From Adineta vaga (lineage: Eukaryota > Animalia > Rotifera), in NCBI GenBank assembly GCA_021613535.1, contig CP075492.1, forward strand, positions 4,588,001 to 4,652,000: a DNA stretch of 64,000 nucleotides, read 5' to 3'. The translations under genes and the position numbers were made by a program. This document shows, piece by piece, positions 1 to 64,000 of this stretch. Within the stretch, counting starts at the first letter, position 1. Each line of letters starts with the position of its first letter. A model generated the notes under the pieces. It saw only the letters and a list, made by a program, of their open reading frames with translations, made no database searches and was not told where the DNA came from.

Positions 1-764
1 TTGAATCACTTTCACCTACACATATCACTTCTGGTGTATACAAATTACCGTTAGTTCGACCGGTATGTAAATTATAAACCAATAAAATCACATAGACTAT
101 ACAAATATCAATGATATGACTATAAAATATTTCCAAGAAGTAGTTAAATCAGCAAAAACAATGGCAACTAGTGTAAGAAATATTGCTACCATTGGTTTGT
201 GGTAGAAGATCACCATCACGTATAGTTCTCTTCGAACTTTGGCCATTTTTAATAAAGATATCACATTGTTGTACGGCGTGATTGTATCTTGATGAATAAT
301 TGTCATTTACATTTGCTTGGATGGTCGCTATTATTGCATTACCTATTGCCACAACATCAGCTCTATTATATCTATTAATGCCAACATACATATATTTTGT
401 ACGTTTTTGATTTGATGGCATGACGCTACTGTTGTGATCAAGTCTTGGAAGAAGACCATTGTTTATGGAATAGTAACGACTGGCTTTTCCCAATCAGTGT
501 TTGTTTCGAACAGATAAGATGATACAGATATGAAAAATAAAACATCTTCTATAAAAAGTGTTGGTCTAACCTTCTGGCGAATCCTAGTCTAAGATATTCT
601 AAGTATTTTCAACTGCGTCAGTAGTAATGAATATTCATTAGATACGTATATCACATGATATTACTAATCGATTCTTTTTACTTAATAACTATGCAGAAGC
701 GATAGTTGAACAATGATATACAGCTTGAACATTATCAAAACTAATCAATAGCAGTCGATCGTAC

Positions 765-883
765 GCTTACGGCCATACCACGTTGAATACACCAGTTCTC
801 GTCCGATCACTGAAGTTAAGCAACGTCGGGCTCGGTTAGTACTTGGATGGGTGACCGCCTGGGAATACCGAGTGTCGTAAGCT
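765..883 (+). rRNA. 5S rRNA: 5S ribosomal RNA gene (single copy in window)
   Basis: 119-nt GCTTACGGCCATACCACGTTGAA...GAAGTTAAGCAACGTCGGGCTCGGTTAGTACTTGGATGGGTGACCGCCTGGGAATACCGAGTGTCGTAAGCT matches the metazoan 5S consensus; 5' and 3' ends are complementary (GCTTACGGC/GTCGTAAGC); box A and box C (GGATGGGTGACC) present. Confidence 0.97.
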
Positions 884-888
884 TTTTT
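883..888 (+). terminator. RNA polymerase III oligo-T terminator of the 5S gene
   Basis: T6 run directly after the 5S 3' end. Confidence 0.85.
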
Positions 889-1025
889 GTTTTGTATTTT
901 TTATTAAACTGATTTATAAGATCAAAGACTACTATGTTTATATTTATCATCAAATTTGATTTAATTGGTTCACATTTCTGCTTCTACTTCGAAGAAATAC
1001 AAAAAGAGAGAGAAGCGAAAGAGAT

Positions 1026-2780
1026 TTAATGCGTTCGATCATTACTCTTAGTGAATTTGTATAAAAAAATCGATCCAGTTAATATTGTAATTAAACCGAA
1101 AAAAAATGGACGACGATACTTTGTGAAAAGAAGAGATAATATCGAAGTATCTTTATTCTCATTTAATACTGGTGATTGTTGATGTAATTTGGCTTTCATT
1201 TCATTGACTTTCTTTTCAATACCTTCATTACGTTTTAAACGTTCTTGACGAAGACGAAGTGATGTTTCCGTATCATTTCTAAATACAATTCAATGAAAAA
1301 ATTAAATCAAATCAAAACAAATTTCTTCTTACATTGTTGGTGAACGATTATCAGCACGTTGTCGTAACTCATGATTGATGTCTTCAAGACTTTTGCTTAA
1401 TTTTGAATCATTTTCATTATCACTTTCACTTAATTCATCAAAATCACTTTCATCAAATGAACATTCACATTGTTCAAGTTCATTGAGTTCTTTCAAACCA
1501 GCGATAATAGCCATATATGAAAATCTAATTTCGCAAATTTTAAAGAGATATTCATTTAGGAAATATCTTTACCTAAGTTGTTCAGGTGTTTGAATAAGAC
1601 CGTGACGTTGTGTACGAATATGAGCGAGAACTTCAGTTAACGATATATCATTCAGATTATCTGTATTAGCTAACTAAAAGCAAAACGATGTCAAATTGAA
1701 ATAGAAATTTTTTGAATTTTTTACCATTTTCAAAATACTATCAACAAGAACAAATGTTCCAGATCGACCAATACCTGAATAGTAGACAAGCACATGTTTA
1801 TAAGAAGAAATGAAATTTGAAAATCATTATACCAGCACTACAATGAAGAATGGGTGCACCAAATCGAGGATCGAACGCACCACATTGACGAACATCACAT
1901 AATAATTGGAGAAATGGTTCAGGACTACTTGGTGCACCATGATCTGGCCATTCAAAATCTGACCAATGAATTATTGGACGGGTTTCTCCTGTCTAAATAA
2001 ACCAGAATATATTTCGATTCAAAAATCAATTGAAATTTTTCCTTACTAAAAGATTTGTTAATTCAAATTTTCGTTGTGTATAATATTCTTCTTGTTTTTC
2101 CGATACAAATGTCACTTTTAAATCCACAACATCATATGATAATTCACTGTCATTTTCATAATCTGGATAATAGAGGAAACATTTATCCTAAATCGTACGT
2201 ATATATATTCTATTTATCTATGTATGAAAAAAACGTCACCTACACAGTTCTTTTCAACTAAACGAGTTAACATAATAATTACACGACTATTTTGTTCCCA
2301 AACCATCTGCCAAAAATGTTCCGATGTCTTTGGAAGTGGACCCTAATGAATGGAAAATTTCTTCATTATTACTAGAATAAAATTAACGGTAATTTACTTG
2401 TGTAAGTATATATTTTCGATTGGCCCAAGGTACTTCAACAAAATTTGCATTGATATAATCATTGAAACCTCGCTGCAAACGAACACGAGTGTCATCATCT
2501 AGAAAAATGCAAGTTACTTACAAATTAGTTTATAAATTAATTCATTCTTACATGGTAAAACATCACGAAATCGATTCAATCCTCGATTTGTACTTAACAA
2601 GGCAATATCATGTTTCTTTTCTAATGTTCGAACACCATGATCATTTGCAAGTTTCTATCAAAAACAAAAGCAAATCAATTTATCATTTGAATCAAAGAAA
2701 AATTAGAAACAAACTCGAAACAATGTATTCCATTCTTGATCTTTTTCAATACGCTCAAATTCTTCTTCAATATGTGACAT
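1026..2780 (-). CDS. PTPN1: Non-receptor protein tyrosine phosphatase, PTP1B/TC-PTP-like, multi-exon, with C-terminal tail anchor
   Basis: Spliced translation gives N-term [38 protein letters not shown] (WPD loop), HCSAG/IGRSG active site split by an intron, [10 protein letters not shown]-loop, and a hydrophobic C-terminus [19 protein letters not shown]. Confidence 0.9.
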
Positions 2781-3893
2781 TTGTTTTTACAATATCTACA
2801 ATTCAAATAAAGAAACTTTAATCAATTCGTGTTAGTTTTAAAGAAGAATTCATCTTTCGTTTTGATCTTGAAAAAAAATGATAAACTTATGTCTCAAGAG
2901 TACTGATGACATATGATAGATACTACTACTACTACTACTACTAACAAAATAAAGAAAAGATTCGTAAGTTTCAACCTGTCCTTCACAAAAGATATGATAA
3001 TATTCAAATAATTGACAACTATTTCGTTATTAATTCATTCTTTTATAAGAAAATTAGATCGTCTTCAGAAGAACAACAGAAAAAAGATTCTTTATTTGTT
3101 AATATTTAGAGTTAATAAACATCGTTTATTTTTAATATAGGTTATATTTACATTCCTACCGGCAATTTATTTCATTCTAAACAAATAAAGAAACTATTTT
3201 TTTTGTCTGATACAAATTAAATTCTTACCATTCTTCAATAGTTCTTATCGATGTTATCAAAAGAAGATTTCTGAAAGAAAAACATTGTACTACAATGACT
3301 TATAATTTTTATTTGTCTCGTTCTTCCTTTTGTTTCAAATACACCTATACACACACATACACATACAAAGGTTCAGACAACAGAAAAAGAAACGAAAACA
3401 GAAGAAATAAGAGTATCATTTTTGTTTATATATATATATATATAAGTATGTGTATCTTTCAAAATAAACAACAACAAGAAAAAAAGAAAGAAAATGACGC
3501 GTTCACTGTATATAGAGAATAACGGATAAATATGTATAATATATATAAATATATGTATGCGAATAAACAATAGCCTGTCCTAATAATATACAATAAAACC
3601 AGAAAGAAAAGGAATCTTCTGTCTTTTAATGCTTATAGTTCTGCTCAACAATGTGTACTAGAAAAAGTATTTTTATCCATCCAAGTAAAAGAAGAGAATG
3701 TATATGTGTCAGAGATGATTTTTTTTCTTGTTTTCATAAAAAGAGACGAACAACAACGGACAAATAAAGAGAAAGAGAGAGCGAAAATAACAGACAACAT
3801 CGATGCATAAATACACAGATGCGTACGAGAGAGAGAGAAAAGAAAATCAATCGAAACTAATGCAGTTGGTTGAAATTGTCATCTAGAAGTGTT

Positions 3894-4923
<1,030 letters not shown>

Positions 4924-5285
4924 TAGTTATGTAAAATTGTCTTCACTTATTTTTGTAAATGAAAAGAAAACCGAGAAGAAAGAAATCTAGAAGAAGAAAT
5001 AAAGATTCTCTATACTTGATGAATCATGATTAGACTAAGAGATGAAACATCAGCTGCTGTTGTTACTGTACGAGACGTCACCATCTTGAATGTCGATGAT
5101 CGAGTGACTTCGAACAAATGGTAAATAATATATATGGTGTTGTTGTTATTGTTACTTTTTTTTACTAGTGACATCTATTGTTATAGAGGACTTAAAAAGA
5201 TTATCCATTGGAATTCTATTAACCAGCACAAACGAGAATTTCTTTTTTCGAATTCACTTTTCGTTTTTCTTTTTTTGGATTAGAA
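4924..5285. promoter_or_regulatory. Probable bidirectional promoter/5' region between head-to-head Rab2 and WDR3
   Basis: Start codons diverge 362 bp apart; a CRE-like GACGTCA lies near 5074 (weak evidence). Confidence 0.45.
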
Positions 5286-8200
5286 ATGGTTCTTACTAAA
5301 CAATACGATCGACATGCACCTGAGAAAATCTTTGGAATTATTGGAAGTGGAAATGCAACGAATATTGCTTTATTAGCATCAACAAATAAATCAACTTCAC
5401 GACGGGTATTCGTTCCCGCATGTGAAAATGTTCTTCTATGGGATCTTAAAACTCATGCATTGGTATAAAGCATTTAGATTCTGTTTATTTCTTTAAAAAT
5501 ATTCTTCTCTAGGTTAATTCGTTCGTTGATGAAACAACATCATCATCAACATTGAAAAAAAAAGTTCGTGAAGAAGCAATTGTTGTAGCTGCAAGTCCAA
5601 ATGGAAAACATTTAGCAGTTGGATATCAAAATGGAATGATAAAATTGTTTACAACCACAAAAAATGATACAACTGTGAACTTTCATGGACATAAATCGAC
5701 TGTTACAACATTAACATTTACACATGATTCAGCAACATTAATTTCTGGATCGAAAGTAAGATGAATACAGTTAATGAATAAGAACGAAACTTGATTTTAT
5801 TGATGCTTTTCTTTTTAGGATACAGATATTATTGCTTGGGATTTAGTTACCGAAGCTGGTCTGTATCGACTTCGTGGACATAAAGCACCGATTACAAAAG
5901 TTCTCATTATGAAGAATCAATCAATTCTTATCTCGAGGTAAACTTTCGGATGAAAGAAATGAATTTATATGTACTTCTCTGATTTGATTTAGTTCAAGAG
6001 ATATGACAATCAAATTCTGGGATATGAGTATTCAACATTGTTTTCATACGATTGTTACACATCGAACAGAGGTTTGTATTCTTAATGTGAATCAAATTAT
6101 TTAGTTTTGCAATCTATCTAGGTGTGGAGTATTGCTTTAGCTTACGATCGATATTTAATTACTGGTTGTTCAGATAATGAATTACGATTTTATGCTTTAA
6201 GACCAACAACAACAACGGTATAGAGTTTGTTTCCATTGATCCAAAGAGAGTTTACAATCTTTGTATAGGATGAAGATGATGCTTTAATGTTTCCTTCAAT
6301 GACTATTGAAGTGACAAATGAAGATCAGGTAAAGAACTTTTCATACTTAGAACTGATCGATGTATATTGTTCTGATATCATTTAAAAATCTATTTTTTTT
6401 ATATTTTCTTCAGGTACCAATTCATGTTCAATCTCTTGGTTCTATAGTTCGCAAAAGTAAACAGCGAGTATCCAATTTACATGTTGATCAAGACGATCGT
6501 GTACTTGCTTGTCATGTATGTATCTAATTCATCCTCCTATTTTAATCTATTTTCTTTTTCTATCATCTTTGTAACAGGGCGTGGAATCATTTGGTGAATT
6601 TTTTCGTATTTCAACTATTGATGAAATTCGTACACGTCTTCGTAAACGTTTATCAAAAGCACGAAAACGAAAAGAAAATGGTGATGAAAAAAGGTAAGTT
6701 CCCTTTTTTTCTTGGACTTCAGTTTGATTTTGTTTTTCTCTCTAGTGAAGAAGAAATTAAAATCGATTGGGATCTCTCATTAATCTTCACATCATTATGT
6801 GAAATCAAATTTGATGGAAAAGTTCGTGCTATGGATATGTTTATGGAAAATAATCAAACATGCAAAGTAATAATAGAAAATTATTCCAGCAAATATTTGT
6901 AATAGTTCATTTAGATTGTTGCATTGACCTTGAATAATAAATTGGATTTACATTTATTGAATCTTCAAGATAAAACGATGGAACAATTACCATCGATTGA
7001 AAAAGCTGCACATCGAACTGAAGTACGATGTTTAGCATTCAGTTCAGATGATATGTTAATTGCTTCAGGAAGTGGAGAATCATTGAAAATTTGGAATCGG
7101 TTTGTTTGAAATGAAGAAAATTTGATTAATAAAAAGAAAATTCTATTTAGACATAGTTGTGAATCAATACGAACGATTCCTTGTGCTTATGCACTTTGCT
7201 GTATGTTTTTGCCAGGTGATCATTTAGTGTTAATTGGATGTAAAGTAAGATATGAACGAAGAGAAAAATGTTCATTTCTTTTTGTTGACTTTTAGAATGG
7301 TTCACTTCAAATCGCATCGTTAGATTCAGCATCAATTGTAGAAACAGTTCAGGGACATGAAGAAAATCAATCCGTGTGGACGATGTGTATGACACCGGAT
7401 AAAGTAAGAAATGAGGAATGTATGTGTTTTATTAGAAAGTTTTTTTCTTTTATTTAGCAATCATTTTTGACTGGTGGAAGTGATAAGAAAATTCAGTTTT
7501 GGAATTTAGAATTGAAAGATGAAAAAGATAGTCAAACGAAAAAAGTAAAATATGAATAGAGAATTTGAAGAAAATTAATTAGGAAAAAAACTTAAAATTT
7601 AGATAAGAAAACGTTTGTCATTCGAACATAAACGTTCATTTGATGTTGGTGAAGATGTTTTAGCAATTAAAATCTCGTAAATGAAACTCTCATTCTTTCT
7701 ATAAAAGTCCTCCTATGTTCGATTTCTTTAGTCCAAACAATCGTTATTTTGTTGCTGCATTAATGGATACAACTGTCAAAGTATTCTTCATGGATTCATG
7801 TCAAGTAAATCAATGAAAAAATCCTTAAACTAAATTGAATCTTTCTCTTTTAGATGTTTCTTTCTTTATATGGACATTCTCAACCTGTTCTTTGTCTTGA
7901 TATATCATTCGATAATCGTTTAGTTGTAACTGGTTCCAGTGATCGTAATATCAAAATTTGGGGTTTAGATTTCGGTGATTGTCATCGATCATTATTTGCA
8001 CATGATGATACAATAACAGCTGTACAATTTGTACCTAAAACACATCTGTTTTTCTCAACGAGTAAAGATAACAAATTGAAATATTGGGATGGTGATAAAT
8101 TCTTACATATTCAAACATTAGATGTTCGGATTTGTTTTTAAATCTTAAGTTTTCTTGTAAAGTTTAGTATTTGTAGGGTCATTGTGGAGAAATTCGATGT

Positions 8201-9335
8201 ATGTCAATGACAAATAATGGAATGCATATTGTTACTGCTGCACATGATCGATCCATTCGTTTATGGGAAAGAACAGAAGAACCATTGATACTTGACGAAG
8301 AGAAAGAGCAGGTTAGAGTAAATTAACTGAATGTAAATCGTTTTGATATTATATTTTGTAGGAACGTGAAGCTCAATTTGAAAATGAAATGGAAAATGAT
8401 GAATTTATCTTACCAGGTGAAACAAATAAAGAAATTGGTTTAGCTGCTTTAAAAACAATTGAAAGTCTCAAAGGTGTACGTACTTCTCATCGTATTTCAT
8501 TATATATTCTCATGATTTTTCCCTAGGCTGAAAGTATTATCGAAGCACTTGATATCTGGCGTGAGGAAAAATTGAAACTTGCTGAACATGAAATAACTCA
8601 AAAATCATTAGGAAAAGAAGTAAATCACTGAATTTCTTGAACAGATTTGATTCAAAAAATTTTCATTAAGGTTCCATTACCACCACCTCATATCATGTTA
8701 CAAGCATTAGGACATGGTTACACAGCTGAACGTTTAGTTCTTGAATCCTTACGAAAAATATCTGCAAGGTATTTTCAATATATTTTTCATCTTTTGAAAG
8801 CACACACATCTTCTTTTTTCAAGTGATATGGAAGCAGCACTTCTTCTACTTCCATTTGATTATGTTCAAAAATTATTATCATTACTTGTCCATTATCTCG
8901 ATCGATTTCAATCACCGGAACTATGTGTTAAATGTGCCGTATTCTTAATGAAGTACATATATGTTTAAGAAAAAACAAACTCGAATCTTTATTTGATTTT
9001 TATTAGAATTCATCATGGAGTATTGACGTCATCTCATCAATATTTAAATATTGTTGAACAATTACGAACACGTTGTATGGAAACAGTTGAAATCTTACGA
9101 GTAAATATTTGGCAACATGAAACCGAATTATGATTGTTTGTTTTTTTAGAATAATGTTGGATTTAATTTAGCAGGTTTAAAATTAATTCGTCGACAAATT
9201 GAAGAACAAAATGATGTTATTCTTTTTGCTGATGCAACACAAAAATTATCCTCAGATGGAGGAAAGAAAAGAAAAAAGAATAAAGGAGGATCTGCTGCTA
9301 TATTGACTATCAAAGGAACATCAGCACTTGTTTGA
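5286..9335 (+). CDS. WDR3: WD repeat protein 3 (Utp12/Dip2), SSU processome, many exons
   Basis: N-term [21 protein letters not shown]; WD repeats [50 protein letters not shown]; Utp12 C-domain LLLLPFDYV and [11 protein letters not shown]. Confidence 0.93.
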
Positions 9336-9509
9336 TGTTTTTTGTTATTGTTGTTTTGAATAAAATCGATTGAAAAATATGTTGAAATGACTTCGATTAA
9401 ATATGAATACAGATTTTTTTGTTTCGAAATTTCTGAGACGTTTACATATTAAAATAAAAGTTTATACATCAAGAGATTAAAATAGAATCCGTGAAGAAAA
9501 CGAAAAACT

Positions 9510-12500
9510 TCATTGATTTTCTGTTTCACGTCGTCGTCGAACAAAATCCATGGCTATTTTATCATTAATTCTTTGTTCTAAAATTTCAATAATACGACTT
9601 CGAAAAGCTAAAATAAACAGTAGAATGAAATATCGTAAGACTTCTCTGCAAATTTAATACCTTTCGGATGTGTTAATGCAAGTTCAATTTGTTTTAATTC
9701 ATCTATGACTCGATTATCATGATTAAGACCTGTGATTTTGGATATTTCAAGAAATGCTTCACCTTCAAAATCATTCGACCACATTAAATCATGATCCATA
9801 ACAATAAAATGAACGATACCACCTGCTTGATTACATTCTTTTTCAGTTAATCGACTGAAAGAACACGAAGAAGTTTAAGATCAGAAGAGATTCAACGAAC
9901 TTACAATTCAAATTTTTCATTAAATTGCGGATTTAATGTTTTTTTAATAACTGATGTTTGTTGTTTTTCAAAATGAGGATATAAAAATGTTGGACTGATT
10001 TGAATTTCAACATATGGATCACTAAAATACATATTTATTTGTTATGTAAAATAATCCTCAATATTAAAATCAAAATATACCTTAATCCATTTGAATCGCA
10101 TGGTTTAAGATTTTTACATGAAATAACTATAAAATAATGAAATGTTTGACAATTTGAATGATAAAATATACATACTTTCAATATATAGAGTTGCTTCTTT
10201 TGAATGATAATAAGCTCGACAATAGAGTTTACCTAAATCAGATTGATTTGAATTATTAGCTCGTTCTTGTTCGTGTAATTTTTCCTTTGAAATAGATTTA
10301 TTCATTAAATCAACATGAAAATGAATTGTTTTACTTGATAATACATTTTAATCAAAGATTGCGTATCATTTGATTGATATTTCAATAGTTTTTTCACTAA
10401 CTAAATGAAAGTTGTCAATATGATATTAGATACAATAATTGAGATAATTTTACTCGATATTTATCAGTTTTAAGACTATCTTTCGATAAACATTGATCAT
10501 CATTAGTAAAATATCCAATCAAAAGATCAAGAGTTTTCAATAAACGATTGTACGATATTACTGATCTCTATAGAACAAACAAAAAATTCTTTTATCAGAT
10601 TAAATTTTCAAATATCAAATTCACTTACAGGAGAAGTATTATGTTCAACTTCCGATAAAATTTGATCCATCAATACAGCCCATATCAATTCTAATAGTCT
10701 AAATCAAAAGAAAAATTCGATTTAATCGTATAAATCTACACTTTTTGAACTATTCATTAATTCATATATTTTTCAAGTAATTGTAAACAAACTACTCGAA
10801 AGAACATTTACACTTAAAAAAAATTAGTCCTCGCGAGTTTTCTTTGACTTCAATCGTCGTTTTACCTGATAAGATTTTGTCTGATTAATAAACCTTGATA
10901 AGGAATTAATTGATTATTAAGAAAGTTCAATAATGGTTGAACAGTTTCTTGAACATCGCTTGCATCTGGAGCTTCGACAATATGAAATAAATATTGTTTT
11001 AATTCCATTTCCATATTTGTAATAACTTTACTTAAAATTTGATAAATACGATCAATAATATCTTGACTACAACTGGCAACTGTAGTTTCGATTCTTTTTC
11101 GATATTCATCAACAACGGCAATTGTTTGAAATTTTTCAGCAGCAACTAATAATTTATCATAGGATAATTCAATAGGTGATGCTTTAAATGATTCTCGAAC
11201 ACGTTCAATATTATTTACAGTAAATGAAAGCTAAACGAATAGATCGTATGAAATAAAATTTCATTATCAACATCAAATCTTCAATCTTACTTCTTGTGTA
11301 TAGAAAGTTAAATCATTTGTATCATAGAATTTCTTTGCATTTAATTTTTCTTCACTTAATGTTGCATAAAGACGAGTTGCACTAGCCATATCTTCGGTTA
11401 TTTTTATTAAAAATAAGATTGAACTAATTATATCCGGCCAAGCTAAAATCATCGAGAAAAAAAACAATCAAATACAAATGATTTTTTTAACAAAAATTTT
11501 AACCTAATCGTTTCCAAAATTGTGTCATTTGTTGAAAACAAGTGGAAATATCCAATGCTGATGATGTGAATTTATTATTTGTTGATGTATCAGCTTTATC
11601 TTTATCAAGTACATATTCAATACGATGAAGAAGTTTATTTCGTGCAACCGATAACCATTTTTTAGTAGCAATACCAAAATAGCTATAATATTGATTGATT
11701 CGTAAATTTGATCGATGACTGGAGAAGAGAAGAAAAAAAACTTCGATTCTATTAGGAATAAAATGAATTCTTTTCACATACGTTTCATTAACATAAATCT
11801 TGTATTTAGCAAGTTCATTCAATGATAAATAGAGTTCAAATAAACATAGACTTGTTTGTTCAGCTGAAGATGCAAAAGCAGCAATATCAGCTGAATCAGG
11901 TTCATTATTTTCTAATAATTTCATTGGAGATTGATAGATTTGTTCACCGAGCTAAACAATTATACCATTGATCATTATTTTTTAGAAGAAAAATAAGAGG
12001 ATCAACTTACTTCTTCTTCGAGTGCTTTAGTAACGATATCCATAAGCTAAAAATAAGATATTGGTGAAAGAATAAGCGAACAAATCATCATAGAACTGTC
12101 AAAAAACAATTGAGATCATATATATTTCTCAAAGGAATAGACGTTCAATACGTCATTCATCTTTGCCTGAAAAATGAATAACTTATTCCACCGTCATTAT
12201 TATGCATGTCGAACTCTCACTAATGAGATATTATTATGTTAAAACGCAAGTAGAGAACATACTTTGCCATCTATTTTCTTGAACGATATATGATAAAAAG
12301 CCAATTTTACTGTCCTAAAAGTTCACATGAAACTACTAATAATTGAATACAACCAATTAACTTACATTTCAAATATTGGATTATAATATTTAACAGCTGA
12401 ATGAGCTAAAATAAGCAATTGAAAATTTATGCATGTACTCATTGATACACATTTCATAGCAAGAAGAATTGTTAATAGGAGAGAAAAAGTATTTGGACTC

Positions 12501-15302
12501 AAGAGAATAGGAATATGTATTAATTAATTTCAAATCTTATTACATCTCAGTGAGCTCATAAAAAGTCATTGTCAAAAACAGTTAGCCATTACACTTGATT
12601 TCTTTCTCATTTCCTTTATTAATGGTTAAGTGCAAATTATTTTCACATCAAATTCTTCATCAAAACTGATCTTTTTTCTTTCTTTTTCTTACTTACCATC
12701 CGCGATAAGTATGTAAACTAATTCACTTGTACTACGTAGAACATCTTCATCAGACTAAATAGAAGAAAATGATTAACGAGAAGAATTTATTTTTTCGAAA
12801 TACAAACTCGTAATCTTGGTTTTGTTATTTCTGTGATCATTCGCTCGAACCATTCGATCGTTCCAGCTTTAATAATTAGAGATAATTCATGCTGAAGACT
12901 ATTTTGAAATGGACAACAATAATGAAATACTTCCATACTATGTAATTTAGCAACAATCCTATGAATTCCATTGATGAAAAACAAAAACGACATGAAGAAA
13001 TTAATGAAAACTTACGTTAAAAGTTGTTCAAGTCGTTCCATTGCCAGTCGATTTGCTGCTGGAAAAAGCTCTCGAATTTTAGCTATTTGTTTAAAACAAT
13101 GATTGACAAATAATGTAAATGCTTCTCTTAACATATCGCTTTCATCACGACTTAATGATGTTGGTTGCCAAGTTTTTTCTAATTGTTCAGTAACAGATAA
13201 TACTAATTTATGTGTTAGTGTACGTTCCAAATGTTTTTTCGAATATGCAATCCATCGACACATTTTTCGTTGAATATCTGTTACATCACCTTGAATTGCA
13301 TGTTGATGTAAAATTGTTTCTGCATCACGAGATAATTCACCTGTCCAATCGGTTGTTGCGCCCTAAAAAGAAAGCATTAATGATTTCCTAAAGATAAAAT
13401 TCCAATTTCATGGAAACAAAAGTAAGTGTATGTTAATATTCTAGGTGGTCGATCAACTATACCCATGACAGTATTGATTCGATAGTATATAATCTCATGA
13501 GTATTCGATATAATTTAGATCAGTCATGTAACATCATCGATCTTCGTACGATAGAGTGGAAACTTACAAAACCTATAACTATAATTATAAAGAACATTGC
13601 TCGCATGTTCTTTACTTATCAACGACACCCTTTCGCAATCGTACTGACAATAAAATTGCAATAATATATATCTGTCAAAATTCGATTGCATCTTGACATA
13701 TTTTAATGATGTAGGAAAAGAAAAAGAAAAAGGATCAAACCTTGAATGTATTGAGCTCATGATCGATAAAAATTTGTAAGAGTTCAACATGTTGTTTAAT
13801 ATCTGTCCAATTATCTTCTTCTGATATTCCTCGATCTTCACGTGTAGCTAAATTAGCTCGAATATGAATTTGACCGCGAACTTTCGAATTTTCACTTCGA
13901 CCTTCTAAGGAAAACCATTTATCTATACCTGTCGATGGAATTTCCTATTGAAACGACACACGACATTTTATACATATTAAAAAAAAGATTCTTATCATTA
14001 ACATACACTAATTTTGATATTGACTGAACCTAAGAAATCATCAACACGTGATCCATCACTGGAATTGGTTCGTGCTGATTGAGCAATTTGTTTAAAATAT
14101 CTATTTAATCCTTTGAATCCTTGTACTTGATTTAGTTTTCTTGCGGCTTCAAAAACAGAGAATTCATCATCATGATCCCAAATATCCAAATGTATGGTTT
14201 CCGTTTTACTACTTTCAATATTACTTCGAAGAAAGAATATTCTTCACTTGTAGAAAAGAAATAAATCAATTATAGAGACTTACAAACGAAATTTTTCCAT
14301 CCATATTGGATTTAATGTAGCTTTTTTTACATCAGTTGTTTGAATATATTTCACGGGTAGTTTATCTCGAAGACCACTACTAGCAGGTGAACCTGAACTC
14401 GTTGTCGAAACATTCTTTTCTCGGCCTTGAGAACGACGAATAGTTGATTTACGAAAACTTTTCAAACGTTTCATAAAACCAAGTTTACTATCACTCGAAT
14501 TTTCTTCGTCCGATGATGCACCACCAGCACCACTGGTTTGACGAGATAAAGAAAAATGATGAATTTCCGGTACAATACCCAACATACAATACGGATCGGA
14601 AAAGCCTAAATATTGTTAAATGTAGAATAAACATTTAAAATAATTATTTTTACCATTTGCATCTTTAGCTTCCAAATCTTTTGCCTCAACAATTTCAATA
14701 TTTAAGATTAAAATAGGTGGCTGAAGAAAAAAATATAAAAAGTCAGGAATTTTTCTAAGAAATAATATGTTTTCTGTAACCTTTTCTTCACTGGCTCTTG
14801 CTAATAAACGTCGATGTTCTTCTGGTGATAGACCAAATGCTTCTTGAGCATAAGCATAGAGATCATTTTCTCCTTCACTATGTTTCGATATTGTTGTACC
14901 AATTTTATGTTTTATTGTATAAAGTGTTTCAATATAGAGTAATTCATATTCTCTCGATGTTATACCTTCAGGTTTTTCACCAAAAGTGATTCGATATTCC
15001 GGTGGTATTTTATCATTTTCAATTTCTTCCTTGAAAAAGAAAAATAAACAACTTAACTTTCAATCATTTCCAATATTTTACATCTTTTTTTATTTTTTGT
15101 CGACGTTGTTCATGTTTTTGAGCCACATTGTCGAAGCTTTCAAGAAAAGAATTGGCATGTTCAGGATCAAATCTAATAGAAAAGTTTGAAAAAAAAAGAA
15201 ATTAGATTTGAATGAAAAATAAAGAAATCTTTCATCTTTGAATTGCTACCGTTTTGATAATATTGCTGAAAATTTCGATTCTTGTTGCGCTGATGAATTC
15301 AT
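9510..15302 (-). CDS. BAIAP3: BAIAP3/Munc13-4 (Unc13D-type) C2-MUN-C2 vesicle priming protein, multi-exon; proximal first exon used for the coordinates
   Basis: [15 protein letters not shown]; C2[38 protein letters not shown]; MUN region [15 protein letters not shown]; C2[31 protein letters not shown]. Confidence 0.85.
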
Positions 15303-16085
15303 TCTTCACACATGAAGTAAATATTATGGTTCTTGATTACTCTACTGCTATCACACGTCAAAGGAGAGTATAAAAAAGGCAACAGAGAAAAAAATAGAAT
15401 TTCCGTGTTCCTTTTTTTCTCTCATTCTTTCTCATTACTCAATGTGCTACTGCTTATTGCATGCTATATGTAAAAAGAGAAGAAAAAAGAGGAAGAAAGA
15501 AAAATGTCGACAAATACAAGACGCTCCTACTGGATCCTATGAATAGAAGAGAAAGAAAATGAATATTTCTAGGACTAAGATCTTTGTCAATTGAGGATAA
15601 ACCTTTGGGAATTAATAGTTATTCATGAAATTTAATCATAAAAAAAAAGATGAAATATACATCTATTGTAATCAACACAATGACAATAAAACATAAAACG
15701 CCAACAATTATTTGTTTTCACTCGATAAATCGCTTCGTTACACATACACAATAAAGCTTTCAAGTGCCTGACTGTTAAAAAAGCATATCGCAATTATCTG
15801 CACAGCTCAGAAATAACTCTGTTTTTTTTTCATATTGGGACTATGTGTTTTCAATGGTCTCTAGACTTCTTTCGCTTCTTTTAATCTAGGGACAATGACT
15901 ATCTTTCCCGTTTAGAAGGAAATGAATAATGTATTACTTTCCCTTATAAACTATTGTGGTGAGAAAAAAAGTGATACATTCTCTTTTCTTTTGGTATGTG
16001 CAATAAGTTATTCTTTCTTTGTAACTTTAATAGATTTTCAAGAATCATTGAAGAAAAATAGACAGAGACAAAACGGTAATCAAAC

Positions 16086-16234
16086 CTGTTTAGATAAGTA
16101 GGCATCGTTGATGAATAATACTGAAGTTGTTGTTGTTGTTGATTTTTATCAATAGATTCGCGAATGGATCTTGTTAGTATACGTGTATTTCTCGTCTGAC
16201 TATTACTACTCATTACGTATTCTCTAGCTTGCAT
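16086..16234 (-). CDS. Candidate alternative first coding exon B of the Munc13-4/BAIAP3 gene
   Basis: ATG...49 codons + AG, then GTTTG donor; phase 2 fits the common exon starting A|TTT GAT CCT at ~15173. Confidence 0.5.
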
Positions 16235-17420
16235 TGACACTATATATCATTTTCTAAATGAATATTATGTATATCTATATTTTCTTTTATATGTGACAAA
16301 GAGAGAGCGAGAGAGAAAAAAGCTTTCCAATGAAATGTGTTTTTAAACTAACTATTATTTTTCTCATTGTATTAATTAACAACTAGATAAAACTTTTATT
16401 TCTCTCTCTCTCTCTCGCCCTCTCGATTCTAGTTAGATCCGTCGAGCAGCCGTTCCGTTTTTGTTTTTTTTTCTAGTCGTAGTCTTGAATATGATTTGAT
16501 AGGAGACAGATCAAATTGCGCAGTCAAATGTAAGGATTTAGTCAAGGAAAAAAACAATGACAGACGGTTTGTTTCTCATATAAAAAAATAAGACAAAGAA
16601 AGAAAAATTTCTTGTCAAAGTATCAAATTATTATTATAATACATTAACATTTTCCGATTAAATTAATTCATTATTAAGATTTCAAGAAGAAAATAAATCA
16701 ATCATTTTCTTCTTCTTCCTTTTATCTCTCTCTCTTTTTGTTATGTTAGAAATGCATTTCATGTTGTCATCATCCGTCATCTGCTGTTGTTTTTTAATAA
16801 CTTTTAAGTACTTGAAAGCTCATAGAGGAAAATGATTGAATGCGTTGACTATACTGAAATGAAATTTCTAAACGAGAAAGTTAGTTCAAGGCCATGAGAG
16901 AAAGTAAACCAGGGATTGCACTGATTCTTTTACAGAATCTAATCTTTGTTAAATATAGATAAGAAAGACTAGCACTATGGAAGGTAAATCTTTTTTGGAA
17001 GAAAATGAACGAGCTTATTGAAAGTATCTAATCTGATTACTGAAATAAGTTTTCTCTTCTGTTTTAAATAAGAAATTTCTTCAGCTTCGTTATTTTGCGC
17101 CTTCTCGTCAGAACAAATCGATCGTGCGAAACGATAAAATTTTACTGAGACAGTTTCCATTCAATATGATTCAGTTTCCGCTAGTTACGATACGGAAATT
17201 CATTAACTGTTCAACCATCTAACTCAACGGACGTCCGAAAAAGACACTTTTATTATTCTTTTGCTTGAGGGAACTGATACACATCTTCGTTCCTCATTCA
17301 GACTTCTCGAACGAACTCTTTTGTTTATTCGAAGTATACTTCATACTTCAAGTTATTTCAAAAAAAAAGAAAAGAAAATTAAATCACTTAATTAAAAGAA
17401 AAAAAAATTCGTTGACTTAC

Positions 17421-17473
17421 TTGCATAGTAAAGCATCAGACCATCGTCGACCTCGCATATTAATTCGAGTCAT
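17421..17473 (-). CDS. Candidate alternative first coding exon C of the Munc13-4/BAIAP3 gene
   Basis: MTRINMRGRRWSDALLC+AA then consensus GTAAGT donor, phase 2. Confidence 0.55.
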
Positions 17474-18270
17474 TTTGAAGAATTTTCAGTTTGTTTGAAT
17501 CTGTTCGTTGTGAGATGTTAAATCCATTCTTGTTGTTGATGTCGTGCTTTCTTCTCGCTCTCTCTCTCTAGTGAATGAGAGGATCTTTATCTCTTTTATG
17601 CAATATAATTCTTTCGTTCTTGTCTCCAACAAGAAGAGAAAAAAACGTTACAGAGAAAGAGAAAGCATTGACAACAAGTGCGAGAGAGAAAAAATAAAAA
17701 AAAATAGGATTTTCTTTATTCACTTGTTTTATTAGGGATAACGCAGTTCTATTCCGGACATTATAATGATGATTATGGGAAAATTCTCTCTAAGGTTTTA
17801 TTTAGGAATTGAATAGAATGATAAACGGCAAGATTATAGGTTTAATAATTACCCATTGTACGTGACGTTTTATTGAAATAAATGATCAACTACTTTTTAA
17901 TAAGATAGGAAACAAAACAAAGTTTAATTCGAATTTTCTTGCCTATCAAAATGTCGACTTTTAAGTTTTGAATAGTCAAAGATCTCGAGGTCTTTCCTTT
18001 GCCGGAAGAAACTAATCATGAAACTACTTTTAGAAAAAGCATTTCTTTGTTAGAAAGTAAGAAGAGAGAAAAAAAATCTATCTGAGAATGTCTCTTTGAA
18101 TTGAATAGAATGACGTGCTTTAGTGAACACTATCAAAGAGAATGAATCTTTCTTCCTCTTCTTCTACCATTAATATAATTCACTCTCCTTCCTCAAAAGA
18201 AAAGAATATTTAATCGACAAATTTCATAATGAATAAATTTTCTTTTCAAAAAAAAACAGCGAAGTTAAAG

Positions 18271-19907
18271 TTAAAAAGATTTTGTGTTCACATCAATCAT
18301 CGTACTATGATTATGTATTGAACATTGTGTTTGATGGATGAAATTATTTGTTAAGATTGTTGATTCACATGATATTCGACTTTGTAATAATTGTTCAGTG
18401 GTAAATATAATTTCATTTCCCTTGCGTGATCGAGCGTCACGACCATATTTCTTTTCTAATTCTTGTCGGAAATCACGAACTTGGATGTAATCATGTGTAT
18501 ATATCGATGCTTGACGATGAATTTCATGAATACCTTCTTTAGCAACTTTTAAATGCAAAACATTTCGTTCATTTTCAGTTAGAATCGGTATTGTTGATAA
18601 GATTTGATTCCAGTTTTTTGTTAATTTCGTATCGATATTTTCACGAAATGCTTCATCTTTTGAGCACATTGGTGTACTTTGAAATTTCGCTATTTTACAT
18701 ATAAGACGACGTGATATACTTTTGAGATATTTGCCCGAATCTATAAAAGAAGATAGAAAAGAATTCTATGAAAAACACGATTGATTTAATTTATTTATAA
18801 CAATATTAAATAATCGTTTGTTTACTCGAAAGAACAAAGAAGGATTTGCTCGAGAAACAACACATCGTATTTAACATGCATATAAAATTATCCTGACAAC
18901 TAAGACAAGAAAAAACAAATCTATATTTAAGAAGAAAAATGCTTAAACTCTTGCTAAGTATCGAATTTCTTCCATTGACATAAGATAAGAAAATGAATAT
19001 CTTTCTTTTTTGAACGAGAAACTTACTCTTCTCTCTCTCTCTTCAAAAACTTACGTCCAATATAATGTTTAAATTTTTGTAAACCAAATTCTTCTGGTTT
19101 GATATAAATTCGATCACCATAATATGGATCCGATTCATTATCATATAAACCTTTTAATTTACCAAATAAAATATGTCCAAAACCGTGTGGCATGCATCCA
19201 TGTTTAACATCCATTCCACTATATAAAAAAAATAAAAAACACAAGCATTGAAAGATCGTGAAGAACTTACTAAGCTGGATAATGTTTAATTCGATGTAAT
19301 TTAGAAAGAGCTCGTTCACGGAAATGTGATGATTCATCACCACGAACATAAATAAATGCATCGGGAATGGTTTTACTTAATTTTTGTAATTTAAATATTG
19401 ATTTAAGAGAATTAACAGCAAAATGTTTTAAACGTTTGAAATAACCTGAACGATGTTCTTCACTTCCTTGGACTTGTGCATCTTTAGCCATCATTAATCG
19501 TGCAAAGAATTCTTTCGTTGAATCATAAAGAACAAACATACCTAGAAGAAAAAGAAAAACAGACTAATTCAAACGCTTTTTCCTTATCGAAAGAAGAGAA
19601 ATTAACCTTTAGAAAATTTAATTGGTCGACCATTGAGTGCAGCTTCTTGCATAAAAAAATGCATTAATGAACAAATATTATCTTCATTAACATCTTTATA
19701 AGAATCATTGTTAAGGATTATATTCGAGAAAAACTCTCGACCATGATTGGCACGTGTTGCATTTATATGTAATTTAGCTAATATACAACATGTATCATTT
19801 GAATTTAAACTTAATTTTGGTTTTCGTATTGTTGGCCAACTATTTGTTTGCAAAATAAAAACAATAAGAAGAAGAAAAAGAATGAATGTTAATCGACGAT
19901 ACATCAT
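18271..19907 (-). CDS. Secreted protein of unknown function, four exons
   Basis: Signal peptide MMYRRLTFILFLLLIVFILQTNS; three introns splice in frame (..FSKG/MFV.., ..HYPAY/GMDV.., ..YIGH/SGKY..); conserved-looking motifs ESSHF, YGMDV, PHGFGHILFG, YIKPEEFG, RKGNEIIF. Confidence 0.75.
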
Positions 19908-20792
19908 GAATAAATGAAGTTGTATACTTTTTCTTTGTGTATTTATAATCGACATTTAAATGGCATCTATATATCTTTGATATTTAAGATTGATAGGTGA
20001 TCACATGTTAGTTAACCTCATATGAAACTTTCGTTTTAAAGATCAATAGTGCGATACACTAAATAATAGACAAAGAAATATACATAGATTCGTAATCTCA
20101 AAAGATTCGTTTTTTCGATTAGTGGCATTTATATGTAATAAAAACATGATCATCATATTCGTCTTGAGGATGTGGATGATAAAACTATGTTGATATGAGT
20201 TTCAACAATAATCGATAAAATAGATGATATAGACAAAAAGAATACAACTGCATTGAACTAGCAGTATACTGTTTAAAAGAGCTTTTATTAAATAGAAAAT
20301 TTTGTTAATAGATTTTCAGATTAGAAGAAATATTCTATTTAAATTGATCTATGTACACGACAGGTTAGATCAAAACAGTATAGTCGTAAACGACTGTATT
20401 CAGAGAAATATGGCCGATTTTGCCGTTTATCGCCGTATTATTTGTTTCCATGATTGTGTACTGAATTCGTACTATTCGTCTTGAAAGTACTTTATCAGTT
20501 GAAGATTTACTTTTTATAAACATAAAAAATAAATAATATAAACACATTAAGGAAATTTAGATATTTTAGAATAATCATAACAACATCTTTCAATCATTTC
20601 TTACAAAAGTATGATTTCATATGTTTTAATCTTACATAAACTTGCAATAGCTCGTCCATTACATTAGATTATTGATGAATTGAGTCAGCATACTCCTTTT
20701 CCTCGTTTACTATGCTTTCATAATCATTGTGTAATACAACTCTATATAATAATATTTACGTTCTCAAGACAAAAATCATCATCATCATAAAA

Positions 20793-23700
20793 ATGATGTC
20801 GTCATATTTGATTACTATACCTAAAACTGATCTTCAATTGAAACAAATATCAGGTAAATCGATATTTTGATGTACATTGAAATGTTTTTCATTTGATTGA
20901 TGCTTCTGAAGATTTTTCTACTGGAATATTTATTGATAATTCTGGTTCAACATGTTCGCAATTAGTCTCCATTGGTAAAAATGTTCTGCAAGCTGCATTG
21001 AGTATTTGTGAAACAGTTCGTTTCGATCATATTATTCTTTGGAATACATCAGCAGAAATATGCACCGATATTACAGCAGCAAAACCTACCGGCGGAACAT
21101 CACCAAAGGCAATATTTCAAAATGAATCAACGAAACAAGCATTTGAAAAATCTGATGTTATTGTTTTTGTTACCGACGGAGAAATTGATGATAATAGCGT
21201 CACGCAGGTATGAAACACGTTTTCTTTCCTCAAAGCTCGACGTAATTTTCATTTTAAGAAAAAAACTCATCGCTGAAAATTTCTAGAACAACTATCTTAT
21301 TCGTGTTTATATTTTTCATTGAAAATCTTTTTTTTTCAGTTTGCAACATGTACACAAGTTAATCTGGACAAAGCATTAGTTATTTGTGTCATTATTCACA
21401 AAAAATTACCAACACCAACTCAAATCAATGTTTCTGTTGTTGCACCATTAATGATGGCTTCGAATGTTTTATGTCTTTACTATGATGGTGAAGTATTTTA
21501 TATTCTTTCATCAAAAGGATATATTAATAATTTTTATAAGTCAACAGATGATTTAACAAATTATGAAAATTTGAATACTTTGAATATTAAAGAATTATTT
21601 GATAATATACAAATTTATGAACATCAAAAACTTCCCGTTGGTTGTATTCCAATTCGTGATGATGAAAAAGAAATAATTGCGATCAATTATAATCAATTAT
21701 TAAGTATAAATGATGTAGAATCAGTTTCAAAACTAACTGAAGATGATTGGAAAACAATCATTCAATATGGCAAAATAGGAAATAAATTACATGAATTACG
21801 AACATTTGTTTCACAAATGAAATATCAATCGATACAGTTCGATACAGAAAAATGTCGATCAAAATTTGATTTTAAATTTTCCAGACAACGTGATGAAATT
21901 ATTTCTCAGATTGTTACACTTAAATTAAATGAAAATGATCATTCAAATGAATTAGTTAATCTTCGTCGACAACTCTATGAAATATCTGATCAAGCGAAAA
22001 TTGAAGAAATCGAATATTTGAAATATATCAATGAAAATCTTCATCAAACTCGACATTATTGGAATACAATTCAAAATCTTATTCATGAACAAGAAATAGG
22101 TTCTTATTCAATTAATGATTTTACTTTTGCATCCAATCGTGCCAATCGAGCAAAAGTTTTAACAACTAATGATGAAGAATATTCCGATGTTATTACTATC
22201 CTAGATCATACTGATGTTCCATTATTTGAATGTGCAATTTGTATGGAACAAGGACCATTTGTTCTTTGGTTAAAATCGCCAACAAATCTTGATGATACAA
22301 CTAATGATTTTATCATTAATTTTCCTTTAGAAGGAAATGAAAATTTAGCTCATTGTATTGTTGCTAATCCCGTTTGTGGTTTATGTGCGAAATCTTATAT
22401 CAATGCATCGATGATGAATTATTCCAATCAATTGATAACTCTCTATCGAGAACCATGTACTGGTTTTATTCCATTAAATTGGACAACATCATCGAATCGA
22501 AAATATATAAATTATACATTATTTCAAGTTCTTACGGGAAATAAAATTCTTCATCATGTTCAAATGTTACTTTTAGCAATAATTGATGAATGTCAATTTC
22601 AATGGTTAGATTCGAAAATCAAAACATATATTATAAAACAAATGATCGAAAATATCTATACGACAGATTCATTTTCTGATGAAGGCACTCGAATGATATT
22701 TCTCAATGCATTAAAAGAAATCGTTAAACAAGAAGATAAATTTCTACGTCAACCAATTCAAGCTTTTTGTCGTATCTTAAATTTGAATCATATATATCAT
22801 CAATTGGATCAAGATACTATTCAAATACTTTTACGAAAACGTTTTACATTATTATGTATTGAAAATCAATGTTCAAAAACGAAATTTGGTCCCGAATATT
22901 TACTCAATATTAAACAAGAATTATATGATATGTTATTCGATACATTATGCGGCATACCACTTTATAATTCATTGAAAAAGATCGATATTGAAAATGAATA
23001 TTTACGAAATTTTCTTGGTAAATCTTATGAACGATTAATTCGTTCCGTTGATAAACTTACTGCAAATTTGACTATCGATCGTTCGACAATATTTCCAAGT
23101 GAAATCATTTCATTTGTTTTGTATCTTTTAACAACAGTACAAGTTCATGATCGACCAATGAAATTATATACAGATTTTGTCTTAAAACATCGATCATTTC
23201 GAGATAATATGCAAATATCATGGTCAAAATTAACAGAAGATGTGAATATTCAAGTTTTCGGTAACTATCATTCTGTATCGGAATTGATCATACCTGCTTA
23301 TGCAATTAATCTTGGTCGATTTTCTTGTCCAAGTAAATTATTCTTCAATCGTGAATCATTATGGAATACAGATGTTGAAAATAAACGAATTAATGTTACA
23401 ACATTAATGAATCAATTAAAAATCAATCTTGATTCTAAATTAAAGAAATCATATGGAAGTTCAACACCTAATCACACAAGTGCGCATTTTACTTTACATG
23501 CAATTGTTGCTGAAATTCTTGAAGAAATGCATCCAAATCAAGAGAAAATGACGGATGATATGATTATGAATTGTATGATTCGTATTGGTAAAACAGCTGG
23601 ACGAAAAGGAAATATTTATGCTGATATTGTTTTTCAAGTTGCTGTTATTACAATTGAAGATTATCTAAAATTTCGTCAAACAACGATAAATCGTATTCAA

Positions 23701-24751
23701 ATTGATCATGATCAAATTTCTCGTTCATATCAACATAAAGTTCTTAGTGAATTAATCGCAAATGGTATGGAATATGATGAATTAACTAATGAAGTTTTAT
23801 TTGATCCATCGAAATTAAAAGCACCAACTGTATTTGAAATAAAAACTATTGAAAAGAATTTCGATGAAATGAGAAAACGTATTCAAGAACTTTATATCAC
23901 AACGAGAAAACAAACGAGCACAAATCTCGATCAAACATGTTTAAATATTGAAATCAAAGATTTTATTGAATTTGGATATAAAATGAATCCAGATGATCTT
24001 CTACCTATATGGACACAGTAAGTCTTTCATTGAAACAAAATCATCTAATTTGTTTATTTATTCTGATTGTAGAGAACAAAATAATATTGTTTCATCGATT
24101 ATAACTGATCGTGATGAAATTGAGCAACCTATTAAATATGTTGCTGGTTTGGATATAAGTTTTGTGAAAACCAATGATAAAGCTGTTGCTTCAATGGTTA
24201 TTTTTGATTATTCCACATTGAATATTGTCGCAAAGATCAGTGTAAATTGTAATATGAAAATTCCATATATTGCAAACTATCTTGCTTTTCGTGAAGCACC
24301 TGTTTTTATGAAATTACTCGATATTCAAAAAGAACATTGCTCTCATTTAACACCACAAGTTATTCTCATGGATGGTAATGGTGTTTGGCATCCGCGTCGA
24401 GCTGGTATTGCTTCACATTTTGGTGTTTTAAGTAATATTCCATGTTTTGGTGTATCAAAAAATGTTCTCTATGCCGATGGTATGACACGAGAACGAATTG
24501 AAGAATTATTAACCAATCAAGCGCCAAATGAAGATCAATATTGTGAAGTTATTGGTGATAGTGGACAAGTTCTTGGTTTAGCTTATAATGTAACTGGATT
24601 TGTTAAGAATGCAGTTTATATCAGTGTTGGACATAAGATAACATTGACAACAGCTCGGGAGATATTCAGATCAGTATGCAAATATCGTAATTGTGAACCA
24701 ATACGACAAGCAGATTTACTCAGTCGAGAAATGGTGGCGAAATTGACATAA
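20793..24751 (+). CDS. vWA domain - zinc/RING-like - helical region - Endonuclease V fusion protein (exons 20793-20853, 20912-21207, 21340-24017, 24073-24751; 1237 aa)
   Basis: All three introns are GT-AG and phase-compatible; MIDAS motifs IDNSGST, GGTSP, VFVTDGEI; CAIC (22231)...CGLC (22375); EndoV motifs GLDISF, PYIANYLAFRE, MDGNGVWHPRRAGIASHFG, GVSK, VYISVGH, EPIRQADL. Confidence 0.85.
24004..24751 (+). other. ENDOV: Endonuclease V domain (C-terminal part of the fusion)
   Basis: Catalytic D (GLD), E (FRE), D (DGNG) and D (QAD) retained; the N-terminal helix W-x-x-E-Q spans the last splice junction (PIWTQ/EQNN). Confidence 0.9.
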
Positions 24752-25160
24752 AAAGAAGTTTTTCTTTCGATTAATAAAACACGAAAAATAATAAAAAGGT
24801 TTTGTAAACAACGACAGAGAGGAAGAGCGATCTATAGAAACTCATTATCAATTAAGTGATCATTTTTAAGAGAGTGTAATGAATAAAATAATCGATCATT
24901 GCAAGAACTTTTCATCTACAATACATTCATGCTCATCCTCAATTTCCTTTTTTTTGCCATAGTTTTACCACGAATATCGTGTTTGCATCGAAGACGTGTA
25001 TTCAAGCGTTACAAAAAATATCGAAAAATAAAAGGAAAAAAGGTATGCATATATAAAGGAAAAGAACACAATCGTTATAAGATATATGTTTTGGTTTGAA
25101 CAAGATACGTATTGAATAAATACTCTTTTAAATAGTAAACAAATCAATTAACGAATAGTT

Positions 25161-26463
25161 ATGGGTTTACGACGAGCAATTGTATCACCAATATATTACA
25201 TTTATCGACGTTTTACATCACCAAATCGAACTTCACAATATTGGGCAATTCTTATTCTAATAGCATTGATTTATATTACGATCTTTATCTATATCCATGA
25301 AAGAGTAACTTCATCAGAATTTGACTCATTTACAAATAAAGATAGTGTTGATAATCAAACAACTAGTTTACTAGAATATCAAAAACAAGAACATCCAAAA
25401 TCTGTATTTAACTCAAGTAATAAAACAAATTTACAGTAAGTATTTATTCGATGAAAATATATATTCAAAACAATTCTATATAGAAATCAATCATTTATAT
25501 TCAATACCTCTCAAGTACGTTTACGTTATTCATTTATTGATCTTGACGATCTTGATGTTGATATCAATATTCTTGATGAAGAATTTCAACCTACTACTAA
25601 CATAAGCATCAATCTTCCACCTCCTGGAAGTCATCAATTTTCACGTATATTAAATATTAAAGGTGATCTTTCAACGATTGTTTATAATCGAATACCACAA
25701 TGTTATGAATATACAATGAAAATTTTACTCGAACAACTCTACTTTACATTCATTTAAATATATTTCAAGTCAAATTTATACGCCATTTACATATAATCAA
25801 TCATCGTTAATTACAATTGCTCGTTCATTAATTCATTATAAATCCAATCGATTAATTTATGATCGACATATTTATTTTTTTAATTTTCAACATTTAAAAT
25901 TTCCATCTCATCCAGTATGGATCAATCTTGTTCGTGATCCCATCGCTCGTATTGCAGCTGAATTCAATGCAACACGTGAAATATGTCGAACAACAAATCG
26001 TTGTTTTGTATCGAAACAAACCATCAATGATACACTTAGAACATGTATTGCTAAATATCCACCTCGTGATTGTATTTCAACAAAAAATGGTATTTCAAAA
26101 ATGATTCCATTCTTTTGTGGATTGACACATACACACGAATGTGAACGAAATGCTAGTTTTGCATTACAACAAGCAAAACAAAATGTTGAATATTATTATA
26201 CAGTAATTGGAATCACTGAAGAATTTTATAAATTTCTCTATGTACTTGGTATGTATTTTGAAAATGAACAGAGAAAAAAAAGGAAATTTAAAATTAATTT
26301 GTTTTGTTATTTAGAAAAACTTTTTCCAGAATATTTTCAACTAGCTCGTCTTCTGTTTATGAATACTCGAAATCCTGATCATCTAATAGATGAAAGAGAC
26401 ACAAACTTCTCTTCACCCAATGATCAAATCATTCGTACTCTTCGGCCATTACTTAATCATTGA
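25161..26463 (+). pseudogene. Heparan/uronyl 2-O-sulfotransferase-like type II membrane protein with a frameshift at ~25740 and degenerate PAPS motifs
   Basis: N-terminal TM helix; IVYNRIP, YDRHIYFFNF, WINLVRDPIAR, MIPFFCG, ALQQAKQNVEYYYTVIGITEE are characteristic of the HS2ST/UST family; the reading frame changes at ...GAA CAA CTC T|ACT TTA CAT; may be an intact gene with a sequencing error. Confidence 0.7.
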
Positions 26464-26692
26464 ATGATAACTTCCGATAAACATAACTATTAAAAAACAA
26501 AGTATGATATTTTTATGTTGTTACCTTTTTTTTCTCTCTTTCCTACATCATAAATCGGAAGAAATATAGGTGAGTCATGAGAGTTAGTTATCTTCTATTT
26601 ATGGTCATATGTATATATATTTAATCAAGATTAGCAAAAGAAAAATATAACAAAACAAAGATATATGATAGAGACGAATGTGTTTCTGTAGT

Positions 26693-28104
26693 TCATTCAA
26701 TTCCAAAACGTTTCTGACCACATTCACAACAAAATTTTGCCCGTTCAACAGGAAATGCTTCACCACATTCATGACAATGTTTTGCTATTGTTTGTATACG
26801 TGGTTTTTGAGATTCATGACGTTGATAATCATCACCATTCGTTTGTTGTGGTAAACGTTGATTTGATGCTAATGATCGATTTTTAACTTCAGCTATATGT
26901 TGTTGATAGTAAGATGTTGTTTCATTCTTCGATTGATCTCGCTCTACACCATTCGTACGATCCGAACGTTGCATACCTCGAAGATAATTTCCTTTTGTAA
27001 TACGTGTTTTAATTAAACGAGGATTATTATAATTAGTTGCTGAATCATTTGGTAGATTTTTTACAGGCTAATGAAATCAAATTAGAAAGAGATATATGCT
27101 TTTTCTTTTGTAGAAAAAAGATCTATTACTTCCGGATAAGTTGGTCGTCGAAAACCGTTCGTATTTCCATTGGATCTTTGGTATTCTTTGTCTTCATTGA
27201 TTCTGCAACAAATGATTTAAATAAAATTCATAGAAATCAGCAAGATCATTGGCAAATACTTTTGAGGTTTTCGTGAACCTAATTTCGATGGTGCCGAATT
27301 GATTTGATGTTCTGTATAGTTAATACGGTCTGATCGGTCAATATTTCTGGGTGGTGTACGAATATTATTCGCTGCTGTTAATACTGAATGCATTTGTTTT
27401 CGTTTATGTTGTGTTTCACAACTAAATATAAGAAATAAAAGATTTTTTATTCTTCTGAAAAAAGAAGTAATTTCGTTCTTTGTACAATGGTATATGTCTT
27501 TCTGCTGAATATTTATTAAAATGACGATGACAATATTCACATTGAACATAATCTGATGGAGCTTGTGATGGAAGTTGTTTAGGTATTGGTGCACCATTTT
27601 CAATTGCTTGTGTTATTTGTCGAGCTTGACGAATGGTTTGAACAAGTTCATTGTGTCCTTCTCGCCAGTTAGTTGTTTTCTTCTTCGTATTATCTATTTT
27701 CGGTTGTCGACCATCTTTATAAAACTGAGATTTGCTTAACATTACGAAAAAAAATCTATTTTCAATGAAGTTTTCTTTCCAACCTGTGTTGTTTCTCTCG
27801 TTGCTTGATATGGTATATCAGAGTCTGTAGCACGTTGTTTACCAGTATCGAAAACTTTTCGTGGTTGTTTTTGTGATGTTTTTTTACATATAATTTGATG
27901 TTTTTTCTAGAAATATAACAATCTATTTTAAACGGAACGGCAATCACAAATTATTCTTTGATCTACCAAAGAGTCGGATTTAAAATTTCGTCCACAAATC
28001 GAACAAGGATAAGTTTGAACACTTTCATAAATAGGTATGGATTGACTTTCTGTTACTTGACCAGTTGCTTCATCGTAATCATTTGTATCCTCATCCGAAT
28101 CCAT
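26693..28104 (-). CDS. ZC2HC1A: C2HC zinc-finger protein (ZC2HC1A/FAM164A-like), multi-exon
   Basis: PCSICGRNF..EKHQIICKK..RKVFD, NWREGHNELVQTIRQAR, DYVQCEYCHRHFNKYSAERHIP; C-terminal HCHECGEAFPVERAKFCCECGQKR. Confidence 0.85.
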
Positions 28105-28214
28105 AATGTTCGATGACACCGAACTCTCGATTATTTTGTTTTACTTTGTTTGTATTACGCAGCAGTTTGTTTAAATTCTTCTTATGTGTATTATTCAAAC
28201 GAGTCATTCTTCAC

Positions 28215-28217
<3 letters not shown>

Positions 28218-28247
<30 letters not shown>
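28218..28247. repeat. (CT)n microsatellite in the divergent ZC2HC1A/cysteine synthase intergenic region
   Basis: About 15 perfect CT units. Confidence 0.85.
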
Positions 28248-28250
<3 letters not shown>

Positions 28251-28524
28251 AAAGTATTACTCGAAGATTAAACAACACCTTCAACATCGCATTTTTTTAT
28301 ACAATCGTTTCTTTGTAGATGTCTCTTGTGTACGGAGTTTGGTTAGAAACAAAACTATTATCTTGTTCGAGAATCACATCTACCAATTCAAAATACTTTG
28401 GACTCGTCTTCGTCTCTTGTAATGTAACCGTGTCTGATCACGCCGTTATGTTATGACGAACGAAATATTTCGTGCAATTGATATTTGATTTCAAGGTGTA
28501 GTTATCAATTCGTGAGAAAAAAAT

Positions 28525-30232
28525 ATGTTGACAAATACAATTATCCATCAAACTCGACGTAATTTATCAAAAAATGTAGAATTACTTTGATCAACAATGA
28601 AATATTTGAATTTTGTTCTGTAAATTTAGACTTCATTTGCGGCACGAATATTGGAAGGATTTCGTGGTACCGTTGGAAAGTAAGACAAAATATGTTCTTT
28701 TTCATTCTTATTATTTTGTTTCTTAGTACACCTTTGATTCGTTTACCAAAATTAAGCAAAGAAACTGGTAATTAATTTTAAAACAAATTTAAATAATTAA
28801 ATTTCTTTTGTGTTTTCAGGTTGCAATATTCTTGTTAAAGCTGAGTATTTGAATCCGGGTGGTTCAATTAAAGATCGTGCTGCTTTTTTCTTAATTCAAG
28901 ATGCACTTGATAAAAGTATGAAACTTTATATTGATATGATTATTCGAACATTTTTTATGATGATCTCGTTTAGATGTAATCAAAGATGGTGCTACAATTG
29001 TAGAAGGTACAGCTGGAAATACAGGAATTGGTCTAGCTCATATCTGTAATGCATTGGGTTTTAAATGTGTCATTTTTATGCCAGATAATCAATCAAAAGT
29101 AAGTCTTTTTTCCTATTCCAGTACATATTTCATGGGTTCGTTATTTTTGTCAAGGAAAAAATTGATTTACTTCGATTATTAGGTGCAGAAGTAACGACAG
29201 TTCCTGTTGTGGCATTTACTGATCCAAATAATTATAATCATCATGTAATTAACCTATGTAGATGACTTTCTTTTGAAGCAATATGAACATTGTTTGTCTT
29301 TTTAAAAGGCTAAACGATATGCTGAACAACGTGAAAATGCTTTATGGACGAACCAATTCGATAATCAAGCCAATCGTCATGGACATTATCTTTCAACTGG
29401 ACCAGAGATTTGGATACAAACAAGTAGATCTCTATTTTTCATCAAACGATATCAATTCTTCTTTTCTAGATGGTAAAGTCGATGCTATTGTGATGAGTAC
29501 TGGTACTGGTGGAACATTAGCTGGTACTAGTATGTATTTAAAAGAAAAGAATAAGAAAATTCGAACTGTACTTGCTGATCCACCGGTATGCGACTAGTGT
29601 ATTTCGTTGATATAGTTGTTTGATTGTTTATATTTAGGGTAGTGTTTTATATCATTATATCAAATCGGGTAAACTTGAACGAACAGATGGAGCATCAATT
29701 ACTGAAGGTTTTAATAGTTTTGAAATTATTTCAAATTTTACAATGTTCATTGACGTGTAGGAATTGGTCAAGGTCGTATAACACAAAATTTACAAGATGC
29801 ACCAATTGATGAATCATTATTTATTAGCGATCAGGATTCTGTTAATATGGTAGATTTCATCAAATAATTCTTTCTCAAGTTGATTATTTTCATACGTAGG
29901 TTTATAAACTTCTATGTGAAGAAGGTTTTTTTGTTGGCGCTTCATCAGGTTTAAATGTCGCTGCTGCTGTTGAATTGAGTAAATCAATGCCAAAAGGCTC
30001 GACTATTGTTACATGTATTTGTGATAATGGACAGGTAAAGATTGATCAAAAGATAAGCTAATCAATTCTTTGTTTTCTTTAGAAATATTATAATCGTCTA
30101 TTTAATAAAGCTGAATTATCTAAACGAGGTAAGTTATTCTTCATGTTTTTTTTTCATATTCAAATAAAATGTGCAAATTATTTAGGTTTACTTGATCGCT
30201 TACCAAAACATTATCAAAAAGTTCTTTCTTAG
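28525..30232 (+). CDS. cysK: Cysteine synthase (O-acetylserine sulfhydrylase, PLP-dependent), about 12 introns, mitochondrial-type presequence
   Basis: [25 protein letters not shown] (PLP lysine), [63 protein letters not shown]; no heme or CBS domains. Confidence 0.9.
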
Positions 30233-30388
30233 TTTAAAAAATTTCCGATTCTATATTTATTCCACTCTAGTTGCAATTATTATTCTACTATTTATTCATT
30301 TTAAATATAAAAAAAAAACACTACGAATTTATTGCTTTATTTGAAAAAGAATAGACAAGTAGAATATCGATCATTTTTAGAATGAAAA

Positions 30389-33321
30389 ATGTTGTTCTAT
30401 AAAACAAACGATTACAAAATAAAATGGCTTTTAATTGGTCTAATATTAGGAATATTTTCTACACTCTTCTTACCTAATCTATTAATAACAAATCGATCAA
30501 AATCAAGTCAATTTAGTGAATATTCTGATATAAAAACTGAACGTCAATTTGCTCAATATTCTCAATGGCCACCATTTTTAACTGATTTATCTTATGATAT
30601 CGTAAGAAGAATGCTTCTTTTTCGAAAACTAAGTTTTCATTTTTCCAGGATACTTGGCGTAAACATTGCTGGATTGATCGCAAGATCTTACCTACTGAAA
30701 ATCTTCATCAATATTTTAGAAAGAATTTTACCAGATATTCAATTTGCCAGTCCGTACATGTCTAAATAGAAAATCTTATTTTATTGTTCTGATTTTATTT
30801 ATTTATTCGTAGAGAAGTAATAGCTGAAATCCAATCGATTTATGAGATGAAAACAAAAGTAGCTAATGTTCAATATCCAGCAAGTTTTGCAGAGAAAATA
30901 AAACGAATTTTTAATAATGATGAAAAACTATATGCCAAAGCATTAGAACAGGTTCGATATGATCTTAGTAGATTTGTTTCGTTTCTTCTCATAGAGATGA
31001 ACTTATTTTGAAAAGATCAAATCTGATTTGATAACATATTTAAAATCACATACATTTTCATTTTAGGAACTTCATTTTTCTATCAATAAATACTCATTTG
31101 AACATACAATTTATAATCCACTTCGTGGTCGTCGTCCAGTTCAACAACCTGAACTTCCAATCGATCAATAGTAAGTTGAAAATCACTTTTAATTCATAGT
31201 TTTCATTTGAAAATTTAAGTCTAAAAGAAACAATGGATAAAAGTAGTAAATCATGTGATCTATGCAATTATCAAAAGTAAACAAGTTCATTTTTATATTT
31301 TTCAATTAAATATTTTTATATTTGAAAAATAAAAAATCTTAAGTATGACAGCAATCGATAGTCTTGGTCGAATGGAAAATCGTCATGCTTATTCTGCAGC
31401 AAATGCATTTAAATTTGATCAATGGCATTCGATGTTTATGCCTCGACAACATGACATAACTAAACTGACATTTGACGAATTAAAAGATGTTTATACATTA
31501 GCATGGAAATGGTAAGTACATCGATGAAATAAGACTGATTAGTTGTATTTTAATCTATAAAAATATCTAGAAAATACATCAATTCAAGGTAATAGAAATT
31601 GATCGGGACATATTGCTTCTCTGAACTCATTCTAATTATATTTGACAAGGAATTTCTCGTTTTAGTTTTGTCTTAAGAAAAGATTTCTCTTCTGATTATT
31701 TCTAGGATTCGTGCTGTTCATAAACAATCACCAACGCATCGTTTTGCAACATTACTTTGGGATAGTCTTCCACATGGAGGAGCTTCACAAGTTCATCCAC
31801 ATATTCATACAACTGTTCATTCAGATCATTATTATGGTAAGATCAAAGAAAGACATTTGAATATCATTTGTTTTCTTCTCTATTTATTAAATTAAAAAAA
31901 AAAGGTCAATTTGAATCAATACGTTCAGCAGCTGAGCAATACTATCGTGATTATAGAACTGTTAAACAACATAAACAAAGGAATTATTTTCGTGCTTTAC
32001 AAGATGTTCATGCTGCATTGAATTTATCCATATCATTAGGTGGTTTAACAATATTTACACCTATTGTAAGTCATCAATAATTGTTAAAATACGTTGTCGA
32101 TCAGAGAGAATATTTGGTTCACTATCTGAACGTTGTTTAGGTTGATAACGATTCGATGATGAAGGTTCAATAAGACTTGTTGTATTTAAATTCAAATTTA
32201 AATTTGATTGAGTATTCGTAAGAAATTGTCGAATATGACATAGATCATTATAAAGAAGTGTTAATTGTTCGGTTAAATCCAAATTATCTTCGCGAATATA
32301 TTTCTAAAAATTCATAATTAATCATTTTTTTTAGAAAACAAACAATTAATAATTGTGTCATTATTCTTTCATTTAACACACACACGTCTGTGATTAATCT
32401 TTACGACATATGTTGGAATTGTTTTCCTAAGCTATCAAATGAAATTCCAACATATGTTAATATTCTTTTTTTTACAATGAATAGTTTGTCGTCAGATAGA
32501 ATATGTATACGTACTAATTGTTCTTGAATTTGTAGAAATACAGACGGAAGATTTTGATCATTTGCTTTCATATTATCAGCCATTTGTCTTTTGTAGAGAA
32601 GAGGCTTTGCTTTAATATGTCTTCTTGTCCTATTCTTCGTTGTCGTCTCCCATCACTTTCACCTCGTCTTCTTTACGACTCAGTTGATACGTATATCTCC
32701 ATATACATATATATACATATATCGAACAATATTTTGTCACATCTCGTCTTTACATCCTCATCTTCTTCTTCTTCTTCTTTTCTACTCGTTGTCTCTTTTC
32801 ATATGTTCGGTATTATACAAACGAGAACACGATGACGACATCGTTGATAGAGAAAGAAAACGATAGATTATATCTTTGGATAGTTAGATTGCTTTCTTTT
32901 TTTTGATTGATAGATTCTATTTTTCTTATTCTTGTTTTTCAGACCTCAAGAAAAGAATATGATATTATTGTCTTTGGAGAAAATTTTGATGAACGTTTTA
33001 TTGAAGTTATTTATAATATTCTACAAGGTTTGTTTCAAACTTTTCAAACATTTTTTTTATTAGTTCTTTTTTTATTATTATTTAGGTTATTTTAATAAAC
33101 TCAAACAGTATAGTTTTTCTTCGTGCTTATATTTACAACCATTATCTCCAACAGTTGATGATCGTGGATTAACTCCGGTGTATTTTCGTATTATTCCACG
33201 CGGTCAAGCGTCTAGTCTATTGTCGGAAGTCTCAAGTCTCGATTTACTTTCTATATATAATGTGAATAAACTTCCATCAGATCTTTTTGCTGAAGTGGCA
33301 ACCTGGTTTAAGTTGAGATAA
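30389..33321 (+). CDS. Membrane-anchored HIT/GalT-superfamily-like protein (putative nucleotidyltransferase/hydrolase), multi-exon
   Basis: N-terminal TM WLLIGLILGIFSTLFL; YNPLRGRRP, CDLC, ANAFKFDQWH, WDSLPHGGASQVHPHIH (GalT/HIT-type GAS-x-x-H-P-H); 3' exons resume at 32943 after an 877-nt intron. Confidence 0.7.
32061..32583 (-). CDS. Nested antisense two-exon gene (32583-32515, 32303-32061), 103 aa, leucine-repeat coiled coil resembling LURAP/FAM167/FAM89 adaptors
   Basis: ATG..QEQL|GTACGT..TTTTTAG|KYIREDNLDLTEQLTLLYNDLCHIR splices in phase 0; lies inside host intron 32066-32942. Confidence 0.6.
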
Positions 33322-34213
33322 AGGTTTTTTTTTGTTCTTAATCAAATGTGATATGCTTATTCTTTGACATTTTATTGGATGGATTAAATGGATATCGGTA
33401 TATTTTTACTCAAAAGAAGAGATTACTTGAATAAAAAATGGTTCAATTTAATACGTCATTCAAATTTTATTCAAAATAACAAGAATATTTTAATTATAAA
33501 TTGAAAGATATCTATACTAATGAACTTAATGGACTGAAGTAGTCGTCAATTAAAAGGAAAACTTCATCCGAAGAAAATTCATAACATCAAAAGTAGAATA
33601 ATATACTTATATATCTCTCTTTGGACAGAAAATCTATTCTTTGTTGAACGATCTCATAAACTAAGATTTCAAGCTATAATTCTCATATTCATATTTAAAA
33701 TTAATAAAAATAATTAGAAGTATGAATGTTTACTTATTCATTCTGTTTTCTTTTCCTCCTATCGTTTGTGTTACTGAAATGAAAAGGCAAATTTTACATA
33801 TCTATTCTCGATTAATTGATCAGGTATAATTCATTACATAATAGTTCGTTTCAGTCAATTCAAAATGAATAGAAGTTATTCTGTATCGAATATTTTCAAT
33901 GTTAAACAGTAAAACATCGTCGAAGAAATATTCTTTTACTCCTTATGACACAAAACGTTTGGTAGTTCTTTTGATAGTCATGTAAATTAACGCCCCGTTG
34001 TATATATTATTTACTTTCTTTTTCTTCGCATAGAAAGCAAAGTTTTCTCTTTTTTTTTCCTTTTCTCTTCCATACCCACTAAGAACCGACGGGTGACGAG
34101 TTATTTGTTAAAAAAACCTTTTTCTTTTCGGTTCACTTCATGGCATATATATATATATATTATCAATGGCTGTTGATTTTCTCAGTATTGTAGAGTGAAA
34201 AGTGAAATTAAAT

Positions 34214-35423
34214 ATGGATCAAAATGCAAAGATGATATGTCAAATTTGTGGAGCACCAGCATTATTTACAAATTTCGGTATTGTTTCTTGCGCATCATGT
34301 AAAATGTTCTTCAAACGAAATGCCGAAACGAAAAAAGTTCGTTCTTTCTTTATTTTTCACGTGATATTTTCTTGTTTTTTTTCTTTTCTTTTCAGAATTC
34401 TTTTCAATGTGATCTTCAGAATGACTGCGATATTAATATTAATAATCGTCGCACGTGTTCGGCGTGTCGTCTAAAGAAATGTTTTACACAAGGAATGCAA
34501 ATCGAACTTATTCGAGGTTCGCGAGTTAGGAAAAATATGAAAAGAAAAAAGACAATGAATCATGCATCAATAGAATTAATCGAATTGAGTAAAAATAATC
34601 GTTTGCAACTAGTAAATATTCGATTAATTTCGAAAGATAAATAGGATATTCTTCTTCTTCTTTCTTTCAGTTACCGATAGTGAATTTAATACATTCAAAT
34701 CAGTCAATATTAACGAAAGATCAATGGGATCTTCTTTCGAATTTAATTCATTGTTACGATGAATATAGTGGAGTTCGAATGGCTCAACTTTTTGATGACA
34801 AACAAAATTGTCTTCCACTAAAATTACGTTTTAAATTCGAACCAACTGCTGAATTTATAACATCGAATATGTCATGTGTTCCGGAAATTTTCGAAAAAAA
34901 TCTACATTTTCGTTCTTTATCTTATCATGATCGTTCGATTCTTCTTCGAAATACTGTAAAACATACAGGCTGTATTGGTGGAACGTTTGTTCTCCATCAA
35001 AGTCAACTTCTTCATGATCCATTATTTTATCAAACAACAACAACTATATTTGGTTCCGATATTATGTCAAGAATTATTCCATTGACAGAAAGTTTCGATA
35101 GAGACGAAACATTTGTTAAATTAATTCTCACAATTATCGCCTTTTCCACAACAACTTATACCATCTATTCCCAAACTAATTTCAATAATCTCAATAATCT
35201 AAAACAAATCTTACAAATTCAAGATATATATACAGAATTAGCATGGAGATATATGATCTATAGATATAATTATGATCAAGCTGTCATACAATTTTGTCAA
35301 CTTATTCAATGTCTATTTCGAGTTAATAGTACAATTGTTGAAGTCGATCGTAATCAAGAATATACATCTATAATTGGAACAGTGATTGAACAAACAGAAC
35401 AATTATTACTAGGTAATGAATGA
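34214..35423 (+). CDS. Nuclear hormone receptor (C4 zinc-finger DBD + divergent LBD), three exons
   Basis: CQICGAPA..FGIVSCASCKMFFKRN; CDININNRRTCSACRLKKCFTQGM; LBD with FRSLSYHDRSILL. Confidence 0.9.
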
Positions 35424-35908
35424 TTACTCATAAGAGTTCATTTCAAATAGTAGATTGACTTTATGTACTGTACAGATATAACATAGATTTTATTAAATAA
35501 ACAAGTTATATGAAATTGATTCTAAACTATAATTAATAAACTAAAGAGTATAAATTTTCAATCAAAGATAAAAAGGCAAATTATACTTTATTTTTTTGAA
35601 GATAGGATAGAAATAAGAAGATTATTCTCCGATTTTGACAGGTATTATATTTGTTAGTAGTAAGATATGATAAAACAAGTCTATAATAGATTATCCATTC
35701 TCTATTTCGACGATGAAGAAAATCTTTCTTTTTTTTTTATACTTATCTTTAAAATGAAGATCATTCTACTCCTTTAACATGTCTTCAGTCTATCCTTGTA
35801 AAAACTTCTTTTTTTGTATTAATGGATACAATTTACAATATACTTTGGTCATTCGTAAGGATTCTCTGCTCCTTTTATGTCTTTATTTCAAAAACCATAT
35901 GTTCATTT

Positions 35909-37137
35909 TCATGGCGCAAATGTTTTTTCTGTTTGTTCAATGACTGAATGAATAATATCGCGAAAATATTTTCCATCATAGATTGATATCACCGTTTGAT
36001 GAACAACAAACAGATATTGAATTAAATTGGAAAAATATTTCGTTGCTTGTTGTTCATTATATTCATGAACTAAATATCGCCAAGCAAGATCAATATAAAT
36101 ATCTTGATTTTTCATAATTTGTTTAATATTTGTGAGATTATCTGCCGATTGTTTTTCATAGATAACATGATCAAATGTTGAAAAACAGATAATTAATAAT
36201 GATAATTTCAAAAATAAAACATCAAAATGATCTAATCGTGTAAAGAGTTTTTTATTCATTGATATTGCACATGAACCAAAGAGAGTTTGAAGAAGTTTAT
36301 ATAATGAGGGATCATCAATGAGATGTGTTATTTGTTCTATAAATGAAAATGTTATAAATGCAATGTATTTTGTTAAACGATGAAGAAGAATTGTTCGATC
36401 ATGAGTACATAAAGAAAGAAAATTGGAATTTTTTTCAAAAAATGTCTGACTTCTTGTCATTAATAATAAAACTAATTCCTGAATAGAACCATATTTAAAA
36501 CGTAATTTTAATGGTAAATTATTTTGTTTCGATAAATATTCATTAACTAAGAATAATTGTTCTTTTTCATTAAATAAATCACAAACATGAGATAACATAT
36601 TCCATTGTTCAATAGTTAAGATTGTTTGATCAGTTTTTAACAAATTGATTGTAGATGACTATAAAATATAGAATTATACATTGACGTTTGTACCGAGACG
36701 AGAAGAAAAAAAAACAATCTACCTGTTCCAATTGTTCTTGAATAATTCCTGTTTTTCTTTTTCGATTTTTTCGCGAACGAGAACCTCGAAGAAGTTCAAC
36801 TTTCATTCCAATTGTAAAGCATTTCGTCAATCGACAAGCTGAACATATCTGACGTGTTTGTAGATTTATTTCACATTGATTTCCGAAATTACATTGGATA
36901 TGTTTCTAAACAAAATATATTCATAAACAAAATCACATCGATTTTTTAACTTACTCGATCTAGTTCAGCATTACGTTTGAAAAACATCTTACATGGTGAA
37001 CAACAAATCACACCAAAATATGAATACGTGGCTGGTGCAGTGCAAACTTTACACTTATATATTAATTCCTTTGACCTGTCGAAATGTTCCTTTGAACTTT
37101 CCATTTCTATATCATTCAAAATTGATGGTGTGTTCAT
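35909..37137 (-). CDS. Nuclear hormone receptor, three exons
   Basis: CKVCTAPA..FGVICCSPCKMFFKRN; CEINLQTRQICSACRLTKCFTIGM; LBD paralogous to 34214-35423 (LPLKLRFK, LAWRY). Confidence 0.9.
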
Positions 37138-37480
37138 TGTTAATTGAATGAAAGATATAGTTTTTAGTCCAAAATCATCTAGTATTCGAAAATGAAGTGA
37201 TAATAAACGAAACGGTCGACTTCCGATATAATAATAGAATGTGAAAGAGAAAAGAAGAAGAAGAATATGTTTTTTTTCTTTTCTTTTCTGTAAGTATAAA
37301 TGGCGACTAAGAATTACACTTTATAAACTTGATGAATCAAATGCAAATGTCAAAGGTACTATCAAGCGTTCTGTAGAAAACGAGCGAATAGAAATCTATT
37401 TATACTTTTGTGAATTTCTTTTATCTAATAGAACAATAAAAATTGAACACTTTGTTTTAGATCGATTATTATTAGGATTC

Positions 37481-38816
37481 ATGGACAAAGATACCGATGA
37501 AAGTTTAACAAAAGATTCAAATCTTATATCATCCCATCCAACTGAAAGGTCAAAAGAATCTTTTTCTCAATGTAAAATTTGTGGTGCTTCTGCTGAACAT
37601 TCCAATTATGGTGCTGCATCTTGTTCACCATGTAAGATGTTTTTTCGACGAAATGCAATAACTGGACAAGTTAGTTGAAAACGTTCTTTTCTATTTCGAT
37701 GATGTTTGTTTGTTTGTTTGTTTATTTGTTTATTTGTTTTTCGTAGGGAAAATTCAAATGTGATAGGGATGGACATTGTGAAGTCAATATCAATAATCGT
37801 CATGTATGTTCATCATGTCGATTAGCAAAATGTTTTGCAAATGGAATGCAACCAGAATTAATTCGATGTTCACTGTCAAAGAAAAGTTCATCGAAAGAAA
37901 AACAAACTACAGAAAACGAGTCCTATACGCCTACATCAAATATTTTAAAAAGATTCGAAGATGAAAGTCAATTACGAGAAGTATCTTTTCTTTTTGGTTA
38001 TTTAGAAAAAAGAAAATATTCTTTTTTTCTTCATATTCTTAGTTTCCAATCATGAATCTTTTACAGTCAGATACATCTACATCCTTATATTCAACTCAGT
38101 GGACATTAATATCGAATTTAATTTATTGTTATGATGAAAGTAGATTATTATCTCTTGGTCGTCAGATTGCGAATGAAAATCAAGATACGCAAGTCAGTAC
38201 ATCATTATCATCTCAATTCTTCATGGAAGTTTATAAAACAGCAGAAAAATATCTTCGATCAAATCAAAATCTTTATCGATTATCAACGGATGATCGAGCT
38301 AGTTTTATTCATATTGCTGCGGAAAGTATAACATGGACTGGTGCTATTTTTACCTGGAAACAATGTCAACTTTCGAATTGTTCATCATTTATTACTGATT
38401 TCAAAAATACCTACGGTGATAATTTACTCAATTCCATTGAACGTGTTTTAAAATATATGGAAATCGATCTTGTTATTTTCAAATTAGGCTTATCTTTATT
38501 TACTTTCTGTAATAATCTCTTATTATTTCCTTCAATGACAGTCGTTAAACCAGAAAGTATCCGTGCAGTCTTTCATATTCAAAGTACTTCGGCAGAAGTG
38601 ACATGGAAATATCTTTTATATAAATATGGTGCTCAACAATCTGTTCGACGATTTATGAATTTAATTCAATCGTTTTTATTGACAATGGAAACGATACATG
38701 ATGCTCAAAATAGTCCTGAACATGTTAATGATATTGAAACAATTGTTGAAAAAGTAGAATTAGCATTGATCTTAGATGATATTGAACATATTGATGATAA
38801 CAAAAATGATTTGTAA
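37481..38816 (+). CDS. Nuclear hormone receptor, three exons
   Basis: CKICGASA..YGAASCSPCKMFFRRN; CEVNINNRHVCSSCRLAKCFANGM; LBD with LSTDDR, VTWKYLLYKYG. Confidence 0.9.
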
Positions 38817-39086
38817 AATTTCTTAATTGTGTATGTGCTAGAAATCTATTTATACATATTCTTAAAGATAATAAATAGTATTTATAAAATTATATTGACA
38901 ACTTTTAGAAAATGAAGAATTCGAATCGATAAAGAACAGTTCATTCGAATGAAGATTTTCAATTGATGTTTATTTTCTTTGCTCATGTCGTTTTCGTTCT
39001 TCACGAAAAAAAGCTAGTTTTATTGAATACATAAACACAACACACAAACAGAACGAAATAATATCAAGAAAAAGAGTACATCAAGT

Positions 39087-40733
39087 CTATTCATTAACTT
39101 TACTATGTGATGCGGTTGAACCAACACGTGATGGATCTTGAGATGGATAATGTACACTAGTAGTACGTAAAGATGACAAGGGTGGTGGCATAAGACCATA
39201 GGATAAGGATGATGTATAATCACCAAGATCTGTAGATGGTATTGGTGGTGGTGGTGGAAGAAATGTATTTGAAGCTGTTGATGAAGCCATATTTGAAGAA
39301 GATGATAAACCAAAAAAATCCGTTTTTAATTCACTTGATGGCAAGGGAAGAACTAAAAGAAAATCGGTTGTTTTTTTTGTATGAAAGAAAAAAATTTCAT
39401 TACTTGTTGGTAGACCAGGCACAGGTTCATAATTACTTTCATATCCACCTACTTCACCTGTTCGTCCACTACTGACTTGTGCTGATGGTGGTTTACCCCA
39501 TTTAACTGACAAGCGTTTTCCATCGATGACTAATTTGTTGAATGTTTCTTTTGCTGCACGTTCAGCTGCATCACGTTGCGTGAATTGAACAAAAGCACAT
39601 GATTGTTTTGGTACAACAGTTACTGAACGAATTTCTCCGTATTGATAAAAATAATCTCTAAAAATAACGAAATAAATATTTTCATTTTTGTTTTCTAAAT
39701 CAAAATAAACAAACCGAAGTTGTTGTTCGTCGATATCAATAACATTTCCAATATAAAGTGTAGTTACAGTTTTATCTTCTGGCGTTTCTAATTGCGGTGT
39801 TTCTTTATAACGAGACAATAATTTTTCAGCTACAGGATCATTTATACCATAGAATCGATCGCGCATATTTTGATTGGATAAAGGATCATCAGGATCACTT
39901 GGTTTTTCATGTCTAGTAGAAAAAGAAATCAAAGATAAATTTTTTCAATCGAAAAACCTAACATACCTATATGGACATTCTTCACCTCGTTTACATTCAC
40001 CTTTGACATAAAATGAACAAATATGAGGCTGATTACGTTTGTAATAAGGTGCTGATCGAGCTAATTTCATTAAAACATCACTTGGTGGTTGAGCTTTAGC
40101 TAATTGACCAAATGGTTGAGGTTGCTCATCAAGTGCCATCTAAACATAGCGAGTATTTATATTTTTTATGTAACTATACGAAATAAAAGATCTTTACTTG
40201 TCCTTCAATATTTTGTGTAAAAAACTCTTTATTAACTTGAGTTTTTGGAACACTATCAGTGATTTGTAATGCTTCATCTCGAACTTGAACAGGTAAACCT
40301 AAATAAAACACAAGAAATTCGTGATCATACGAATCATTTAACATATATCTGAACAAACCGAATTCAAGATCGAGTAAACATGTTTGACAAACATTTTTCA
40401 CTTTACTACATGTTTGACAAATTTCTGTCTTTTTAAAACGCATACGAGCACCTGGACACCAACGAAAGATTGTAAATGGACGATTACATATTTTACATTC
40501 TTGACCATATCGTTCTTTCATCTAAATGAATGAATCAATTATATTACATAGAAGAAAAGAATAATTATACCATTCGAATGTAAGGATTATCACCAAGACA
40601 TGTTTGACATAAAATTGGAAATTCCTATAGAAAATGTTGAAATTATATTCAATAAAAAGGCAACAAAAATGAGACATACTGCATCTTCCCAATTTTGTCG
40701 ATTGTATGTATTTGAAAGTAGAGAAATCGACAT
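39087..40733 (-). CDS. RBM22: Pre-mRNA splicing factor RBM22 (Slt11/Cwc2-like), multi-exon
   Basis: [50 protein letters not shown] finger [26 protein letters not shown]-terminal HYPSQDPSR. Confidence 0.95.
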
Positions 40734-41248
40734 GATAGTATGGAAATTTGATGTACGTTATGTGTGTTGCAATTGCGTGAGAAAGAATGAATGAGAATAA
40801 GTGCAATAATTGGTAAACAATGCTTCATCATTATCCTGTATGATTGACTCAGCAGATTGACTAACAAGAATATTTCATCAATAGATGGCGGTATCAATTG
40901 TAGTGTTTTCGCTTTACTACGAATATACTTCCATGTACGGACACAAATTATAAACTCTTCGAATTCTATTTATATTGCGCAAAACAAAACAAAATTAGAA
41001 GTCGACTACTTTATCTCGATATTAAATGAAACTATCAACAACGAATCATCAATAACTTTTAGATAATATTCTTTCGTTTACTTATCAATACAAGGACATT
41101 ATGAATTTCATCTAAAATAGCACAATTATTCATTGTCTTATCTTACAATATTTCCTACGATTGATAATTATCTATCAACACTTTATTAGAATCTTTGTAT
41201 ATAATGAGAAGGACTTTCTCTCTATCTCAAACTAAAGGCAAACACAAT

Positions 41249-42235
41249 ATGGTTGATCGACGTATACTTTTTATTTTCATCGCTGTAACATTGTTTATTT
41301 CCGTGTTACATGGTGAACGTGCTCGTAATGATAATCTTCAAGATGTTGACGAAGAAATGGATTTCGTAGATGAGAATGAAAACGATGGTAAACATTAATT
41401 TATTAGAACATGACAAGATTTATAGTTTATTATGTAGATGTTATTGAAACTATCAAACGATTTTGGAAAAATAAAAAAACAACGACAGCAAAGCCATCAT
41501 CAGATTCAATATCGGCATTGCTTACAACAACTAAACCAAGTTCACTTTTAACAACTTCAACAATATCAGCTGTTTTTGGTGGTTTATTTGGTAATAAAGG
41601 AAGCAGTACATCTCGTTTCGGTACTGGAAAATTAACAACGGCATCACCAAAAAGTAAGTTAGACTATAACATATAAATCTATGACTCTAATCTGTATTCA
41701 ATTCAATAGATGCCTGTGGAGTAGTCAATCCATGTCAAAATGGTGGCACATGTAAAACGTTATCAAGTGGAAGTTTCTATTGTTTTTGCCATCAAGATTA
41801 TTATGGCAAACGTTGTGAGAATAGTAAGTTATTGATCGATTTCAAATTTCAATCATATTTTCGTACATGTACCTTGTAGAATTCATATCAACTGGTGCTG
41901 CTAATAAAGATCGTGGACGTAAAGATCATTGTGTGGATCAACCATGTCGTAATGGTGGTGAATGTGTTGGATTACGTACAACATTTTATTGCCGATGTAA
42001 AACACCATACTATGGAACTAAATGCGATAAACGTAAAGAGAAAGATTCATGAAATTAGATTAAAAAAAAATCATTTGTTCTCATTTTCATAGGTCTTAAT
42101 AAACGTGAAGAAATTGTTGATGAATCCATTTCGTCTGAACAAAATATGGAAGTTTATGAACGTGACTTACAAGATGATAATGAAGATTTACGACGTGCTA
42201 TTGCTAATGAAAATTTACTTGAAAATTTCGAATAA
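41249..42235 (+). CDS. Secreted precursor with two EGF-like domains, five exons
   Basis: Signal peptide; acidic pro-region ending KR; Thr/Ser-rich linker; EGF1 CGVVNPCQNGGTC..FYCFC..YYGKRC; EGF2 CVDQPCRNGGECV..FYCRC..YYGTKC; KR then acidic tail. Confidence 0.8.
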
Positions 42236-42367
42236 ATTCACGAAATTCTTCGATTTTTTTCTATTTGACATTGAGAAAGTCAACATCTATTTTATTCATA
42301 ATTATTTAGATACAAATAAATAAACATAATGAAAAATGAAACTACTATTTTACAATGAAGACCTTTA

Positions 42368-43963
42368 TCAAATTCGTAAAATTCGAGTAGAAGTTATTGA
42401 GATTAATATTGGTTCATTTCGTACGTGTTCCATTTGTTTAACCATTGACCATGGTTCACTGATTGTTTGTCGTTCATCTCGAACGTTTAATTTCAATTTT
42501 GGTCGTTCGAAATTCTCTTTCTTTTCCAAATTTTCAACGATTAATGCACGAGGTAATGCACTTTTTGATCGACGTTTTTCAATTTTTCTATATTTATCCC
42601 ACGATAAATCTTCTGTTATTATAATTTGATTTTTCATTCGATTCATATACGAAAACTCAACTTTTGTCTCTGGAACAGGTGGTAAAATACTCACAAGATA
42701 GGTTTGAACTTGTTGTATTTCAAAATTCGAACGATTTAATATCATTGGTACCGAAATTTGACAAAGAAATTCTTCCCAAGTAAGTACACGATGTTTTCTA
42801 AACGATTAAATAACAATTCTATGAACATTTCTGATGAAAAAATATTACTCAAATGTTTCGTCAATCGTTTGATTTTCAAGTAGAACTGCATCGATAAATT
42901 GTCCGCCATACTTTTTCCTAGACAAGAAAAAGAAGATCTTTTCTTCGATTGTTATATCAATACATACTTGATCATGAGGATTAGATTGTACAGAACTTTA
43001 TTAAAATGTTCTTTTGTAATGATCAGATTGCGTTGATGATCAAAATTTAAATTTGAATCTTGAATAAAAAGATTTTTTGCACAAATCAATTCTTTATTAC
43101 TCAATAATGTTGTTAATTCAACCTTAAAAAAGAACAGACTATTTCATCGTTAAACAAGATCTTCATCTTACTCGATCTTTTCGAGCAATTAATTTACAAG
43201 TATAGAACCGTTCGTAATCTAGCCAAGCAACACGATCTTTTCGTTGTATATCCATGATATTAAAATGTGATTTAAGTAAAAAAATATCATGTGAAATAAG
43301 AGAATTCATTGTTTTTGTATGGAAACAAAACAAAAGAAAATCTTTCAGAATAATAAATCCATCTGAAATGAATGAATAGTTTTTGTTGAAAGATTAAACT
43401 AATTTTTACCTTGATCTCGATCCATTTCGTTGAAAGAAGATCGTAAGAGATGAATTTCATCTTCAGTTAAAAATTGACTTAAATCTTCCTGAAGAAAGAA
43501 GAATTTGATAAAGGAAAATTTCAACCAAGAACAACATACACATTTTGAACAATTTTTATCTTTTTTACGAAAACTAGGCAAGAGATATGAATCACTTTCA
43601 TCATCATCTAGATTGTATAAACATTGGTAATGATATGTTTTAATACAGATATTACAATGAACGTAATCTTCAATACATGGTCCATTACAAAATACACATA
43701 AAAGCATTAGATTCTACGGAAAACAAATATTATGATAAATGAAACTAGATCATGAACATACATCGACATTTGCCATTCCTCTTGGAATTTTAGGTACTAT
43801 ATATCTTGGTTGAATTTCATTGGAAATTAATACACGTTTTTTCGATACAGCTGTTCGATGTTCTGTTGAATGATATATATATTATGAATTTCATCTTCAA
43901 AATATGATAATTCTTACTTTGTCTACAGCTTGATTTCGCCGCTTTTCGTGAGGACATATTCAT
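42368..43963 (-). CDS. PHF24: PHD finger + EF-hand protein (PHF24/GINIP-like), multi-exon
   Basis: CVFC..HCNICIKTYHYQCL..CSKC, then EDLSQFLTEDEI..FNEMDRDQ/DGFI EF-hand and further degenerate EF-hands (LTWEEFL). Confidence 0.7.
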
Positions 43964-44913
43964 ACAAATGTTTCTTACTGTTTGTCATTGTAGAAAAAAA
44001 AAGAGAATTCAGTTTCTACAAGTTTGTTTTCTTTTCCCGGAAATTCTTTTTTTTTGATTGAAATTGATTAACAAAAACAGTTGAGTAATGTAATGTGTTC
44101 AATGACGTAAATACAAAAGAAATCTCGAATGCCTGGAAAGAACATATCGAACGGAAACCAATAGATATACAACGAATAATTCTACTCATTGCTTCTATAC
44201 TAAAGGAAAATGAACATATGAACAGATATCCACAGGGGGTTCACTATTTCATCTATGGGATATACATAAATTGTAAAAGTATTCATTTATTTCTTTGAGT
44301 GTGTTCAAATGACTCAGCATGTGTTTGAATGATGTGTATTATAATATAAAATACTATCATTGTCTAAATAGAATGATCATTCGTAACCAATTCACTATTG
44401 AAGAATAAATAATCACATGATTTTGTTTCTTCTCACTTGAGACAAGATGATCAGCATGTATTCATCAATAAAAATGTTCTTTTCGATCGATTTATGTTTT
44501 TCTAATATCTATTCTTAAATTTACAATAAAGATAAATGATCAATTGAAAATGAAGATATCAATTCATTCTGATCAAATGAGTTATTTGATATAAGATAGT
44601 TAAATCATGTCATCTATACATTGAAAAGAATTTTGACGAATAATATGTATACTAAATCATTTTATTTATGTTTGAACATATGAAATGTAATCCATATTAT
44701 AACAACGAACTTTTCAAGTTTAGAATGAAGAATATAATGCCACTGATTACCTACACTGCAAACGAGAAGAAGAAGAAGAAGAAAAAAACCAGAACAAGAA
44801 TGTCTATACGCACACACATATAGCAAGAAACCGACAGACAAAGAGAATAACCCTAATTCTAAAGTTAATGATGAATAATATATTTACAAAGAAGATATAA
44901 TTTATTTGTTTTT

Positions 44914-45827
44914 CTAAATTTGTGTAATTTCTACTGTTTCTTCAATAGTTTGTGATGAACCTTGAACATTCTTATCGATATCACTATTTATTGGTATTCC
45001 AGCTGTAAGATGATTAATAACAAATTTTGGATCATCATCTAATTTTTTATAACGTTGATATAGAGTACACATAAACATTAATGCTAAGATTTGTAATAGA
45101 GCACATAAACCAGATATACCAACAAGTATCCATAATTCAATTGTGACATATCGATCGATAACTGAATAACAACCATTTTTATACATTAATGATTCTGTTT
45201 GATTTGCAATGCTAATATGATTGTTAATATCAGTATCACGCCAACAATTTGGTACGCGACAACATGAAGCAGGAAATGGATCTAGTGAAAGAGTATTATA
45301 ATCATCTTTATTATTGATACCACAACATGTATATTTAGATTGAAGTGTATCGAGTAATGTTGTTGTTGATAGTGGACTTTGTTCAAGTGTTCGTTTGAGT
45401 AATAATGGTAATTGAGGAAGAATAACAAAATAATAAAGAAGTGAAACAACAAACATAACAACATTGAGTACCACAGAGAAAATCTATATGTTGAACAAAG
45501 ATACAAATAAAAAAATATAAATTATTCAAAATGTAAACTTACCCATAATACAGTAACAAATAATGAAAGTGATTTAAGTCGACGAACAGTACTATAGATG
45601 GAAAAGAATGATAGAATTAATGTGATTAAACCTAAGCCAATAAAGACAAGAAGAATGTAGAATAAATAAGAATCAAATTGATCAGTTTTAACAAGTTGAT
45701 TGATAATGATGATATCAGTTTGAATAAAAGTTAAATAAATACCCAAACAAAGTTGTATAAGGCTAGCCAAAGCAATAAATATACATAAAGTACAGAAAAA
45801 ACATGCAGTATTGATACAACAAACCAT
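44914..45827 (-). CDS. Tetraspanin, two exons
   Basis: Four hydrophobic helices; large loop LQSKYTCCG, PASCC, GCY. Confidence 0.85.
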
Positions 45828-47091
45828 CGTTGATTACGTTCTTATAGATATGTATGTGCGTGTGTGTGATATATGATTTCTATGTTCTCTTATTCTCAGG
45901 TGGATAATATAGCAGTTGATTCCACCTTCTCTCTTCACAGCAATTCATACCTATATATTTTCTTTCGTTCTATTCTCATCGAGCCATAGAACAAGAACTA
46001 AAGCGTAAAAGAGAAAGAGTTCATATTGTCTTACATCTTGTATAAATTTTCTTTCTCCACCCATACATATATATATATATACATGTTGTACACAGACGTC
46101 GATACACGTAAGAAATATTTTTTGTTCTTGCTTGCTCTGCTCTCTCTCTCTCTTTTTTTCAAAAAGATAAAATATAATCGATGCAATGTTAGATTCTTTT
46201 ATATATTTCAACATGTGTTTGTTTTATATGAGTCAACTGAACATATAAAATGTTATATTCTCATGGCACAATAAGAGAAAAGAGAAAGAAAAATAGCGTA
46301 TAATTTGAACTATGTAGGCAAATAGAGAATAATAAAACTCGTCAGTATTCTTTTACTTCAAATCAAATCAAATGGCTTTTTCTTTTATTAGTTCATTCTA
46401 TATAATAGACTTAGTAAGCGTTAAGCACGATGGCAACGGTCATAGAATCATTGCTTATCAATATGTTCAAAATCGAGAAAAAAGAAGTGCCGGAGGACAC
46501 TTGAAATTATCCTCGATTCAGATCAATTGAATAAAGATGACATAAAAGATGATTAAGTTAGTCTAGAAGATTATCAAAGAATTCTCAGAAATAACTATCA
46601 TTTTTACTTTTACTTTTATTTCGTTTGAATTATACTTAGAGTACATATATATTTGCGTCTTTTTTTTTCAAGAACCCTTATGGTATCATGCCATTATTCG
46701 CAGTGTAATCAGTAACTGTCGTTGATCGGCTTGACTAATATATATTGATGGACAAACTAACAATTGTCATTAGAATGTTGTTCTAGCCTACGTGCTGTGT
46801 CATTTTAGTTTGCTTCCATTTCTATCAACTAAAAGCGTGCTTTTAACCACAAATCAACCAGATTTTTTTGTGTATAGATGTCTTATGTATTTTCTATTAA
46901 ATGCATTGACTTTCTGGCATTCTAATTACCAACATTCGCTTCCTATCGGTTAAGGAAAGATTAGAGGTGACAGGCAGAACACCCACGATATAGATGACAA
47001 TGTATATCATAGTATATATATATATACATAGCTAGCTAGATTGTAACTACAATCATATTTCTTTCTTTAATCAAAGCAGTTGATATACATA

Positions 47092-47696
47092 ATGGCATTA
47101 GATCGTGCAGTTAAAGACAAAGTACAATTGTCGAATAGAATGTTTTTATTTTAATGCATAACTAAAATTATATTTCTTAGATTCATTTTAAACAAGATCC
47201 TGAACAAGACAAGGCAGTTCAAGAATGGATTGAAGCTGTTACAGGTGAAAAATTTTCTACTGATGATTATGCTGAAGCATTGCATGATGGTATTCTTCTT
47301 TGCAAGTAATTATTTGATGCATATATTCGTGTGTCTTCTTTATAGTGGGTGTTTTATTTGTTTCTTTAGATTGATGAACAAACTGAAACCTGGTTCAGTA
47401 GCAAAAATTCACACGTCGGGTGGTCCAATGAAATTACGAGAAAATATTGGAGTTTTTCAAAATGCAGCACGTGCTTATGGTGTTAGTGAAAGTGAAGTAT
47501 TTCAAGCTGTCGATTTATTTGATAAAAAAAATATTCAACAAGTTACAGTACGTTTGTCTCTTTATCTACCATACCAAACTTCTTTTTCTTTCTCTATTTA
47601 TAGTTATGTGTTTTTGCATTGAATCGTCTTGCACAAAAACAAAATTTCAGTGGACCAAAACTTAACTATCAAACCAAATTACCTACTTACGATTGA
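47092..47696 (+). CDS. Calponin-homology protein (myophilin/transgelin/Mp20-like), four exons, no C-terminal calponin repeat seen
   Basis: EWIEAVTGE, LHDGILLCK/LMNKLKPGSV, ENIGVFQNAARAYGV, FQAVDLFDKKNIQQV, GPKL. Confidence 0.88.
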
Positions 47697-48269
47697 ATAA
47701 GAGCATACATGTATTGCTATCCTTTTACATGCTTTTTCATCGATTAAATAAATTTGATATTTATTGTCATTTCTCTCTCTATACACGACTGTTAAGATGT
47801 TTTAAGTTCATTTATTTGATAAAACAATATGATAAGCATTTCATATTCTTTTCGAAATTATATTATCAAAACAACATAAATGAGTAATTCGGTTTTGTGT
47901 TTATAATAAAGCTGCTGTATATATTGAAAGAAAGTGCAGCACACCCACCCTCAAAAACATTTTTATTTGATAACAGGATATTGGAGTATTCCTTTTTCTG
48001 AAAGAAAGGGTTATAGGCTCTATAAAGAGGCTGTTAAAATCGTTAAAGTTTGTTTGTGCAAGCCAATCAGGTGAAAGCAGCTTATAGATTGATAAAAACT
48101 TACCCCATTAAGTCATCAGACAATGATTAATCATAGGTAATCGAGGTCGAGGAATACGAATCTGCTGTTACTTCCTCAAAAATATTTTTCTTTTAACTAT
48201 TGGTAATTAATTAGTATTTCTTAGTTCTCTAATCTAATCAAATTGTAATAATACAAAACTCCATGAGAA

Positions 48270-49030
48270 CTAACTGATGATCATCGCGTAATTGCTTTAT
48301 TATTATTACAAAATGATTCTATAATAGAAAAATTAGTATTAAAAGATTTTTAGTGATTTATCAATTTTATGGTTTTCATTTAAACCAAATACATTAAAAA
48401 TTAACGAATATTGAAAAGAATTAACTATAAAATTACATTATGTTCATGATCTATTTATATTAATTGAATATTTAAATATTAAAGTTTTTTGAGACAGATA
48501 AATATGATCATACAAATATTCGAAATACAACAAATACATTATCATCAACATTAAAACATTTAATTTTTGATTCATTTGACTTTTCTTATAGTCGTTTATT
48601 ACTATTTTTAGAACCATTTGAAAAATCTATTGAATATTTAACATTAAATATGTCAATTGATGAACAAATTAATGGAAATATTTTAGAATCAACAATTTCA
48701 ACAAAAATTCCAAAGAAATTATGATAAAGATCTTTTCTTTTCACTTTAGGTTTAGATAAATTAATATCAACATTTCATTCAACATCATATTAGTCAACGC
48801 ATCCAGTTGTATGTTATCATGATCAACGTGTTCCTTGTTTTACTGTTTTTTTATTACCATGGATATTGAAAGAAACAGATACAGTAGTCGACGACATTCT
48901 TTATTATCGTACAAATTTAACAATACCATTACGAATAAATAATATTAAATCCATTTATTTAGCTTCAACACTAATAACATTGGAATTTTTGAAATTTATT
49001 AAAGAAATATTTCCAAATGCCTTAATTAGT
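48270..49030 (+). pseudogene. Decayed fragment of the F-box/LRR-like gene family
   Basis: Readable pieces TLKHLIFDSFDFSYSRLLLFLEPFEKSIEYLTLN..INGNILES and STFHSTSY*STHPVVCY..FTVFLLPW..IFPNA resemble the C-terminal part of 59285-61090 (STFQDPFW..YTLPF..FPQL); several stops and frameshifts, no start codon found. Confidence 0.55.
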
Positions 49031-50465
49031 TCAAGAGAAATTTAAACTTTATATTTGTTAGTTTTGTTGAAAAGATTTATTGATAAATAAAGAAATTCAT
49101 CATGTTTTAGGATTTGTCACATGTTATTTTCACTTTCGATTACAGAACTAATGTAAAACAGCATCTTTAAGTTGTAATTTTGAGTTTAATTGAGATCATA
49201 TAAAGTTTCCAAAAGTGTTGTAGAAGACCAAACTTATACAGAATATGAATAGCATTTGTTAACTTAGGTAGACCTTTCCAATCATTTGATGAAAGAAACT
49301 CTTCAATATATGTTTTTTGCTTGTTCAACAAATAAAGAACCATTTTGTTGTTCTGTCAGTTATAATCATTTAAATCATCAGCATTACAGCATGTTTTGTC
49401 TCTCTTCTCACATAAAACTTACTTGGTAAAACATTCACTAAAGCCTCATTCGATCTTTATCGTCGATTGGTACATCGATAACAATACAGACGCTATTCAA
49501 CAATCAATTATAAAGAATATATATCTGTCAATTCCTAGAGCAGAAAAATCATTCTCAACTTAGCCAATGATATTTCTCTATAGAACACTCAGTATAAGAT
49601 CAATTAGGTGAAAAGTGTCTTTTTTTTTTATAAATGTAGTAATCGAACGAGAATCTATTCCTTTTCATCAAGATTGTTACGTTTTACTTTTCAAACGTTG
49701 GATCTCTATAGAAAACTCTCGTTCCATGTTAATAGCATCCAAACGAACAAATAAAGATGTGATCATTATAATTGACGGATCATCTTCAGATAATATCAAT
49801 GAAATTGTAAATAGAAGAAAAGCATGTCGAATACTTTAACAGTTCATTCATTATGCATTTTCGTCGAATGGATAAACGAGAATTATTCATCACAATGATA
49901 TAGATCGGACATTTTTATATAATTTGGAAAAAAATCGAATCTAATTCACAAAAAAACTGAAGAAAACAAAATAATCTTTATTATTATATTTAAATAATAT
50001 GAACAACTTATTTCCTAACTAAAATATGAGGTTATTTGACAATTATCGACTTATATCATTTATCCAATTACTTAATTTTTTGAGAACAGATGCTAAGAAT
50101 TAAAATTCTGTGAGAAAATCAATCCTTATTCGAAGAATTTCTCAATACATGTATATTCTATATTGGACATCCAAATGTTCATTATTATGAACAAATTCAG
50201 TGAGATTGTATATTTACATTATTGAAAAAGATAAATATATTGTAAAACCAAATTAGGTATTCTAATAAATTGCTAAAAAATATATTGATACGTTTGATCA
50301 TCAATAGAAATAAATTCAAAAATCTTTTCTATTTACATTTTTTTACTAACTATTATGATCAGTGTTTTATTTGATGCTATCGTTATTGATAAAAAAAATT
50401 CATGAAAAAAAGAGAAATATACAAAAAATGAGAGTCCATGAAGATCATATAAATAATTATACGAA

Positions 50466-51594
50466 TTATTCATCATCAGTTGTATCGTCCGAATTATTAT
50501 TGTCATTTCCACTATTACGATTATCTGTTTTCTTTCTATGTATTCGTGCTGTAGTGGATATGAAAGTCATGGAAAAATCCACAATAACAGGAATCATATT
50601 ATTATCAATAAATGGTAAATCACCAGGCCATCGAAAACCGAAATGAAGAAGAAAACTTTTGCAAAAAGTTTGACAATTAACTGCTGTGACCATTTCTTGT
50701 TCGTTCCGTTATGTGTAAGTTCATCGAAAATATCATTTCCCTTTAATAAATATTTATTGTATAAATCACTTATTACGTTTCAATTCATTGACTTACCAGC
50801 ATAACCAAAGAACAAGCCCATTCTCTTGGTTTTGTTATATTTGTATTTCCACTTGGTATAACTTTACCAATATAGACAATTTCAAAGAAGTCAGTGCGTG
50901 CTCTTCGTTTGTCGCCAAATCGAAATTTACTTTTACGAGTAGCTGGTTCAGAAGTTAAATGTAATAGAACACCCTTGAGATAAACTTCATTACTTCCACC
51001 GGCTACATCAACAAGTATAGCATGATGAGCGAGTTTTCGTATACCAGTTTCATCCTTGAACACCAAAATGAAAATATCACCGACTTTACTTTCATTGACA
51101 ATTAAACGATCAATAGAACAAAAAGTGTTCATTGCACCTGGTATGTACTTCTTGTTGATCTTATTTTGATAATCAACGTTTAACAATCCATCCACATATA
51201 TACCACGAACAAATGCAATAAACAAGGTTATTTGATCTAAAATGCTTAAATATATATCACAAAAGTTCGAGGAAACCTAGAAATACATAAAATTTCAATA
51301 ATGGCCGCTTTTTAAATATAGTTTTAAATTAAATCACAAGAGAAGAATATGATTTTATTTATCTAATTGTAATTGTCTTTTGTTTTCTAACAATTTTATC
51401 ATAGATTGTCGTTGTATATAACAATCGGAATGTATAATCAATAGAGTGCGCTAATTTACCGATTGATTGAGTTCTGATCGACCTCTGCTGAACATGCTTT
51501 TTTACAACATTAGGCGTTTGTTTAAGAGCCTTATAGGAAGGAAAATGAATATGGATAATGCATTTTTTTAGAAATCTCAACCGATCAGATCCAT
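50466..51594 (-). pseudogene. PPPDE/LRAT-like (permuted papain fold) protein with a 1-nt frameshift near 50686; start exon tentative (51594-51582)
   Basis: AHHAILV and LLHLT motifs in the large exon; NCQTFCK nucleophile-like motif lies one base out of frame after a phase-0 intron (50796-50741). Confidence 0.5.
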
Positions 51595-52348
51595 GAATGT
51601 TTAGAAACAGTACTTGATTTTACTTTTGTCTTGCAATAAATGATTTAATGATACTTTGAAATGGTGAAAGGATGAGAAACACTTTTAAAAAGCTTTTATG
51701 TATAAAGTCTGCTTGGACCGGAATCTGGTCAAGTTCAGGTCGAGCTTGAAAGCTTTGCTGAGCACTCTTATCATTCTATCAGAAAAGGGTCAGCGAATCC
51801 AGAGGATGAGCGTTACTTGTAGATATTAGCAAAGGAATAATCATCATTGATGGTTTTCTAGAAGAACACTTATTCTTCGATATTTGAGAAGAAACTCGGT
51901 GAGAAGAACGACTAGCTGGTGTAGAAAATCTATATCGTTTCTTCATTAAGTTTAGATGTTATCAAGTAAAACGAAAGAATAATCTTGTCACTCGACAACT
52001 AAATTAAGATTGATTATCAAGCAATTTTTCCCCGGATACTTAATAGTATCAATCGTGCTCTCTTTGTGTATGACACAACATGAATCACTTGTATTACTAC
52101 TATTCATCGGACAAAAACGCATTGCTCTCTTGTTATTCCATTCATCGTCATTTTCCTTGAAGTACTCCACATAGATCATCAAGATACACATTATTTTAAG
52201 CAAAATTCAATGATATTGAATATCTTATGTCAAATAAAATAAAATAAACTGAAACTTAATCTAAACATCAAGCGAGTAATCCACAACAGAAATCATTGTA
52301 TGTGTTTCTTTATGTATTTTTTTGATAAAAACCAAGTACGATCACATA

Positions 52349-54615
52349 TCAATATTCACTGTCAATAAACTTGGCAATTGTATTGAGTTGTATGTTACTA
52401 GTTCCTTCGTAGATAGTTCCTAAAATATATCAAACGTAAAAATTGAAATATTTCTATTTTCTAATAACAAACTATACTCACCAACTTTACAATCACGAAA
52501 GAACTTTTCTTGTGGATATTCACATGAAAATCCAAGGCCACCCATGAAATCAATACTGAAATTAGACACAGCATAACATGAACTATTCACTTACGAACAT
52601 AATTTCGAGGGAAAAAAATTACATACCATTTACTGGTCACTCTTCCAGCTAACTAGAAAAAGAAACAAACATGTAAAAATAGTAATACTTAAGAATAAAT
52701 AAGAATTCTGTACTTCTGATGAGTAGAATTTAGCCATCGCTGCTTGTTTTACAAATGGTAATTTTGCATCACGTAAACGTGCAGCATTATATGTTAAAAG
52801 TCGTGCCGCTTCGATTTCTGTTGCTAATGATGCTATTTGGTGTTGCATACCCTAGATTATATTCATTTAAAAATCATCAAGAATTCTCATATCAATTTCA
52901 CATACTTGAAAATCAAAGATTCGTTGACCAAATTGTTTACGTTCTTTTGTATATGGTATTGTTTTATCAAATGCACCTTGACTAACACCTATCATCTATG
53001 TAGAATACTAAATTTCGAAACGAGAATCTGAATCAAACGAATTTACTTGAGCAGCAATACCAACACGACCTTCATTAAGCATTGATATAGCATATTTATA
53101 ACCTTGACCTTCTTTACCAAGAAGATTCTTTGCCGGAATCTAAGAATAAATGATAAAAAATTTGCAAGATTGAAGAAAAAACCACTCAATTATCCAACTC
53201 ATGACATACTTTACAATCATCGAAATGAACCATACATGTTGATGATGCTTTCAAACCCATTTTTTTCTCGCGTTTTCCAATACGTAAACCTTCAGTTTCA
53301 CGATCAACAATAAATGTTGAAATTCCTTTGTGTTTCTAGAAATAAATAAAAACGAAATAGTCTTTCAAATAGATCCTAAGTTTCTATTTACAGCTTGTGG
53401 ATTTGAATTTGCCATAACAAGATAAACTCCACTAATTTCAGCATTTGAAATCCACATTTTTGTACCATTTAATACATAATAATCTCCTCGTTTCTCTGCT
53501 GTTGTTTTCAAAGCAAATGCATCACTACCAGACGTTGGTTCTGTCAAACAAAAACTGGCAACCTAAAAGGAAAAAGATCATCGATTAAATTTTTCATTCT
53601 CATTCAAAACAAAAGAAATATCAAAAGAACAACACGAGATTTTTAGCCAATTGTGGTAGATAATGTTGTTTTTGTTCTTCTGTTCCATAATTAAGAAATA
53701 ATCGATTAAATAAAGTATTTTGTAGATCCAACAATAATCCAACACTTGGATCAATCTTTGACATTTCTTCAATAACAAGAATTGAGGAAAAAAATGTTTG
53801 ACCTGAACCACCATATTCCAAAGGAACATCAACGGACATCAACTAGAAAGGAAAAAGGAAACTTGATGAATAATAATCATTACCATATCTTTCGCTAATC
53901 GAGGCAAATACGTAGCTTTTTGATCATCATTAGCAAGTTGAATGAAAAAAGGATTCACAACAGTATTTTGTACATCCAAAAAACCTTAACAAATCATTCG
54001 TAAGACTAAAAAGAAATATTTTTCTTTGTTTTCTACCTCCGAAAGCACTATCTAAATGCAAAGAAAATCTATCGTAACAAATCTATTCGAGTTTAATTCT
54101 AATATTTTCTAACCTATTTTCGATGCTTCCTCAATTGCCAATATACAAGCGAAAAGATTCGAACCACCTCCTCCATACTGTGTAGGTATTTCAATACCCA
54201 TCCACTATTTTCAAACGTATACAAATCACACAATATCATATAAACACATTGATTACTCACGCCCTGATCGAATATCGCTTTCATCAATTCAGGTCTAAAA
54301 CTACCGGCTTCTTCCATTTCACGAATATACGGTTCAACATGTTCTTTACCAAAACGACTAACTAGATTCAAATAAATTAGTTCATGAAGTATGAAAATTG
54401 AGAAAATAAATCAAACCTGTGTCTTTAATCATTTGTTCTTCTTCAGAAAAATTATACAATGATTGATTGACTGGAGTCGATGAAAGATTTCGTGTTCGAA
54501 AGATCCATGATTTAGATCTGATAAGAATAGAATTTATCTCATTCAATTTGATCGAAAAATCTTACTGAATTGTTCGAAATAATTGAGTTGTTGTTACAAA
54601 TCGACTAAAATTCAT
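52349..54615 (-). CDS. ACADSB: Short/branched-chain acyl-CoA dehydrogenase, mitochondrial, multi-exon, with duplicated internal exon module
   Basis: [80 protein letters not shown] (catalytic Glu in YEG). Confidence 0.92.
53636..53842 (-). other. ACADSB alternative module B (single 207-nt exon)
   Basis: TAG|[37 protein letters not shown]|GT, phase 0/0. Confidence 0.85.
53884..54204 (-). other. ACADSB alternative module A (exons 54204-54114, 54051-54037, 53984-53884; 207 nt in total)
   Basis: [43 protein letters not shown], phase 0/0, all GT-AG. Confidence 0.85.
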
Positions 54616-54727
54616 TATGGTCTGAAACAGAGATGTTTTTTTACATTTAATTTCATATCTGACGTTTATAGGAAAAAAACAATAAAACAACAAAATAGAA
54701 AATAACAAACAAAAATACATTAACAGT

Positions 54728-57208
54728 TTATTTATGGTGATTCGGTCTTTGTTCATAGGCATCTCGTGCTACTTCCATCAAAACTTCATCTCCAAATGAT
54801 GAACGTGATGCTTCAGAACTTTGATCATCATAATCATCATTCTCATTGTTTCGTGATTGATGTTGATTGGAATGAATAGCTGGTTTACTTTCCGTATATT
54901 CTTGTGTATTTGTTGATGGTACATCTGGTGGTGACCAACGTGATTTTCTTGGTCGTTTTGTTGAATTGATTTTGGATTTATAATATTCAAAACTATTTAA
55001 TAGATTCTTAATCGCATCCAAAATTGTATCAGATGTTTCTTCAAGTTTTCGGGGAATTGCATGTGGTGATGCATGATGTCGTTCATCTTGAATTCTATTC
55101 GAAAGACGTTGTTCGATCGATGTAATGATACCTATAGCTTGTTCTAAAGATTCTTTCTCGAATAGATTGATATTTGATTGACAAACTCCTATTTCATAGA
55201 CAATTCTTTTTACTGTTTCATAGAATGATCTGAAACCTCGATTATGTAAAACTTCGGATAAACAATGAAGTGACTTGTATAACTAAATAAAGACAACAAC
55301 AATAACTTGAATTTTTTCTAATTTTCATTCGTAAGTTGACTTACATTTCGAAATAATGAATCTTTTTCATTTTTATTCAGTTCCTCAGTTGTCATTCGAG
55401 TTGATTGGTGATGATGATGCTGACGATGGTGATGATGATGAGGTGATGTTGATAATGCTCGTGATTGTTTTCGAGAATCATTTTCGGAACGATATCGAGA
55501 AGATGTACGATCATTCGAATGATTTCGTGATGAGAATGATGTTCTTAGTCAGGATCAACTGAGTAATTTCCTGATGATGCTCGATCTGTTGGATAATTGC
55601 CTGATGATGCCCGATCTGCTGGATAATTTCCTGATGACGCTCGATCTGTTGGATAATTTCTTGATGTAAAAGTCGCTGGATAGTTGCCTGATGAAAATGA
55701 TCTTGAGGATGAATAGTTTCTTGACGAAGAATTCGACGGTGTCGATGTTGGATTATCTCTTGAAGAAGAAGAAGTAGTTGTAGGATAATGCTTTGAAGAA
55801 ACGGAGCTTGATGATGTTGAATCATTTGTATGTTTGTTAGCAGTCGTAGAATGATTTGTTGAGGAAGCCGATCTTGATGATGTTGGATCAGTTGAATGAT
55901 GAGCAGATTTGTAGAACGATATGTTGAAGAAGTAGATCTTGATGGTGCTGTATCATTCGCATGATTGCTAGCAGTTATAGAACGATGTGTTGAAGAACTG
56001 GATTTTGATGGTGCTCGATCATTTGTACGATTGGTAGAAGAAGTAGAAGTGCTTCGTTGGTTGTTTGTTGTAGTATTGTTCCATTGATCATGTATGATCT
56101 GATGAGAAAAAGCATCGTCGAATTAGAATATTATTATCGAAATCTTACATTAAAATTAGTTTGAAATTGATTGAATAAATCAACAATAATTGATTGTTGA
56201 TCAATATGAGATATTCTCATTTTATTCAGATCAATCAGAACTTTGATTGATCGTAATATTTTTTCGATTTTATCCAAAGCATCATGATAGAATTCTTTGT
56301 CGTGTTCATCTGTTGGTTGAATTTGTACTTTCAATCGATCCAATGTAATCGATGAAAGACCTTGCAAAGTACATAGATATTCAAATAATTTAATAAATAC
56401 ACTTTCGTGATGATATTGATGAAGAATATTGCGTACATATTCAATAAATTCATTTAATGATCTTTCAAATGAATAATTAGAAAATGATGTTGTTGATGAA
56501 ATGTGAAGATTGTGTACCATTCGATTATTAAGTAAAGAACTAATAGGAAAACAAGATTAGATTAATGAAGAATCAAGTTAGACCTTCATACTCAGTTGTT
56601 GGTTTGTAATCAGGTGATGGATTACGATCAACTTGAATTACTTCTGGTGATGTTGATGAATCAGCTTCAACTTGAGGAATTCTATTCGAAGAGAAAATGC
56701 TTTCGAAATGAATTATTTTTACTTCTTAAGTTTTACTGTAGCGTGGCCTGTGTCGATGTTCGATTTTTGTCAGGTGTTGAAAAGCAGAAGCTATCGTGAT
56801 GATCTGATTAAAAAAATGTCTTATTTAATCGAGAAAAATAGTCAATCAAATGAAAATTTACCTGCAGGTGTACAAAGATACAATAAAGTACTTCGAAATT
56901 TCAAACCATTTTGATGCACATATTCGAAAAATGTTCGATATCGATTAGTATCTAATACACGCTGTTTAAAATCATGTAATTTTGAATTACGATCTGTTGG
57001 ATCTACGAAAGAAAATGAAATGATTGAATTTATTGTTTTTCATCTTACCGATTTCATATAATTCTCGAAGTTTATCATGAATTTCATCGAAACCCATATC
57101 AATATGACTCAAAATACAATCACGAATCCCACCACCATCAGGAAGAGCAACTTGTTTCAATACACCATCTTTCAATATTAAACGTCCACAATGTACTTTT
57201 TGAGACAT
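54728..57208 (-). CDS. Uncharacterised multi-exon protein with a Ser/Thr/Arg-rich repeat region; apparent 1-nt frameshift at ~55906
   Basis: MSQKVHCGRLILKDGVLKQVALPDGGGIR start; consecutive phase-compatible GT-AG introns; C-terminal RKSRWSPP. Confidence 0.65.
55561..55710 (-). repeat. Coding 30-nt tandem repeat (unit PTDRASSGNY): three near-perfect plus two degenerate copies
   Basis: GGATAATTTCCTGATGAYGCTCGATCTGTT-like units at 55561, 55591 and 55621. Confidence 0.85.
55815..56011 (-). repeat. Coding 66-nt degenerate tandem repeat, three copies (66/65/66 nt)
   Basis: PSKSSSSTHRSITASNHANDTA / PSRSTSSTYRSTN[x]AHHSTDPT / SSRSASSTNHSTTANKHTNDST. Confidence 0.7.
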
Positions 57209-57571
57209 TTCTTATTTTATCTGTAAAAAATAGTTAGTAACGAACTGAGAGTATATTTCATTCACTAATTGTATTGGTAAAAATATTTCAATCTACATTA
57301 TACCATCTGATTTCATTTGGTAAAAGAATTCGTCCATAGATGTCGCTATCGATCAATACATATCGATGGGAAAAGAAAGTCCATTATTTATGTTAAAAAT
57401 TCCTTCTGATTATTTATTAAATTTAATCAAATCAATCGTATTTCGACGATGTTCTTTGTTATATGTTCATGAATGAATTATCATGAATCATCCAAATCTT
57501 TTGTTTAAAAACTCTCTGAACTGAAACATTCTTTTCTTTATTTATCACTTTGTAGTGTATGTAAGTTAACC

Positions 57572-59038
57572 ATGGATTTTGATTATGATTTTGATTTTCT
57601 TAATAATAATAATAATAATAAATATGGTAATTCAACGATTGAACATGAAAAGGAAAATTTTGATTTCGATTTTCCAATATCACAATCAACACCTTCATTA
57701 TCTCGTTGTCAACTTCAACGTGCAATTGATTATCCATCATTGAAAAAACATTATGGTCTTGTAACTTTTTCTAATTATCAATTACCCATAATCTATCGAT
57801 TAATTAATGAAAATTCCTATATACCTTACATTCGTTTTTCTTACGTTTTGAATATTTTTGAACATTCTTCTTATAAAAAATTCTTTGTCACTATTCGCAA
57901 TTTACCAGTTATAGAAATGACATCAATTGAACGAAATTATTATGATGAAATATCTTTATTTACAGCGGATTCTGATTGGTCTAATTATCAATTATTAAGT
58001 GTATCAATGCTCGATAGTATTCTCGCAATTATTGATTTAACTGAATATTTTCATTCGAATTCTTTGGAACGAAATATTCAATGGCAAGAAGCAATCAATA
58101 AAGTACGACAAGATGCACGTCAACAATGGATTTTAAATGAACAAATTATTTTAACAAGATTAACAGAAAAGAAAGAAATTGATTCGACATGTATTTCATC
58201 AACAAGTATTGCAAAACGACGAGCTTTATTTGAACAACGTGTACGATAGTTAAATTTATCATTCGAATATAAAACTTTTTTCCTCTTGTATTTTATTTAG
58301 TTAGATCTTTCAATTATTGATGAAATTGGTGGTTTTATTCAAATTGATTCATATATTTATCCATTTATTAAAAATCCATTAGATCAACAAATCTATCTTA
58401 ATCTTGATGATATTCGACAGACTTATATTCCAATACCATCTTGTCTTATCTCTTATACGAATGAAAATTCTCCTATGTTTCGTGCTTATAGTCTTCTAAT
58501 TGAACAAGCTCAAGCAAATTATCACTGGAATACAATTCATCATGGTCAAAAAAATGCTTTAGCTAAATATTTACCTTCATCGAAACGTATGGAAGAAAAT
58601 CTTTCTGATAAATTATCATTTATTCCATTACAAACGATGTTACATCTTTTCTTAACTAAACAATCCAATTTACATTTACAATTTGTTCAATTATTTGAAA
58701 CCTCATCATTACAAGAAATTGAATTAAATTATAAGAATAATGTTGCTCGACAATTTATTATGATTGGTAAACGACAAAGTGGATTAATTAATAATCAAAT
58801 ACCTTGTTATATTCATTCTCAATTCAAACAAAAATTGATTTCAATTCCAAGTGAAATACCAACACAACGATTAGTTACGAATGATGAACGTCTTTATTTG
58901 AATATGATTCTTCTTTACAATGGACTTTGGAAAAATCTTTTAACAAAACACAAACAATGGTATTGGAAAGATATCGATGAGAATGAACAAGGAAATTTTC
59001 AAATTGAAATTTTATTTCAAAATAATAAATCACAATAA
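57572..59038 (+). CDS. Uncharacterised protein, two exons (57572-58240, 58301-59038)
   Basis: Two long ORFs joined by a 60-nt GT-AG intron in phase 0; no family recognised. Confidence 0.7.
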
Positions 59039-59284
59039 TGTGATATATGTAAATGCGAAATTTTGTCTCTAATTGTAAAATGATATTGTATACCGGAAAG
59101 AGAAATGTAAATTTTAAATAAATATTATGAAATCTAGTGTTGTAAATGTTCTAACATACATTCATCAACAAAAAAGAATCTCCGTCAAGTTTAAATGCTT
59201 ATCATTATGTCAATAAAAGACACGCCTAGTAAAGAAATAACTCGAACAATTTTTGAAAAGATTTTCATTTTGATATGACACAGA

Positions 59285-61090
59285 ATGATGTCATCAAAAA
59301 CATCATTTGATAAATTATCAACAGAAATTTTTCTTCATATATTTGATTATTTATCTACTAATGAAATTATTTATACATTCATCTATCTTAATTCACAATT
59401 TCGAAATATATTATTACATCATGAACGATATTTGCATCATTTTGAATTACCAATTGAAAATTTTCAATTCTATCAAAATCTTCTTCCAATTATCAACGAT
59501 AAAATAAGAATTTTAACAATTCCAACAACAGATTTATCTTTATCATTAGATATTTTATTCAATTTAAAAACTATCATTATTTCTTCACCATATGGTCTAT
59601 CTGATCGTTCATTACAAACATTATTTTCTCATAAATATTTTCCTAATTTACGAGTATTAAAAATACAAAGTGAAAATTATCTTAAAACTCGATCATCATT
59701 ACTTCGTGATAATTTTGAACATTATTTCTTTACAAATATCTTTAATGAACGTAATCAATTAGAATATTTCGAATATTTATCTTTAATTCAATTATTTAGT
59801 CGTAAAACACTAAATAATTTTCAAATCAATTCATCTTTAATTTCATTAACATTATATTTAAATGAATTTCGTGATATCTTTATCATTCTTCGTTATACAC
59901 CGAATGTTATTTCATTAAATATAAAAACAATTCTATGTTCAATTCATCAAAAACATGATGAATGGTTTAATGATAAACAAATAAAACTTGAAAAATTATC
60001 TTTAACATTTCTAACAAAACATTCTCTACAAACAGATCATTTTACTCAACAAACTGATTTTCTTCATTTCATTAGTGATATCAAATTGTTTTCTTCAACA
60101 TTAATTTTTTTATCAATGAATTTTATTAATTTAAATATTTCGAATATTGAGGATTTTCCATTTAATGGTCTCAAATTACAACATCAATTATTAGAATCCA
60201 TGACAGAATTGAAACAATTTCATCTCTATTCAAAAGTTCAACAACAATCGATTGATATCGAAAATGTCTTATCAACATTTCAAGATCCATTTTGGTTCGA
60301 TCATAATTGGTCAATTGGTATCCATGGAAAATATTTATATACGTTACCATTTCATTTTAATGAATTATATGATTTTATTGATTTCAATCAGATTAAATCA
60401 AATAATAATAGAATTCTTCATTCGTCTGGAATTTGGTCAAAAGTTAAACTAATTGAATTTGCTCGATCAAATAAATTTAATCTTTCTCTAATTAAACAAA
60501 TTAAAATAAAGTTTCCTCAATTAAATGCAATAAGATTTCTTTCAAGTGGTTTATTTAGTTATTCCGAAATATTGAATCATCCAAATCTACTCGATGAAGA
60601 AATTCTAACGAATATATCAACTGTTCATTTAATTGGTGGTTCAATTGAACATATTAAACAATGGTTAATTTATGTTTTACCAAATGTTAAACATTTAATT
60701 TTATCGTATACTGGATTACCATCAATTACTAGTCAATTAATGACAATTTTAAATAAGAAAATTCATCGATTAGATATTCATGAATATAGTGTTATTAAAC
60801 AAATGATTATAACGAATGAAATTTATTTTTCTAATGTTGAAGATATACGATTAATATTACATAGTATTGAAGGAAAATTTCAATGGTATGTAAAGACTTT
60901 AATGAAAATCTTAACAAATTATAAACATTTGAATACATTATCGTTATGTATTATCGATGAAAATAATCTACAAACATTTGGTTCATCGGAAGCAGAATTG
61001 AGTAAAATAATTGAATATTTAAAAATGAATGGAATTGACAAACTTTACCATATTAAACGACATCGAGAATCAGTGCTTTTTTTTAAATAG
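59285..61090 (+). CDS. Intronless F-box/LRR-like protein (expanded lineage-specific family)
   Basis: N-terminal F-box-like FDKLSTEIFLHIFDYLS..IIYTFIYLNSQF; LxxLxL repeats; FQDPFW..YTLPF. Confidence 0.8.
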   Translation: MMSSKTSFDKLSTEIFLHIFDYLSTNEIIYTFIYLNSQFRNILLHHERYLHHFELPIENFQFYQNLLPIINDKIRILTIPTTDLSLSLDILFNLKTIIISSPYGLSDRSLQTLFSHKYFPNLRVLKIQSENYLKTRSSLLRDNFEHYFFTNIFNERNQLEYFEYLSLIQLFSRKTLNNFQINSSLISLTLYLNEFRDIFIILRYTPNVISLNIKTILCSIHQKHDEWFNDKQIKLEKLSLTFLTKHSLQTDHFTQQTDFLHFISDIKLFSSTLIFLSMNFINLNISNIEDFPFNGLKLQHQLLESMTELKQFHLYSKVQQQSIDIENVLSTFQDPFWFDHNWSIGIHGKYLYTLPFHFNELYDFIDFNQIKSNNNRILHSSGIWSKVKLIEFARSNKFNLSLIKQIKIKFPQLNAIRFLSSGLFSYSEILNHPNLLDEEILTNISTVHLIGGSIEHIKQWLIYVLPNVKHLILSYTGLPSITSQLMTILNKKIHRLDIHEYSVIKQMIITNEIYFSNVEDIRLILHSIEGKFQWYVKTLMKILTNYKHLNTLSLCIIDENNLQTFGSSEAELSKIIEYLKMNGIDKLYHIKRHRESVLFFK

Positions 61091-61392
61091 AACGTCCGGA
61101 ATTCATAACTTCATGATTTAGACATAGCTATATGATTGCAATCGTTTATTATTCAGTCTAGTCATGTTTTCGTCATAAGTTATGATGAATAGGAAAGGAA
61201 AAAAACATTATAAGTTCATTTTTCTTTCTGTATGTATCGATAGTCATCGATAAAAACGATATTATATAAATCAAAGAGGAATTGAAGATTTAATAAATTT
61301 ACAAAATTGTTGAGAAATGAAACATATCAATATGTTTCTCATGATTTATTAATGAATATAGACAAAACTACAAACAAGAATAATGTTTTGAA

Positions 61393-61744
61393 TCAATCAT
61401 TTGATTCACAATCTTCCATTTGAACGCAAGCACTGTGTTTATCGTCCGTTTCTCGAACATAACCTTTCTTACAATAACAACCCGGTACACATTGAAGTGT
61501 ACATGGTTTTTGTAGATTTGAACTAATAACATCATCACAATTCAATGGACATGCCGTACCACATGAATTGTAAATTTCATGTTCTTTAAAACATCGTTTT
61601 GATGCATCAACTAGAAAATTCAAATAAAAACAAATTCATTTCATTTTATACGAAAAATAAAAACTTACTTCTGGCTTGTACAGTTAAGGTAAAAACCAAC
61701 ACTATCATAGCAAGAAACATAATAACACGTGAAATACCAATCAT
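61393..61744 (-). CDS. Secreted TIL-domain (trypsin inhibitor-like cysteine-rich) protein, two exons
   Basis: Signal peptide MIGISRVIMFLAMIVLVFTLTVQA; C..HEIYNSCGTACPLNC..PCTLQCVPGCYCKKGYVR..CV..C (10 Cys). Confidence 0.9.
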
Positions 61745-62303
61745 ATTTGAAATTCAAACGACGATAAATGTATAAAGATGAATATGTTTTTATATTATAA
61801 CAATCGATTATATATATATATGTAGGGTTAATGTAGGAATCAGTTCGATAGAAAGCAAACAGAGAAACAAAAAGATTATTCAAGGTTGTTATTCTTCTCT
61901 AGTATTAAATGAATAATGCGTAATCAAAATAAGCTTTTACTAATATTTGATGTTTAATAAAGCAAATAATACAATTTACTTCAATACTCTAAAGTTGATT
62001 TCAAGTGAGATTTTAATCCGAATCATCTATTCCGTAGATATATTAAGTTTAGTACCTTTTGACATCGTTAACATAAGATTTATCAGAGCCAATAGGAATT
62101 GAAAAAAAAAGATTTTGATTATGCTACAAAACGAGTAGCAGTACATTTTTTCTTTGCAATCGATTACCTTTCTAAAAATATCGCTTAATATGTATACCTA
62201 CTTATATGTAATCCTTATCGAAAGGGGCAAACTTCAATGAAAGAATCAAAGACTAAAGAGTTTATTAAATGCATTGCTAATGTAAGACAAATGATGAAAT
62301 TAA

Positions 62304-63591
62304 TTAATATTCGAAACAATCGAATAATGATAAACGAATAGTATTTATTGTCTGATAGATATTTATCGCCGAAGCAGTATTGGCGTAAATATCGCCATTT
62401 GTAAGAATAATCATTCCTATATCACCCTTTTCATTGATCAACATAGAATTAGTTGCACTAGGAAGTGTACCACCATGTCCAAAATATCGACGACCATTGT
62501 TTAATGTTTGCCAATTCCACGCAAGTCCAAATTGTAACGTTGGAAGTGATGTTTGATTCACATTTTCAAATGAAATCACATCGTTCACTATTTTTTTCAT
62601 CTCTTTGATCGATTCAGCACGAATAACTGACGAACCATTGTTCATTATCATTTGTACATATTTCGAAAGAGAACTACCCGACATTCGTAATGAACCAGAT
62701 GGGTAAACACTCAAACTATACCATGGAATAGAAAGCCAATTTGGAATTTTCATCTAAAACATATCTTCTCTTTCTTCTTATCGGATGAGAAAGTAAGATG
62801 ATTACTTGTGTAATATTCAATCGAGGTGTCATCTTTTTCCATTGTGCCAAATTTGATGAATTGTATACATAATGTCTTACTAAATTCTCCTTCTCTTTTA
62901 TGTAAGATAAACGAAAAGCAGCTTCTTCGCTGTTGATATTCAATGGTTTAAGAATATTTTCTTTGACATATTCTTCAAATGACATTCGAGTAACACGTTC
63001 AATGATCAATGCAGCAAGACCAGTACCAACATTTGAATAGAGTGTGACTGTACCTGGTGGATATGGTATCCAATTTGAAGTATTATTTGTTAAATATTCG
63101 AAACATGTTTGAGCTAATGTTGTTTGTGTAAATGCATCATCATCGGACATAAAAAAATGAGGTTCAATTTGATCATTTAGAGCGATCGATGCTGAATGTG
63201 ATAATAATTGTCGAAGAGTAATCGAAGATAAAGGAAAAGATGGATGTGAAATATGTGGATCAGTTGAGAGAAGATAGTGATTGATATCTGTATCAAGATC
63301 GATAAGATTGGATTCAACAAGTTGCATAGCAGCAAGTGCAATGAATGTTTTTGAGATCGATGCTAAGAGAAAGATTGATTTGTCAACATTCATAGGTTGA
63401 GTCGGTAGAAAAGATTGATGACCAAATGCTTGTTGATAGAGAGTATGAGTTGTATTGATAACAATAATGACAGCACCTGGAATATGAACATCGAAAAGAG
63501 ATTGTTCGATGAACGATCGTGTTGGACATTGCTTGCTATTGATAGTTATAAATAATGTAAATGTAATAGATAAAAATGTAAGATACGACAT
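62304..63591 (-). CDS. Secreted beta-lactamase-family (class C/AmpC-like) serine hydrolase, one intron (62804-62754)
   Basis: Signal peptide; SxxK (ASISK), ITLRQLLSH, PPG..YSN, YFGHGG; NITQ|GT..AG|MKIP splices in frame. Confidence 0.9.
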
Positions 63592-64000
63592 GATTTCAAA
63601 TGTTATTCTTTTTCGTTTGAATGATAAAATCTATGTAACATAAGAATAAATCTTTCTTTCGATTACGATTAAGATTTAAGGAAATATCAATCTTGTGATT
63701 AAAACGTTTTTTTTATCCATTCAAAATCTTTCTCTTCTTTATTAGTTATAAGTCATTTAATCTTTTTATATATAAGACTGAATAGAATCTTTGTAGGTCA
63801 ACTTTATCGTAGGTATTGATAATAAACTTAAGAATTATTTCATATCATCAATTTATTAATTTTAAACACATAATTACAAGTAAAATAAATTAAGGTTTTA
63901 AATAAAACTTCAGGAATTTGTAATGTGACCTTATGGACTACATTGATCACGTTTTATACAAGTAGAATCTTGAGCACTAGCTCGTACATAGCCCTCTTGA

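Follow-up and report, generated by a model that had tools for sequence, protein, structure and literature searches.

An expressed Adineta vaga gene joins a large vWA-containing module, also present in giant viruses, to Endonuclease V

The forward strand of the window, i.e. the whole 64,000-nucleotide stretch of Adineta vaga DNA analysed here, contains at positions 20793-24751 one expressed and conserved gene that encodes a 1,236-residue fusion of a ~970-residue N-terminal module (N-module) with Endonuclease V (EndoV). The best explanation as a whole, which we consider rather probable, is that the gene belongs to a giant-virus family of N-module-EndoV fusions, entered the rotifers from a virus, later gave rise to a paralogue and has a role on RNA. 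EndoV is usually viewed as a small, stand-alone enzyme, the characterised ones being proteins of ~220-280 residues, and its eukaryotic role is still debated. It cuts the second phosphodiester bond 3' of inosine. The substrate of the characterised eukaryotic EndoV is RNA, and the mammalian ENDOV proteins are described as inosine-specific ribonucleases. Here, the enzyme comes permanently joined to a large scaffold that bears a MIDAS, and this scaffold is conserved across a whole animal class and common to giant viruses.

The gene model consists of four exons and three introns, all on the plus strand. Exon 1 (20793..20853) opens with the start codon at 20793, and the NCBI model begins at the second ATG, 20796. 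It is followed by intron 1 (20854..20911, 58 nt, GT..AG), whose joint 20853|20912 is found in RNA contigs of runs X4 and X8. Exon 2 (20912..21207) encodes the first half of the vWA domain with the MIDAS residues. The joint of intron 2 (21208..21339, 132 nt) is present in RNA contigs of X1 and X4, where four letters at its edge differ from the genome, corresponding to two synonymous changes. Exon 3 (21340..24017, 2678 nt) holds the remaining vWA domain, a coiled coil, a Cys4 zinc motif, a helical region and the EndoV leader. Intron 3 (24018..24072, 55 nt, GTAAGT...TGTAG, phase 2, CA|A) interrupts the first EndoV helix after W-T-Q and before E-Q, and its joint is seen in X1, X4 and X8. The rest of EndoV lies in exon 4 (24073..24751), with the stop codon at 24749-24751. 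The 3' UTR (24752..24815) has an AATAAA at 24773, and RNA contigs end at 24782 and 24815. When joined, the four exons are in frame over 1237 codons plus the stop, and all splice sites are GT..AG. The initial annotation had added two upstream exons encoding a vWA domain with a complete MIDAS, giving 1237 aa; this model is identical to the NCBI hypothetical protein I4U23_012054 (P0001, 1236 aa, the numbering used below) except for the first methionine.

All three joints are seen across the spliced contigs of runs X1 and X4 (study P1) and X8 (study P4); these are Logan contigs, which cannot establish one full-length mRNA. The proposal that the 55-nt intron 24018-24072 joins a 900-aa ORF to EndoV in frame was borne out by spliced contigs from the two independent studies, and so was the RNA check suggested across 24017-24073, with the joint present in X1, X4 and X8. 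The bridging contigs extend upstream to 22758, 23396 and 23452, that is more than 1.2 kb into exon 3, and downstream to 24815. Intron 3 is retained in none of the listed contigs of these three RNA runs and is contained in the DNA run X6. The contig depth is about twofold greater over the last 1.3 kb of the gene, so an extra EndoV-only transcript may be made from an internal start alongside the fused mRNA. Within 22 kb of the gene there is no other ORF longer than 135 aa; the single 2.7-kb exon therefore stands out from its neighbours, as had been remarked from the sequence. The ORFs that neighbour the gene in the window have no Pfam match.

The EndoV module (23896..24748, residues 971-1236) consists of the leader and the PF04493 domain and is split by intron 3. 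Exon 4 matches Pfam PF04493 with an E-value of 1.1e-52 (179 bits, cut-off 23.4) over profile positions 6-197 of 198. The best PDB matches of the module are mouse and human ENDOV (6ozk and 4nsp), and the alignment to them (E-value 1e-44) covers the C-terminal 225 residues from one end to the other. The features in common are the D-E-D-H/K catalytic set, the PY...LAFRE wedge motif and the W-x2-EQ helix at the N-terminus of EndoV. The catalytic D1038 (24152-24154), the wedge P1075-Y1076 (24263-24268), E1085 (24293-24295), D1111 (24371-24373), K1140 (24458-24460) and H1198 (24632-24634) align with mouse ENDOV and are invariant in seven bdelloid orthologues, in agreement with the earlier reading that the catalytic acids and the PY motif are intact. 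Judged by these alignments, the C-terminal part is a eukaryote-type EndoV with its catalytic residues in place. It differs from the characterised EndoVs in the ~970 residues that precede it.

The N-module starts with a Rossmann-like vWA fold (20835..21621, residues 14-212), which spans introns 1 and 2. Its MIDAS residues are all located in exon 2, D28-x-S30-x-S32 at 20935-20949, T82 at 21097-21099 and D108 at 21175-21177. All five are invariant in the alignment of bdelloid orthologues, and the motif is retained in nearly all of the 27 divergent N-module family members examined. The Pfam models VWA, VWA_2, VWA_3 and Ssl1 do not match residues 1-330 of three orthologues at E-values up to 5, the C1_4 model has no sequence-level match in the fusion protein, and the N-terminal exons and joined database sub-ranges gave nothing above noise against Pfam. 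Profile searches with both halves of the N-module found no match among PDB sequences. TFIIH p44/Ssl1, in which a vWA domain is followed by zinc fingers, and the proteasome subunit Rpn10 differ from the A. vaga protein in length and have no counterpart of its coiled coil and 470-residue helical region. The Ro60/TROVE-vWA RNA chaperone was considered and rejected: there is no TROVE Pfam match, no Ro60 chain is found among the fold matches of either model, and its domain order is reversed relative to the A. vaga protein.

Residues 244-371 (21715..22098) form long helices or a coiled coil according to the AF2 secondary structure, with a pLDDT of ~80-89. The zinc motif, C416-x2-C419 ... C464-x2-C467 (22231..22386), is invariant in bdelloids and reads C-x2-C/H ... 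C-x2-C across the N-module family, where only these four ligands are conserved and C419 is often replaced by His; H408, C457 and C491 are retained mostly by bdelloids. The initial annotation had likened this part to a RING or U-box and had derived a possible ubiquitin ligation from it. The likeness found no support: the RING and U-box Pfam models have no match at E-values up to 5, the whole family shares one Cys2-Cys2 site with its second ligand often His, and the AF2 model of residues 372-520 is poor (pLDDT ~30). Without RING or U-box support there is none for ubiquitin ligation either. Residues 300-620 give only a noise-level match to RPT (E 3). The helical region with its mixed alpha/beta end (22483..23895, residues 500-970) has no recognisable fold; no match to it was found in PDB, VIA-wide or Atlas. 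Its residues ~770-975 are modelled with a pLDDT of 85-94, and the region matches the Hyperionvirus 'Endonuclease V' with a TMq of 0.56 and an E-value of 1e-14. About 600 residues of the N-module are without a fold assignment.

The fusion is kept in Adineta, Rotaria and Didymodactylos, with seven full-length orthologues at 62-74% identity, which answers the question of its presence in related species. Among named animal sequences it occurs in bdelloids only. A profile search with the N-module recovered 453 clusters from fungi and giant viruses, 92 of them below 1e-30, with collinear matches over ~950 residues (up to 9.6e-225, profile positions ~8-990); fungal members of the family could be identified by name. 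This is a sizeable protein family that is not yet covered by Pfam. EndoV is present in 18 of the best 150 family representatives, and ~74 full-length ones are without it. The viral side counts no fewer than 13 fused clusters (50% identity) and also has variants with the N-module only, with 2H or with Tpt1. Full fusions lie on two IMG/VR contigs (L016 and L017), IMG/VR loci matching query residues 1-930 to 1-947, and also in GVMAGs (giant-virus metagenome assemblies) and Hyperionvirus. The giant-virus 'Endonuclease V' proteins of ~1,190-1,212 aa, such as Hyperionvirus A0A3G5A9R9 (1190 aa), GVMAG-S-1041352-47 and IMGVR_UViG_3300045961_000134, are collinear with the A. vaga protein through vWA/MIDAS, C-x2-C/H...C-x2-C, helical region, EndoV leader and EndoV, and score up to 765 bits. 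The viral genes are intron-less and their products are 30-40% identical to the rotifer protein, whereas the rotifer gene has three introns, resembles its host in base composition and has given rise to a stand-alone paralogue. A 957-aa neighbour on a further contig (L013) is not a member of the N-module family, and a word-based homologue search with the distant family alignment recovered its own members only.

It had been stated that no described protein of this architecture was known. The architecture is not unique, the bdelloid and Hyperionvirus fusions being already deposited as unreviewed 'Endonuclease V' entries; the part of the statement that stands is that none has been characterised. 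The literature searches for a vWA-EndoV architecture found no publication, their hits being confined to 'endonuclease VIII' or 'endovascular'.

In the EndoV tree, the bdelloid and viral fused EndoVs form one clade with an SH-aLRT of 99, apart from the sampled annelid, fungal and protist enzymes. Both A. vaga EndoV genes and every sampled bdelloid EndoV fall in this grouping, which is consistent with the foreign origin that had been suspected for the gene. The genome contains one N-module locus and two EndoV loci, with no other EndoV gene detectable. The second locus, on C1, is thus the stand-alone EndoV for which a check had been proposed. It aligns without gaps to residues 971-1236, leader included, and has an intron at the same position as intron 3 of the fusion; in the tree, the stand-alone bdelloid EndoVs nest inside the fused ones. 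By alignment, intron and tree, the stand-alone EndoV is derived from the fusion. That the gene passed between giant viruses and a bdelloid ancestor, in either direction, is well supported by the phylogeny. The bdelloid sequences form one tight clade, and in the 50-row N-module tree they lie inside the viral diversity, with an SH-aLRT of 90 only. The reduced N-module tree gives a trichotomy, and the EndoV tree leaves the bdelloids outside the viral fused clade, with weak support. A giant virus was probably the source of the bdelloid fused gene.

The partners found on the N-module give a concrete and testable hint of RNA substrates. One family member (P0270) carries Tpt1/KptA in place of EndoV, another, from a GVMAG (L015), carries a 2H phosphoesterase, and on a 1.5-Mb contig a Nudix-Tpt1 gene is located directly upstream of a fusion. 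2H phosphoesterase, KptA/Tpt1 and Nudix are components from which RNA-repair sets of viruses and cells are built (Iyer et al. 2022, PMC9503650), and the Nudix-Tpt1 gene resembles the kind reported there for Bodo saltans virus. Neither EndoV nor the N-module was found in the text of that paper, and the N-module differs from the RNA-repair sets in that no RNA ligase was seen linked to it here. Going by domain co-occurrence, the partners point to the processing of RNA lesions or RNA ends, or to RNA repair, and away from ubiquitin signalling. Since Tpt1/KptA or 2H replaces EndoV in relatives, the most plausible view of the N-module is that of a carrier which accepts interchangeable enzymes, and these would act on such lesions or ends.

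The fused gene belongs to a family that bdelloids have in common with fungi and with giant viruses (Mimiviridae-like MAGs, Hyperionvirus). Most likely a giant virus passed it to the bdelloid stem lineage, where it would then have gained three short introns. Later, its 3' end would have been copied in a partial duplication at the DNA level, giving the bdelloid stand-alone EndoV. The EndoV module is expected to cleave 3' of inosine with RNA as its substrate, tRNA being among the possible ones. The N-module probably serves as a scaffold for targeting or regulation: its MIDAS site may bind a partner protein through an acidic residue of that protein, and the substrate or complex may be held by the zinc motif and the helical region. 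The locus would be a clean case in which a gene passed between giant virus and animal, then gained introns and was partly duplicated, and the transferred gene may have taken the place of a housekeeping enzyme, the ancestral animal EndoV. The broader idea that giant viruses, fungi and bdelloids have in common an unrecognised RNA-enzyme carrier with EndoV, Tpt1/KptA or 2H heads, and that in bdelloids the ancestral EndoV was replaced and the stand-alone form re-created by partial duplication, is more tentative, and we regard it as possible rather than probable.

The viral entry has to be weighed against a reverse or vertical origin, in which the fusion arose in a eukaryote, either in the rotifer lineage or with a wider distribution since lost, and was captured by giant viruses. 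The EndoV domain of the fused clade does lie within the eukaryotic EndoVs, the trees do not reject a viral monophyly that excludes bdelloids, and the N-module also occurs in fungi. However, the diversity of fused and variant forms is far greater on the viral side, bdelloids are the sole named animals with the gene, and the gene has few introns in a neighbourhood that is rich in them, and we consider this origin unlikely. The locus could also be read as two adjacent or overlapping genes, with the N-module ending at the TAA at 24019-24021 and EndoV starting from the ATG at 23983 (MNPDD...) with an intron of its own. With such an in-frame start EndoV would be of normal size, the stand-alone paralogue in A. 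vaga begins at the equivalent methionine, and the 3' end has the greater contig depth. This division of the locus is hardly credible given that no listed RNA contig keeps intron 3, that spliced contigs reach 1.26 kb upstream of the joint, and that the open frame across the junction is kept in all bdelloid genera and in the intron-less viral genes.

As to function, the protein might be a DNA-repair enzyme that nicks DNA by deoxyinosine arising from adenine deamination, for example on desiccation or irradiation, its vWA-zinc part being a scaffold like that of Ku or TFIIH p44. EndoV can act on DNA too, and giant viruses have many DNA-repair genes. However, p44 matches no better than any other vWA domain, and the nearest solved relatives are the inosine-specific mammalian ribonucleases. 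The alternative heads Tpt1/KptA and 2H are also best known as RNA-end enzymes (PMC9503650), and on balance a DNA-repair function appears improbable. The initial proposal, in which a sensor, a RING/U-box E3 ligase and a nuclease would together carry out antiviral or hyper-editing surveillance, is very improbable. The N-module family is common to viruses, vWA domains occur in conflict systems, and an Atlas feature search returned RING and U-box/vWA clusters at 0.82-0.87, but these values are below the trust threshold. The absent Pfam matches and the four family-wide zinc ligands speak against an E3 ligase, and the zinc region is without a confident model and without a link to E2 or ubiquitin. 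RNA processing by a fusion of probable giant-virus origin is the reading that we prefer.

Two loose ends remain among the RNA contigs. The one at 21311 comes from a chimeric contig, its mapping position being on a different chromosome (C2:14107620); for the one at 23088 the haploid assembly offers no mapping position. The expressed variant differs from the genomic model by 12 synonymous and 5 non-synonymous changes.

The fusion gene is confirmed, and the initial annotation described its anatomy correctly. Its four exons lie on the forward strand at 20793-20853, 20912-21207, 21340-24017 and 24073-24751, in an AT-rich region (G+C of the window 29%), and joined in frame they give 1237 codons. Database searches were run per exon, while full-length analyses used retrieved database proteins, e.g. 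P0001; the exons were joined for the frame check, the comparison with the database protein, the variant classes and coordinate mapping. The exon 3 product (892 residues) is 100% identical to P0001, the Adineta vaga hypothetical protein I4U23_012054 at NCBI (1236 aa), which equals the predicted model without the first Met. Between 12000 and 34000 of the window no ORF outside the fusion gene is longer than 135 aa, and the six longest neighbouring ORFs there have no Pfam match.

Contigs from public runs were aligned to window 20300-25300. All three exon joints are present in contigs of the RNA runs X1 and X4 (study P1) and X8 (study P4). The proposed 55-nt intron 3 (24018-24072, forward strand), which ends GTAAGT...TGTAG and divides a Gln codon (CA/A), is confirmed by its sequence ends, the reading frame and spliced contigs at 24017/24073. 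The contigs spanning this joint have upstream ends at 22758, 23396 and 23452 and reach downstream as far as 24815. No retention of intron 3 was found among the listed contigs of X1, X4 and X8, and the intron is present in the DNA run X6. The spliced form must derive from RNA, because the N-terminal part of the fusion is single copy in the A. vaga genome. The first EndoV helix (W-x2-E-Q) is split by intron 3, which supports the splice independently. The expressed variant shows 17 listed coding differences from the window, 12 of them synonymous; at the edge of intron 2, the differing contig letters are two synonymous changes.

In the RNA runs, contig depth is about twofold greater in the last 1.3 kb (window 23396-24815) than in 20977-23480, with 13.5 at the 3' end against about 6 upstream in X1 and 11.6 against about 6.5 in X4. 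Possible reasons are 3' bias or an additional transcript with an internal start. Loose contig ends occur in X1 and X4 at window 21311 and 23088. The portion before 21311 maps to chromosome C2:14107620, and that contig is probably a chimeric assembly; the portion before 23088 matches nowhere in the A. vaga haploid assembly.

Full-length orthologues, 1227-1236 aa long, 62-74% identical to P0001 and all ending in PF04493, were found in A. ricciae, A. steineri, Rotaria sordida, R. socialis, Rotaria sp. Silwood1 and Didymodactylos carnosus. All motifs named in the initial annotation are invariant in the alignment of these proteins. Several are named 'Endonuclease V' in UniRef, and literature searches found no publication on them. 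Exon 4 matches PF04493 at 1.1e-52; among solved structures, mouse and human ENDOV are best (1e-44), against about 1e-20 for the bacterial enzymes, and its catalytic residues align with those of the solved relatives. A single polypeptide, under purifying selection, combines a complete MIDAS and a Cys4 site with an EndoV active site that is intact.

The N-module has no sequence match in Pfam or PDB. In the predicted structure residues 244-371 form long helices, and the C-terminal half of residues 500-985 is confidently predicted, with no known fold matched to 500-985 in structure searches. The zinc motif is C-x2-C ... C-x2-C, often with His as the second ligand in relatives. The likeness to RING/U-box domains is unsupported, since only a single zinc site, rather than a RING cross-brace, is conserved across the family, and the region has no confident structure model. 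The idea of a RING-coupled effector was therefore not borne out, and a role as an E3 ligase is unlikely.

The architecture is not unique, and the scaffold forms a family in giant viruses and fungi, with full fusions in giant-virus contigs. Scoring the N-module profile against 1.84 billion representatives gave 453 clusters at E<=1e-3, of which 92 pass E<=1e-30. Among the best 150 representatives, 18 contain EndoV (13 of these full-length, 1179-1346 aa) and about 74 full-length members lack it; those EndoV-less members that lie nearest the fusions have a clean C-terminal end ahead of the EndoV leader. Other enzymes accompany the module as well. P0270 (L010:306-3818, NCBI assembly GCA_029935915.1) has a C-terminal Tpt1/KptA (PF01885, 2e-38) in place of EndoV, and the protein at L015:5452-8829 (GVMAG-S-3300005286-75) has an N-terminal 2H phosphoesterase (PF13563, 2e-26). 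On a 1.5-Mb giant-virus-like contig (L011:6879-11573), a Nudix and Tpt1/KptA gene (346 aa) lies immediately upstream of P0131, a vWA-Zn-helical-EndoV protein, on the same strand with a gap of 80 bp. A Nudix-KptA fusion of this kind is reported for Bodo saltans virus (Iyer et al., PMC9503650).

The family-bearing contigs are dense and without introns, with many ORFans and with ankyrin repeats, tRNA synthetase, eRF1 and similar genes. Three are from IMG/VR, two of them labelled GVMAG, and complete fusions are encoded on L016 (1212 aa) and L017 (1210 aa). A BFVD search returned 'Endonuclease V [Hyperionvirus sp.]' (1190 aa; E 1e-14, TMq 0.56), along with a protein from Satyrvirus. Fungal stand-alone members occur in Drechslerella, Aplosporella, Toensbergia, Jimgerdemannia, Elsinoe and Gonapodya, among others. 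The bdelloid fusion is a new, uncharacterised EndoV variant in this family. Two giant-virus-like contigs (L006:7229-13616 and L008:7328-13488) have a three-gene order in common: first a protein of 858-872 aa, which in one of them has a weak DEAD-helicase match, next an N-module-only protein (935-980 aa) and last a protein of about 205 aa without Pfam match.

Cleavage by the nuclease would fall 3' of inosine. RNA is the probable substrate, given that mammalian ENDOV are the nearest relatives to have been characterised and that the other partners of the module are RNA-end enzymes. Action in DNA repair is a serious rival to this RNA-directed reading. The proposed part of the N-module is to recruit or gate the nuclease by way of a partner bound at the MIDAS.

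The EndoV tree unites all bdelloid EndoVs in a single clade (SH-aLRT 100), which sits within a clade (SH-aLRT 99) containing every viral-type fused EndoV; the Helobdella, Corallochytrium and fungal EndoVs are separate. The 50-row N-module tree places the bdelloids as sister (SH-aLRT 90) to a clade with P0131 and the GVMAG locus L015, and the IMG/VR fusions in a different clade. The reduced tree is a trichotomy and does not reject monophyly of the viral sequences. There is good support for a gene transfer linking giant viruses with the stem lineage of bdelloids. The direction from virus to rotifer is tentatively favoured, because the viral side is far more diverse and holds the modular variants, and because the gene is intron-poor in an intron-dense neighbourhood.

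A separate stand-alone EndoV, suggested earlier as a check, is present, and the genome has two PF04493 loci. The stand-alone gene (NCBI I4U23_004569, P0032) lies at C1:13927833-13928447, with a GPCR-like ORF upstream. In the stretch L003:6650-7484 (G000:C1:13927650-13928484), which holds this gene, the DNA before its ATG retains a relic of the fusion leader, with TAA replacing the codon of Glu995. Because of this stop the A. vaga protein, at 237 aa, lacks about 30 N-terminal residues compared with stand-alone EndoVs in other bdelloids. The latter are 262-267 aa long and align without gaps to fusion residues 971-1236, Met1 facing Ile971. The position of its intron is identical to that of fusion intron 3, and the EndoV tree places the group of stand-alone copies (SH-aLRT 97) among the fusions, that of Didymodactylos branching outside (SH-aLRT 95). 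The leader relic, common intron position, gap-free alignment and nesting in the tree show that the stand-alone gene arose by DNA duplication of part of the fusion.

Two annotated proteins, P0027 (Rotaria sordida, 379 aa) and P0030 (Rotaria sp. Silwood1, 368 aa), combine helical-region fragments with a complete EndoV. They could represent paralogues that were truncated, duplicates in decay or errors in the gene models.

Follow-up and report, generated by a model that had tools for sequence, protein, structure and literature searches.

How can one gene for an acyl-CoA dehydrogenase (ACAD) provide two versions of the helix that forms the floor of the acyl pocket, and what keeps the two versions from entering the same protein? 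These questions are raised by a locus of the rotifer Adineta vaga that lies in the window, i. e. the complete stretch of 64,000 nucleotides analysed here (contig CP075492.1, positions 4,588,001 to 4,652,000). An earlier note on this DNA had proposed that two homologous exon modules, here called A and B, replace each other between the same two exons, that an intervening intron too short for splicing keeps them apart, and that the gene yields two dehydrogenases of different chain specificity. Our analysis makes it very probable that one ACADSB gene uses mutually exclusive homologous modules and probably encodes two dehydrogenases; in addition, we infer a steric block between the modules and a difference in the substrates of the two forms.

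As judged from its sequence, the minus-strand gene is the orthologue of ACADSB, with a predicted activity towards (S)-2-methylbutyryl-CoA. The Pfam domains Acyl-CoA_dh_N, Acyl-CoA_dh_M and Acyl-CoA_dh_1 (N-terminal helical, middle beta and C-terminal helical) were matched exon by exon and in the same order as in human ACADSB. The catalytic glutamate can be read directly in the last exon, in an ..IYEGT.. motif (YEGT-type) near the C-terminus, and the position of this motif is again that of the human enzyme. Among solved structures, that of human ACADSB (PDB 2jif) ranked first for module B (residues 74-139, 2e-18), for the exon downstream of the modules (residues 143-197, 2e-20) and for a C-terminal exon (residues 303-348, 2e-15), and for all three exons compared it was better than the next ACAD subfamily by 6-8 orders of magnitude. 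The gene has 13 constitutive introns, every intron being present as a CT..AC joint (plus strand) in RNA contigs, and moreover the spacer between the modules. In the 100.8 Mb of the six-piece genome, no second (ohnologous) copy of the gene was found, only ACAD paralogues with 30-52% identity. Separate ACAD8-, IVD-, MCAD-, GCDH- and VLCAD-like loci are present elsewhere in the genome; a canonical SCAD orthologue was not seen in the rotifer ACAD set. Two ideas on the modules were discarded: Module A does not stand in for a missing ACAD8/IBD, as an ACAD8 orthologue is present in the genome, and module B was not imported from an ACAD paralogue, the best of which is 35-36% identical as compared to ~48% between A and B.

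The two modules lie one behind the other between the same constitutive exons (see the table). Each of them comprises 207 nt (69 codons), begins and ends in phase 0 and is free of stop codons; coordinates, translations and phases all hold for the two collinear paralogous segments described in the earlier note. Likewise, the assembly of module A from three exons including the micro-exon, and of module B from a single exon, is borne out by the sequence and by the RNA contigs, and the gap between the A donor and the B acceptor was confirmed to the base. A and B share 30 of 63 amino acids over the parts compared. Both match the same positions of the Pfam domain Acyl-CoA_dh_N (45-111) and the same residues of 2jif (74-142); a single protein can accommodate just one of the two. 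The arrangement is far beyond chance: layout, micro-exon and splice sites recur in 14 independent lineages.

Table. Features of the ACADSB orthologue and of its two alternative modules (positions in the window; X1, X5 and X6 are RNA runs)
Feature	Position	Strand	Remarks
ACADSB orthologue, coding span	52349..54615	minus	ATG 54615-54613, stop 52351-52349; sequence reading
Upstream constitutive exon	54261..54361	minus	ends ..IFDQG, phase 0; RNA joint to 54204 or 53842
Module A, exon A1, 91 nt	54114..54204	minus	residues 1-30 + 1 nt; joint 54261>54204 in X1, X5, X6
Module A, micro-exon, 15 nt	54037..54051	minus	completes codons 31-36 (D S A F G G); RNA in X1, X5, X6
Module A, exon A3, 101 nt	53884..53984	minus	residues 36-69; joint 53884>53562 in X1, X5, X6
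Spacer between A3 donor and B acceptor, 41 nt	53843..53883	minus	GTAAT..CTAG; retention leads to an in-frame stop
Module B, single exon of 207 nt, canonical ACADSB type	53636..53842	minus	joints 54261>53842 and 53636>53562 in X1, X5
Downstream constitutive exon	53392..53562	minus	starts VASFCLTEP; RNA joint to A3 or B

Both modules are used in RNA. We compared the region from 52250 to 54700 with assembled Logan contigs of four runs, in which roughly one half of the sampled words occur; since splicing is seen in them at all introns of the gene, these contigs are derived from RNA. The A path, leading from the upstream exon via A1, the micro-exon and A3 to the downstream exon, was found in X1, X5 and X6, i. 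e. in three studies, and the B path, with B as the only exon between the constitutive exons, in X1 and X5. In X1, X5 and X6, the micro-exon appears as 13 letters between the sides of the joint 53986>54114 that are equal to the micro-exon, and the joint 53884>53562 corresponds to 53560>53882 as aligned, with the cut shifted by +2. In X5, the two paths form two bubble contigs of 266 nt each, which corresponds to 207 nt plus the k-mer flanks and is expected for arms of equal length. The contig depths for A and B, a poor measure of the level, were 35 vs 37 in X1, 8 vs 23 in X5, and 6 vs none in X6; the ratio of A to B may therefore vary between the runs. Of the five junctions that the earlier note had named, the four that join either module to the constitutive exons (54261>54204, 54261>53842, 53884>53562 and 53636>53562) are present, and the joint for double inclusion (A3 to B, 53884>53842) was not seen in the RNA contigs, which show presence rather than absence. 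The same scope applies to the skipping of both modules (54261>53562), which was not seen either, and no spliced form of the 41-nt spacer was seen in the RNA contigs; transcripts with both modules or with neither may exist as rare forms. Unspliced contigs of low depth run across the spacer and also across the next intron, and look like ordinary pre-mRNA or DNA background. Thus, with each path occurring alone and the A3-B joint absent from the RNA contigs, the mutually exclusive use of the modules is supported. The animal is diploid, and its alleles can be told apart in the RNA contigs.

When public metagenomes and Logan assemblies were searched by words of module B, 33 homologous ORF fragments with 74-96% identity were identified. 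From the contigs of these matches and from a pattern scan of JGI metagenomes (A3 alignment), 14 distinct lineages, the window included, and a number of near-duplicates were obtained. Wherever the contig reaches, the layout is identical in the 14 lineages: upstream exon, A1, micro-exon, A3, a short GT..AG spacer, B, and downstream exon. Contigs of 12 lineages span the micro-exon (those of L030 and L041 begin inside A3), and in all 12 it is flanked by AG and GT, encodes D-S-A-F-G-G, and carries only synonymous changes. The mean pairwise dN/dS is ~0.18 for module A and ~0.20 for module B as compared to 0.09 for the flanking exons (at dS values of 0.5-0.9, saturated against the most distant lineage). 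Both modules are under purifying selection. In the module trees, the A sequences form one clade (100/98) and the B sequences another (100/99), and the duplication is therefore older than all 14 lineages. In agreement with the long retention that the earlier note had deduced from their divergence, both modules are intact in 14 lineages, and neither of them evolves neutrally. Conservation and purifying selection exclude that either module is a decaying relic. A predicted 18-bp helix between A1 and A3, the only long one, was considered as a competing or bridging RNA structure and rejected: it is exonic, shows no compensatory changes and does not exceed synonymous-codon shuffles in stability (z mostly 0 to -1.8).

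What does the exchange of the modules change in the protein? A and B have disjoint sets of residues at 23 of the 69 positions, which we call class-specific. Module B can be aligned without gaps to human IVD, in which position 36 of the module corresponds to L95 (L127 in precursor numbering). [quoted passage not shown] Thus, the segment does contain residues of helix E/alpha4 that line the pocket, in line with the earlier note. B has Leu at each of positions 36, 40 and 44, where A carries Gly (36), Val or Leu (40) and Val (44); moreover, A contains an invariant Pro47. A large representative search with module B returned mostly fragmentary ACADs that are 43-62% identical and no full-length rotifer protein, and its 150 best homologues served for comparison. 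Of these 150 proteins, 127 have Val and one has Gly at position 36, and at position 44 there are 138 with Leu and five with Val; at the class-specific positions, likeness to B is about two times as frequent as likeness to A. Based on these residue frequencies and on the B-likeness at the class-specific positions, B appears to be the canonical version and A a derived one, in which the residues that face the pocket are smaller. Mapped by the ungapped alignment, the residues of module A should deepen or widen the acyl pocket, and we infer that the A form takes longer or bulkier acyl groups.

One of the lineages (L022) provides a natural experiment in this respect, as the whole gene is tandemly duplicated. 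Copy 1 has retained both modules. In copy 2, module A has been destroyed by three deletions, with loss of splice sites, and by a stop codon; module B and all other mappable exons remain open. Between the two copies, module B differs by 11.5 non-synonymous and 2.5 synonymous changes (pN/pS 1.31), as compared to pN/pS values of 0.11-0.14 for the neighbouring exons, and module B of copy 2 carries Ser36, Gly40 and Ala43. Hence, the change after the duplication is concentrated in module B, and at pocket positions. This pattern fits a role of the module as the part of the enzyme that determines the specificity.

Two contigs from more distant organisms bear on the age of the pair. L034, a contig of 942 nt from a much more divergent organism, was reached via one match of the representative search, and its relative L040 came from the JGI scan. 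Both contain an A-like module with Gly35-Gly36 and Val44-Val45, which is sister to the bdelloid A clade (98/80, based on only 69 columns). In L034, this module is a single exon; a further module begins 449 nt downstream, and the contig stops after its 14th base. The A-like module of L040 has exactly 69 codons and introns at positions not used in bdelloids, and a complete module of the canonical type follows 718 nt downstream of it; there is no short spacer. These two short contigs suggest that the A/B pair arose before the 14 lineages separated and that introns may have entered the A-type module repeatedly. With the modules 718 nt apart in L040, the short spacer is not universal.

If the two modules exclude each other, by which mechanism is this achieved? 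An intervening intron that is too short, so that too little distance is left between the donor and the branch site and acceptor that follow, is a classical device for mutual exclusion. In the rotifer gene, the spacer is 27-43 nt long in all 14 lineages, and in seven of them only 27-33 nt; the 61 other introns of the same gene region have 44-113 nt, without any overlap (Mann-Whitney p = 3e-9, shared ancestry ignored). The sequence of the spacer diverges freely, yet it always starts with GTAA and ends with YAG, and reading through it results in a stop codon or a frameshift in 14 of 14 lineages. The statement of the earlier note that the spacer is shorter than the shortest other introns is therefore correct, whereas the minimum of 46-47 nt given there is not: the shortest RNA-supported intron of the gene has 48 nt. 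The double inclusion of A and B would stay in frame, and nonsense-mediated decay could thus not remove such a transcript. We consider a steric block of A3-B splicing by the short spacer the most likely mechanism, with moderate confidence. According to this model, each mature mRNA would carry either A with its three exons or B with its single exon between the same constitutive exons, and the distance of 27-43 nt between the A3 donor and the B acceptor would be too small for joining them, so that double inclusion would not occur; retention of the spacer would end in a stop or a frameshift. Either module supplies the last part of the N-terminal helical domain with helix E/alpha4, the side chains of which make up the floor of the acyl pocket: the B form would be a standard enzyme of the 2-methylbutyryl-CoA type, and the A form a dehydrogenase for longer or bulkier acyl groups.

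The exclusivity might be real and yet have a cause other than the spacer, such as competition between splice sites, regulators that act on the exons of module A, or the decay of aberrant forms, and the spacer would then be a by-product of the tandem duplication in a genome whose introns are tiny. This is in our view a rather unlikely alternative. The margin is narrow: the longest spacer has 43 nt and the shortest other intron, a predicted functional one, 44 nt, with the RNA-supported minimum of 48 nt in the gene of the window. Most annotated introns of bdelloids have 30-100 bp, with medians of 55-58 (Nowell et al. 2018). Given the narrow margin and these annotations, spacers of 38-43 nt may not be strictly unspliceable. 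Moreover, module A is conserved at synonymous sites, with 23 of 44 codons being identical as compared to 6 of 40 in B and 19 of 95 in the constitutive exons (23/44 vs the pooled 25/135, p = 3e-5; invariant degenerate residues only, seven lineages), and this points to signals at the RNA level. The acceptor of A3 (TTAAG) has no pyrimidine tract, and the donor of B is a conserved non-consensus GTGTTG. It is plausible that splicing signals are the cause of the synonymous conservation, as the joint selection of three small exons is required and their sites are weak. The modules of L040, which are 718 nt apart, fit such a non-spacer cause as well. On the other hand, the sequence of the spacer drifts while its length stays below that of every other intron in 14 of 14 lineages, seven of them with 27-33 nt. 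Decay, for its part, could not eliminate an A+B transcript that is in frame, and no conserved competing or docking RNA helix was found in seven lineages with RNAalifold (covariation term of ~0). The steric block remains the preferred mechanism.

The two other alternatives concern the modules themselves. The isoforms could differ in their stability, in the interaction with FAD or ETF, in tetramer assembly or in regulation rather than in acyl-chain specificity, and indeed many of the 23 class-specific positions are located outside the three pocket positions. We regard this as improbable: the changes include the very residue that determines the depth of the pocket, at which Gly occurs in one of the 150 homologues, and after the duplication in L022 rapid evolution was confined to the module and affected these same positions of the pocket. 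The idea that one module is unused or decaying, or that A and B transcripts originate from different haplotypes, is largely refuted, and we give it hardly any weight. It could invoke the run X6 with only the A form, the tandem paralogue of another lineage that has lost module A, and the diploidy of the animal with its allelic differences in the RNA contigs. All this is outweighed by the findings that X1 and X5 contain spliced A and B forms at similar depth, and that the modules are located in cis, both in this assembly and on each of 14 independent contigs, where they are intact and have dN/dS values well below 1. Thus, mutually exclusive modules that probably confer different substrate specificities remain the reading that we favour.

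Several elements of this arrangement have precedents. In alpha-tropomyosin, exons 2 and 3 exclude each other because the intron between them is too short. The rotifer modules resemble this pair in that adjacent homologous alternatives of equal length and phase share the same flanking exons, with the donor of one close to the acceptor and branch site of the next. They differ from it as one of the alternatives consists of three exons, including a micro-exon of 15 nt, that have to be chosen together, and as normal rotifer introns have ~45-70 nt, so that the margin is a few bases; the likeness concerns the layout, and a common mechanism would be likely. Mutually exclusive exons are also known for PKM (exons 9 and 10) and SLC25A3 (exons 3A and 3B). 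For the mitochondrial enzyme OGDH, exons 4a and 4b are used in this manner (PMC7969005). As in these three genes, tandem duplication of exons results in one gene with two variants of, in the rotifer presumably, differing properties; the protein family is another one, and in the rotifer gene the exchange would affect the helix on which the depth of the acyl pocket depends.

Differences of the same kind distinguish members of the ACAD family. The depth of the pocket differs between IVD with L127/L290 and MCAD with T121/V284 (PMC12369846), and in LCAD helix E is unwound at Pro132 with small neighbours, which results in a larger cavity (PMC11153573). Similar to LCAD, module A has a proline inside the helix, which is immediately preceded by Gly-Gly, and a comparable structural effect may be expected. 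In IVD, MCAD and LCAD, such differences reside in separate paralogous genes, whereas in the rotifer they are present as alternative exons of one gene. To our knowledge, human ACADSB has this segment in one version, and our literature search did not reveal any alternative; the rotifer gene is unlike its human counterpart in having a second, derived segment with Gly36, Val44 and Pro47. Similarly, full-text literature searches identified no description of a mutually exclusive exon in an acyl-CoA dehydrogenase or in rotifers. Tandemly duplicated exclusive exons, steric blocking by short introns, and isoform switches of metabolic enzymes are all already known. What is unusual here is that a unit of three exons with a micro-exon is opposed to a single exon, and that a pocket-depth helix is swapped.

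In the ACAD family, the substrate ranges are normally split among paralogous genes, and here one gene swaps the helix that sets the pocket depth. The gene thus offers a natural helix swap in ACADSB that has been tested by evolution: the isoforms share their whole scaffold except for a segment of 69 residues, and orthologous A/B pairs from many lineages are open to comparison. It also raises two questions for the field of splicing, namely how a block of three exons with a 15-nt micro-exon is selected in competition with one exon, and how near a spliceosome that handles introns of ~50 nt works to the lower limit of intron length. It is tempting to speculate, and we do so with due reserve, that the A/B pair is an ancient, possibly pre-bdelloid switch of specificity, in which the derived module has been maintained for a long time and the A isoform is a distinct enzyme with a deeper pocket. 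If this were the case, the A isoform might fill a gap in the ACAD set of the rotifers, in which no canonical SCAD orthologue was seen, and gene duplication could resolve the switch into separate genes, as in L022.

In one related lineage, ACADSB is present as a tandem duplicate (contigs in the table). In copy 2, module A has been destroyed by three deletions and one stop codon; module B is retained and its amino acid sequence changes rapidly (pN/pS 1.31), with the changes falling at the pocket positions 36, 40 and 43. In the lineages compared (the module A exons, window 53884-54204, against the loci L018-L031), the synonymous sites of exons A1 and A3 are unusually conserved, even in one GC-rich lineage. 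A predicted helix between A1 and A3 was considered as the cause, and it does not account for this conservation.

Two contigs from a distant organism also carry an A-like module with one of canonical type after it. No intron splits the A-like module in L034, whereas in L040 it is split by introns at positions other than those of the bdelloid module A. The two modules lie 449-718 nt apart, and the short spacer is absent there.

Acyl-CoA dehydrogenase loci detected

Feature	Location	Remark
A-like, then canonical-type module	L034:1-942 (Logan SRR33369600)	distant organism
A-like, then canonical-type module	L040:1-1541 (JGI Ga0214179_1012506)	distant organism
ACADSB copy 1 of the duplicated lineage	L024, L025, L033	
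ACADSB copy 2	L022:2593-3212; L032 (JGI contig Ga0556823_001137)	
Bacterial-like gene	G000:C6:9282501 (L004)	intron-poor, long open frame
Bacterial-like gene	G000:C2:16154898 (L005)	intron-poor, long open frame

Among the acyl-CoA dehydrogenase loci found in the A. vaga genome (G000) there is no canonical animal SCAD orthologue. The best solved-structure matches of L004 and L005 are of the bacterial butyryl-CoA dehydrogenase and FadE3 types, and the two genes are thus candidates for horizontal acquisition. The pattern scan also picked up uninterrupted, presumably bacterial acyl-CoA dehydrogenase genes on four large metagenome contigs (L035, L036, L037 and L047); these share the QNTVVN motif with module A, carry Val or Leu at position 36, and are unrelated to the exon switch.

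At the gene itself, the RNA contigs of run X1 contain two variants, C>A at window position 54478 and an altered base at 54516, where exon 2 begins; each has about half the depth, consistent with two expressed alleles. Finally, a gene encoding a calponin-homology domain adjoins ACADSB immediately downstream on the opposite strand in L020, L026, L027, L029 and L030, and its recurrence in several lineages indicates conserved synteny.
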